The notes below the pieces were generated by a model. It had not been told where the DNA came from, searched no databases, and saw only the letters and a list, made by a program, of their open reading frames with translations. A program made the position numbers and the translations under genes. 64,000 bases of DNA from Hydrolagus colliei (lineage: Eukaryota): positions 23,994,001 through 24,058,000 of the forward strand of contig CM068747.1 of assembly GCA_035084275.1 (NCBI GenBank). Direction: 5' to 3'. Of this stretch, positions 1 through 64,000 are shown one piece after another (the first letter of the stretch is position 1; every line of letters begins with the position of its first letter).

Positions 1-423
1 CTCTGCTAGTGTGCAGGATTTTAACAGGTCTTTTTTAATGAGACTGAAGTTCACCATAATATTTAAAAATCTGCCGCATCTACAAATCATATCCTAATTG
101 TTGGTAAATCTGTCAATAGGATCTGCAGCCACATAACTACTTACGGGAGCCGATAGCTATAATGGCTCAATAATAAACCATGAAGGTTAGACTTCATGAA
201 TGGCTGGTTTATGTTGACAGACAGATGTTGGGTAAAACCTCTTAATAGACAGGCATAATAGCACCAAATACTGAAAAATTCTGCCACATGCCCTGAATCT
301 CCTCTTGCTAAACAATGTAGCTCACTGCATAAAGAGTCAGTTTTCTTCATTTGGAAAAACATGGTAATTATTTAACTGTGCTTGTGAACAATTACGGTAT
401 TTAATCTAAAAATGAATGCCTAC

Positions 424-471
424 CCTTCAATGGTTGATACAGCATTGCATTTTCTGGCCAAGGTTCTGCAG
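424..471 (-). CDS. MTX2: Metaxin-2 coding exon 2 (48 nt); the gene continues beyond the left edge of the window
   Basis: Minus strand reads ttttcacag|CTGCAGAACCTTGGCCAGAAAATGCAATGCTGTATCAACCATTGAAGG|gtaggc, encoding AEPWPENAMLYQPLK(G), close to human MTX2 AEPWPENATLYQQLKG. AG/GT boundaries present and the phase joins exon 1. Confidence 0.93.
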
Positions 472-1844
472 CTGTGAAAACAAAGGCACACACTAAATAA
501 ATACAGTACTGTACAGGAAATGTAACGGCACAGAGACTCAATTGTGAATTAAAAGTGATATAAAAACAACAGTTTCTATCCGTTTCAATGCAAAATGCCA
601 CTAGCTGCATGTACTTTCCTCCGAACACCAGGAACCCTAATTTTGCACTGAAGGATTACCATCATATTGGCTGTCTACGGTTACCAAAAAGGTCATCTGA
701 TATAACAGAAATGAAAGCAAAAATGATCTCCTAAATATAAAGTGAGGCTAAGTAATAATAATGGTAATGCATCATTTTTTTTAATAGTACCTTAGCTGAT
801 GTTCTCTCAGAATTACTTTAAATGCCAAACATTAAATGCCAACATGACTTAACACCCAAAAAGTTATACTGTATCATGTAAGTATTAAAAGCAGTTAATT
901 GAGTGCTTCTACAATTCTTTTTTTATAATTCATTTGTTTATATTACAGCTGGAATATTCTAGGAAAGAGAATTTAAAGAGGCAAATTAGTCAAGTCACAT
1001 TTTTAAGAAAGAGTAAATTTAAGCTTCTTTATTTGATGCTTGAAAAGAGTTTACACAAATTTAGTTAAGTCCTTTTGCAATTATAAGATTTATTCATGCA
1101 CTGATAGGAATATGTTTCACTGGTAAATCACATTTTCTTAAGAAACATTTAGATGCAGTCATTTGTCGACTGAGGTCACTCGACTCAGCATAACATAAAA
1201 GTACATTTTAATTGCTAAATGTAATGAAAATCTAATGTAGGTGTTCTATGATAGATTAGTGTGCTGCTAAATATTTTCTAGGTTTGCACTATATTGGTAC
1301 TAAGCTTGTTTAAGACAGATGTAGCGTTAATTGCCCTCTGTTAATTTTTAGACCACCCTAAACTAGACACATTGTCACACAGTTTCCAGTGTGTGACACT
1401 GGAAACTGCCATCTTCTCAACCCAAGACTGTCATATACAGTAACTATTCTGGAGTTGCTGGTTTTCAAAATACTAATCCATTTGAATACTAATTTAGTGG
1501 ACTGTCTACCCAAGAAGGCTGTCTAGGCAGAATCAATAGGGATGCTTAAACTAGAAACAAACAGCTACTTGGACAATAGAGGCATTAAAGGGCATGGTGA
1601 AAGGGCAGGCATTGAGATTAAAAGATCTGCCAAGATCTAATAAACCGAATAGCCATCTCCTGCTTTGCCACAATTGTAAGATGCAATTTCAGAAAAGCAA
1701 TTTTTCAGATTCCATAAAAACAAATTATTCATAAGGTATTAACATTCAGATGTAGGATATGAAAATAAAACAAAACTCATTTCCAAAAGGTTATCCACCA
1801 ACTGTTTTTTTTCCTGAAGAGTATTGCACTAACAGTGTAATATT

Positions 1845-2165
1845 AATAATACCTGTATTTGATAGAACACATTATTATACTGAAAAGTCTCAAAGCGTTT
1901 TACACAATGAGTTACTTTGACCTTTAGTGACTGCTATTATGCAGGCTAAAGATATCCTGTGCCAGCAATATTGAACAAACAGCAATGAGATGAATGACCA
2001 ATTAATCTATTTTGCTAAATTTGGGAGAGGGGCATTTTGGGCCAGGGGACACTTTGAGAACTCCCTGTTCATTGAATGCCCTAAAGATTGTATAGGGCAT
2101 TCATCGGTGTCCTATAGGATCTTTAATCCAGCAGACACCACTCTTTCAGTACTGCACTGGCATGG
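1845..2165 (-). mobile_element. Degenerate Deu-domain SINE fragment
   Basis: Shares blocks with the 2595-3015 element (ggccagg..acac..gagaactcc, ggatcttt.a.cca, cagtactgcactgg) and has a reversed SINE/L2-type tail. Confidence 0.55.
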
Positions 2166-2594
2166 CTGGCTATCGTCTACATATTCACTGTATTTAAAAA
2201 TATATAGATAATCATCAATGATATTGCATAAATTGATAAGACAAAAATTATTTAGTTCAAAATCTGTATGGGTGGATAAAACAAATAGGTCATAAGTTTG
2301 CAGGTGCATGTTTGGAAAGGCCATGATTTACATCAAAATTATTTTAATAAAAACAAGGATGAAATTCTTTAATATGAAACAAAACTATAAATAAAATGAT
2401 GCAGTCAATCAATTTGACAATGACAAATTATGTGAGTGAATTACTTCCTGCAATCTCGAGATTATTGTTTTACAGCTGAATTTTAAGTCTACCCAACCAA
2501 GAATGCTTCCAAAACACTTTGCTATATTTCAATTATAATACTGCAATTTCCTGCCCTAAATGTAGTAAAGCAATACTCAGCCTAGCACTATTCA

Positions 2595-3015
2595 CTCCAT
2601 TTTGATATTGCGCCTTATCACATCCTCAAAATGCTTCAAAGGATATACTATTAAGTGGAGTGACTGTGTATTTCATGGGAGAAATGCACCAGCCAGTTGC
2701 AGATAGCAATGTCCTACAAACAGGCATGGAGGGAATTACCAACTTTTTAAAAAATTGGGTATTGTTGGCCAGGACACTGGGAGAAACTCCATTCTCTTTC
2801 ATATAGTGCCATTGGATCTTCAACATCCACCTGAAGAGGGAGATGGGATCTCAATTTCAAGTCTTATCCAAAGGATAGTATCTTCAACAATGCAACATAT
2901 CCACAGCACTGCATTGGAGTGTGAATGTAGATGATGTGAGTTCAAACACCAATGTGAGTGAGGCTTAAACTCACAACCTTCTGATTCAGAGGACAAAATG
3001 CTACTCTGAGCCAGT
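2595..3015 (-). mobile_element. Near full-length Deu-domain SINE (SacSINE1/AmnSINE-like)
   Basis: Minus strand has a tRNA-like head (tggctcagagtagc...aggttgtgagtttaagcc), a Deu core (caggtggatgttgaagatccaatggcactat...ggagtttctcccagtgtcctggccaa) and an L2-like tail (gataaggcgcaatatcaaaatg). Family name is from recall. Confidence 0.7.
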
Positions 3016-3134
3016 CTGACACATATAATAAAGAATGGTGGGAATAGCTTTATCTCATCATTATTTAGAAAATGCTTTCTTGAGTTTGAGAAATACAACT
3101 GTATTTCCTGGTCAACCTTTGGAATTCCATCCAG

Positions 3135-3313
3135 CAATCCTTCTGCTTCACCCCCCTCTTAAGACACCACCCTTAAGTCCCATCTCAAGGCCCTCCTCTT
3201 CAACCGTGCCATCGGTCACCCCCCTTCCCTCCACCCATCCCAGCTCGGTTCCAAACCACTGACTGTTCTCCCAACGTGAAAGGCACTATACAAATGTAAT
3301 TTTGTTGTTGTTG
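3135..3313 (+). mobile_element. L2 LINE 3' end fragment
   Basis: ccttaagtcccatctcaaggccctcctcttcaaccgtgcc...gtgaaaggcactatacaaatgtaattttgttgttgttg; homologous to the reverse copy at 10372-10876. Confidence 0.7.
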
Positions 3314-5256
3314 TCAATGCAAAACTTTCGACATATTCAAACAATCCAGCATTGAGCTAACAGACACAATTGTCACATAACTCTACTGATATTATCATGA
3401 TAATAGCTGATGATCTGTCTGTGGTTTCCCCTTTATGAGAATGGTAAACCACAATAAAGGAGACAATGTGTAGCTAATAGAGACAACATTTCCAGGAGAA
3501 GTTATTAAAATAAAAGATTTTCTGCAATTTTGCAATAATCAATATACAATCTGCAATCTACCAGCAAACCCCAACATTACACAAACAACGGCGTTATTTC
3601 AAGAAAATAAATCTTCCATTAAATATTCTTTCAATAGCACTGGCAAAAGCAACAATAAAAATGCATATGAAATGAAACAAAATCACTTCATTATCCGAGG
3701 ATTAGCTCTTCGGATTTATTCATTACTTAAACTGCAGATTTTCTATATTTATGTAATAAAATATTATGATAACATTTTAATATTGAATGATACTATTTGC
3801 ATTCCCTTTCAGTTCCAGTATTAAATAAAGCCACGCTTGTTTAATTATGGTAATATCTACAAATGTTTTTACACAAGCACTCCAATTACAGGAAAACATA
3901 AAAATGTTTAAACAATTTCAAGCCACACTTAATAGCGACCAATGTTCAGTTATATTTAAAGCTGCCTGACAAGACTGGTGATGGCCAATAATTAATAGAA
4001 CAGTAAAACATCTCATCTGACATTTACAGCTGCAGATTTCAGAATAGAATAACAAACGTACAAAGAAAACTTGCATATAAAAAAATGCACATGCTGTAAA
4101 GTCTCTTGGATCACCAAAACACTAAAATTTCATGCTGCTTTAACAACTGCAGCCCATTGCTTCTGTCCATGATTTACGATACAAAATTCTCTTTAAACGT
4201 GCACATTGTGTTCTACTAAAATCAAGTCTAGTGTATCCTTGGGCTACAAAATTCTGTGGCATGTGGATTTACAGTTGTTTAGCTCACCACATCTACCACG
4301 AGAGCATGAAAAGATCTTCCTGAGGTCTTCTGTTCACCAACAGAGGTCTCTGTAACATTCAAGATTTTATTTTGAAATGTACAATTTAGTCTTTTTTTTA
4401 AGTCATTGTAATGTGTGATGACGTTTTATTTCTTAAAACTATATGCACAATTTAAAAAATCGAACAGCTGTAATACAAACACCACACTGGGTCAGAGACA
4501 GAGGAGACTGAATCTGTTTAAACCAGTAAGTGATAATCAAAGCACCTTAAAATTGTTTCAAGATTTACTGTCTCAGCTGAGAATTTGATGGAAGATGCAG
4601 TCACATAATTTTGATATTGGAAATCAGTGATTTCACAGCTGCATTTTGTTTAGGATATGATTCCTATTGAGGTTTGCTTTGGGACACGGCAAATTAGTAG
4701 ACATGTCCTGCCATGCCTGTTAGCATATTGCAAATCACTCAGTATTTTATGACTAATTCTGCGAATGCCTCATATATAATCAAATCACAGAAGTGAATTC
4801 TCTCACCAATCGCTACAAAAGTAGGATTTTCATATGCTTTCCACACCACTCAACTCATTCCTTCCAGGAATTCAGCAAGTAATTACAACTGCAGTCTTCC
4901 TTTCTTTGTACAATATCACGTTTTTATTAAAAAAAACTACTTACCAATTCTTCAATATATTTTATGCTACTCTTTATAACTGTGGGGCAGGACTTGGTAC
5001 GTATATTTCTTAATTTAAGAAAAACAGAGTGCTGAATTGTGCCACCGACTCTAGGGTATGTTCAAGAAAGATACACAGAAAAATAAAGGTTTAACTGTAT
5101 AAGCAATGCTTTACTTTAAATTTACCTGGTGTTGCTTTGCTGTAAAATAGGGTGCCTTTTTGTCACTTTCTTAATTGAAAGTTTATAATACCGCATATTT
5201 AAAATAACCTTGTATATGAAAATATTGCAAAGTACCTATGAAACTTTTAGATTCTA

Positions 5257-5422
5257 CACTCCTAGCCTCTGGAACTCCCTCTACCCCTCTCAGTCTGTCT
5301 TTATGTCTCACCTTAAACACTAACTCTATGATCACCTTCTCCCATGCTCAGGATCCAACCACATTTGTCAAGTGATCAGACACTACCCTTAGTGAAAAGG
5401 GCTACATATATTTAAATTGTTA
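5257..5422 (+). mobile_element. Old L2 3' remnant
   Basis: cctagcctctggaactccctc (PSLWNSL motif) followed by a degraded tail gtgaaaagggctacatatatttaaattgtt. Confidence 0.45.
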
Positions 5423-8010
5423 ATGTTCACTACATCCCAAATCCACATCCGCCGATCCTTGGGTTCTGGATTGGCTCTTAAGATTAGTCTGCAGATTCAT
5501 CCACTTCTTTCATCATTTCCTATGCAGTCATTCATCGATTTTCTACATCAGTAAGATTACCAAAAGCAGGAAAGGAAGCAGGGCAGGAAGCAGGGCAGGA
5601 GAAAGATGAATGAAGGATCTCCACACAAGTAAGGAGTGCTACAGACTAGTTGGGCCAAATGGCTGCTTCACAGCCCCCATCCAATCAACCACAACATCGA
5701 TGGGCAAGCTTTCAGCCACGCTGGTCCAAGAACAGCCAGGAAAGGCCTTTGAATCTCACTCTTGGGTAGCTTCTAGGCAGCCCTCATTGTTGGCAGACTC
5801 CGCCTGTACTTTATTAGGTTGGGTAGTAAGCATGTGGCTATATGTCACTGAGCTATTTATATATGTGGAAGACTGCAAGTCTGTGCTGTGTTACATGCAT
5901 CAAGAGGAAAAGAAAAACTATTCACAGCTCATTCCTGATGTTTCAACTTTTTTTCCCCACTTTCTGTGCTGCTCATGTTAATGAAATGAGCAAAAAAAAT
6001 CTTGAACGAAAACAACTACCCGTGGTATTGCTCTTTATCAACATGGTACTTCATGCACACAGCTTGCTATCATTAATGCAATATGACATCACATTTAATA
6101 ACAATTACAGGTAGTGTTATTGCCCCAAGTAGACCCATCAATAATCTCAAACAGTTAAAAAAAAATCCCTTTTGTAACCCTTACAAGTGATGCAAGCTTA
6201 AATGTATTCAAAACACCAGGAAATGAATGAAGCAGTGGGTTGCACAGCTTCATTTTTCACTCCTCAGACGTACAAATGTTAGGTTCTAATGTATTCCAGA
6301 ATCTTATGAAATCAAAATCTCGTATAAGAGCCTACAAATACCACTGCAATCAATGCAACATCAGCTCCCTGGCAAAGCCATTATATACTTCATATTAACA
6401 AAATTAAATACAACATTGACATTTACATTGATTTAAAATAACTGATGGCACTGTCAATTATTTTCGATTATTACGAAAGACACCAGCATTACAGGCAAAT
6501 GGCAAACAGTATTCTGTACATATATGTGTGCTGGTGTGCAAAGCAGGCAGGATTTATAAATGTTTGTTTCCCGCTACTGTGATGCGCTCTGAGATACCGT
6601 CTGGCATGGAGGGCGCTATATAAATCCAAGTTTTTGTTGTTGCTTCCAACACTTCAAGTTTTTTGACACACATTATACTGATGGCATATTGGTTTTCCTC
6701 AATTACCTTTAGAAATCAGGGATATATTTAATGAGATGTTTGTATTTTTAAAGAAGGATAATTGATGGAGAACATGAATTAAGAACATGTGACACTGTTA
6801 AAATCTTCACATTTGCCCAGCATCTACATTAGTTGTTGGCAGGTATTGTTGACAGGGATGTGTGAGATGAAGTAAGTTTCCATTTTATTTGTGCCTATCA
6901 CTGCATACTTTAAATCACAATAGACAATTTCACTATTTTAATACTTTGAAAATAAATATCTGATATGACAACAAGCAGGATTATCCTCTGTGTGTGTGGA
7001 TGGGGGGGAGGGGGGTAAACAGTGTCTCCTTGGTGATAAACTGGCTCAAGGAGACCTACTTCACAGCAGAATGTAGGAATCAAGTGAATCCTCTGTGGTT
7101 AGTTAGCTTAGTAGACTACTTTCTGAGCCATTTAGGTCCATGGACCTCCAGGGCACTGGTGATGACGCAGCCAGCTGGCTTGTCAGTAGGACTTGGGAGG
7201 GGCAGACTGGTCGGTCACTGGGGGCACAGACTCAACGCCTGTTAACCTTCCAAGCCAAAGCCCTAACAAGGAATGTGGTCCTATCTGCACACGAAGCTTG
7301 CCAGATAATGCGTTCAATTGCAAGCTGGACAGTTTTTGTTGGTTAAACTCTCGCAGTACCCCAAACACACATGCTGAGCTCCCCAAACCTTGACACTTGC
7401 CGACCTGTGTCTAAAATACTCCAGAATTAGCTAAGCATGGTGTATCCTGTTGAGTGTTGATCCAACTCCAAACGCAAGAATTTCTAAATTGTGTTAAGTT
7501 GTATAAATGGAGCTCTCTGGTCTGGATGCTCTTAATTACACTGAAATACTCCGCATGTGTCATTCTTTTGGCTGACCAAACAAAACTAGTATTTTAATTG
7601 CATTCATTTACATTGTGTGGCAAGGTGCAAGCCACAACTTTCCCTTTTGAATAATTTAAGGTAGTGATTTCACTTCTACCCATAACATAATTAAATAATG
7701 TACAGCTTGTATTACATTTCTGTACCGGTTTATCACTGCACACCTGTGCTCACCCTGACAAATACATTTCTGCAGCACCTGCTGATCAGAGGCCTACAAT
7801 TCTCATTTACGGTATTTTATTAGACCTTGATGTTTTCTAACTGTGTGTGTGTATGTACACACACATATATATATATTTACTGTATATACTGTATAAAGCT
7901 GTGAGTGTTATTCCAATGCAAACCTCCCCCCTCCCCGCTGGGCTGAGCTGACTCCAGGCCTGGGCCGGCTGCACACAGAGCGATGCCGAGTTCATGAGCA
8001 TTTCATTTAC

Positions 8011-8050
8011 CTGCCATTTGGGAGAATAGCACATCATGCGCTATGGACAT
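8011..8050 (-). CDS. MTX2: Metaxin-2 coding exon 1 (40 nt, ATG at 8050)
   Basis: gccATG TCC ATA GCG CAT GAT GTG CTA TTC TCC CAA ATG GCA G|gtaaat encodes MSIAHDVLFSQMA (human MSLVAEAFVSQIA). The phase-1 donor joins exon 2 in frame, and the exon lies next to a CpG-rich promoter. Confidence 0.88.
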
Positions 8051-8058
8051 GGCCGCTG

Positions 8059-8102
8059 CTCTCTCTCTCTCTCTCTCTCTGTCTGTGTGTGTGTGTGTGT
8101 GT
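8059..8102. repeat. Compound (CT)n(GT)n microsatellite just upstream of the MTX2 ATG
   Basis: Directly visible dinucleotide runs. Confidence 0.9.
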
Positions 8103-8119
8103 ATCTGTGTCTCACTCTG

Positions 8120-8275
8120 TGTCCTCGGAGTCGCCGCTCAAGGTTTGTCCGGTCGCGTAGTGAGCGGGCACCGGGCTGACGTCACCTCCGGCAGAGTCGG
8201 TTGCGTCACTTCCTGCCCCGGGCGGGCTGATGCCCAGACCAGACCTGACCAGCGCGCAGGCGCAGTGCGGTGCTG
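8120..8275 (-). promoter_or_regulatory. MTX2 CpG-rich housekeeping promoter (CRE, ETS/CRE composite, GC box, NRF1-like site)
   Basis: TGACGTCA at 8177-8184; TTGCGTCACTTCCTG at 8201-8215; GGGCGGG at 8220-8226; GCGCAGGCGCA at 8254-8264; high CpG density relative to the flanks. Confidence 0.75.
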
Positions 8276-8469
8276 AGCAATGACCTCTCAATGGGAGTCC
8301 ATTGTCTGTGACAAACATATATATGCATATGTGTGTGTGTGTGTGGGTAGGGGAATGGACCTGAGTCTGACAGCAGTGCAAAAGATGGGAGCTTCTTTTG
8401 CGTTGTGATAAGAATGACGATAATGATGAGGATAATAAATAACGATAATAAGGGCGTGATCTCTCCCTA

Positions 8470-8620
8470 AAATAAATAAAATAATTTGGTCACTCCAATC
8501 CCCGACTGTTTGCGGGATGCTGCCGTGTTTCACCCACAGAATATACAGTCAATTCACTTTACAGTATATCCTGTGAAGTGCTTTGAGACGTGTCACACTA
8601 TATCAAACGCAAGGATTATT
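8470..8620 (+). mobile_element. 5'-truncated tRNA-SINE (3' half)
   Basis: atatacagtcaattcactttacagtatatcctgtgaagtgctttgagacg...tatcaaacgcaaggattatt matches the 3' part of the SINEs at 11095 and 20146. Confidence 0.7.
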
Positions 8621-8711
8621 TTCCCCAGCAACTTCTGTGTTTGTTTCAGATTCCTAGCATCTGTAATATTTTGTGTTTTACAAGGATTACTCTTGTTATC
8701 TTCAAGTAAAA

Positions 8712-9022
8712 CAATAATAAAGTTGGTCATTTCATCCACAACTGCTCGTTGGGACACTGCTGTGCGCAATTGGCTGCCGCGTTTCGCCCACAAATATACA
8801 ACAACACAATTATACTTCTATAGAGCCTTTCACGTCAGGATGTCGTCCTAAGGTGCTGGACAGTCATTATTTCAGACTCGAGCTGGAGTCGGCGACGTGA
8901 AGGGTGGAGGGAAACGGGATATACAGTCAATTCACTTTACATTATATCCTGTGATGCGCTTTGAGACATCTAGAAGAAAAGCGAAAAGTGAAAAGCGCAA
9001 TATCAAACGCATGGATTATTTT
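8712..9022 (+). mobile_element. SINE 3' half interrupted by a reverse-oriented L2 3' fragment (8801-8918)
   Basis: The SINE body stops at ...cccacaaatataca (8800) and resumes at atatacagtcaattcac (8919). The insert resembles 10375-10490. Confidence 0.7.
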
Positions 9023-10371
9023 TATGTCTGTCTTATACACAATTTTTTTTCAAGATTCCTTTTCATGGATCGAATGACCTACAAGTTGATTGCAAACCGT
9101 TGTTTCCTTTATTGGATACGTACAACAAGGCTTTTTTCTCAAAAAACAGTGAAGCTTTGCCAAATCGTAATTCTGTTTCTGCAATGCAACCATCCGGCTA
9201 TTTCAGTCTACATTGGTGAAGTTGAAGCACCGCACTTTGCAACTATCAGCTTATGTGACTTCTGCTCACTCACATGATTTTGGGAGGGACTTTTAAAAAA
9301 AAGATTTAAAAAGTTAATCCAATTTCATTTTCTTCTATTCTTAAACATATAATATATAAAACATACATTGGAAATACTTTGCCTGAAAAGCTCCTTCCAG
9401 TTTTTGTGGCCTGAATTTCCTTGGGTAGTTGAGCACCTGAAACATGTGAAAACCCAACGCTATGTTCAACAATATCCCGACCAGAGTTCCATGAGTCTCA
9501 CCAACATGTAAACCTTCCCATGTATTGGAATGGAATGCACTATCTGCTTGGAAAGATGGATCCCGCTTATTTAATTCATCAGAGTATTAGAAACAGGCTG
9601 GCAAGAGCCAAGGCTTGGGGACTCCACAGTGTGCATTGAAGTAAGGGTAAACAGTAAGCAGCAAAGCACTGTTGGGTGAGCTTTCCACGACTTATCCAAT
9701 GAGGACTACTGAACCCATTAGTGCTTCAATTTACAAGGTTGAATAGGAGCCAGGGTTAGTATGAGTGCTTCCACAGACCACTACAGAGGGTTAACTTGAT
9801 TCCAACATTCCATTTCCAAGCACATTACCTTGGAGCTAGATCAGCTCCCACTCACCTCACCCTCACAGGAAGATAGTCCCCAGATGATTATTTGAAATCC
9901 CAATGTGCAGATTTGAGCCCTCACTTTGTGGATAGTAGGGAACAGGATCTCCCCACAGGCTTGTTGGTGAGCAGCATAGCTCAGCACGAAATGCACATAC
10001 GCTGCACTTACCAAAAAAGTATAACATGCTTGCAGGTCACAAAAGAATCTCTTCTAAGAAGACATGATTTTTGCTGAGTAGTCCAAGACCATAGCTTCCT
10101 TCCAAACCCCTTGGTAATGTTGGTACAAGTATAAAAGGCATGCGTCATGTCAACCTTAAACAAAGCAATGCGTTATGTCATAGTATATGAAAATGCAGAA
10201 AATATCCTGGCAGATCTACACTAAAATTAACAAAAGAAGCACAATATACCCTTTGCTGGCTGTACTAAGAAAAGTGCTGTTGCCAATTGGAAAACTTCCA
10301 TGACATTCCTCCATAAGTCCCATGTGTTCAAGATATATGATGCCTTCTCAAGAATGCACCTGATCTGCAAG

Positions 10372-10876
10372 AAACAACAACAGAAAACAAAATTACATTT
10401 TTTAGAGTGCCTTTCAGATCAGGATGACATCCCAAGGCGCTGAACAGACAGATTGGGACCCGAGCAGAGGAGGAATGGGAGGGTGGAGGGGAGGGGAGGG
10501 AGAGAGTTAGGAGGGAAGGGAGAGAGTTGGAGGGGCAGCAGAAGGCACAATCGAAGAGAAGCGTCTTGAGACTGGCCTTAAAGGAGGCAAGGGAGAAAGC
10601 GAAGTGAAGGGATTGTGCGTGGAGTTCCAGAGTGTGGGGGCAGAGTGGCTGAAAGGTAGGGCGGGTTGTGCAGGGGATATGGAGCAGACCAGAGTCTGTT
10701 CAACAGAGGGTGGGGGCAGGTTCATAGGATCACAGCAGATTGGAGAGATAGGAGGGGACAAGGCCGTGAATGGCCTTAAAAGTGAGGATGAGGATCTTGA
10801 ATTTGATCCTCTGAGGGATGGGGAGCCAATGGAGCTGGGTGAGGGTGGGAGTGATGTGGTTGCAGAGCTTGGTGCA
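10372..10876 (-). mobile_element. L2 LINE 3' fragment with decayed ORF2 C-terminus
   Basis: Minus-strand translation gives HITPTLTQLHWLPIPQRIKFKILILTFKAIHGL and, after frame disruption, FSHSAPTLWNS, both characteristic L2 ORF2 C-terminal motifs. A (TTG)-type tail is present. Confidence 0.85.
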
Positions 10877-11094
10877 GGCAGAAATTGAAACTGTTAGAAG
10901 CATCTAACCTTACATTGTACTTACGAAAACAACATAGTGTGATACATCCAAGAACAACATAAGGGAGGAAATTCAGTAGGTTCTTGATGACATTCAATTG
11001 ACATTATTAGAAATCAGTAAGCGTAAAAACATCTTTATATCTCAAGTGGATTATCAAGCCCTTGCTTGGAATTTGCCACCCTTCATGTAATTGT

Positions 11095-11402
11095 GGAGTC
11101 CTGTAGCTCAGTGGTTAGAGCACTTGTCTTACAAGTGAGAGACCCGGGTTCAATTCCCGGCAGGGTGAAACCTTGGACAAGTTTCCTAACTCCACTTGTC
11201 TGCTAACAATCCATTTAAAAAAATGGTCAAATCAATCCACGACTGTTTGTGGGACATTGCCCTGCACAATCAGTTGCCGCATTCCTCCCCATATATATAC
11301 ACTACGGTATAAAAACAGTATATTCTGTGAAGCTCTGTGAGACATCTAGAAGATGTGAAAAGTGCTATATCAAATGCAAGGACTATTATTATTAAATAAT
11401 AA
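11095..11402 (+). mobile_element. Full-length tRNA-derived SINE
   Basis: Pol III A box TAGCTCAGTGG and B box GGTTCAATTCC, a body, and the tail tatcaaatgcaaggactattattatt; second copy at 20146. Confidence 0.85.
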
Positions 11403-12664
11403 TATATCTATTAAATAAAAGAAAAGTAAACAGATTCACAGACAATGAAAACCAGAGCTGGTTCATGTTTTTAAAATAATGTATGTACTGAATTATAAAC
11501 ATTCTGATTTAAGCATGTTGCTGCTAAGTAAGAAAATATATCTAAATGAGTACAATTTAGGAGTTAACTTTATAGTCTCTTCAATCATTTATTCTTAAGA
11601 AAGTGAAATATTACTTGGCAGTTTAATTTCAAAACCCCGAATTAGAGCACTTGTCAGTCATTCACATATCTTAACCCTGATTTAGGGCAGTAGTCAGGCT
11701 GGAGATGGTCTGATGTACACTATGTATTTAGTGGTTAGCTATTAATGGATATCTCTTCGAATATGCTGCAAACTAATCACAAGCTAAAATATCATCTTCA
11801 ATATCTTTATAGTAGTCTTTTTATCTTACCCTATTGGCAAGAGAGTACTGCAGTCAATTTACTCTGATTATTTTTAAGCAAATTGCATCACAAGCTCTGG
11901 AAGATAGACAGTATAACTTAGTGAAACAAGCAGATTTAATTCTAAAATCAATACTTTTATCATATAATTAATCTGGATATGTAGCTATTGCTTCAAAATT
12001 GATTTTAATTAACAAAAACTCATGAAATAGCTAACTTGTGTTGTAAGAGATAGAGGAAGATACGATGAAACCAAAGAATAAAATGCTAGGATCATTTTAG
12101 GCCTTACAATTAACATTGCAGATGCAGAATACAGTATTAAGGGAATAAAATGTAAATATCCAGGAATGTTTCAATTTTGGTCTCCCGATAAAAAGGGGGT
12201 ATTGGATTAAGCAACTAAATTACTTTAGAGAAATTTGTAAATTTACATGTAAAGTTAAAGATGTTCAGTTTTTTCAGATATTTTGAGCAAAATATTTTAT
12301 GTTATCTTGGGGGAATTTCATCAGTTAATTATTGCTATTAGAAAAATACAATAATACTTGATAAAAGTTTGGGATGGGTTTTATTTCTTAGAGAAATGAC
12401 ATTGTTCAAACCCCACCTAGAATCATCCAGTGACCACGTTTGCTATTAACTTTAGAAAAGTTATAAAATGCTTAAAACGCCTTTTATTTAAAATAACAAT
12501 CAACTTGTAGTGCTTTGGACATGTGGGAAACAAAGAGAAAGTAGAAGTTTTAATCTTTGGTCTCAGGAAAAGAATAATACAACATGAAATTTAAAACAAA
12601 ATCAATATCCCATTGATAAAGGAATTAGTGCATCAAATTTTCTACATCCATCAAATATAGTTCT

Positions 12665-12980
12665 GGGGGTGTGCAGCATTTTAAGAGATGTGTTCCTTCA
12701 GATGTGATGTTAAAGGCGCTCTATAACTGTAACTTTATTTTCGTCGTTGTTAAAATTTAGGTCCTGCAGGCCCAGGTGGTTATTTAAGATCCCATGTCAC
12801 CATTCAACAAGAGAAGAGTGTTTGTCCCAATATGTTGGTCAACAAAACTGTTTATGGGAGATTTCTGTGTGAAAAATTTACTGCCATGTCCAAACACACC
12901 ACTTTGCGGTAAAGGATATAAAGCTCTTCAAGGCATCTTGATGACGTGATAAGGCACTATTATATAAAATGCAAGGATTG
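12665..12980 (+). mobile_element. Degenerate Deu-domain SINE fragment
   Basis: ccttcagatgtgatgttaaa...aagatcccatgtcaccattcaacaagagaagag...gataaggcactat...aaatgcaaggatt. Confidence 0.55.
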
Positions 12981-15900
12981 TGGGATTCTACCTTATACAA
13001 ACCTTTCAAAACTACATCATATCACTGTCTTTTAAAGGTGTTCCATAATTCAAAGATGTTTTACATGTTCAAGGTGCTTAGTTGAGAGTGAAAGATACAG
13101 TTATAAATTTTCTGGCATGAGTGGCCAAACATTTTCATCATTTTGAATGGTAAATGGTCGTCACAATTGAAGTAAATTCCCGATGGCAAGTTTACTCATC
13201 AAATCGAAGCATTGTAACACTACAAATACAACTGTTATTCTTCAGGTGGAGAATTGAGGAACCAAGATTGTGAATTCAATAAAATCAAGCTGAAATTCAG
13301 CATGAGTACTTCAAGCCCCAAGGGAAATAAAGGGATACTGCAAGGGATAAAGGGTGACTTTAGTGCCAAAGTGCCAAATTTGCCAATATTGAGACATTAA
13401 ATAATGAGCCACATGCAAAAGCGAATGAAAACGGATGAACATTTGTTGCTTCTATATATGCATATGCAATCAGAGGAGGCAGAAGTGAAACTGGAAACAC
13501 AAAAGCAAGAAATGTACTTAATTTAAGACAGAATGGCTTAATCACAGTGTGGATAACCTGAGTCACATTGGAAAGTGACACCCTTTGGTTCACACACAAG
13601 AAACAATCCCGGAATTCTCAAATTGAACAAAATAATTTAGTCACCAAAGAATATCTCATGGGTAATTATCTGGGCAGTTTGCCTCTGTTTAAGAGACCAA
13701 ATGTAGCCAGTTTCTGAGTACTTTTTCACCTACACAGTGGAGAGTGTCACAGCCAAGCATGTTCCTGTCCTTACTTTTTACGCTTGCATCTGCAGTTTTG
13801 CTCCATTGGTCAATGAATACCATTCTGGAGCAGCATCTCTATGTCTTACATTTTCCTCCTCTTATTTATGAAGGAACAACAAATACTATTGGATACTGTA
13901 CATGTGAAATCTCTTGTTAGGGAGAAATATTTATTATCATCAATGTACATGAGTTATCTGTTCATATATATTTACACAACAGATGAATTCATATTGTCTA
14001 TGAACTAAAGTATTCTAAATCTATCAATGTGATGTTTAATTTATCAGATGGATCTTATAACTTGATAACCTGAACTACTGCTGTTACTGTCATTGTTGTA
14101 ACTCATATTTAGATGCTTCACAACAGTATTTATAACACTTAATGTCTCCTGTATAGAATTGAAATGTCAAGCAGGTTTTTACATGCTGTGACTTATGATG
14201 AATTTGAAAATATATTAAAATGTCTTTCTTGGTATTAATTCACAGAGCACATTATTCATACTAGATTTGATTCATTGATGAAAGAAGTAGTGTTTGGAAC
14301 CAAGTCCCCTCTTAATCCCCATTTGGAGGATTTCTATATCATTACCAATTACATCTGGTGTGAGTGACAGCTCACATGACATGTTCTCTTTTCTTGTAAT
14401 AACTCCCATAAAACTAAATAAATATTTTTATGGAACATTCATCTCAGCCACTTATGTTCCTCAACAGTACTGGAAGGCACAATAAGCACAATGGCTTGAA
14501 ATCTCCTGTGTACTGGCTTTAATGGACCTTCCCCGGGCACTTGATAATATGCGATATTCCTTTTGAAATTGTATGACCAAAAGCTGCAAGGGGCACTCAA
14601 CTGCCTAACCAGAGTCACTGAACATAGGTGCAGTGTTCTAACATAGAAAATATACAGAATATATATGTATATTTATAGGAAATATTTCATATATTCCCTG
14701 CAGAGTAGAAAAGTTACCATGATTGAGAAAATATTCCAGGCAATATGCAAGCTTGGTTATCTTAAGAGATATTTCTGACTGAAAAGAAATATAAACAACC
14801 CATCTTAATTGTGCGTTAAGATAGAATCATATTTGTGTATCTTGAGTTACTGGTTGAATTTGACTCATTTGTTTTGTTAAGATCCTGGTGCTAAATCCCA
14901 TGTACACCATACTCCACACATTACCCAGAAATTTGTAGTAATTGAAAATAAAATATCCTTATTACTTCTAATATTTTACAAGAAGTCATTGTTTGTGCAT
15001 TTGAGAATTTTGCAAGAAAAAATGAGCACAGTAGCCTTTTCATTGATGTTACGATGGTAAATCCAAACAAGTTAAATAGTAGAATACACATCAAATCACT
15101 CCATTGATCTTCCACTTTGAAGAAAATAATTTACGCAGTGTTTTTCCCTTGTTTGCTCAAATAAATAACTAACCTTAATGTTACCCATCAAATATTGCAC
15201 ATTGTTAGATATTTTCAGGACAATAACATTTGCTGTGACTTTTTTTAATGCTGTAATATGATCTTACTTTATATCACTTTTTAAACAGAATATTTTCAGA
15301 GAAAATCATTGCATCTGCAACTATAACTGCATGTTTAACAGAAGATATAAAACATAATCATCCAGAATGGAAATGCAGTAAAATAGACCCAGATTCTAAA
15401 AATTCTGATTTACTATTTGAATTCACGAGATCTAGCTTTAAAAATCCTGATGCCATATCCTATGTTCATTATAATACTCGCACCAATACTCAGCTCACTG
15501 CAGTTTTGATGCTTCTTTACGATTCTTAATCAATATCTGGAATGTAAAATCATTAAACAAAGAAATCATTGCAATAATTCAAACAATATTGCATAGATGT
15601 CTCAATTATAATGATATAGCTACTTGAATCGGAGAAAAATAATTGCTATGGTATGGTTTGTTGTGGTACTTACAGAGAATGTAACATAGATAACTCAATA
15701 GCAAATATGATAAATGTGTTAAAATGTTTCCCCAACAGGCCAAGTGTCCCATAACTAACAAGCACTCGGGGAAATGTCTGTTTATTCAATTACTGCTATT
15801 GTTCTACATGTTACTGGAAATTACATTGTAAAATATTACGTTGCATAAATTTATACTGTGCTTTCAAAGACAGCTTGGTGGAATTTAAAGCACACACTGC

Positions 15901-17389
15901 AAAGGAACTCGTCAGATTGAATATGGAAATGTTTCATTGTAAATAACTTGTTTGGGAGACGTGTCAAGTATAGAACCATAGATATAACTAAGCGGTTTAT
16001 GGTCTCATCCCATCGTTAACTAACTTCCTGAAACAATTTATTGTATACAGTATTAATGCATAAATTTGCTAAGATAATATTACTACAAGCTTCAATTGGT
16101 GTGTGCATATATTCATGTGTTATTGATAATTTGACCATATTTATTGAGTCTATACAAGTATTTAATGGTAATAAACAGGTGATCAGTGCAGCAAACTGTT
16201 GTATCAATGATTAATAATTATATTAACGACAACCAACAACAGCTTCCGACGCTGCAATGTGCAACACTGCGGAAGAAGCTCGATATCACTGCGATTGCCT
16301 CGCTGAAAACAATTGCACCCCATCTGTAAGTGTTATGTTATTTTCCTGTTGCCCTCCGTGTCGCTTTGTGGCGCTTAACCATCTGACTTTCGACGTCGTT
16401 AAGAAATCAAAACAAATGAGCGATGGATTGTGAGCGGTGTGCTGTCTGCAGGAACACTCCCGTCTACAGGAGGTGGTGGCTTTCCTGTGAAGTGTTCACA
16501 ATTCCCAGAGGGCAGGCACACCCAATGCCTGACCGGGCAGCTCTCCTGGCTGGAGTCAGGTATCTCTGTTTCTCTGGTGTGAGATGGCTTGTGGAGAACT
16601 GAAGCCTGCGCGCCATGTACATTTGAATCCCTGCAGACTCTACCTTGTACCACCAACCCTCGATCGCTTTATGGCCCAAAGGAATTATCTTGGGAAGGAA
16701 AGCGAAACGTTTGTGAGTTGTGACTTCCTGTGAGAAAGGGAACGCGTTATATTCGGGAATAAAACGCGGAGTCGTGGCCTGTCATGAAAACCACCAAGAG
16801 AAAAAAATAGTTACTGTTAATATTATTGCACGTTTCCACAGACATTGATCATAAACCTTTGGATTCATTGAAAAAATTACTGAAGGAAATAGATGTTCAG
16901 TGACGAGGCATATACTTGTGTGTGCCATTTACTGTAAGGTGGGTACAGATAAGAAGTTAGAAACCAATCGTTAGATGTTTAATAGGGATGTTTAATAGGG
17001 CAATTGGATTACAGTGTAGGTTGAATAACTGACATTTTAACTTGGGAGCTGTAATGTCCTTCAGTTTCGTATGTGGGTGACATTATGATGGACAGCAATT
17101 GACTTTCCTTTGAAGGTTTGAGGAAACATAACCGAGCTTTCATCTAGTTATAGTCCTGTTCGGGAAAACAAAATCAACCTGTTTGCAATTCAAATTTAAT
17201 TACAGGACATGGGAGAAAATGAATTAAATCCCTGTGCCTTTTTCAGTGGCTCTGTATATATTACATCAGCGTACATCATACGTGATCATGTCGTCTCATC
17301 ACTGTCCCAAACTAAACATCAAATGAAAATGCAATCCTTGTATTTTCAAACAAGAGAATTATAGAATTATTAATATTAAATAATAACTC

Positions 17390-17465
17390 GCCTTCGAAAC
17401 GTCTCAAAGCGCTTCCCTTAACGCACTGTAAAGTGAGTCGACTGTATATTTTGTGGGAGAAACTA
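17390..17465 (-). mobile_element. SINE 3' fragment
   Basis: Reverse complement cccacaaaatatacagtcgactcactttacagt...aagcgctttgagacg matches the SINE family seen elsewhere in the window. Confidence 0.6.
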
Positions 17466-17989
17466 GATTATTTGTAAACCAAATAATAAAGAAGATATTT
17501 ACGGAGATAATGCGAAAGTTATTTCTCCACATTTTCCTGAACCGCAGTTCGGGACATTCAGATCGTCCACCGGATAGCTGTTTCATTTTCTTTATATTGT
17601 AGGTTTCTTTTATTTATTGATTGATTTATTGATGTGTAGGCTAGTGCTGTGAAATACATCACGCTGCTCTGTGCGCTATATGTCGGCTCAGAAGAAAGCT
17701 TTACTAATGCGTAATCTTCTCGTTGTACCGAGTGTATCGGATAAATTTGGGCTTCGTAAACGTGTGTTCGTGCAGGTCTGTTCACTGCAACACTGATGTC
17801 CAACTGTTTAAACTCTGTAGAGGATTATATATAGCTTCTCGCGTGAGGCAATTGGTGGATGGCTCCTTGGTGAGGAATGTAGGATTTACATGGTTCACTT
17901 TAAGCACATGGAAAATCAATACAAGCATCAGTATTAGTGACAGTGAGGGTGGAAATGTGAACCTCAATATTTTATTCACTTGAAACTAC

Positions 17990-18131
17990 AACATGCCATT
18001 TCCGTCTTCGCGGAATGCGCCTCGACTGATTTAAGAACGTGATCGTGCAGAGATATATACACATGAGGATAAACACATTAACGTTCTTAAATCAGCCGAG
18101 GCACATTCCGCGAAGACGGAAATGGCATGTT
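17990..18131. mobile_element. MITE-like element with 51-bp inverted repeats
   Basis: Arm 17990-18040 versus the reverse complement of 18081-18131 is 49/51 identical, with a 40-nt spacer. Confidence 0.65.
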
Positions 18132-20145
18132 ATGGAATAATCTATGGAATAATTATGGAATAATCTACTTATTGCAACAAATTCACTTACATAACCCACT
18201 CCAGGTCTGCCCCTACAAGATCCCGGTATAATCTTGTTTCCTATGCAGCACTTAGGGTAAAGCACCAGCCCGTCCTTCATAAAACAAAGCTTAATATCGA
18301 AAGGTTCTCCAAGCATTATATGACTCTAACGATGATAACGATTGTACATTGGGAATATCTCTGCCCCTATAAATGTACCGAGGTTCAGTGGCCTTCGTGA
18401 AATCTGTGTTAAGTTCTCTGCTATTGTGTTAAGACATTGCCACAAATTAGGTTTGTATTTATCAGAATTTACTTTTTGTCTGGATTGAACTCAAAACGAA
18501 ATCTCTATCTTTAGCATTGCACTACCTACCCCCAATCATCCACGAGTACTGAGTGAGGCCTTTCTCTTGTATTACTGCTGACATGAAACCATCCAGATAA
18601 AGCACTGTACTGACTTACCCGACATCCATGGAACATTAACCAGTAATATCCTCAAATGAAAAGCTTTGCAAAGCGGATCCAAATTTTAATTTATTGGCCC
18701 ATTGCGTTAATATACTAAGAATAAACAAAGACTTTAAAGGATCGTTGGGGGAATTAAATTGTACAAGTGGAACTATTCCCATACCAATGTGTATTTTTTT
18801 ATCCAACCCAAATATATGATTCTTACTACTGATAAATCCCATACGTATATATTAATCAGCATAATATGGGAATACTAACTACGTGTGCACAGGGAATGGT
18901 GGGAAGGAAAGAGAGGTGAGATGGATTCTGTGGTTCATTTGATGTCTTAGGAGAAAAAAAATGTTTTAAACGTTTTGTGTTATACGAAAATAAATAATCA
19001 ATTATACCCTGTATATACGAAATAGGTGGTAAAATGGATTCTAATGTAATAGATTCGCCAACCTAATTGAAAACGATTGGTTTATGCGACATCCACAATC
19101 ACATTTTAACGTAACAATCCTTCTGTTATATGCCACCAAGCGTGGAATTCAATGCCAGACCGCTATCCGATGAGGATCAGATCGAATCCACGCTTAAAAT
19201 AAAACATTAATCTTGTTTTTTAAGCCTTACTCCGGGATCAAACGCCATTTGCAATACAATTTGATTCCCAAATTATCAAAAGTTTTGTTCAAAAAACACA
19301 ATGCCCCGTTGATAGTGCAGCAAGTTATATTATATTGTTGCTGCATTTGCGATCTCTACAAGCAAACAGACCAGATTAATACAAGCCAATTGAGACTAAA
19401 TTAGCTGGAATTAATACGACAGATCCTTCCCTTGTGATGTCCCAAGGATTTCAGACTGAAGCATCCGAACACTAATTCTCTCTAATAATGTACAATTTTT
19501 TTTATTGAAACACAATGAAACACATATGATAGCGAATGTGTGGAGACATTAATTGGAATATTTGCTATTTTTATATTTTGAAGAAATGCTAAACCTGCAC
19601 ATGTACTATCACAAAAGCTTGTTGGTCTTATTTTAAAACAGCTGGAATTGATGGGTGATCAGTGAAGCAATGCACACACGTTTAAATACACTTGGGTAGA
19701 ACTCTGTTGAAAACAACTTGATGCAGAATCTTCTTGAATTTACAGGTCAGGTTTAGATGGAAACTCTTTGCCCATTCTATCTCATCCGCCCACAATACAA
19801 TCGCCCTGTCTTCACCCGGTTAAAATACATAGCTGTCATCTTAAATGACTTTGCCTTTAACACTCTTCCTGGTGACTGTTTCCAGGGATGAGGAAGGTCG
19901 GTTGTCATCTATGCAAACTAGTATCTCTTAGTGCCTCTCCGAATATGGTCCTTCTCAAAAATGAACCCATCCCACTAGCTTGCTATCCCTTGTGTGGTTT
20001 GGGGGTGTAACCTCTCTTCCCCGTTTAGCAAAAATGCGAGATAATTAAATGCTAATGTGTTACAACAAAAAACTAATGGGGCAGCATTGTACATAAACAT
20101 ATCTACTGAGCATTCCATGTACCTGACTTTATAGGTCAGGTACGA

Positions 20146-20460
20146 GGAGTTCTGTAGCTCTGTGGTTAGAGCACTCGCCTCGCAAGCGAGAGACCCGGGT
20201 TCGAATTCAGGCAGGGCGAAACCTTGGTCAAGTTTCCTTACTCCACATCCCGTTAATAATCCCTCAACAAAAAATAAGTTAATAATTAATCACTTCAATC
20301 CACGACTGCTCGTGGGACTCTTTCTGTAAGCAATCGGCTCCCACTTTTTGCCGCAAATATACAGTCAATTCACATTACAGTACAGTATATGTTGTGAAGC
20401 GATTTGTGGCGTCTAAAAAACATGGAAGCTCCATATCAAATGCAAGGATTATTATTTATT
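20146..20460 (+). mobile_element. Full-length tRNA(Ala-like)-derived SINE
   Basis: Head has an anticodon-arm-like CTCGC-CTCGCAA-GCGAG and B box GGTTCGAAT, with the same body and tail as the 11095 copy. Confidence 0.85.
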
Positions 20461-22939
20461 GTAAGATATTGGTCTGGGTTCAATCAATTATTATATAACT
20501 AAATACACGAAGAGGTCTGGTCAGGTGAGTCGTGCAAAGCAAATGTACCCATAGTTTAACACTTGGATTGCGTTAAATTCATTTAAATCTAGGCAACATA
20601 GGAGAAAGACTATTACAAATAAGATCAATGGAGATTATTTCCTTCATTCCCATTCATCGATGTGAGCAAGTGTATGTCCCGTCCAAGAGTAAACAAAATG
20701 GGTGCACTGTATATATCGATCAGCTTTAATGTTCTGAATGATAAAAATTGCGTTTATTCAGGATCGTTTGCACATGGCTTCCAACAGTTTCAGCCAAATA
20801 AATCATGTAACAGATTTATACCAGCGAGTCACTCTGCAGCCTTTCAAACTAATCCACACATCTCTTGCAATTGTCTTTAATGTGATGACTGGAGCGATTC
20901 GTTTCAATATAGAATTGGAACAGTTACGTTTCAACTGTTTGCTCTCAGTGAACCTTTTAGCTCCAATAAGGCATTTCAAGTGGAATAACTCTTGCCTTTC
21001 TACAATCTTCTTTTTGGGGGGAAAACATCTTCCATCACGTCTGCTCACATCTTAAGGGATTTTATACTATACAATATCTGAGCACATTGCCTGCGGGGAA
21101 CTCGGTGTGTTACTCCAAATATTAACGGTTTGAAGTTTTGTTTATAATACCAGAAATCAATTGGAAGCTGAAAAATTCAAACTCGCTATTGCATTGGTTC
21201 CATTTATATCCTGCAGCATGGTTCTGTGTCTGAAGTCATCTCTGTCACATTTTAAAAGATTCAGTATCGGATCATTGATTTGAAACTGCTCTTATATTAC
21301 AATTTCAGTCCTGAATCAATACTGGAGTGTGGCAGGAGGAATTTCACTTGCAATGCTACATAGATTTGAAGCTGGAACCCTGGCTGTATCTGGTCCCAAA
21401 TCGTCTTTTGGATGCTGAGGAGGGCTTTACCCATCAGCATCAATTTGTTTTGTATATTTGATGTATTTTGCAAGTTTGACTTACTGTTGTTTTCATATCA
21501 AATTTACAATACATTTCCATTGTAAATCGGGTTTGAAATATATGGAATTCCAAGTCGAACTTATTTTTCTTAAACTACCCCCAATAGGCGATTTCAAAAG
21601 AACATTCAATTTTTTTTCTTAATAAAGATAAGTTTTTGAATTGCCCATTGTAGCACAGTTAAGCTGTTTATTGTTCAAACAGCCAGATGTGTTGCCATCT
21701 CCCTTCCACTTCGCACCTCTTAAATGATATTAATATACCTACAAGGGGAACAGCAGACATGGCTGAATTTGTACTTATGTGTTTGTGATAAATGTTCACG
21801 GCGGAAAGTAAGCGCTGTCCCCTGGAGCCGAACACTTTGTGAGAAAATTAACTTTAAAGGGCAAACATGTCCAGAATAACCGAAGGCAAACTTGGAAGTC
21901 CAGTGCTTGCAAACCCAAGCCACAGTGGATACGGCGGCTCCACCTGATACACGTTATGTGTTGAGTTTTTTTCTCTGCTACAAATGTGAGTATCAAACTC
22001 AAGAGCGGCACCGAAGCTTTAACTGAAACTATTATAAATACTGTAGTTTGATTGGGTCAAGTGTCGCTTGATGCACTGAGCAACAGACCCCAGAAATTCA
22101 AAAAAAAGCTACGAAGAATGTGGTTCGATCAGCGACACTAAAGCAATATCAGGACTGACATTAATCGCTATCATGGAATATAGGGAGGCAATGGTTTTAT
22201 ATTGCTATCTAGGGCCATGCGTAATTTGCACGAATCGTACAATTCCAATAGGATGACTTTCCTGGAATTTGAAACGCTGCTATAAGACGTCAGTTGTTCA
22301 TATTTTAAGGAACTCTCTTAACTAAGAAACGTTACCCGTTTCGAGGTCAAACCAATAAATGTACACAAAACAGAGCGACTGTTAAGGAACAATATGAATA
22401 TTGCTGAAGCCTAAAATGGATTATTTTCACCCACGTTTCTACTACTGCAGTACAATATTGCATTTCTTTATCAGAGACATATGGTTTAGAGTCGCAACTC
22501 ACTGTTCCCTCTAGTTATCTCGCTAACACATACTGTAAATATCGAAATAACTCAATTGTCTGTCCACTGTTGAACAATTTAAGAGGGAAATCTGATTTTT
22601 TTAATTTAAGAACAGTCAGTAAGATTGAGCGACACGATGAGAAAGCCGCATAGGTGATACGTGCCATTATACAACTGCATATCAATTGTGCGTCAGCCAT
22701 AAAATAACATTAAATATTCATTTATGCAGTACTAAGGTGAACTTTGACCTTTAACTCTATATAAGGATAAGACATGTACATACCGACTTCATGTGCTGAT
22801 GGTGAAGCGAAAATCTGGTTTGGGGAAGGGGGGAGATAAGCATACATTTCCTTATCTTTTTTAAATATATATATTTCAAAATATACAATGTTCGCACATT
22901 AAATCGCAAGGAGGGTTTCAGAACCTGGATCAATTTCCA

Positions 22940-22956
22940 TGAACTTTCAGTGAACC
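22940..22956 (-). promoter_or_regulatory. DR5 retinoic acid response element 3' of HoxD1
   Basis: Minus strand GGTTCA-CTGAA-AGTTCA has two consensus half-sites and differs by one base from the mouse Hoxa1 3' RARE GGTTCA-CCGAA-AGTTCA. Confidence 0.75.
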
Positions 22957-25120
22957 TAATTCCTGAGGGAGGGGCGGTGGGGTTGCCTACTCTGGCTAAC
23001 CCTTCCACAACCCCTTTTCTCAGGCAGAGTAAATATTGAATACTCCTTCCGCTCCGGGCAGAAGTAAAACTGAATATCAAACAAGTGCAAAACTACTATT
23101 GTGACCCTCACAATACAGCCACAGTTACGAACAGTTTTCGTATTGTGCTAGTAAAACTCCCACCCCCACCCCCACCGTCTACAGAGACTTTAGGGAGTAA
23201 TCACAACTAGGATCAGAGGTATGATAACATAAAAGGGAGACAATAGGCGCCCAACAGAAAAGACCTGTAAGTTTATAACATGCAATCGCACTAGGAGATG
23301 TCATTTCCTGGGGGGGGGGGGGTGGGGGGGGGTAAGATAGCATTACTTACTTACGATGTTTCTATATATAGTATAATTTATATAAAGCTTTGAAACCAAT
23401 CTGCCGACCTATATTGGTTGGGCGAGCCTTAAAGCAAAGTTTAAATGCAAACAGCATCTTTGTTTAGATTCAGGGGTCGAACACGGTGCCGTTTCTCGAG
23501 GTAGCGAATATGGGTTGAGAGTCACCATCAAAGAATCGTAAATTCCATATCAAAAGATCTCAGAGCCGATTCCCAAGGAGGTCATTGTGAATTTTACGAC
23601 CTCAGCATTTCTTTGAAACACCGCTAACTCCCAGGACTGCTGTGTGTTATTTTAGTGGAACTGTCATTAACACGGAGCTGTTAGGACCAAATGTTGGAAA
23701 CATCTGAAAGAAAACACTGACTATTTCTGTTGTGCAACCAACTCCCCCCTCCCCACCCCCACTCTCTCTCTCCCCCTCCCCACCTCCCTCCCTGGTGTTG
23801 CTTTAAAAAATCACTTCCGGCACAAATCTGTTTGCTTTATATGTTTGATCTTTGCATATATCACCGTTAATGCCGAAGTCTTTTGAGATTTATTTGCTTC
23901 TATTACTTACACACACATTGAAGTGTAAAACGTCTTTGCCGAAAATCGCACTAATTGCATAAGATGGCCCTGAAACCTCAACTTTTCGAACGAACCAAAG
24001 ACTAAAGCTGATGAAACGAGCTAACTGCGTGTTTCGTTTTACAGTAACATGTTACACTACCATAGGGTATATTTTCCAACGTTATTTGTCAGTTCAACAA
24101 TCACATTTAAACACATCTATGTTTTGCTGAGGACTCGACCTGAATAAGAAACTGGTGAGGCCATTGCAACAATTTATTATTATTTGTAGTGATAGTCTAT
24201 ATTTTTTGTAAAAGGGGAGTCAGCATAACTTGTAACAATAGTTCAAATGGATGATTAAGACACTACAAGTAATCTGGACTAAAGGCTACGAGAGCCTTGA
24301 ATCAAATTAAAAGCCATGCACACCCATCTTTAAATAAGGCAACTGTGTCTTGAGGACAGAATAATGCCGTGATTATCCATTAGTAGATATTATTAAAGGA
24401 ATTCTCAGTGCAATGAGTTATTAAGAGTTCTATCGAACACAATTAAAAAGGTTTTTTTCAGCAGTTGGTTCATTTTCTTAAGAGTGATGGGTTTCCTTTT
24501 GAGTTACTTCCCTTCCTTGTGAAAGTGAGCCTTATACCTAAAGCGACATATGTATGAAACTTGTTTAAAATAAAACCAATCCAGCTCAGAAACAAACACT
24601 TAAATGGAAATGTCTATCTGGAACTGCTTAGTAGGCAGATGCATGTTTTTTTCCCTCAGTATTGATTGCTGAGTAGAAAGCTGCTGAGCAAAGATGTTCA
24701 ATCAAAATAGACTCATTAGAATTAGTTAATAATGCAAAGATCCGATCCCTTTCCTTGGCTTCACTTCCTATTGAAAGTTTGAGAATATATTTGTGGATTA
24801 AAATGTCAAGTGTAAAGACTTCAGTGCATCACTTAACCATAATCTTCAAAGCGGAATATGAAGTGATAATAATAACAAACATCATATCAATGAGCCTCAG
24901 AGGCGCGTAATCCTTCAAATGCACGAGTTTAGTTCAGACATCCCATCACATAGTTGGGTTGAATCTTTAGACTATTGGTCAGAAAATCACTCGCTGATTG
25001 ATTTAAAGTGGTGTGAAAATAACAGTTTCGATTGGAAAGGAACAGCGCTGCCTTATTGCTTACACCAAAGCTGCATGGAATTGCGTTACTGATCAAAATG
25101 ACAAAATGTGTTTTGTTTTT

Positions 25121-25126
25121 TTTATT
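25121..25126 (-). terminator. Candidate HoxD1 polyadenylation signal
   Basis: AATAAA on the minus strand about 0.9 kb after the stop codon. Confidence 0.45.
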
Positions 25127-25827
25127 CAAAATGTGTTGCTTTGTTCCCACTGTTGCATACAATCGTAAACATTAATAATTACTACAGCTGACAAACTTTT
25201 TTCCTAGATGGAAAATACAGAGTTTTACTTCCAACTCAATTTCACAATAGAACAGATAAAGAATAACCTCGTCAGCCCCAATAGACCGTGTAAACAGAGG
25301 TAGGATAACTACTTAGCATAGTTTACAAGTGAAAGATTGCAGCGTCAGATAGGCACAGTGTTACACATAGCAGCAACCAGAATCTTTCAACCTGAGGCAT
25401 AAATTGTGCAAAGTCCATTCATTCTTGGGAGTCGAGTCGAACAAGCTACGGTACATTCATCGTTGTCATCAACACACAAATCAATAGAAAACAATCTACT
25501 AAAATACAAAGCAGCAATTCTAGCAATGCAGTAAATAGAAGATGTTGCAGCCTTTAATCTGTCCTTTTTGGATAGCTCTTTTACTTGGAAAGACTGACTT
25601 GTTGTCTGTGCAAATTTGTTTCAAGAAAAACCAAGTCTTGTACCACCAGTTGGGTGATAGATCACGTTTGTCTTTTGCTTTTTTAACACTGTTTGTTCAT
25701 ATAGCATTCCAGGTAAAGGTAAATACAGTACATTGATCACGGTGACCCAATTCAGTAGTCACAGAAATAAAAAAAACTCACAAAATATATACAAATAGCA
25801 GCCTACTTCAGCCTACTTCGCCTGCAC

Positions 25828-25828
<1 letters not shown>

Positions 25829-25858
<30 letters not shown>
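25829..25858. repeat. (TA)n microsatellite in the HoxD1 3'UTR
   Basis: Directly visible. Confidence 0.9.
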
Positions 25859-25861
<3 letters not shown>

Positions 25862-26028
25862 TGTATATATACCTAGGTAGAATCTATACCCCAAATAGTC
25901 AAGTGTACTAAAGTGATTGCAGTACTTCATGGCCTGGAGATTGCATCAACGCATTTCGTGGCTTTGTTTCTTTTGAATCTGGAATTGAAAGCTTGATTCC
26001 CTGAAGCTTTTGTTACAGTTTGATAAGG

Positions 26029-26378
26029 TCACAACACTGAGCTTGGAGTTGGTGTTGAGCTGTGTGCAGTGGGGGAAGGCAACGGCGAGGCAGTGTCCGA
26101 CTTATCCGAACTCTCTCCGGATGGTGAGTCCTGGTTACAGCCCAGAGAAGCCAGACTGGCCAGCAGACCTTCTCTCTCCCTCTTCTTCTGTTTCATTCTG
26201 CGGTTCTGGAACCAAATCTTCACCTGTGTCTCGTTGAGTTGAAGCGCGTTTGCTATCTCCACGCGGCGGGCTCGAGTCAAATACTTATTAAAGTGGAATT
26301 CCTTCTCCAGTTCGGTGAGCTGTTTGGTGGTGAAATTAGTGCGGACTGTGCTGGCAATCCCATATTCGGCTGTTTTCG
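26029..26378 (-). CDS. HOXD1: HoxD1 exon 2 (homeodomain)
   Basis: Acceptor ttattttgtag|CG; [60 protein letters not shown] is a paralogue-group-1 homeodomain. Joined with exon 1 the CDS is 951 nt (316 aa). Confidence 0.95.
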
Positions 26379-26805
26379 CTACAAAATAAGAAACAAAAAG
26401 AAACACAAGTTATAAAAGTGTTGTTGAGTGGGAACCAGACAAGTTTCACTCTTTACCATCACTATGCTATTATCAATCAGATATTGGGATCTACACATAA
26501 CAACACACGACTCAGTCCTCATCGTTACTTCCAAACGATAAGAGCACCACCAATAGTGCATCAAACCACAGGCAAGATACGGGTTCCACTAACTACCTCC
26601 ATTCACCCCCACATCATTTCAACATCATGGCATTGTGCTGATGAACGAGTTAATGCCCCCCCCCCCCCCCCCCCCCCAACACACACACACACACTCCCTA
26701 AATTTACAACCTAGAAACAGGCGTTCTCTGCAAACACAGGTTTACAGTTCCGGTGTGGAACGAGCTCTCTTAAACACAGGTCAGGAAACGGGAGACGAGG
26801 CTGAC

Positions 26806-27406
26806 CTGTTTTAGAATGATTCCGCTTCACTTTCATCCACTCGAACGTGTTTGCAGTGGCGGCACCTCTCCCTGTGGTGGGGGATTCCGGCCCCTGGTGA
26901 AAGCTGCCCTCAGACGGGGAGAGGCTCTGGTAATGTCCCGTGTAAAAGTTCGGGTACTCCTTGCCATAGGTTGGATATTGTCCCTGGTCGCCGAGTGAGA
27001 TGCTGTATTCCTGTTGGCGTTCAGTGAGCGGAAAAGATGCGTTTCCTGAGTAAACCGAGGTCGCGTAGGGGACCAAATCTCCACTGTCATCCAACTCCTG
27101 ATTAGCAGCCAAAGGAAAATCGTAGCCCAAATTACTCAGGGACAGGAGGTTGACGTCGACGGGTGCAGCGGAGTCGTAGGGCAGGTCGAGGCTGGGAGGC
27201 ACCGGCTGGTGCAGGTGATGGCGGTGATGATGATGATGATGATGAAGGTGGTGATGATGGCCGGGAGATGGATGATCACTTGTGGCTCCACCTGCGAAAC
27301 GGCGACCTTCTCTGGAGCACTGCTGAGGGGGGCCACTGCTGGGGCCAAACTTGGGTGGAAGAGTCAAAATATCCGCAGTGGAAACGTATTCCAGGTAAGA
27401 GTTCAT
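26806..27406 (-). CDS. HOXD1: HoxD1 exon 1
   Basis: MNSYLEYVS N-terminus, TFEWMKVKRN hexapeptide region (D1 type; A1 and B1 have TFDWM), donor ACAG|gtcag in phase 1; last Hox gene before MTX2. Confidence 0.95.
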
Positions 27407-27527
27407 CCTTCAACCGGGCGGCTGGGTGTGTGTCTCTGGTTTGATTGCTGTCTGATCTCCCTGATCACCATAGCAGACCTTTTACTCAAAAGAGGAAGTA
27501 AATATTCCTAATATAGTGTAGGGAGGA

Positions 27528-27549
27528 CACGTGGTGACGCCTGTCCAAT
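27528..27549 (-). promoter_or_regulatory. HoxD1 proximal promoter E-box + CCAAT module
   Basis: CACGTG at 27528-27533, an 11-nt gap, CCAAT at 27545-27549. Confidence 0.55.
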
Positions 27550-30500
27550 TATAGCTGTCCTATCCAGTCCTGTTACATGGCGTCTGGAGAGCCACACCAA
27601 GCAACAGAGAGGAGTAAACCTCCACTTTACTCACCTTCCATTTGCGATTATCACACGAAGCCCACTCGGAAGCTTCCTCCCTAAAAACCTTCCTCAAACT
27701 GCGAACGATACCCACAGAGCAAATTCAAAGGTAGGAGTTCCCTTTTTTCTACACACACACACACACACAGCCTGGAATGTATGCAGTTCGCTTCCCTGGC
27801 TGAGTAACACAGACTCGAGTTGTCTGTCTGATGGTGATTCCGGAAGAATGAATGCAAGTCTGTTTGCGGTGCTGTTTCTCTGATATTGAGGATCATTACA
27901 CCCCGGTAAAAGCGTGACCTCCGTGAGTGTTTCATTGGTCTGTCTGCGCAATGGCATAAGATGAATGAATTGTTATAGCCACAATACAGTAGTAACAAAT
28001 CCCAAAACGTGCAGAATGCAGAGTGGATGTCAGAAAGCAAGATCATTAATTGAACTGGTATCCAAAGGTGAATGTCTGACACTGTACTCGGTAGTTTTGT
28101 GCATAACATGGGAATTTTGTTAAATATGTATACAGTGTATACTAATGTTTGATTGTGTGGTTTCTGATGTTTGCCTCGTCTAAAATCAGGAGTGTTGTCT
28201 CTGCGTTAAGATGACTGTTAAACAGACGTTCATGTTTACAAAAGCAACTATCTTCTGAGTGTTTCATTGGAATGTCACCGGGGCCTGTGAGGATTGTATT
28301 CTGTTGTCTGATCGTGCAGACAATTGACGCAGGCAGGGGCAAGTATCCTTGTGGAAGAAACAGTCACCGTTTGGTCTGTAATAGTGGTTAACCTTTGGAG
28401 GATTGTGGACAGGCAATACTTTAATTAGATTCAGAAATGTCAAACACTGATGAAGGATTATTTCCCCGGATAGTACTGTACGGTGTTAATTCTGCAGTCC
28501 TCCACATGCCGCACTACATTCGCTGCTCTTACTGTGATATGCGTGTTCCTTCGGTGATATGTTAGCAGACGTGTCTGATTGCTGTTAATGGAGATGTAAA
28601 CACACTACAGTACTGTAATTCCTGTAGGTCGAAAGACGATTTCGTACAAGCGCATTTAAGAACCGAGCGGGCAAACTGTGACAGTGGTCTGGCGGAATTC
28701 TAACAAAGCACACTTCTTATAAATATGAGAACTGTCCGATTCATTTACTTTGAGGTGTTCCATAATATTATTGTATCTTGGTGCATTTCCATGGTACTTA
28801 GCGGAGTGGAAATCATTCACCTGGCGAGGCACTCATTAGCAAAGCTGTAACTCAATAACAGACTGTTGATTTGTAGCACGTACAGCACTTGGAGGAACAG
28901 ACTCTTCTTGATCGCCAGGGGCGGTGTGCAGTCTAATTCATATCAGGAGCTCTTTAAATACATTACCTTAGGCATTTGTTAACATGGACACCAAATAGAA
29001 TTACTGTAGTCTGAAAAGCATTTCTGAAATTATATAAACGGGCGGTGGAATATTTAATTGGTTTCCAGCGTCCAGGACGTGTCTGTGTACAGGTCTATCT
29101 CTGTGCCTGTCTTGTTGCCAATCTATCCACCCCATATGTGACTTTAAACTGACTAGCAACTGTATTTACCTCGGAGGAACTGGGTATGTAATAACGTTTG
29201 CCTTTTTTTTGCTTTCTTTGTTTGTGTAAAAGGACATCTCATAAAAGCATTTCTCATCCACAGTGTTGTCGGCAAGTTTTATGTGATTCTTGGAGAAACT
29301 GCGCTATGTATAATTCAAGGGGAAGTGAGTTGAAGGCCTTTGAAGGCGTATAGTTGCCACGGGATTTGCAAATTACTAAATTCCTGCATATACAATTCAG
29401 CATATGCATCGCACCCTCCCAATCACTTCACACTCTTGACTTCCACAACTTTTACCAAAAGGCCATTGTAATTTGTCCTTCTTTTAAAACTCATTTCAAA
29501 GCACGAATGGCAATGTTGCAATAACTGTGCAGACCATCATTTAATTGATACATGGACTATTTACTCAACAATTGCCAATAATCAATTGGATTGTTCCCCC
29601 AGTTCACAGTATGTTTTTTTTCCTAAAGTTAATATCCATTGGTTGCAGTCAGGCTGACTACTATATTATCATTCGCAACTTCAAAAGGCAACATTGCGTT
29701 GTTAGTGCTTCCTGTATTTAAATTCGCCACTATATAGACCAGTGTTGACTACATACAACACATGTAATATTTGATTGCGTGATCAAATTTGCTGGAATCA
29801 TTGTAGAAATATACGCCTGTTTATCGATCTTAATAATTTAATGATTGCAAAAATGTATCGTTGTTATTTGCAGGCAAAAGTTGAATTTAAACAAAATGTT
29901 ACACCCACTGATATGAAAAAATAGGCTACTTTAATCAGTTTTAACACGGAAAAGGCTGAAACCGCTATGCACGCCATGTCATAAACCTAATTTCTTCCAT
30001 CTCAATATTGTATGCAAGAGAGTAAATTATATTGGAAAATTGACTTCTTTTGACCTGCCATGCATACTAAGTTAGTTTCCAGGTCAAAATGGACAAAAAG
30101 GGTACCAAAGGGGGTTATTTGAAGAAGCCTGGATACTTCTACGAATTCTTCCTTAATAAAGTCGCATTTCTGTAGATTTTTTTTGAGGAGGTTAAACCCA
30201 CAAATCCATTTATGTCTATAGACAGTTCGGCTGTTCTTGTTTGAGAACCCCCCCACACACACCCCACCCCCCCTCCTTGAAAGTGACTGCAAATAGGTTT
30301 AGAAAATTTAAGTGGTTTAACGTGGGTGGCTTGGGCTTCGAGTGCAATAAAACGCTAACAGTTATGAAGCGTTTCACTTTTGCACAATACAGCAGCAACA
30401 ACAAAACAACAGTGTACTTTGCGGGACATTTGAGGAGAAGACCGCAGACCTGCCTTTGTAAATAGGGTAGACACGGCTGTTGCATGTGGAGAGCTTCCCA

Positions 30501-33500
30501 ACACCAGAGCGTTATACAACGCTTTAAAGAGCGTCGCACTTTCTCATGCTTAAGTCGGTAAAATCATACAGATTTATGCGATGGCAGGTTGCCAGGAGTC
30601 TAATTTGACGCGGTAGGGTTACTCTGTCAGTTACTCGGCCAACTAGCTTAGAGGCAAGTAATCGGCAGAGCTTTTCAGTAAGGACTCCACTCATCGTTTG
30701 CTCGGGGGCTTGTACCTGGGCCATATGTATTGTGTTAGCTTTATCTGTAAACAATTTTCCGCACACTTTCCCGCTCACGTTCGTCCAAAACCATGTAAAA
30801 AGGGGACTGAACGTGGTGTCTTTTAGGTTGCATTCCACCCATTCCAGAACAACTGAATGGAAGGGAATGGAGCCAATTGCCAAACCCATATAGTCAGCCA
30901 AGTGCTGGTCATAGCTGCTTTGCATTTCACTAACTGCCAATAACTCCACAATTACCAGCGCTAGCCGTGTTTATAGAAAGATAACAAGATTTATATGATT
31001 AATGTTCTCAATTAATGTGTCGTGTTTTACGAGCTGTGTCACGTTTTGCACAGGGCCAGTCCAGTATGTTGGTTTGTGCACACCAGAGTGCAAACTCTGT
31101 ACAAAGTAAAGTGCAGGGATGCACTTCCAATGGCATTTACCCTCCACAAGCCGGTGGATTTTGGTGGAGACGAAATTCAAGATTGAAATGTATGTATTTT
31201 ATTCACCATAGTTTCCAATAAATGTGCATTATGGGCGCTTGTTTTTTTTAAAAAAAGCTTAATGTAAATAACCCAAGCACTACAGGGGAAAAAAAAGTCA
31301 CACTTTACTTTAATTTGCGCACAACTAACTTTCTCGACTGAGCCATGATGATGTTTTTTTGTTGCCCTTGAAAAGTTTTACCCTCTCTTTAACGAGCGGT
31401 AACGAGGGATAGCATTTAGTCCCAGATTTCGCGTAGCTTGTTCCTACAGACTGATTCGCCTGCGCTGTGATTAGACTGTTGTGTTATTCGTTTTCACATT
31501 TGTCCACTTTGTCAGCGGTTGCTGGAGGGATCCCAGCTGGCCTTGGCTGCTTTAGAGAAGGAGGAACCGCTGTCGAGGGAAAAGTGCAGATTTCATGATT
31601 GATGAACTCTTAACAATGCCCCGCTGACAGCCCTGCATCCAGCCAGGGCTCCCAAGTCTCTCAGCACAACTGCTCGTTTGCCGGAGACTTGTTACAAATC
31701 CCGATATTAACCTTTCTTTTCACTTGCAATTGTATTTTTCTTTAACAGCCCTCGTGTTTTGCAAAATAAACGGAAACGCCAGTTGTGCGCATAATAGCCA
31801 GTTGCCCTCATAAACTTGAAATATGATGGTTGATATTTTCTTTCGGCCACGTGATCGTTTTGGTCCACACAGGGAATCCTCCACAACTGTTGTTTATTAT
31901 CTGGACAAGCTCTCGTAAAATCCGCCCTTTTGTTTTGAAATGCATACATTATGCTTACGGGGAGTGGGGGCGCGGGGTGGGGGGGGGGGGGGGGGTGGGG
32001 GGGGGGAGGCACCCTAATCTTACATTAACAGTAAGTCAGTAAGTAAATCCTTGAATCAAACTCATCAGTTTAGAATGATTCCCTTATGTGCTAATATTCT
32101 AATCGAAACAGACACAACGTAAACAGTTAAAAACAGAAACATAAATAATTAAATGGCAGCGATTTTTAAAAAATGGTGTTATTATGTCCATATCTGAAGT
32201 TTGGTGGAGGGGGGTTTCAGTACAAACATTCACAGGTAATGAATTGCCTGCAGATATTTCGTGATTTATTCCGAATTTGTCGCCTCCATTGGTATTGGAT
32301 GGTCTATTATAAGAATTGGAAGAGTTTCATATAAAAGAAACGCCCAAGTTGACCAACATATTCGGTATAACAGCAAATCATACACCGTTTGATCCTTAGA
32401 GCATATTGCATCAGATTTGGAACCAACAAATATTGTTGCTTCAAACAACTCTGCATTTTTGAAAAAAATCACACACCCAAAATAGGAATTTCAAAAAATT
32501 AAAATATTTATTAACCACTACAAATGTAGGAGATAGTGGAAGAAGCATATCCAAGCGAGGTCCAGCCGCCAACAAAAAAAATGCTGACAGCAAACCGCGT
32601 GGGTGCGTTAATGATTTAAAATCCACTTCTGTTTGTAGCAAAGCACTATTCTGCCTTCACTGCTGGTGCTGACAGATTTAAGCACACGTTTAAAAACACA
32701 AGAAACAGCGCACAATAAAGCAACGTTTGGTTTAGCTGGTGCATTTCTGTCTTGGGACTGTGCTATATTTTATCTTCCATCTCTATACCACATACCAGTA
32801 TTAATACCAAACTCTAAAGAGTTAAACTGATTGGGAGCTCCATGTGAGAAAGTCCAAAGGAATGTTTTCAATTATTTAAAATAATAATATTGCTTGACCA
32901 TTTTGGATACCTTTGCACACCTATGTCTTACAAAGGAGCTTATTATTTTATTGCAGTTAACTTTCTAGAATGGTTCGAATATTTTCAACGTTGTGATAGC
33001 TCGATATGTTTCACTGATGTCAAAACTTCACTTCAAACTTATATTATGTTTTATTATTATTACTACAATATTTCTGGCCTTTTGTTCTCGAACCAACACA
33101 GATCTGTACACAGATCACTTCGCCAAGTTAATCTGCCACATATATTGACACGCTACTGATAGCTTTTAAAATTTAAAATGAAACAAATTTAGAAATAATT
33201 GTTTTAAGCTAACGTTTGAGTTGTTCATTGTAACATTGCACGTCTGTGGAAGCTTCTTGGTTGTGAATTCTGGCATGTGTGGTCAATTATAAATCTTGCT
33301 TCACTCTCTCCCTGTAAATAGGGTCTCCATGCAATTAATCTATTCAGATGGTTTCTCACAAAATGGCGTTCCTGGTGTATTTCTGATTATTGTGAGTGAA
33401 TTTTAACAGTGGTGTTTTTCTGATCAACATTTCGAATAGATTTCAATGACGTTCAAGCTCGCTTTGATAAATAAACTAACTATATAATCGGTAACTCTTT

Positions 33501-34110
33501 GTTCGCATTTTCATGTGCATCATATTCGATATTTGAAATACATTTGATGGTTAATAAGAGATAGAAAAAAGACTTCGATGTGACTTTGAAGACTTCAGTT
33601 TAAGTGTTTTCCAAATTACTTTTTTTTAAATAGGCAACGTTGGATCAATTAAAGCTCTAACAATGAAAGGCGATCCAGAAACAAAATTAAAGAAGGTTTA
33701 GAAAATACTCAGAATTACGCTTTCACGTGAAGATAGCTCTTGACTATTGTATAGGTTTGAAATATAAGCAATTCCTAATTTTGGTATCACGGAGGATATG
33801 TGTGTTCTGTTCTGTTGGCTACTGGCTAAAATTCTATTTTTATTTTCCAGGAATGAATGTTACTGAAACGAGATTGTTTGGACGAAAAAAATCGATATAT
33901 CTGAAGATTCCCAACCGAATCGGAATAGACACGCTCAACTAAAATGCCTATTTTGTTTAAAAAAACATTAACTTTTGCCGTGCATATTTTTTCATATTAA
34001 CAGTTGTTACACCAACTTTGTATAAAAATGTATTATAAGACGTGTCTTTTAGCTCGTTGAAAAAATCTGTACTTGTTCGACATTATTTAAAATAAAATAG
34101 TGAAAATACT

Positions 34111-34116
34111 TTTATT
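34111..34116 (-). terminator. Candidate HoxD2 polyadenylation signal
   Basis: AATAAA on the minus strand about 250 nt after the stop codon. Confidence 0.4.
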
Positions 34117-34365
34117 TCTTGCATCATATCAATTCGATGAAAAACCGTTCAGTTTCATTTTTAGCAAACCCAGTCCCTTTAAATGCATTCCCACAGATGC
34201 CAAAGTCTATGCGAGGACTTTTCCAACCTGTTCGTACAATTGTTGAAAGTAACACACATTAGGGGGCGTAAAATGGTGTGTGTGGGGGTGGGGGGGGGGG
34301 GGGCAGGGGGGGGGGGGGCAGGGGGGGGGGGGGGGGGGCGGGAGAGAGAGAGAAATAATCCGACT

Positions 34366-35117
34366 TTAAAACTGTAGCTGCTGAAAATCTGTGGAGCCAA
34401 AATTGTCACTTAAAAAGTCAAACGCATTGGATGGTATAACCAGCGATTCCTCGTTTCCCAGCAAAGATATTTGCGGCAATTCCTCTATCAAATCTAGACG
34501 AGGTTCAATTGTAATTGTCTCTAAATCCTCCAGAGAAGGAAGGCTGAAACTCTCCGGGCTGCTCGGCGTGGTTCCACCAGAACAGTTCTCCAACATGGTG
34601 AGCGAGTAGTCTGTACCATCTGAGGTTTGAGGGAAATAGTGGCTGTGGTTACCCTCGATGTACGATAACGAAGTATCAATCACACTGAGCAGGTCACTGC
34701 TGATTTCATTCAATATGTCTTTATGGTGAGAGTCACCCAGATCTTGCCCAACAAAGTTTTCGGTCTCCAACGAATTCAAAGTTTTATTTACAGGTGTCTC
34801 GCCGGAGTTCTTTGTGGGAAATCCACTTTGATTCAACGCGGGGGTGTTAAAATGACGCTTGCAGTCATAGTTTTGGCTCTGCTTGAATCGAGACTGTCTC
34901 TTGTGTTTCATGCGCCTGTTCTGAAACCAGACCTTGACTTGCCTTTCTGTTAAATCGAGTAGGGCTGCGATTTCTACTCTCCGAGGTCTACAGAGGTATC
35001 TATTGTAATGGAACTCTTTTTCCAGCTCCAACAGCTGTGTGTTAGTGTAAGTGGTTCGTAGCCTCCTAGAGCTGTCAAAGGGACCGCCATTGTCTGTTTC
35101 ATTAAGCTCTTCGTTTT
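34366..35117 (-). CDS. HOXD2: HoxD2 exon 2 (homeodomain)
   Basis: Acceptor ccttcgatacag|AA; [58 protein letters not shown] is a PG2 homeodomain. Joined CDS is 1098 nt (365 aa) with no internal stop. Confidence 0.93.
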
Positions 35118-35551
35118 CTGTATCGAAGGGGAGGGTGGTGGGGGGGAAAGTTTTAATAAGTTACAACGGTATTTTCTTAATAAGCTAGTGGTATAAAATG
35201 GCCGCCACTCACACACAAAAGATACTGTTTAAGCAAAACACTGGCCCAAGCAAAGCAACGGAAAAGGTGATGCAGATAAATTATTCGCCATAATCTTGCA
35301 TTTAAAAGGAGTTTAGATTCTTCAAAAACACAGCACGAGGTGTGCTTCAGATTCCGAGCATCTCTTTAACTGTTCATTATCTATGGTTAAGTGCAACGTT
35401 GAGCCTGTGATGGTTATACAGGTAGCTACACCTTTCTGTTAATTCGAGTCGTTGCACGATTTCTAAGATTGTTTTTTTAATGTCCCCCAACACACTGCAC
35501 CACCGCCGGTGACGATACGAAATACTAAAGGAAAAATGAGTTTAACCTGAC

Positions 35552-35897
35552 CTTCATTGGAAGAGCAAGACGAGAATGATCCTGTTGCTGGGGCTGTTTT
35601 TTTCTTATGGTTTTTCTTGTCTCTCATCCACGGATATTCCAGAGGTTTTTCCCCTAACGTGGCCCGGCCAGTGCCTTTTGAAGTGTGGCTTCTCCCATTT
35701 TGCTGTGTGTTACCATGGTCCAGGCTGCAGGAGCTTTGCTCAGAAGGAGGAGGAATCAGTGTCGAATGTGAAAGCGTCGAGTTCTTGATTGATGAACTTT
35801 GAAATGTCTCGCCAACAGGAGGAAAGCAAGTCAGGCACTCGGCAAGCGATGGCTCACTATTGATAAAGCCAACCTCTCGCTCAAACTCGTTGTTCAT
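35552..35897 (-). CDS. HOXD2: HoxD2 exon 1
   Basis: MNNEFEREVGFINSEPSLAECLT is a PG2 N-terminus; EYPWM hexapeptide; donor GAAG|gtcag in phase 1; lies between HoxD1 and HoxD3. Confidence 0.93.
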
Positions 35898-36078
35898 TTC
35901 TGCCAGGGCAGAATCGGTAGAAAATTGGCTTATTTGACAACTTTCTTTGAAAAAAAATGTATATTTATATATATATATATTTAAAGTACTGATTACAAAC
36001 GCTTAGGGACAGTGCTATTATTAAACTATGTCCATTGAATACACAGACACGATGTTGAGATGAGGCTGATTTTATCGT

Positions 36079-36099
36079 CACATGATCACCCTAACCAAT
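36079..36099 (-). promoter_or_regulatory. HoxD2 proximal promoter E-box + CCAAT module
   Basis: gtCACATGa with core at 36079-36084, a 10-nt gap, CCAAT at 36095-36099. Confidence 0.55.
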
Positions 36100-36981
36100 G
36101 ACAAGAGTGGGAATAAGGCTGGCTTTCTGAATGATTCTGAAATAAAATGTGGAAAGGTGCGTTGCAGTGTTTCCATCTTTCCTCGCAGATCATGTCCAGA
36201 ACACCAGCCGGGGACTAGCAAATATTTGAGGCTTTGTGGAGTATGATACATGTAAGGTTGCGAAACATACAAGAGCATTCTGCGTTGGCGGCTCTATTAT
36301 TGAGAATAAAACAACAATCAGGAGGTTAGATGATTGCTGCCCAGAAATAACACGCAGCTCAGTGTAATAAACTACAACTCAATTAATCCTCGGGAGTTGT
36401 GACAATCGGCACAAGCCTTGTCCGCACAGAAGAATTAACACAAGCTGTGGGGAGAGCTAACGCCCTGGCCTGTGGAGCAGGCAGTCAGGCCCAATGCCAA
36501 ATTGGACAGAGTCACTGACACTGAATTCCTTCATTCCGCCATGTAAATATTTAGGATGTTTTCAAAATGTCTATTTTTTTTTGCTTAGTTTTTTTCCTCT
36601 TTCTATTGACTATTCTTAGATGGAGTAAGTAGCGTCTAACCCATTCCATCTGGAGGAGAGCTCTCAGCATAGAATGCCTTGTTATTCATATGCACTGTTG
36701 TATTTTCCAAGTTTATCAACACCCAGAAGCCATATATTTATATCCTCCTAAAAAGGCCTTTAAACATCTTACTGATTCTCTGCGAAAACAGCTGTTGTAA
36801 CTTATGAACTTTCAACATTTAATAGCCACGTTTTGTATGTTAATTGATTTTTTTTAAAAAGAGCCCACGGGCTGCAGATTCTGTAATATGTTCTTGGCAA
36901 ATTAGGCATCACAATGTTTGATACTTTTATCGCAAACAGAGAAACAAATAAAACATTTTTAAAAGCAGTTCAATTAGAGTG

Positions 36982-37038
36982 TGGCATTTTCTGTGTGTGT
37001 GTGTGTGTGTTGTGTGTGTGTGTTTTGTGTGTGTGTGT
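36982..37038. repeat. Interrupted (GT)n microsatellite
   Basis: Directly visible. Confidence 0.9.
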
Positions 37039-38497
37039 ATTGTTTAGCTAAACTCGATTTGGTGGGCACGCACCCAGGAGCTATATTTTTCTTTTTAGAA
37101 TGCATGTGTGGGAGTTCTTGTTCTCTAGCTTTCACTTTGCCTGTAAAGACAACAATTTGCATTCTTTAATATGTGGGTGGCATGCTAACAAAACAAGAAC
37201 CTCTGGATCTCTTTCAAGCATTGGTGTCAATTAACGAGGACATAAACTTATGAGCTGCGTTTAGCCGTACACTCTGGGATTCTAAAGTACACGCACATTG
37301 ATGCACTATAATGCAAATGTCAGAAAGGTTAGCATAAATAAAATAGAAAGAAGGAGAGGTTCTTTGGATGCGTTCTAGGAAACTTGCTGTGTAGTGGGAG
37401 TCAGAGGGCATTAAACTGGGTTATCATATCATCATCATAATAATAATGCTATCATATCATCTGGGCGCTTGGCACCAGCCTCTAACCCTTCAACACAAAG
37501 CAAGTGGATTGTGATGTGTAGTTCTTCGTCAAAGCGCCGACGTTTTGAAGCGATACATGTCTTCTGAGATTTTAAAAACAAATCTCTCCCTCTTTTAAGA
37601 TAAGCTGTTGGCGGAGCTCGGTCTGCTCTGCTCATTTGTTTGTCGACCAAAATGGCGTCGCGTGGGACGAGTTTGCGAATTGCTGCTGTGAAGATTATTG
37701 TGGCTCGTTTCTTGACCCCAAAGATTCATCATCTTCTTGTCTGAAAGCACCCGGTCTATTCCACCGCGTTTAGTCTCTCCCTCTCTCTCTCTGCCTCACA
37801 GTCAACACAGTCTGCCAGATATTCATATCGACATCGTGTGTAATATAACGGTAATAGACACCGAGGTCTGCCTGTGGATTTATTTCTACGTGTGTAGATA
37901 ATAGCTGTGGACTTGTTCACTTATGTTATATCTTGATTTATGTCTTGTGCACGTTGTAAAAGTCCAACTAAGCTAACCTACCTCCCCCCTCCCCCACCCT
38001 TGAATATATTGTATTCAGAACAGCTTACATACCAATTGCGAGTGTTAAATACTTCAGTATTCTGGGGGAAGACACATATGACGGAAGGTAACTGTAATCA
38101 ATGTACACATTGTTGGATTTTATCCCTTTCCCTTTTATTTATCCCTTCCTGCTTTCCTGTGTCTCCTCTCGTCATCTCCTCAATCCTTTGTCTTTGTCTC
38201 CCGTTTAATGTTGTGGCTGTCTGCCCCTTAACTCCTTACAGTCCAGATTCACATTGCATTGCTTTGTTCATAACCAACCTTCATCAGGATGAGTTTAATT
38301 TTGCACATTGAGAAAATAATATAGATATATATTTTTAAATGTTGCACATACATTTTAGACGAGCTTTGCTGAATGGCTCCATAAGCCAACAGTCAGCCTG
38401 TATTGTGTTAATGACAAGTGAGGAGACAAGATGGCGAAGCATACAGCTCGTGCAATATTAGTAAATAAAGGCTACAGGTTTGTTCAAAGAACAGATT

Positions 38498-38503
38498 TTT
38501 ATT
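38498..38503 (-). terminator. Candidate HoxD3 polyadenylation signal
   Basis: AATAAA on the minus strand about 0.85 kb after the stop codon. Confidence 0.45.
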
Positions 38504-39344
38504 CTAAATATCTTTCGAAATAGAACCAGACAATTGAAATAAAGTATTCTTATAGAAATGTGTATAGTCTATTGTGTAGTGTCACATTTTCTTTGATTAA
38601 CTACAGTCATAACTTACAAGTTTGCTTTCAGAAATAACCCTTACATAAACTACAAACATCAGCCACTGATACAATTGCTCAAGAAACTATCCTCTCATCT
38701 AGTTTAAACCCAGGTTTACTAAAGAGGAGAAATATGATTGTAACAGACATGGATCAAACAGGTCAAAGTCAGGTTGTATAAGATCTATAAATTTCCACAT
38801 AAATACATTAAGACGAGGATAAATAAGTGATAGAAAAATCTTTTTTGTTTCGAGTTAAAATAATAAATACATATCGTTGACGTTCAATGCAGTTCAATCA
38901 TTACTGAAACGTACAGGTACTGGGTACTGGGTAATAAAACCAGTTTACAGGCAGAATCTCACCAACGTGGGGTGCGTATGGAATCATAGTCTTTCAAAAT
39001 CAATTTAAGAAGAAGCGTTTGCAGACAGCATTACGTCTTACCTTCTTAAGAACCGATTTCAAGTATTTGTTCCTCTATTTGCATTCTGCATTGCACTAGG
39101 ATCATACCGAAGGGAGGGTGGGGGGGGGGGGGGGGGGGGAGGGGGGGGGGAGACAACGGATGGCATAAAGATCCTTAAACAAACACAGAAAAGCAATGTA
39201 ACGGGTAAGAAATGGTGGGTGGGTGGGTGTGTGGACAAATACTGCTGGCAGTCTCAAAGCATGAGAATACTTGATACAAATGAGGTAATATATATATTTT
39301 TAAAAAGCGAGGTGACATCGCTTGGGCAAACCGTGCTGTGTCCA

Positions 39345-40178
<834 letters not shown>

Positions 40179-41507
40179 CTAGACTGAATCCCGACCATTC
40201 TCAACGCGTGTTGCACTTTCTCTCTCAAAAATATATGCCCTGTAATAATTTAGTTCGTCCAGGCGGTTACAAAGCTAAGGTTGACTAAGAAAGAAATGAT
40301 TATGGTGAGAGATAGACACGGATACTTATTGTACCGCTAGTTCGTGAACTAGCGATTTTCTTTTTATGCTGACCTCTTGGCTTCTGCATTTTAACTTTCT
40401 ATAGTAGAACAACACTGGTATTCCACAAGTGAAACACTTTTAAGGACCTCTCCAAGACTGTGATGCTTTCTTTTTTAAGTTCATAACTTCAAATGTTACT
40501 TTGACTAAAAAGCCAGAAATTGTGCTTATTTTTCTAATTTACATGTAGTTCTAATTCTAATTGGGCAAAGAGTTTAACCTCTGAGGGAGTTTAGTAATTC
40601 TCGCGAATCTTGCTTCGTGCCTTCTACACTACAAGTTGCATAGACTTGGCGCAGAAAACATGACAGCATGACATTTTCGTTGAACTTTTGAGGATTTAAA
40701 GATGAGCCCATCAGAAGGATTCACTTCTTTTTCGGAATAATAGATGTGGAAAATAGCCTACATTTCATTGTAAAGTTCAACTGTTTAATTATTCCCATTT
40801 AAATGACAGTTGTATCGATTGATAATACCCATGAGCAACCACAGTTGGAATATGAAGCATGGGTCTCATTAAACCACACTCATATCACACACTCTACTGG
40901 ACCATCTGTGCTCGTAACTTCCACACCTAAGGGGTGTTGTGAACAAAGGCAACAGATAAGGATGAGATCAAATACTAGTTGAATCTATTTATGCGCATAG
41001 CTAATTCAAGCAAATGTTGGCGTTCTCACATTTTGCGAAGTTGTGGTTTGTTTACACAAACTCAGGATTGATATTATCGAATCATTTGCCCGTCACGACC
41101 AAATGAATCGATCAGAATCCCCCAATATAACCCATAAGGATGAAAGGGAAGGATAATTCACATATTTAGAAAGTTTCGCCAGTCCTTTTTTTTCGCTCGT
41201 GACTAATCCTTCCTAAGTAGACCATTGAGTCATTCAACCAGAAGTGATTTTACACGAATGTATTATTGTAACCTCTAAGGGTATGTTTCTTTACAATTTA
41301 TCATTGGAGTACACATCAAATATTCCCTGGACATGTGTAATGATCGCCAACCCCCCCACCCTCCCCAACCATATTACCAGCAGCAAGACAACGGGAATAA
41401 AGAGTTCCCTACTATATGCGACTTCTTTTGGTGAAGTTCACTGTAAATGCTCCAACAAACTTTGTGTGATTAAAAGCTGACAAACGAGTGAGCTATTGAC
41501 AAGATAC

Positions 41508-41991
41508 CTGCAACCGTGCAGTTGTTTTTCTGCTTGGAGTTTTGACGGCTCTCCTTCATCCATGGGAAGATTTGCTTGGTGAGAGTAGCAGCCGGGCTGC
41601 CAGAGGAATTTGGGATGGACTTAGTTCTTTTCTGTGACGAGGTGTTACTTGCATTGGGTGAGGGCGGTAACGGCGGTGGTTGTGGAGGCTCATTGATGCT
41701 TTGGGGCTGGGCAGTAGCCTGGTTGCCACTTGTTCGCATGCAGCTGCCATTTATGTCGGTGGGTTTATGGTTTGGGTCTCTGACACTGGGTGTTTGAATG
41801 GGACAGGTCGGGCTTTGATAACCATTTTCAACAGATGAGGTTGGGTATGTCGGGTGACTGGAGCTATAGCTGTAGGCGTTGGACTTTTGGTAAGAGTAGC
41901 CACCAAATACTCCGGCATTATCGTAGTAAGTCGTCTTTTGCATCTCGCTATTTCCGAATGACAGGGTCTTGACACCCTGATCGAATAGCAT
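41508..41991 (-). CDS. HOXD3: HoxD3 first coding exon
   Basis: MLFDQG...[10 protein letters not shown] resembles the D3-specific extension in human MLFEQG...[19 protein letters not shown] hexapeptide; donor GCAG|gtatc. An upstream acceptor (cccctag at 42045) implies non-coding 5' exons. Confidence 0.95.
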
Positions 41992-42110
41992 TGACACCCT
42001 CGCTCACGTGGCACAGTTCCCCCAATCGTGAAACCGCAGCAATCCTAGGGGTTGCCAGAGAAAAAAAAGCAACAGGAATGGTGAACCATTAGGAACTCAT
42101 AAATCAGTCA

Positions 42111-42160
42111 TAATAAAAAAATAATCCTTGCATTTGTTATAGCGCTTCTCGCGTCTTCAG
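42111..42160 (-). mobile_element. SINE/LINE 3'-tail fragment inside the cluster
   Basis: Minus strand gaagacgcgagaagcgctataacaaatgcaaggattattttttatta matches the tails at about 11350-11400 and 20410-20460. Confidence 0.6.
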
Positions 42161-44503
42161 TAAAAGAGCAATCTATAACCGTAAAATGATGTTCAGTTCG
42201 GGATTTATTTTTCAAACACACACAAATAACGAGAGTCTAGAAAAAAGAGCCTATCTTTACAATTCAATAAGCAATTCATGTTCTCGCTGCTGATAATTTT
42301 TTGAAAACTTTCAGGATGTTTTAATGTTGAAGCTTTTGGGTCCGAGTTTTTTTTGCTAGTTTTGTCATATTTTTAAAGGATGGAGTTAGCACTAAAGTGT
42401 AACCACAGTTACCAAATGGACAGTATTTTGTTCAGCTTACCACATTAAATATAAAGTTTATGGTTTAAATCCTTTAAACGGTTACCTGTTTACTACATGT
42501 CGTTGGCTGTTTATTTAGTACTTAATATCCAATTCATAACTAATTCATTAAAGCCCATCATAGACAAGTCATGTACCAGAAATGATTCCCCATAAATCAC
42601 AGGAAAACATTAAAAACAGCAAAATCATCCCCCCATAACATTTCAAACATCATGCGAAAAAACAGACAGCTTTATTCTACAACTTTATTAAGCAATATCC
42701 TCAAAATAAAATGTGAATGAAGTTTCAATAGCATTAGTAAATTCCGTTCCATCCCAGATGGTTTTACTGAGTGAGACCATTTTCGTACTGGTGAGAAACG
42801 AACAAACAAAACTCTTAAAAAGAGCTAAAATGCCATAGTCACAGGCGACGTGTTTGCCTGCAGCATTTGCTGTGGGTTTGCCTGTTTTATTCTGTGATCT
42901 AGACACAGTGTTATATGGGACATGATGGATCGAGCTTGTTCCAAAACGTGAAAAACCAGCGAAGTGTTCCCTTGCCATTGTTGGTTTCTTTTTCTTCAAC
43001 AGAAGGGAGGTTTGTGTGAAGCGAGTGTGTTTCTTTTATTACATCTTTCTGCTGACATTGAACAGGCAAGATGGTTAAAGTATAACTAGTTCATTTTGAA
43101 ACCCCTTTGTTACAAATAAAATGGAAAATAAGCAAGTCAGCGTTAAAAATCCATTCTCTGGTATTCATTATATGTGCACACCAGACCCATTTTATGAATT
43201 GTATTTAAAAATAACATACAGATAAACTCACTAAATGAGACCATCACATATATGCTTAGGAAAAAAATATAGATTACTCGTTATAGAATTTCGAGCTGTA
43301 CTGAGTTGAAACAAAAACAGTAAATGAATTGTGCATAATGTTTATTAGCCAACAACATTTTTAAAAAATCGATATACGTTCAATAATACAACAATATCAG
43401 AATCGATATGAAACAATGCAAATTAGGGAAGAGATTATAATTGTTGCAGTCGATGTGGAATTACAATATTCCCGTGAATAAACTTTATCGAGCTGCATCT
43501 TTTTTTCTACAAGATGTCTCCTCATTCAGCATTTCCCAATTCTCCACAGGAAAGTTAAAATATACCCACAACGTTGTGGAGAGGTCTGACCTCCCAGCAA
43601 GTCGTTATGAACTGCGCTCAGCAGAAGTGTCGAACCTTTTAGTTGCAATGTGGTCCCTTGTTCTTGAAATTAGAGCACTCTAATCTATCTACTAAACAGC
43701 CCAATTGCTCTGATTAGAAAGAATGACAAAATGTACCTTTTTTTAAAAAAGGAAACACACACACACACACGACTAGAAATGTGGAAAGAAAGTGAAACTT
43801 TATACAAGAAAGTGATTGACCAGAGTTCAATGTATTGTTGGCATTAGTTTTGTACGTATTCAGCGAATAAATGACCTCATCTGAGCAAAACTGAGCGTAA
43901 TATAAACCACTACGACCATTGGGTCTACAAGTTATCTCGCTACTACATCACGTCACAAATAGATTTTCTATTCATTTAGAAAAAGCCTTCAGCCAGACAG
44001 GATTTGACATTATAATGAAATATGAGGGTTATGATCTGAGGCCTCCAAAGTTGCAGTGAGAGACACGTGCAGATTTCAGCTGTTCTTTTAAGGGGGGGGA
44101 TTCTCATTCAGTGATTTTTTTTGCTTTCCTGTCCTATATTCCTTGTTTGCACACGTCTCCTTATGTTTAAACAGCAACATTTATGATGTTTTGTTAACTT
44201 GCCTTCACCTCGCAGATACTGCCATTTTAGCTCAATACTGTATTAGTTCCCATTGTATAGACTATCTTTAATCTAATTACATTTCTGTTCAAAGTACACT
44301 GTCCAAACCTTAAAAGATAAGAAAATGCCTCAGTATTATTTGTCCCGATAGGGTCGACACCTTCACCGACACACCCAGCCTGCTGGCTTGTATTTCATTT
44401 GAAGGCATTATCTCTGGAACATCAAAACTTACATTAATAAGGTATTGGCGAAAAAAAGACTGCGGCGAAGCAGCAAATCTTGTTCAGAAACAGCAATTGC
44501 TTG

Positions 44504-44520
44504 TGAACTCTGCTTGAACC
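44504..44520 (-). promoter_or_regulatory. DR5 RARE upstream of the HoxD3 coding exons
   Basis: Minus strand GGTTCA-AGCAG-AGTTCA, a perfect DR5 resembling the PG3 RARE (GGTTCA-AGAAG-AGTTCA at Hoxa3/Hoxb3, from recall). A Pbx/Hox-type TGATTTATGG lies about 20 nt away. Confidence 0.8.
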
Positions 44521-47500
44521 TAAATCGCAGCCACGGTCCATAAATCATTTGGACAATGGTCAACAGTTTCTGCGTGCATCTTTGGAATCTTTCTTACCTT
44601 ACAAGTTGTTTTTAAATGCAAGAGTGCAACACCTTATACCCAGATTTGACAAGTAACACCTTGGTATGGACCATCACCACTTTTCTCTCTCTCTCTCTTT
44701 GTATATGTACATATATATATCTATATATATCGGCTGCCTGATCCAAATAGATGGCATATAATGGCGGAGCCCGTGAAACGAAAAGTAAAATGTCAAATTA
44801 ATAAGTGCTTTAGGGTCATCATAAATGACAAGCGTCACTGCAACGGGAGGTAGTGGGGGGTGGGGGGTGGGGAGGGGGTGGTGGGGAGGGATTGAAGGAA
44901 CAGACATGCTCACACGTACCAATAAAGGAATAGAAGCCAACGAATTAAATGTCCGTTTTCAATTCCTTCCCATTTCTAGCATGGCGTGATATAGGTGGAG
45001 GAGACGTTGCAATGTAGCCTTGTATTATTATCTACCTTTTTTTAAAAAAACGAAAAAGGAACCCACGAGAGAAAGAGAAAAAAAAGAATAGTCCTCATGC
45101 TTTTATTATTAACTTGACAAGACTCCATCCAGCATTGTGTCTCTTATCTAAGTCTCCACTTAAGCTTCCTTTATGTAAAACATCAAAACAAACGTTATGG
45201 ATTTTTTTGGGTTAGTTGTCTTGTTATTTTCATTCTTATATCAGTAGGGTAGGCCAAGAAATGTTTCTTTTTTAAAAAAAACAGAAGGCCACAGGAGTGG
45301 GCAGTGGGAAGTTATTAGGAAGCGAGAGCCCTCACAGTGCATATCAATGCACCTGTCATTGTGGGCAACGCAAAATTTATGACTGCTGGTGCTATGGTTG
45401 TAAACGCTTCAATACAAAATGGGGTGGGGGGGGGGGGGGGGGGGGGGGGGGTGAGAGAGAGAAAAACACTTTCCAAAGACTTGAAGTGTAAAACAGCCAG
45501 AGCGTAGGAGGAAAGGCCAGAGAAAAAGAATCCCCTACTCTGCAAGTTTTCGTATATATATCAGCCGTTTTCACCAGCACTGTCAGAATTTTTATATATA
45601 AACCACAGAAAGTTGCCAAGGAATTCTAAGAGCGTTTTCAGACCAGATGCTTTTCACATCTGCCAGAAGCGTGCGGCTCGAGCTGGAGGATCCCAACGTT
45701 GTCTTTTGATATATATATATATATATTTAAAAAAACGCTATTAAAACAAGCAGCTGGGAGTCACATTTGAAATTGAACGTTTGCTGTCAGGTATGAAAAT
45801 AAGAAAAGAGGAGAAAGAAAAATAAGTAGAGGGTGGGGAAAAGTGGTGGGGGCTGTGTGTGTGTGTGTGGGGGGGGGGGGTTGGGTGGTGGAGTGGGGGG
45901 GTAGGGGGTGGGAGACGGAAAGTAACTTTGTATTCACCACGCGTTCAGTGAAAAATGATGTGGTTGGTTATTGCAAAATGTGGCGCCTTCTGCGTGTTTT
46001 CATAATTCGCTTCAATTGTGCACATTCGGTCGTTTCCTCTCTCGGCGATTGTTGTATCAACCCTTTCCTCCCTTCCTCCAGAGTCAAGAGCATTGTTGAG
46101 ACTACTGGTTTTAAATAAGTTGATGTTTAATGGAACTGCCCTGTTAAATGCATCAGGCTGCAGATCATTTACCATGTTTCAAACACTGGTCTGATCATCC
46201 CTTCCGGTAGTCAACATAGACGCTACCAAACCAGCTTTATGGCTGGCTGTATACTCTGCCCTCCTGGAAATGTAAGCTATTTTCGAGTTAACAGTATTTA
46301 CTACTTGATGTAGATACCAAAGGTCCAGACACATCCATTCAGGTTGCAGGGAGAAAGGCGACATCCGAGATTCTGCTCCTTTGAACTATGGCTGTTTATT
46401 TTAACATAATTACTTTATTGGGTGTAAGTTGGGATAAAACGAATACATTTCAGAAAGTAGGGGGGGGAGCTGAATGGGTTCCCTACTTCGAAAGCAGCAT
46501 TTTAAATATATATATATATTTGATGTGATCTGTGCACTGATTTGAATGCAGTTTTCAGCACTGATTTGAATCGCAAAATATATTTGAGGTGGCAGCGAAC
46601 GTGTGCTCGTCTCCTACTGAAGGTGTGACGTGAAATCAAAAAAAGTAGAAAGAAAAAAAATACACAGAAACCCCGTAAAACAAATAGCAGTTTATCTCAT
46701 TGGATGCAGTTGGAACCCGGGCGAGAAATATTCAGCAGCAACACTTGTAAAACTGGGCTAAAGCTAACACAACTGAACACAACCCATTGGAAGGAATCCC
46801 TTTGGAAAACTGAACCGCTAGGTTTTTACCACTCTATAGATGATTTTGTTTTGTATTCAAAAGATATGCACACGGTTTAAGGTGTGCTGGCCTGTGCACT
46901 GATGATTGCGATTACCTGATCTAAAATGGTGATTATGTTGGCGTGCGTTCAATGTTATTGGTACTTTTGAATACTTTACTCTACGATCTGTAATCTAGAC
47001 ACGATTATATAATGCAAGGCAGAGGCTACCAGCATCGCTGGTTGTGATTTAGAATTGGATTGCCTCCAGCACAAAGCAGAAGGGGAATTCGCATCCACAA
47101 CAGTGTGAACACAGTTACAAGCAATAAGAACCAAATGTATAAATCCGCATGCAGTTAAAGACTGTATATTAATATCTTCTGTGCTTCCGGTTTCATGGTG
47201 TGGGAAGCTGTTTATTTTTCGCCCTACATCAATTTCAATTTCTCATTAAACGTAGGTGTTTCAGAAGGAGAATGTGTGCATTGAATATATAACATTTATG
47301 TATGCAATTCTCTCTCTCTCTCCCCCCCACCACCACACACACACACACATACTCGACTGAAAACAACTCAACTTACCACGCTGGCTTTCTCTTTCAGACT
47401 TTCTTTGGGTTGGAATCGGAACCCGTCTGAATTCCGCAGACTCCGCCGACTTTCTTCTGAAAGAAGCAAAATGTAACAAAAATGCTTTGGATTGACATTA

Positions 47501-50500
47501 AGCATCGGTAATAGTTCGTAATACTTTGTATTTGTTTAACTCATCTGTTGGCTCCTAGCAAACAAAGAAACAGAACTTGGCCGCAGGCCCTGGTTTTATA
47601 TATATATATTTACGGAATAAATACATTTGTTTTTGTTATTCATGAGTTTTGTGGGCCAACCCAAAATCCCTCTGCGGTCGACGTTAACCAAATAGTTATG
47701 GAATTCGATTGAAAATAAAGAGAAAACGTAAGTTGTTGTTGATCACCTCATTTCCTTCAGAAATTAAAAAAAATTGCATTGTTCCTAAATAAGGGGCCTC
47801 TCAATATTATTAACATTATTATTATTAGTGATACATACGAGATATCCTACACTTGGTAATTCAAACAAAGATAGGGTTATACAAAATCGCTCCCTGTTCT
47901 AATGTTTACATATATATTTTTTAAATACAATTATGCCTTTCGAAATGTTTTGACAAAGAATGACTCGGGAGTACTTGAATACACAATAACAAATCACTTA
48001 TTCCGAGAGATTCTAATAATTCATATACGTATTGTGGAATTGTATATATATATATATTAATCGTCCGAGGTTTTCACATCCATCCCCTTTTAAGAGCAGA
48101 AATGTGCCTCGAGGGTGCAAGCGGCAGCTTTTATACCACACAACAATCATTATATTTCCGGGCCTACGTGGTTTGGTAGAGGAGGGAAGCATCTCGTTCT
48201 GTTATGGTTTTTTAATGAAGCTGGATACGAATGAAACATTAAATAATACTCGCTATTTATTAACAAAGCTTCTAATGATTCCACGTTAGAACCTGCCCCC
48301 AAGCCACGGTTTGTAACAGCATTCGCCTCTATACGAGTCATATTTATCTGTTGTTGTTACTTGCACAGCGGTGTTTTTTATGTGAAAGTATCACAGTTTT
48401 AAAACAAAGCAATATAACAATACAAATATGGAGGTTTCAAGAAAAAAAACTGGCGCCATATATAAAACTCATGAATAATGTATTCTATTGATAGGCGGTT
48501 ATGCTTTGTCATTGGGATACCAAACATCACGTATCACTTTTTATCGATTAGGAATGATGATAATCTGTGCAATAAACAGCCTGCTTATACAAAAAGTAAC
48601 TAAAATGCAGTAATACAACACAGTTAGACCTGGCATAGAAACTGCCCGCTCCTAATGAATGCGCTAGAGGCAGATTGAGGGTGAACAGAAGATGAACATG
48701 CAGAGATTTCAGTGTATTTAGACCAATTGAAAGTGAGTGCTTAAATCTGAAAATACATTTTGTAAACCAGCAAGGGTGGCAGAGCAAACATACAAAGAAA
48801 TCGCGGTCATTAGCTGACAATATATAAGAGTCATAAGCCTTTGAAATGACCTTTGGCTTGTACAGCAATAACTCACCACTTAATGAACAACCAACGGAAG
48901 CGCCTCCAATACCTCACAATACAGCTCATCACACAACTTCACCATGGCTGTTCTTATCGCTCTTTATTCCAACTAAGGCGCAGCACTTTACAAACTAGTC
49001 ACCCCAACTTGCGTCGATATAATTTGAAGTTTGAAGAGGATCCTAATCACAGTCGGAGCGGCATAGGTCCTCGGCCCAATGCCTCCCACCATAATGTCGT
49101 CTGTAATGTATTCACGTGGCCATACGTCAATTTAAGCTTTTTTTTATTTCTCTCTGAAATCACTCGATGCAGAGTATTCGCATGTAAATTATTTTAATTT
49201 TCAAGAAAAAAAAGCCAGTAAAAGTCGACACGCGTTGAACACTTGGTGCCTTCAAGCTGTTCTTGATAACGACTTAACTGTTATCATCGATAATCTTGAC
49301 GGTAAGTTTTTTTTAAAACATCTTATTTATTAACGTAGCAGGGGGTGGGGGGGGGGGGGGGGGGAGGGTTAAAAGAATGGGGGCTCATATTACCAGCCTA
49401 AAAGTGTACGGACTAACCGTTTAAATAGAGGTTGATTGATTTAATAGTTGAAAGTTGTACCAAACTTTCCCAGGAAGCTCTCTAAAATGCTAACCAGAGT
49501 TGGCAGGAAAAAAGCTTGGAAAATGATCCTGTTTATGCGTTACACTTCGTGTCTGCTAGGATCTCAAATCCGTCCATAAATCCAGCCGAGTTACTGTACG
49601 CGCTGCCTGAAAAAGTTTTTTTGCCTTCGTTCCGACATGAAAAGTTGTGTAAGCCACGTTATCAGGCGAATGTTGGCAGTTACCCTGGCGTGAGCTGAAG
49701 AAAGGTTTATTGAAATTTTAGGTGAAGTTGTAAGTGAGTGGCCCCATCGAGCAAAATGAAATGCTACTCACAGTAATTGGATTCAGCTGACTAACATGGC
49801 AGGCTAGCAGCTCCGAGGCATAGAGCAATGAAAAATGTGAGATGCCTCCAAGTTTTGACCGAACAGAGCACACACACACACACAGTGAAAAAACAACTTT
49901 TACACACTGGACAGTCTTAGGAAATGCCCCCAATCCTTTCTATGTTTACAAACCGAGCTTCCAGTCCAGGCAAAGACACGGTAATCTTCTTCTCGTCCCT
50001 GCTATACAGCATAATGTTACAAATGTCTATTAGTTGTCGCAAAAGTATTCTGTTTCTTTTTTGAAAAAAACAAAATAACTAAAGCCAAACCACTCTCACT
50101 CATTACCTGATATTAAATCAAAGTTTGATCCAAACCTTACATTGCCTTATTAAACAGGATATTATTCTTAAACGTGCGGATTTGGGCGTTCAGATGAAAA
50201 ACGAAAATAATTAATCTAGATACCAGTTAATAGTAAAAGCCCTGAAAGAGAAGGAGTGAATGGGAGTGAAGGCAAATGCAACCCGGCACTGGAACTGGGA
50301 GGAAAATAAGTTAAAATTTAACGCCCAAATTCCACTGAACTGGTCGCCTAGACACTTGGAGGCGAATAGTGAAATAGTCTGAATTCGAGTTTTTTCTGTG
50401 GGGCTCTTCATAAATTCGTTTATATTAGGCACATAGCCACAGAAATCGAATTACTCGTGTTACAGAAAAATGTTTCTGACAAGAATTTTTAAGATTTAAA

Positions 50501-53500
50501 ATAATATTCCACGTCTCCTATATTAAGCAGGTATGGATACACTTCTACCCGAGTTCCTAGAAATTCACAACTTGTTTTCGTTGAACGACAATAACATTAA
50601 TTGAGAAATAATTTATACAGCCTGCTGCAATAACTTTAGCCCGCAATATATTTCAGAAGCGCATAAATCAAAGAAGACTGCAGTCTGACGATAAGCTAGA
50701 GACAACAAATTAATGTGATTTACGATCTAAGTTTGCCAGTGACAGTTTGAAAAGTTCCCTGGGTTTCTTTCCCTTTTTATTTAGTTTTCCCTTTACATAA
50801 AACAGCAGAATCAGCTAAAACTCAGCCACAAGACAAATCTAGGACCGCTCTGGTTTGTCCGATCTAACCTTTTTCAAATTGCGCATTTTCGTGAAACAAC
50901 AGCGAAGTGTTCTGTATAAATCGCCAATCTTGGGAACAACATCAATTTTTTCTCTATCTCTCTCTCTCTCTGGAAATGCTGTTGAAATTGAAACAATGCA
51001 CTAGTTTGTATCAGATTTTCATACAATTTGGAATGAATAATATGTCTCCTGGCTGAAGGCATTAGGCAAACCTATTCCTAAAGGTTGCATTTGATCATGC
51101 TATTGCTTACCTGCGTATCAATTTATCATAAATCTGTGCTTCTCAAACTCAATCTCTTAGCCTGCAGCCGCGAATAATATCCTCCGCCGCTTGTCTGGAG
51201 ACAATGCTGTCTTAAACCTGATCTTGCGGTTTTACAGACATTTCGATACCAAATGGAGACGGTATTCCCGATAGAAATGGCTTCAGTCTGCGGGACAGCT
51301 ACCAATAAAAACGGCGTGCAGAGGTGCTTTAGGTTTAAATTCAAATCAAGACTTTCTAATCAAGTGTCCAGGGAGGGTAGTGGAGGTGGGGGTGGGAGAC
51401 TGGGGTGTGGAGGGGAGGGGGGTGGGGTGGGGGGGGTACGGGTGGGGAGGGGAAGTGGGGGGTGGGGGGGTGGGGGTGGGGGTGGAAGTATTTATAAAAC
51501 GGTAGGTATTCGTTTAAAAAAAGTAGCAATTTATGAATTTTGTAGTGCAACGGAAACCTTTTATAATCAGAAAATATAGGCGCTGCCTTGAGATACAGGC
51601 ATATTTGTTCACGTGATCTGTGTTACCAGATTGTTCTGATTGAGCCAGTAAGTCGAGCCAGCGCTACCTCACTAACATCTCTTTAATATGGACTGTTTGG
51701 GGGGCTTTCCGAGTCATTTTGCTATATTAACACCAATGGGGAGCTGAGTGAAAATTAAATATTCGGTGCTGTAACCGACCAAAAGCATTACAGTGTTAAA
51801 GGCATTCTTCACTCCAATCAGTTTGCTAAGCAGTGGGGGTGGGGGTGGGTGGGGGGGGATTCAGGTTTACCTAGTCAAACAATAGGTGCATATTATCGTT
51901 ACGTTTTTGCGGTCTCTTTAACTATATAAATATATAATATATGTGTGTGTATATACATATCCTCCAATGTTTGCTGTTTAACATTACATTGAACCCCGTC
52001 GTGTACAATATTGAACAAAATCTATTGTATCTTTTTTTTAAAAATCGGAATAATCAGGGCCACATATTTATAGGCAACTGCGTTTATTTTAAGGCCATTT
52101 TGTTTTCGAAAACAAGATATATCAATTGGTCTCACAGCCGACACAAAGGTTCATGATCACAGGGTGGATATACTAGTGGAATTGCTAAAAAAAAACGACC
52201 AAGTTAAATATTGTGGATAAAACACGTTAAACACCGTGACTGATAATAGGGGAGCTTTTAATGTACCAGTGATTCAAATTTGAACAATTAATTGGAGTCA
52301 AGCAGTTAGAAATAAAGAATTCGGCAACATTATAAGATTTCTGTGAAATCCTGTTCCTTCGTCTGAAGAATGTAAATAACTGTTGTACATCACCGTGATG
52401 TTTTTTAAGTGTGTGTGGCGAAATTGATGTCTTTGTAGCAGAAACTAATATGGGTTTTTCCCTTTCTTTTTTCAGGATAAGCAATTTATTTCAAGGAGGC
52501 CAAAGCTATCTATATGTGTATCACAATGCCTGAGCGTTTGAATTCTGTCTCCGGAATCTTTCCGTCTCCTTATTTGATCCCCTTTGCTACATTTAAATAT
52601 GTGTATATATATATATATATATAGTAACTGTTTTAAGTTACGGAAAATTAATTTTTAGCTGCATTCTATCGAATTGCCTTGTATTTTGTTTAAACGCTGC
52701 TTCAAACTGTTTTTAATATCTGAAACATTTGTCTGTAATTTAATAGCAATAAAAGGCATTCCTATTGACAGTAATGCATGACCTTATTGCACCTAGCGTC
52801 GGCTTAACGCAACATTTATCTAAATTACTTTACCCTCTGTGGCTCTGTATGGTCGTTATAGAAATATTGCTTTGCAATTACTGCAATATAAATTATTTAA
52901 AAGAAAATAAAACCCTTAAATGGCGTTTCTATGGCTTTAGTTTCACACTGTACTGTGCAGCACAAGTTACAATGCCCGTTTTTGTTTTGTGTGAAATAAA
53001 ATGATATTGGATTACTTAGAATAAATGATCTTCTTGGTCGTTCATTGCTGGGAAATCACACTTGGCTACAGATTTCGAAATGGTTCCCTTTTGAACATAG
53101 CTCCACACTAACAATACAAATGGACCGTTATATTTACGGCGAGAGCGCCCTTTTGCTGATGTGTTTGAGAATCGACTGGAAGAGGAAACGAGGGAAACGG
53201 TTATTCTATGGGATGGTGAGAATTCGGCTTTATGGAGTCTGTAGCTAAGTGAGGACCCTAGATGTCTTCAATCGCAGCATATGTTCATAGAGCAATAAAA
53301 AGAGAAAGATTTACTATCTTCGTCCGGCCCCCCAGCAGCCTCGCACCCTTTCAGGAATTACAAGTGGTGATTTATAACGGGGTTGGGAATTTTTGACCCA
53401 CCACACCATAATACTTTATTTCGATTTAATGAAAAAAAAGTTGTAATTAAAGCGTTTTCATCGATTCTTGTCTACCTGCTCCCTTTGCTGGACGAGGAGC

Positions 53501-56500
53501 GAACGTGGGTGATTATGAATTGAAGTGATAGTCGGTAAAAACAGCAGCTTGGTGTCACAACCGCAGCTTTGTCAGCAGTGAAACAACGCTGCATTTGTCA
53601 TCGGCGAATAACTGAATTAATAGGTTATTGTTTTAATGCATAATTTATTAAAAAAGGAAACGAACGTCGACTTTATACACGTGACGACAGCATAAATTGA
53701 ATTTTGCAGGAGTGTGCTCTGTGACAAAAGCACAGAAGCAATAAATGCCGAGGTTCATATTGTAAACTATCTCCGGCCAGTTTAATAAAACAATTCTTCA
53801 AAGACATCTGTATTTACCACAGTAATTTGTACAGTTTAATTACACCTTTTTCCAGAGAGAGAGAGGTTTTTGGGGGACAGAGTAGTTACGAAATGGCACT
53901 AAAACACTACACCATAATTAGCTGTTATTTACCGTTATTGGAAAATATTTATAGTTTTATTTATAACGCTGTTGCCCCCCCTCTTTGCCATTTTAGTTCT
54001 GGTGTGATGTGGTTGGAATTCAGGAATTCTCTTTCCTCTTACATTTCTACTCTGCTATAAATAAAGAGTTTGCTGACATTTTGCTTTTATTCCAATCATA
54101 AAGCGTCGGGACATAACTCTGAATAGGACAGGCTATGCTTATCCTATAGTTGTCCCGTATCTGGTATTGTTTAGATATAATACATATTATATTATATATT
54201 CTGTATGTAAACATGCACCAACATCTTGCCCTAATGTTCATCTTACTAAACTTGATCAGATGATATTTGCACTATATCATAACCATACAAAATGAACCAG
54301 CAAGTGAAAATAATACTCTGCCCTCGCTGTGGCTTTGCAAATCACTATAATTTGTTCAGATGAATCAAACACAGACTTTTAGTTTTTTTGCCTGCTCGTT
54401 TATATCCACCGCTGTAGGGAATAAATAGTCATGTTACTGCAAAGATCACAGTGTAAAATGGAACGCTTATTTCATCTTCTGAAGCAAAACGCCCACAGCC
54501 ATAGTAAAGTACCACATTCACAGGAAAATACTTTCTGAGAACTCGAGTGCCGGTGCAGTTGTTCTGCTTCAGTCTCATTCACAGACTTTCCATGACGCTT
54601 CAAAGAGAACAAAATATATATCTCATGGTATTCAGCATCAGCTCAGGCCTCTATTTCGCTTTCCAGAAACAGGCAGCAGATGCCATGACAGCCTGCATTG
54701 TTTGCAATAAAGAACAACTAAACCGTAAAATCTACGCCATTTCATGACACACAGCGACGCCTTAATAATAAACCCATCTAGCTTCTATTTACCCCCAACC
54801 CACCCCCCCTCCCTCCCCTCCAAAAATGCAATAGATACAAATTTTTTGCACCTGAAGTTTATCATTGTTGCTCCAAAATGTTAAAGCTAATCCCAGTAGA
54901 AGGTCACCAGATCTGCTTGCTACAACTTATGACTGTCGCCTGGTAGCACAGAGTAGGAAGCAAAGGGCGCTATTCATCAAACATATATGACAGTTACATT
55001 CATTTACTATCTTACTGAAAACAAAACTAAAAAATGTTTACCTACCAAACCTCCATTTTTCAGTTGCTGGTAACGAGCTAGTGCAGCAACGTGTGATAGC
55101 GGACCATTTGTATATAATATTCTTGGGATCTGTTCACTTTTCAAGTGTGATAGAGTCCTTTGCTTGGCCGATTAATGACGACGCCGTGTTTCTTTCGGGA
55201 CGTACTGCATTAATTATTTAGTAAATCACGTGGCCGAATCAAGTATAAAAGGATACATAAAATCCTACCACCTCTTCAAGACATTTGGGTTCACAAAATG
55301 CAAAAGTCGCTCCCACATATATTTAAAAATATATAGATAGATAGATATATATAAAGCTGGTAAATATGTTTTGAAATTTTTAAGGGAAAAGACTAACAAA
55401 CATGGCTGTTTAGAAACGTTGGGCTGCATCAGCTTTGTCCCACTTTGAATGACCAGCCTATGGTATGGTCCTATTGACTCGATACCTATTTCTCTGTTAT
55501 TTCTCCTTATAGACTTGAAGTAAGGCGGCAGGGCGGTATATACAGCAATACGATATGATATTAATAATATCAATAATTTAAGTTAAACTTTGTGAAGATT
55601 TCTTTTTTAAATAAAACTGTCTTAAGATTGTTTTCATAGTTGTGGGGCTCAATTGATTAAAGGGAGATATGATACAAAGCTATTTCTGTCTGACATAATA
55701 AATGTACATGTACAATAACACATGCACATGTCCATGTACATATATTTTTAGAATACACAGGTACACACAAAAACACGTTTGCATGTGTTTGGTGGGCAGG
55801 GGCACGATATTCACATATATAAATATGCAAGCTGATTGATCGTGTCTTGCATTATATGTGACATTATGAATTTTGAATAATACAACAGTTCAGAATCATG
55901 ATGTTGTTGACTTTTATATCCTCTACTTTCCATGTTTTACGTTGTATTATATGTGACAAATGACACAGTGAAAGAATTCGAGAATAATTACATATCTGGA
56001 CTTAAAACTTTGAATTATAAATAGTCACCAGTACTTACATTAATACATGTTGCAGCGTAGCTTAAATATTGATAAATTACATTGTTGAGTGAATGTGAAA
56101 CGTTATCAATTGACCTTGGTGGGAACTGCGGTTAAATGTAGTCTCTTTTTCAAGGAGAAAGGTGTTACACAAAAGTCAAAGTCATACACTGCTTAGAGCT
56201 TCTTTTAATATCTATTTGTTCGCACAATCTAGAGTGGAGCTTCAAAAAGGTAACCCCGCAACACATGCTGGTCATTAATCTCCAGTTATTGAGGTGGTTT
56301 GCATACAACGGATGTCCGTTTCCATGATTAAAGCACCTTTTTTTTTGCAACCCTAAAGAAGTTCGTTTAAAATATTGCACATCCCCCCCCCACCCTCCCC
56401 ACCTCTCGAGTTGTTTGCATATTTCACCAATTGCAATAAAATCTCAATAAAATCAAATTAAACTTTTACGCTAAATAATTTAGGTTCTTGGGGAGAGGGG

Positions 56501-57521
56501 GAGGTGGTTTGGATCGAGGGAGGGCGTTGGAATGGTCCATATATATAACATACAATGAGATTGTGGGATTATAATTCAAGCATTAACAGCGCCCAAACAG
56601 GAACACCTACACAATACAGGGTGTTGTGTACACTCGGTCTCCAAATGTGCCTCCTTTAATTAAAAAAAGAATAATGACCAAATTATGCCAATGTTACCCA
56701 TAATCTGGATGTAAATTGATAATGTTTGAAAATGATTCTGAATAGAAATGCTTTAAACCGGCTGAAATCGAAGCCTGTTAATGGATTTCAGGACCATTCA
56801 TTGTGGGATTATATATTTTTAAAAACGGTATTTATTTTTGCCACATAATTAAAGAAGACGTGAACAGATTTCTATTCTGTTTATTGGTAAACAACATCTG
56901 GCATTGTTCGAAACAACTATCAGGAACCCCTCGCAACATCATTTAGAATAGTCTGCAACGCGCTCGCCAGCATCTGATGCTAATTTTCAGAGCAATTTGA
57001 ACCTCAATAATATTCAACGGAGGTTTTTGTTTAGATGTTCAATGCAAACGGTGGAAGATAAGGAATGTTTCGCTGCCTGTTTTTTTGTCTCTCTCTCTCT
57101 CTCTTTCATTCAAACGGCAGAGAAAAGGAAAGGAGCCACATTGAGTTGAAAATGAGCAAAGTTTGAAGTCGGGTAAATCAGCAACTTTTAACCTAACGGA
57201 GGCTACGACAGCAAAGATTCGGTTTGTTAAGCAATGGCGTATTTTGTGTGTGTGTGCTGAAGATGGGAGAACGAGAAATTGTGGATGCTGATGGCCCCGT
57301 GCTTCACACCAGAGAGACACTATGTCCTGTGAATTGTCCCAGGGTTACAAGTTATAGAAAGAAGAACAGTTCATACGTGATAAACTGTTTCAACTGGCTT
57401 CAGCTGGATGGTGTCTGTGTTAAAACACATAGAAAAGGCGAAGGGTAGGATTGAGTCCAAAAGGTCAAGGGTTTAGAGGTCAGTCCTCCCGGCTGAAATA
57501 CAGCTAATCGAATAGAAAATT

Positions 57522-57538
57522 TGTCCTCTTGGTGAACC
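57522..57538 (-). promoter_or_regulatory. HoxD4 3' neural-enhancer DR5 RARE
   Basis: Minus strand GGTTCA-CCAAG-AGGACA followed by AA-TTTTCTA; the mouse Hoxd4 3' RARE is GGTTCA-CCCAG-AGGACA with a TTTTCTG element 2 nt downstream. Confidence 0.85.
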
Positions 57539-59444
57539 TGTTTCTGCAGTTTGCCCGAACTTCAGTAAAATACCTTTTCAGCTTCTCAACATGAAGGCGT
57601 CAGAAAAGGACATCTTCGCTATGCGTGAACCTTACGCGGGTTTTGTACTGGCAACAATGATTTAAATGGTATAGAGAATATCACTCATTTATAATATCAC
57701 GACGTGGATATATTATAGTAATGTCATGTGCAAGTCTGAGAACTACACGGCAGACCCTATAAAGAACAAAGAATGGTGAGAATCGTCTTTTCACGCAGAC
57801 TATATCCAGCTAAGCCAGCTGCATGCTTTGCAGGGCAAAGAAGGGACAGGGAAATAGCTAACTTTCTTTTGTTTCTGAAGACTACCAAAAAACAAGAGAG
57901 AGAGAGAGAGGAGCTGAACATCGAAATTCTTAGCAAATACTTATTCTTAACTCGCATCTTGAGAGAATGTTGGCATTGCCACAGGAATTGCTGTGTGATT
58001 GCGAATAATTATTTCCTGGCTGCTGGTTTGGCTCGGTTTCCTTTTAGTGGATTAGATAACACATTAACACACGCCTCCCCCCCCCCCCCCCCCCCCCCCC
58101 ACCCACTCCCCCCCCGCCCCACCACCCCCACCCCCGACTTTATTCACTTGTATTCATTTTCTATAAATAATTTTAATAGTAAGGTCTATTGCAGAAAATG
58201 CTGTGCGTATTTGCACACCATGAACGCGTAGCTGCAACATGTTAGATTTATTAAGCTTGTGAAGCAGGACACTCGATATTTGCATTTATTTTGCGCGTGT
58301 TCATCTCTTTAACGTGTACGAAAAGAACGCTTTATGTGTATAATTACTATTAAATGCAACACTGGACAATTGAATTTACCATCTGCATTCTTCAATCTAT
58401 TTTATTGCATTTGAGCGATTCATAAATTAGAAGCGTTTTCCCCATTGTTCAAACCAAAGATTGCCCAGTGCCTCAAACACATTCATACTAAATATACTGA
58501 GAAGGATTTTTAAAAGATTAATTATGCGCTTGTTTTATGGGGTTACTGATATAGGAAACACCAAATGCATAGGGAGTGATATCATTGTACTTTGCCCTCA
58601 TAATACAGCCAACAATTTATACGTTTAAGGCATCTGGGTATCCTGCAGTGAGTGGCGGTTTTAAAGCGCTACACAAAGCAACTGGGTGCGAAATCCCCAT
58701 TACATACCAATGTGCCACTGATTGATATCATGAGAATGTTGGCACATCACATAGGATGCTGTGCTAAGGAAGCTCTTACTCGTTTCTTCTGAGTGTAATA
58801 CAACATTGGCTTTCCCTAAAACAGAAAAGGTACAAGTATCTTTCAGCAATTGGTGTTTAGGTGTAAATAATTCAATTGGGAAGCCTCACCCTCGACTATT
58901 GTCTTCTAGCCCTGTAAATCAACCACCACCGCTGTCCCTGCAGATAAATGGGCTGGAGAAACGACAAGGTTTCTTCGCAAAACAAAATATCCAATGTGTA
59001 AACTGTTTTCTGTTTTTAAACTGTGTGACTGTCATATTGTTGTCCGCTCATCCGTTCTAGAGAAAAAAAATCGAAAGGAAACACATTCCCACTTGTAATA
59101 CTAAACGTTCACAGATTGGTGTAACCAGCTTACTCATTTATCAACCAATAAACCGAGAAACAGACTTTTAACAAGCGCCTTGAACACAAAGTACTGCTCT
59201 GAAGATTCAAAGAGGCACATTTTCCTTTCAGTGGCCTTGCTTACAGCATTTCTTGGATATATATTGTTGAATTTCATATTACAAGAGTTCTCGGCATTCG
59301 CTTTGTTAGGCTTAACGCCAGTATATATATATATATGTATATATATATATGAGTTCTCTTCACGTCACAGCATAAATAATAATAATTCTTCCCAGAATAT
59401 CAATAAGGAAAACTACTCAGGCTCTTCACATTGTTACTACTAAA

Positions 59445-59450
59445 TTTATT
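59445..59450 (-). terminator. Candidate HoxD4 polyadenylation signal
   Basis: AATAAA on the minus strand about 0.7 kb after the stop codon. Confidence 0.4.
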
Positions 59451-60130
59451 TTTGAACTTTAGTAGTGCGTACGAATTTTGGTATCATTCTTTGAACATAA
59501 AAATGTATGCAATATTGCATTGAATACTTGTACAATAATCCATCCAGCAGCACAATAAGTATTACAAATATCATTTTTTTCTCGTCTTAAATAAAGAAAC
59601 CACAGTCACAGTCTAATTCTCGATCACTATAAATCTCGAATATCAACACAATATACATAAAGAGATGGAATCGCAAAAATACAAATTACAAGCAAAAATA
59701 GTTGTGGGAACCAGAAATTGCCACAACAAATCACTGAGCCTTCATTATAAAATAAAAAAAGACCATGAACAAGCGTCGCAGCCTTTCCTTTTCATGCTAG
59801 CAGACTAAACATGTACCTTCCTGGTGTATTCGCCTCACCGCATCCTCACCACTTAGTGTGTATCACTTAATAAGGTTACTAAGGTGTGCTGTTTGGTAAG
59901 AATTCACAATGACTAGAGTCGCAATTATTTCAACAACAGCTAAGGTGATGATCCATTTTTGCTTCATTTTCTACATTAAAGAACATGGTGACTGCATAAA
60001 ATGAGGTTCTTTCAATTCCGTAGAATCAGCAGGAAAGCAACTACAAGCCATGATATCGGTACATGCAATTTCTGCCTGGAAATGTCATATAATATGTACA
60101 CTCAGAGAAAACCAATTCTTTGATGTTCTT

Positions 60131-60438
60131 CTATAAACTTGTGAGATCTGTTTGCTGATCCTTGGACACAGTTTGTGACTGTTGGTTGGAAGCAGAAGAA
60201 CTTGACGATCTGGTCTTAGTGTTGGGCAGTTTGTGGTCTTTTTTCCACTTCATTCTTCTGTTCTGAAACCAAATTTTGATCTGGCGCTCGGAAAGACATA
60301 AAGTGTGAGCTATTTCAATACGACGTCTCCTTGTCAGATACCTGTTAAAATGGAATTCCTTTTCCAGTTCTAAAACCTGCTGCCTTGTGTAGGCAGTTCG
60401 TGAACGTTTGGGTTCCCCTCCAGTGTAATTGGGATTCA
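60131..60438 (-). CDS. HOXD4: HoxD4 exon 2 (homeodomain)
   Basis: Acceptor tttgtttttcag|TG; [74 protein letters not shown]...[10 protein letters not shown] (human D4 ends KDHHTDLTTL). Joined CDS is 720 nt (239 aa). Confidence 0.96.
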
Positions 60439-60696
60439 CTGAAAAACAAAATAGTTCAAAAAAAACATTCAAATCCGAACCTAAAGTTTGGCACTTGCTA
60501 CTTCCGCCAATACAGTCCTCCCATTAAAATCTGCACGCTCCCCTGTCACAATATATCTGGGAGAAGTTTAAAATGTATTATTACTGAAGCTTAACTTGAA
60601 AGTTCTTTCAAAATCTGACTTATAACATGTTCCTGTTACTCTCAGGCTCGAGTTTTCACATAGAGCCAACCACATGGCCAGCGGCCTATTTCCTCA

Positions 60697-60725
60697 GCAA
60701 TAAAAATTTATGATGGGTGTAATTG
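60697..60725 (-). promoter_or_regulatory. HB-1-like homeodomain-binding element in the HoxD4 intron
   Basis: Minus strand CAATTACACCCATCATAAATTTTTATTGC, a cluster of ATTA/TTTAT sites resembling the conserved HB-1 element of Hox4 introns. Confidence 0.7.
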
Positions 60726-60881
60726 CGGGTCTCTCTCTTTTTTTTGAAAAAAAACGCTCATAAATCCTCTTTTGGAGGAGTTATTTACGATAGCCCGAAA
60801 GCAATGAGTCACAGATACACTGCCAAGGGTGGTGGCGGCGAGCTACCGGCAAAAGCACCAAAATATAAGAGTGGACCTTAC

Positions 60882-61293
60882 CGTTGTTAACGTGGATTTT
60901 TTTCATCCAAGGATAAACCACAGCTGGTTGTTTGGTTGCTGTGCCGTTTTGGTTCCTTGCATTGTGTTGTTGTTGGTTGCAAGGCCGGGCTGTGGAGACT
61001 TGAAGCGGTGCTCCGGCTTCTGGTAGCCCTGGGAGGGGGATCTGGTTAGCGGGCTGTGCCTGCACATGACCCCTCTGCTGGACTGAAGAGCCCCGAGCGT
61101 TGCTGCAGCTGTAGGACTGGCCGCTGTAGTTTGACCGTGGATAGATTCCTTGGTGCTGAAAATCAGAGTCCTGCGACTGGCTGTAATACTCTGAGCAGTG
61201 GTCAGGTATGTAGCTATTTTGCGAGTATTCCTCGCAAGGAGGAAATTTGGGATCCACATATTTAGAGTTCATCAAATACGAACTCATGGTCAT
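60882..61293 (-). CDS. HOXD4: HoxD4 exon 1
   Basis: [23 protein letters not shown]...[16 protein letters not shown]; donor AACG|gtaagg in phase 1. Confidence 0.96.
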
Positions 61294-61393
61294 TAATTTC
61301 TGAAGGTGGAAAATACTAATTTTTCTCGAGTTGTCTTTTTTCCCGTTCCATAAAGCCCTCCTACTTGCTGTCAACTGAATAAAGTTAGTCACC

Positions 61394-61414
61394 CATGTGA
61401 CCGTGAGAGCCAAT
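61394..61414 (-). promoter_or_regulatory. HoxD4 promoter E-box (USF-type) + CCAAT (NF-Y) module
   Basis: CATGTGac at 61394-61401, with CCAAT at 61410-61414 lying 10 nt from the E-box core. The same USF/NF-Y pairing is known from the HOXB4 promoter. Confidence 0.7.
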
Positions 61415-62736
61415 GGCTGGTTCGAGCCCGATTCCCGGATAAGGAAACAGCTAATGACAAATTTTCACAAACTTCGTCCCGAAAACCTTGAATTTTGATC
61501 ATAAATCCCGCAACATCTTTTTTTTGGGGGTTTGTTTGTGTTTGTTTTGCTGTGTGTTTATTTGCGGCAAGTGCTCTCTGATATTTCGAGAAAACAAACG
61601 TTAAAAAAAAGGTCGTTTCTAGTTGCAGGGAATAGGCATCAACCCATTGAGCGCCCGAATATTGCTCAGGTAATTTGCTATTTTGTCCAAGAGCATTTTT
61701 TTTTCGACCATCCTTTGGCCCCTTTTCACACAAATAAAGGATGCTAAACACTGGGTTGATTTCTGCAAAAAAATATTAGGAGCTTGACAATAGAGAGGGT
61801 ACTTGGGGGGAAAGGGGGGGGGGGGGGAACAATTGGCTATCCAACGCACACAGAGTGACAAAGGAAATATCTACTTAGCCCCAAATAAAATGGAATAACA
61901 GAGTTGAGGGAAAATAATGAAGGCTGAGTGAGACGAGAGAGTGTCTTTTGGGCAAAGAGATTCAAAGATAAACATGGTGTATTGTCCCACTGAAGCTGGA
62001 AGAAGGCATTCACGCAGGGAATTTTGTTACACGTGTTGCTTGAGGACATTGTAAGGTCAAAACTGATTCGGTCTGAAAGTTTACTAATTCCGGATCGTGG
62101 AACGTAGAGCTTTCTCATTTCATTACCTTGTTTCATTAGGAAATATTTATTGCTCGAATCTGTAGGAAGTGGCGACAGCGAAATTCTTATTTTACATCTT
62201 TCCCATCTCAGCACATCTTATTTTTTATCTAAAAAAAACGAAACGCGATACCGTTGATTTCATATCAAACTGTATTTTATTTTGAATACGTACAATTCAG
62301 TTGTTGTTTTGTTTTTAAAAAAAGGCCTTTATAATAAAACACGCATTTGGTTCGATTTAATTCGAGAGCATCGTATTTGCAACAAACGGGGTGTAAAACT
62401 GTGAGCGAATATCTTTGCAGACAAGGAATTGTCATCGTCATGGAAACGAGAAACATTCAGCAAGAAATACTTAAGTTTTTGCAATATCATGTTCACCAGC
62501 GAGAAAAATCCACAAGATTAAAAGTAATACAGCATGTTTAGCATCACATTTATAATGAAACGAGAGCACAGATGAGCATTTGCTGTGAGCAGGTAGATTT
62601 GATGGTTTCCTACCTAATATTAATGACTGGTTCAAATATGAAAATAGGCCATCGCCAATCATATGGCTCTGTTTTACTTAGAGCTAAATTAATCTGGACA
62701 GGGAAAGCCACCGAATTTCTAATTTTCGTAGTGTTT

Positions 62737-62820
62737 GCATCGACCACATACTCCCCTAAAAACGAATCTGTGACCGAAACATCACACAAATTCGGTTCTA
62801 CAGGGTATATATAGACGACG
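62737..62820 (-). ncRNA. MIR10B: miR-10b precursor hairpin (mature 5p at 62785-62807)
   Basis: Minus strand TACCCTGTAGAACCGAATTTGTG is identical to miR-10b-5p. The 3p arm ACAGATTCGTTTTTAGGGGAGT pairs with it, and the position is the canonical one upstream of Hox4. Confidence 0.96.
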
Positions 62821-64000
62821 GATTGCAAATTAGTTCGATGCATTATGTACAGAATAGGAAAAACAAATCTGATTTCAGCAACAAGCAGTCTCTCAGGGGT
62901 TAATCACGTGTATCATTGATAAACAAGAAAGATAGTATTCAAGAGAAGCTGTTTTAACATAACACCGGTGTTAATCATTAGAACGTAAATATAAGTAATT
63001 TCCTACTATATAGGTGGCTGCAAATAATTATATTTCAATTGTTTCGGCAGCATCGGTTCACGAAGCAGCGTGCAGAGCTGGGCTGTACAGGCAGTCAACA
63101 AGCCAGAAGTTAACAGTTTTACAATGTTTGCAAATCCTTCGTATTTCAGCGAGGTTTTATAGGAGAGACAGTTTGTAGTGATCCGCTTCAGCTAACATTA
63201 CTAAGTGCCCCAGCATGACTCAATAATTACTCCAGATGCTAATAATTTGAACTCCCCACTAACAAACCGCAGGATGTTTTTAATAAATTTCGCCTGGTTC
63301 TAAATAATTCGTAAAGCTAATCAAATGCAACTGATACAGAATTGCACAAATATTGGTTTTCAGATCGTTTTAAAGTCATTAATGATATCCTTAAACTCAC
63401 AACAGCTCAGGATGATAACGTTTGTTTGTTTCGATATCAGATGATTCACTTCTTAGAAACTGGATCAGCTGATAATCCTCACTGTTCGCTTGAAACCATG
63501 TGAGATCAAAAACAAACCCATTCCAGCCTCAGATACAAGAAAAGGCACAATGCAATCTGCCGCCTCACCAGCATTGCTCTGCCTGCTACATGTCGACTTG
63601 ATCTAAGGACAAGGTGGTTTCTAAACTCTCATGCATTGCAGGTTCGTCACTTTCATTTGTCCCTGAAGTCTCTGCAGTGTCCAAGCGTTTGTGGGTTAAA
63701 CGTACTGAAGGGCAAAGGGGTCAGGCTGAAATCATTTACAAACACATCGGAAACTTTCATTATTATTTGCAGTTTAGCTACCGTCGCACTTATGACCTTC
63801 TGTAAGTCTTTAGAGCTTTCCCGAACTCACTGCTCTGCTGAGAACCACATCAGTTGTGCCTTTATTCTCCAATTACACAATCGTGAAATACAAGAGGCAG
63901 CCTGAGATCTCTTAGAAACTCCGCCAAACGAAATGGAGTAAGTGTGTTTCACAATATACAGATCTTATTAAAAACCTAAACTGTTTGATCTCCGTGGATG

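What the first reader, a model, noticed from the sequence alone, without database searches (positions are those of the whole stretch)
22940..22956. Hoxa1-type 3' RARE retained downstream of HoxD1
GGTTCACTGAAAGTTCA matches the classic Hoxa1 3' RARE at 16/17 nt, spacer included, in the same orientation and about 4.4 kb downstream of the ATG, a comparable position. 3' RAREs are well characterised for Hoxa1 and Hoxb1, but I know of no equally established one for HoxD1. This looks like a pre-duplication Hox1 enhancer kept on the D cluster in this lineage.
Basis: partly seen in the sequence, partly recalled or inferred. Interest (0 to 1): 0.7.

Follow-up and report, generated by a model that had tools for sequence, protein, structure and literature searches.

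The report
Ancient retinoic-acid enhancer behind chimaera HoxD1
Just downstream of the body-plan gene HoxD1 in a chimaera (a cartilaginous fish) lies a third copy of the DNA module found behind HoxA1 and HoxB1, with the same blocks in the same order; it likely lets vitamin A (retinoic acid) switch HoxD1 on and likely predates the early vertebrate genome doublings, but its activity is untested.

Summary
Confirmed, and larger than reported. A perfect DR5 lies at 22940-22956 (minus strand), 3.07 kb past the stop of an intact chimaera HoxD1. The flanks are the real evidence. A 340-bp module (13-bp Fox-like block, DR5, adjacent AT-rich block, then a DR1 plus an AT-rich block 206 bp on) recurs in the same order behind this genome's HoxA1 and HoxB1. 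A search of the 1-Gb genome with it hits only the HoxA1 copy besides itself (E 4e-7). HoxC1 lacks it. In a distant relative the DR5-bearing block is 93% identical against 87% for four distal blocks, but the DR5 bases themselves could not be read. So it is a paralogue of the Hoxa1/Hoxb1 3' retinoic-acid enhancer, inherited from before the cluster duplications. RAR/RXR binding, RA response and target gene are inferred, not shown. Nine literature searches turned up no HoxD1 3' RARE, but key papers were unreadable. The scan had not noted it on other DNA. New member of a known kind; interest 0.45.

The parts
22697..23039 (-). Whole composite module, paralogous to the HoxA1 and HoxB1 3' modules of the same genome
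   Evidence: Three-way alignment; local-alignment score 82 (A) and 83 (B) against shuffle means of about 25, maximum 42 of 300; reciprocal genome-wide hits D to A and A to D
23027..23039 (-). Upstream block TCAATATTTACTC, identical in A, B and D, 77-91 bp before the DR5; fits a FoxA/HNF3 consensus (consensus recalled)
   Evidence: with a DR5 55-85 bp on, it occurs at exactly 3 places in the genome (pattern built from those three)
22940..22956 (-). DR5 retinoic-acid response element GGTTCA ctgaa AGTTCA (the reported feature)
   Evidence: mouse Hoxa1 and Rarb sequence in PMC7259794 Table 2
22925..22937 (-). Block directly 3' of the DR5 (GAAATTGATCCAG; A and B read GAAATTAATTCAG), degenerate on D
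   Evidence: 5 and 3 of 1000 shuffles reach the score; a 4-base insertion here in close relative B
22738..22750 (-). DR1 AGGTCA a AGTTCA, 206 bp after the DR5 start (A: identical, 207 bp; B: AGGTCA a GGTCG-type, 248 bp); a site of the HNF4/COUP-TF/RXR kind (recalled)
   Evidence: loose end in distant relative D reads GGGTCA a AGTTCG
22697..22725 (-). AT-rich block ATAAATGAATATTTAATG followed by TTTATGG (Cdx/Hox-like, recalled), at a fixed distance from the DR1 in A, B and D
   Evidence: 0 of 1000 shuffles reach the score against A or B; DR1-plus-block pattern at exactly 3 places in the genome (pattern built from those three)
26029..27406 (-). HoxD1, two exons, intact 316 aa; the likely target gene

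Best explanation
This is the HoxD1 copy of the composite module that also lies 3' of HoxA1 and HoxB1 in the same chimaera genome, likely inherited from the single ancestral vertebrate Hox cluster, and it likely still works as a retinoic-acid-inducible enhancer of HoxD1. Shown: DR5 consensus, position, orientation, four shared blocks in the same order, specificity in the genome. Inferred from the mouse and human A and B copies: an RXR/RAR heterodimer sits on the DR5, represses without ligand and activates with retinoic acid during gastrulation. Inferred from recalled motifs only: a FoxA-type factor at the invariant upstream block opens the module in endoderm, notochord and floor plate, while the DR1 and the AT-rich block add input from a second nuclear receptor and a homeodomain factor. 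D keeps a reduced version: it lacks the opposite-strand DR2 and the third half-site that A and B share.
For: Genome-wide DNA search with window 22650-23100 gives one hit outside the locus, the HoxA1 3' module (E 4.2e-7), and the reverse search returns D (E 3.9e-7). With the DR5 masked the scores stay at 82 (A) and 72 (B) against shuffle maxima of 39 and 44; each flank block is significant on its own. Cross-module controls between other RARE modules score 23-35. Spacing DR5 to DR1 is 206 against 207 bp and ATG to DR5 is 4450 against 4481 bp in D and A. In distant relative D the block 22922-23130 has 14 differences in about 204 aligned bases against 75 in 564 for four distal blocks, with further stretches not alignable at 80% (Fisher p 0.015). 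Both half-sites are perfect after what must be a very long separation from A and B, while the DNA between blocks aligns poorly. The A and B counterparts are RARA-bound in human pharyngeal endoderm (PMC11312149), and the mouse Hoxa1 one is required in vivo (PMC7259794). Three RARE modules score A-B above A-D and B-D, and C-D high where C exists, which fits D splitting from A/B at the deepest node.
Against: No binding, chromatin, reporter or expression data for this element or species. The DR5 bases in distant relative D were not displayed (table cut), and 2 of the 4 runs laid, plus X13, did not cover them. The three close relatives that keep the DR5 are about 99% identical throughout, so they say nothing. 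The runs were found with this same stretch, which favours high identity there; the second block (22532-22735) is not significantly above background (p 0.16). D shows decay relative to A/B: no DR2, no third half-site, a degenerate 3'-adjacent block, a DR1 changed in relative D. In mouse ES cells the HoxD cluster shows little RAR occupancy (PMC4510006), and none of 97 human RARA peaks is at HOXD, though mammals may simply lack the element. No shark, bony-fish or tetrapod orthologue could be fetched. The two composite patterns were built from the three copies, so they show specificity, not homology.
Confidence: 0.7

Rival explanations
1. The module is truly paralogous and active, but its main job is not RA induction of HoxD1. 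It serves the 3' end of the cluster as a whole (HoxD2, HoxD3, antisense RNAs) or MTX2, or selection acts on the Fox and DR1 blocks with the DR5 as a COUP-TF/RXR or repressive site.
For: The strongest D-A similarity is the DR1 plus AT-rich block, not the DR5. Hox RAREs often act on several genes and non-coding RNAs (PMC8788451; PMC4510006). HoxD2 is intact in this window. The MTX2 start is about 15 kb away.
Against: The position is fixed relative to the Hox1 gene in three clusters with different downstream distances. The DR5 is a perfect consensus and lies in the best-conserved long block in relative D.
Confidence: 0.14
2. It is a decaying relic: homologous by descent but no longer functional on D, still recognisable because chimaera genomes evolve slowly.
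For: Loss of the DR2 and third half-site, degenerate adjacent block, insertion in relative B, DR1 change in relative D. HoxC1 has lost the module. HoxD1 exon 1 is 76% identical to its C. milii orthologue against 94% for HoxA1.
Against: The spacers between blocks have diverged beyond clear alignment while a 13/13 block, both half-sites and an 18-bp block survive. Identity is raised over the DR5 block in relative D. HoxD1 is intact.
Confidence: 0.11
3. The DR5 arose independently or by chance behind HoxD1, or was copied late from the A cluster by conversion or transposition.
For: The 17-mer is a favoured RARE form: identical in mouse Rarb and Hoxa1, with near-copies on contig C1. D-A spacing is almost identical.
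Against: Three non-RARE blocks match in order and stay significant without the DR5. D is equally close to A and to B (82 and 83). The module is single-copy, not a repeat, and the DNA between blocks is diverged.
Confidence: 0.05

Closest known systems
Mouse/human Hoxa1 3' DR5 retinoic-acid enhancer ('RAIDR5'; Langston and Gudas 1992, Langston et al. 1997, Dupe et al. 1997, seen here only as references and in passages of PMC7259794, PMC4510006, PMC11312149)
   Same: Perfect DR5, 16/17 identical; same strand as the gene; about 4.5 kb from the gene start; flank blocks shared with the chimaera HoxA1 orthologous region.
   Different: Lies on the D cluster; lacks the DR2 and third half-site seen at chimaera HoxA1; no functional test. 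Whether my blocks are the published CE1 and CE2 (names recalled) could not be checked.
Hoxb1 3' DR5 enhancer (listed in PMC4009813 Table 1; RARA-bound in PMC11312149; gut expression role recalled from Huang et al. 1998)
   Same: All four blocks are shared with the chimaera HoxB1 copy; score 83; DR5 15/17 identical.
   Different: The B copy is 5.0 kb from the stop (D 3.07 kb) and has 248 bp from DR5 to DR1; B also carries the separate 3' DR2 that D lacks.
Amphioxus Hox1 3' DR5 RARE (Manzanares 2000, Wada 2006, as described in PMC3227721)
   Same: A DR5 3' of a Hox1 gene; it already implies that a Hox1 3' RARE predates the vertebrate duplications.
   Different: No amphioxus sequence was available, so whether it has the Fox, DR1 and AT-rich blocks is untested.
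Rarb2 promoter DR5
   Same: The same 17-mer as the mouse Hoxa1 RARE, hence also 16/17 to this element.
   Different: Promoter-proximal and in an unrelated gene; shows that core identity alone is not homology.

Membership tests
DR5 retinoic-acid response element | Two RGKTCA half-sites in direct repeat, 5 bases apart | tested here: met
   Perfect match at 22940-22956, minus strand
DR5 retinoic-acid response element | Bound by RAR/RXR and confers an RA-dependent response | not testable with these tools
   No binding or reporter data; human A and B counterparts are bound
DR5 retinoic-acid response element | Half-sites conserved across species | tested here: inconclusive
   Unchanged in 3 of 3 close relatives that are about 99% identical anyway; block 93% identical in a distant relative but per-base table cut
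Hox1 3' RA-inducible DR5 enhancer (Hoxa1/Hoxb1 type) | DR5 a few kb 3' of a Hox1 gene, on the gene's strand | tested here: met
   3073 bp from the stop; A 2958, B 5008; 4450 bp from the ATG
Hox1 3' RA-inducible DR5 enhancer (Hoxa1/Hoxb1 type) | Conserved non-RARE blocks around the DR5, shared with the A and B copies | tested here: met
   Three further blocks in the same order, each above shuffles; tested against chimaera A and B only
Hox1 3' RA-inducible DR5 enhancer (Hoxa1/Hoxb1 type) | Blocks correspond to the published CE1 and CE2 | not testable with these tools
   The primary papers were seen only as references; one search returned no paper with the sequences
Hox1 3' RA-inducible DR5 enhancer (Hoxa1/Hoxb1 type) | [quoted passage not shown] | not testable with these tools
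   No expression or deletion data; no RNA run was laid
Paralogous conserved non-coding element from the vertebrate genome duplications | Single-copy sequence at the matching position of paralogous clusters, similar beyond chance | tested here: met
   present at A1, B1, D1 (3 of 4 Hox1 genes), not found in 24 kb 3' of C1
Paralogous conserved non-coding element from the vertebrate genome duplications | Orthologues in other jawed-vertebrate lineages | not testable with these tools
   No vertebrate genomes besides G000; two metagenome scans empty
Hoxb1 3' DR2 enhancer (considered, not filed) | DR2 between the stop codon and the DR5 | tested here: not met
   Present on the opposite strand at A and B; no match on D or C above shuffles

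The most novel reading that the evidence does not exclude
The four-block grammar (Fox site, DR5, adjacent block, DR1 plus AT-rich block) is the Hox1 RA enhancer of the vertebrate ancestor, assembled before the first genome doubling. It still drives HoxD1 in cartilaginous fishes and probably in amphibians, where hoxd1 is an early RA target (recalled) with no mapped RARE that I could find. Its loss in mammals would be the cis change that took Hoxd1 out of RA-dependent axial patterning and freed it for new roles.
Probability: 0.3. Interest if true: 0.7.

Novelty: new member of a known kind. Interest (0 to 1): 0.45.

Why it matters
Known Hox1 3' RAREs are those of Hoxa1, Hoxb1 and amphioxus Hox1; the lists of Hox RAREs I could read name none for Hoxd1. 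A third vertebrate paralogue, on the cluster that appears to have split first from A and B, dates the whole composite module (not only the DR5) to before the duplications. It also points out which cofactor sites were there from the start. It gives exact short motifs with which to look for the element behind HoxD1 in sharks, gar, coelacanth, frog, chick and mammals. That makes it directly testable when HoxD1 lost or kept direct RA control. It refines an accepted picture rather than overturning one.

Tried and rejected
The 16/17 core match as proof of homology: rejected. A repeat or RNA gene at the site: rejected (single-copy; Rfam finds only mir-10 and two tRNA-like matches elsewhere in the window). 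A HoxC1 copy: not found by fuzzy motif scan of 24 kb, by alignment, or by genome-wide patterns; the only assembly gap in the fetched C stretch lies 5' of HoxC1. A DR2 on D: none. Two scans of metagenome contigs for vertebrate copies: 0 matches each. In X13, X14, X15 and X16 a piece at 22699-22749 has loose ends that match the HoxA1 flank, so it is the paralogue and was left out of the conservation count. Blocks under 100 bases (22227-22271, 22330-22382) were also left out of the Fisher test; both are well conserved (3 of 45 and 4 of 53 differences), so the contrast is less sharp with them. The perfect DR5 in an MTX2 intron (C14:23985477) shows no clear similarity to the module (scores 18-43). 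Papers not held: Ravi 2009, Matsunami 2010 (27), Kim 2000 (43), and three ids given from recall for Lalevee 2011, Santini 2003 and Marletaz 2006 (49, 50, 68). The supplement of PMC4009813 with RARE alignments could not be read. These may bear on novelty and on the CE1/CE2 naming.

Full report
Setting. The window is contig C14 of a 1.0-Gb genome and holds, on the minus strand, Hox4, Hox3, Hox2 and Hox1 genes, mir-10 and the first exons of MTX2 (found with recalled motifs, with only a weak Pfam Tom37 hit). The Hox1 gene is HoxD1 of a chimaera: best hit C. milii HoxD1 at 76% over exon 1, intact, 316 aa. The genome has four Hox1 genes, on C14, C2, C35 and C39. C2 is HoxA1 (94% to C. milii HoxA1). 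C35 is taken as HoxB1 and C39 as HoxC1 from recalled sequence features and by elimination; no search confirmed these two labels.

Observation. The 17-mer is at 22940-22956, minus strand, a perfect DR5; the window has 2 such sites against 0.12 expected. It lies 4450 bp from the ATG and 3073 bp from the stop. PMC7259794 Table 2 prints the mouse Hoxa1 RARE as GGTTCA CCGAA AGTTCA, so 16/17 is right, but prints the same 17-mer for Rarb (also PMC2764571). A looser 17-mer pattern finds 4 sites in the genome, 2 of them on C1 outside the Hox clusters. The core match therefore cannot separate descent from convergence.

What the flanks show. Both HoxA1 and HoxB1 of this genome have a perfect DR5 3' of the gene. 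Aligning the three regions shows four blocks in the same order: an invariant 13-mer 77-91 bp upstream; the DR5; a GAAATT-led block directly after it; and a DR1 followed at fixed spacing by an 18-bp AT-rich block and a TTTAT motif, 206 (D), 207 (A) and 248 (B) bp on. Local-alignment scores are 82 (D-A) and 83 (D-B) against 300 dinucleotide shuffles with mean about 25 and maximum 42 and 38. With the DR5 masked they are 82 and 72; with DR5 and DR1 masked, 48 and 50. Separately, the upstream 100 bp is reached by 1 and 0 of 1000 shuffles, the 30 bp after the DR5 by 5 and 3, and the 50 bp after the DR1 by 0 and 0 (windows chosen after seeing the alignment). The unbiased test is the genome-wide search: window 22650-23100 hits itself, the HoxA1 3' region (E 4.2e-7) and one trivial self-match; the A region returns only itself and D. 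B was not recovered by these searches, which score only the best candidates. Two composite patterns each match exactly A1, B1 and D1 in 1 Gb with 0 control matches; they were built from those three, so they show only that there is no fourth copy. HoxC1 has none of the blocks. A and B share an opposite-strand DR2 1.3-1.5 kb from the stop and a third half-site; D has neither.

Age. As positive controls, the Hox3 upstream and Hox4 upstream RARE modules score A-B 263 and 198, C-D 143, and 68-86 across the two pairs; the Hox1 module scores A-B 117, A-D 82, B-D 83; mismatched modules score 23-35. This pattern fits ((A,B),(C,D)). It is a similarity pattern, not a tree. If right, a module on A, B and D was present before the deepest cluster split. 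That a Hox1 3' DR5 is older than vertebrates is already known from amphioxus (PMC3227721).

Conservation in relatives. Eighteen runs were listed and 8 laid. Relatives B and C and run X8 keep the DR5 but are about 99% identical throughout. In the more distant relative D, runs X12 and X15 (two studies) cover 22922-23130 with 14 differences and 5 gap positions; X13, X14 and X16 did not cover it. Four distal blocks of 100 bases or more have 75 differences in 564, and several intervals do not align at 80%; Fisher p 0.015. The runs were found with this stretch, which biases the comparison, and two short distal blocks left out of the count are as well conserved. The list of differences was cut before the DR5, so its bases in relative D are unknown. 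A loose end shows that relative D's DR1 reads GGGTCA a AGTTCG, like the B copy at the last base.

Mechanism. The A and B counterparts are RARA-bound, DR5-bearing enhancers that open with RA in human pharyngeal endoderm, where FOXA1/2 are active (PMC11312149), and the mouse Hoxa1 RARE is required in vivo. By descent and by its perfect half-sites the D copy most likely binds RXR/RAR and activates HoxD1 with RA (inferred, 0.7). The upstream 13-mer fits a recalled FoxA consensus that occurs 7 times in the window; the roles given to it, to the DR1 and to the AT-rich block are motif-level guesses. Against function: signs of decay on D; little RAR occupancy on mouse HoxD (PMC4510006); 0 of 97 human RARA peaks at HOXD. 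PMC7706710 describes mouse Hoxd1 as neofunctionalised through regulatory change, which would fit loss of this element in mammals; I could not look at any mammalian sequence.

Literature. Searches were seen as listings with abstract starts; one search was for the 17-mer. Term-matched passages were read in PMC3227721, PMC4470032, PMC8788451, PMC3707753, PMC2764571, PMC4510006, PMC6031401, PMC6767176, PMC3595034, PMC7259794 (plus a term search of 4 supplements), PMC4009813, PMC10879103, PMC7706710, PMC6131192 and PMC11312149 (plus all of Table S6); none was read whole. None of those passages names a HoxD1 3' RARE, and the lists omit it. [quoted passage not shown] The Xenopus hoxd1 response to RA and the names CE1/CE2 are recalled. 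The scan's own notes hold nothing on this element; two notes led me to PMC7259794.

Verdict. A real paralogous conserved element, a new member of the Hox1 3' DR5 enhancer kind. Descent about 0.95; working RA enhancer of HoxD1 about 0.7; interest 0.45.

Noticed in passing
window 44504-44520 (-): Second perfect DR5, upstream of HoxD3; the paralogous sites in A and B read GGTTCA agaag AGTTCA, the sequence printed for mouse chr6:52175533 in PMC7259794 Table 2, while D has the spacer agcag.
   Followed up: partly
window 57522-57538 (-): One-mismatch DR5 GGTTCA ccaag AGGACA 3' of HoxD4, probably the known Hoxd4 3' RARE (recalled).
   Followed up: no
G000 C14:24058533, C2:51456662, C35:2979808, C39:2351699: A DR5 upstream of Hox4 with shared flanks on all four clusters, the D copy just outside the window; a further perfect DR5 at C14:24060867 has no counterpart among the stretches fetched.
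   Followed up: partly
G000 C2:51495653 (-) and C35:3022962 (-): Chimaera HoxA1 carries an opposite-strand DR2 that aligns with the HoxB1 3' DR2 region (score 58), so that element is also shared by A and B.
   Followed up: partly
window 34366-36002 (-): HoxD2 appears intact in two exons; the gene is absent from tetrapods and teleosts (recalled).
   Followed up: no
G000 C39:2379696-2381667: HoxC1 is strongly diverged, sits in SINE-rich DNA and has none of the 3' module's blocks.
   Followed up: partly
G000 C1:2362796 and C1:116214933 (-): Two non-Hox DR5 sites 16/17 identical to the HoxD1 site; neighbouring genes not examined.
   Followed up: no
G000 C14:23985477 (+); window 7989-8005 (+): A perfect DR5 in an MTX2 intron and a one-mismatch DR5 just after the likely MTX2 first exon; no similarity to the Hox1 module was seen for the first.
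   Followed up: partly
window 20710-20870, 21715-21912, 21985-22088, 22227-22382: Further non-coding blocks 3' of the module that align at 84-93% with distant relative D; about 590 bp at 21128-21714 is absent there.
   Followed up: no
window 20130-20460 and 11097-11168: tRNA-derived SINE-like repeats that also occur in the A, B and C 3' regions and dominate raw BLAST comparisons.
   Followed up: partly
window 27200-27270 (-): HoxD1 exon 1 encodes a long histidine run, longer than the one in this genome's HoxA1.
   Followed up: no
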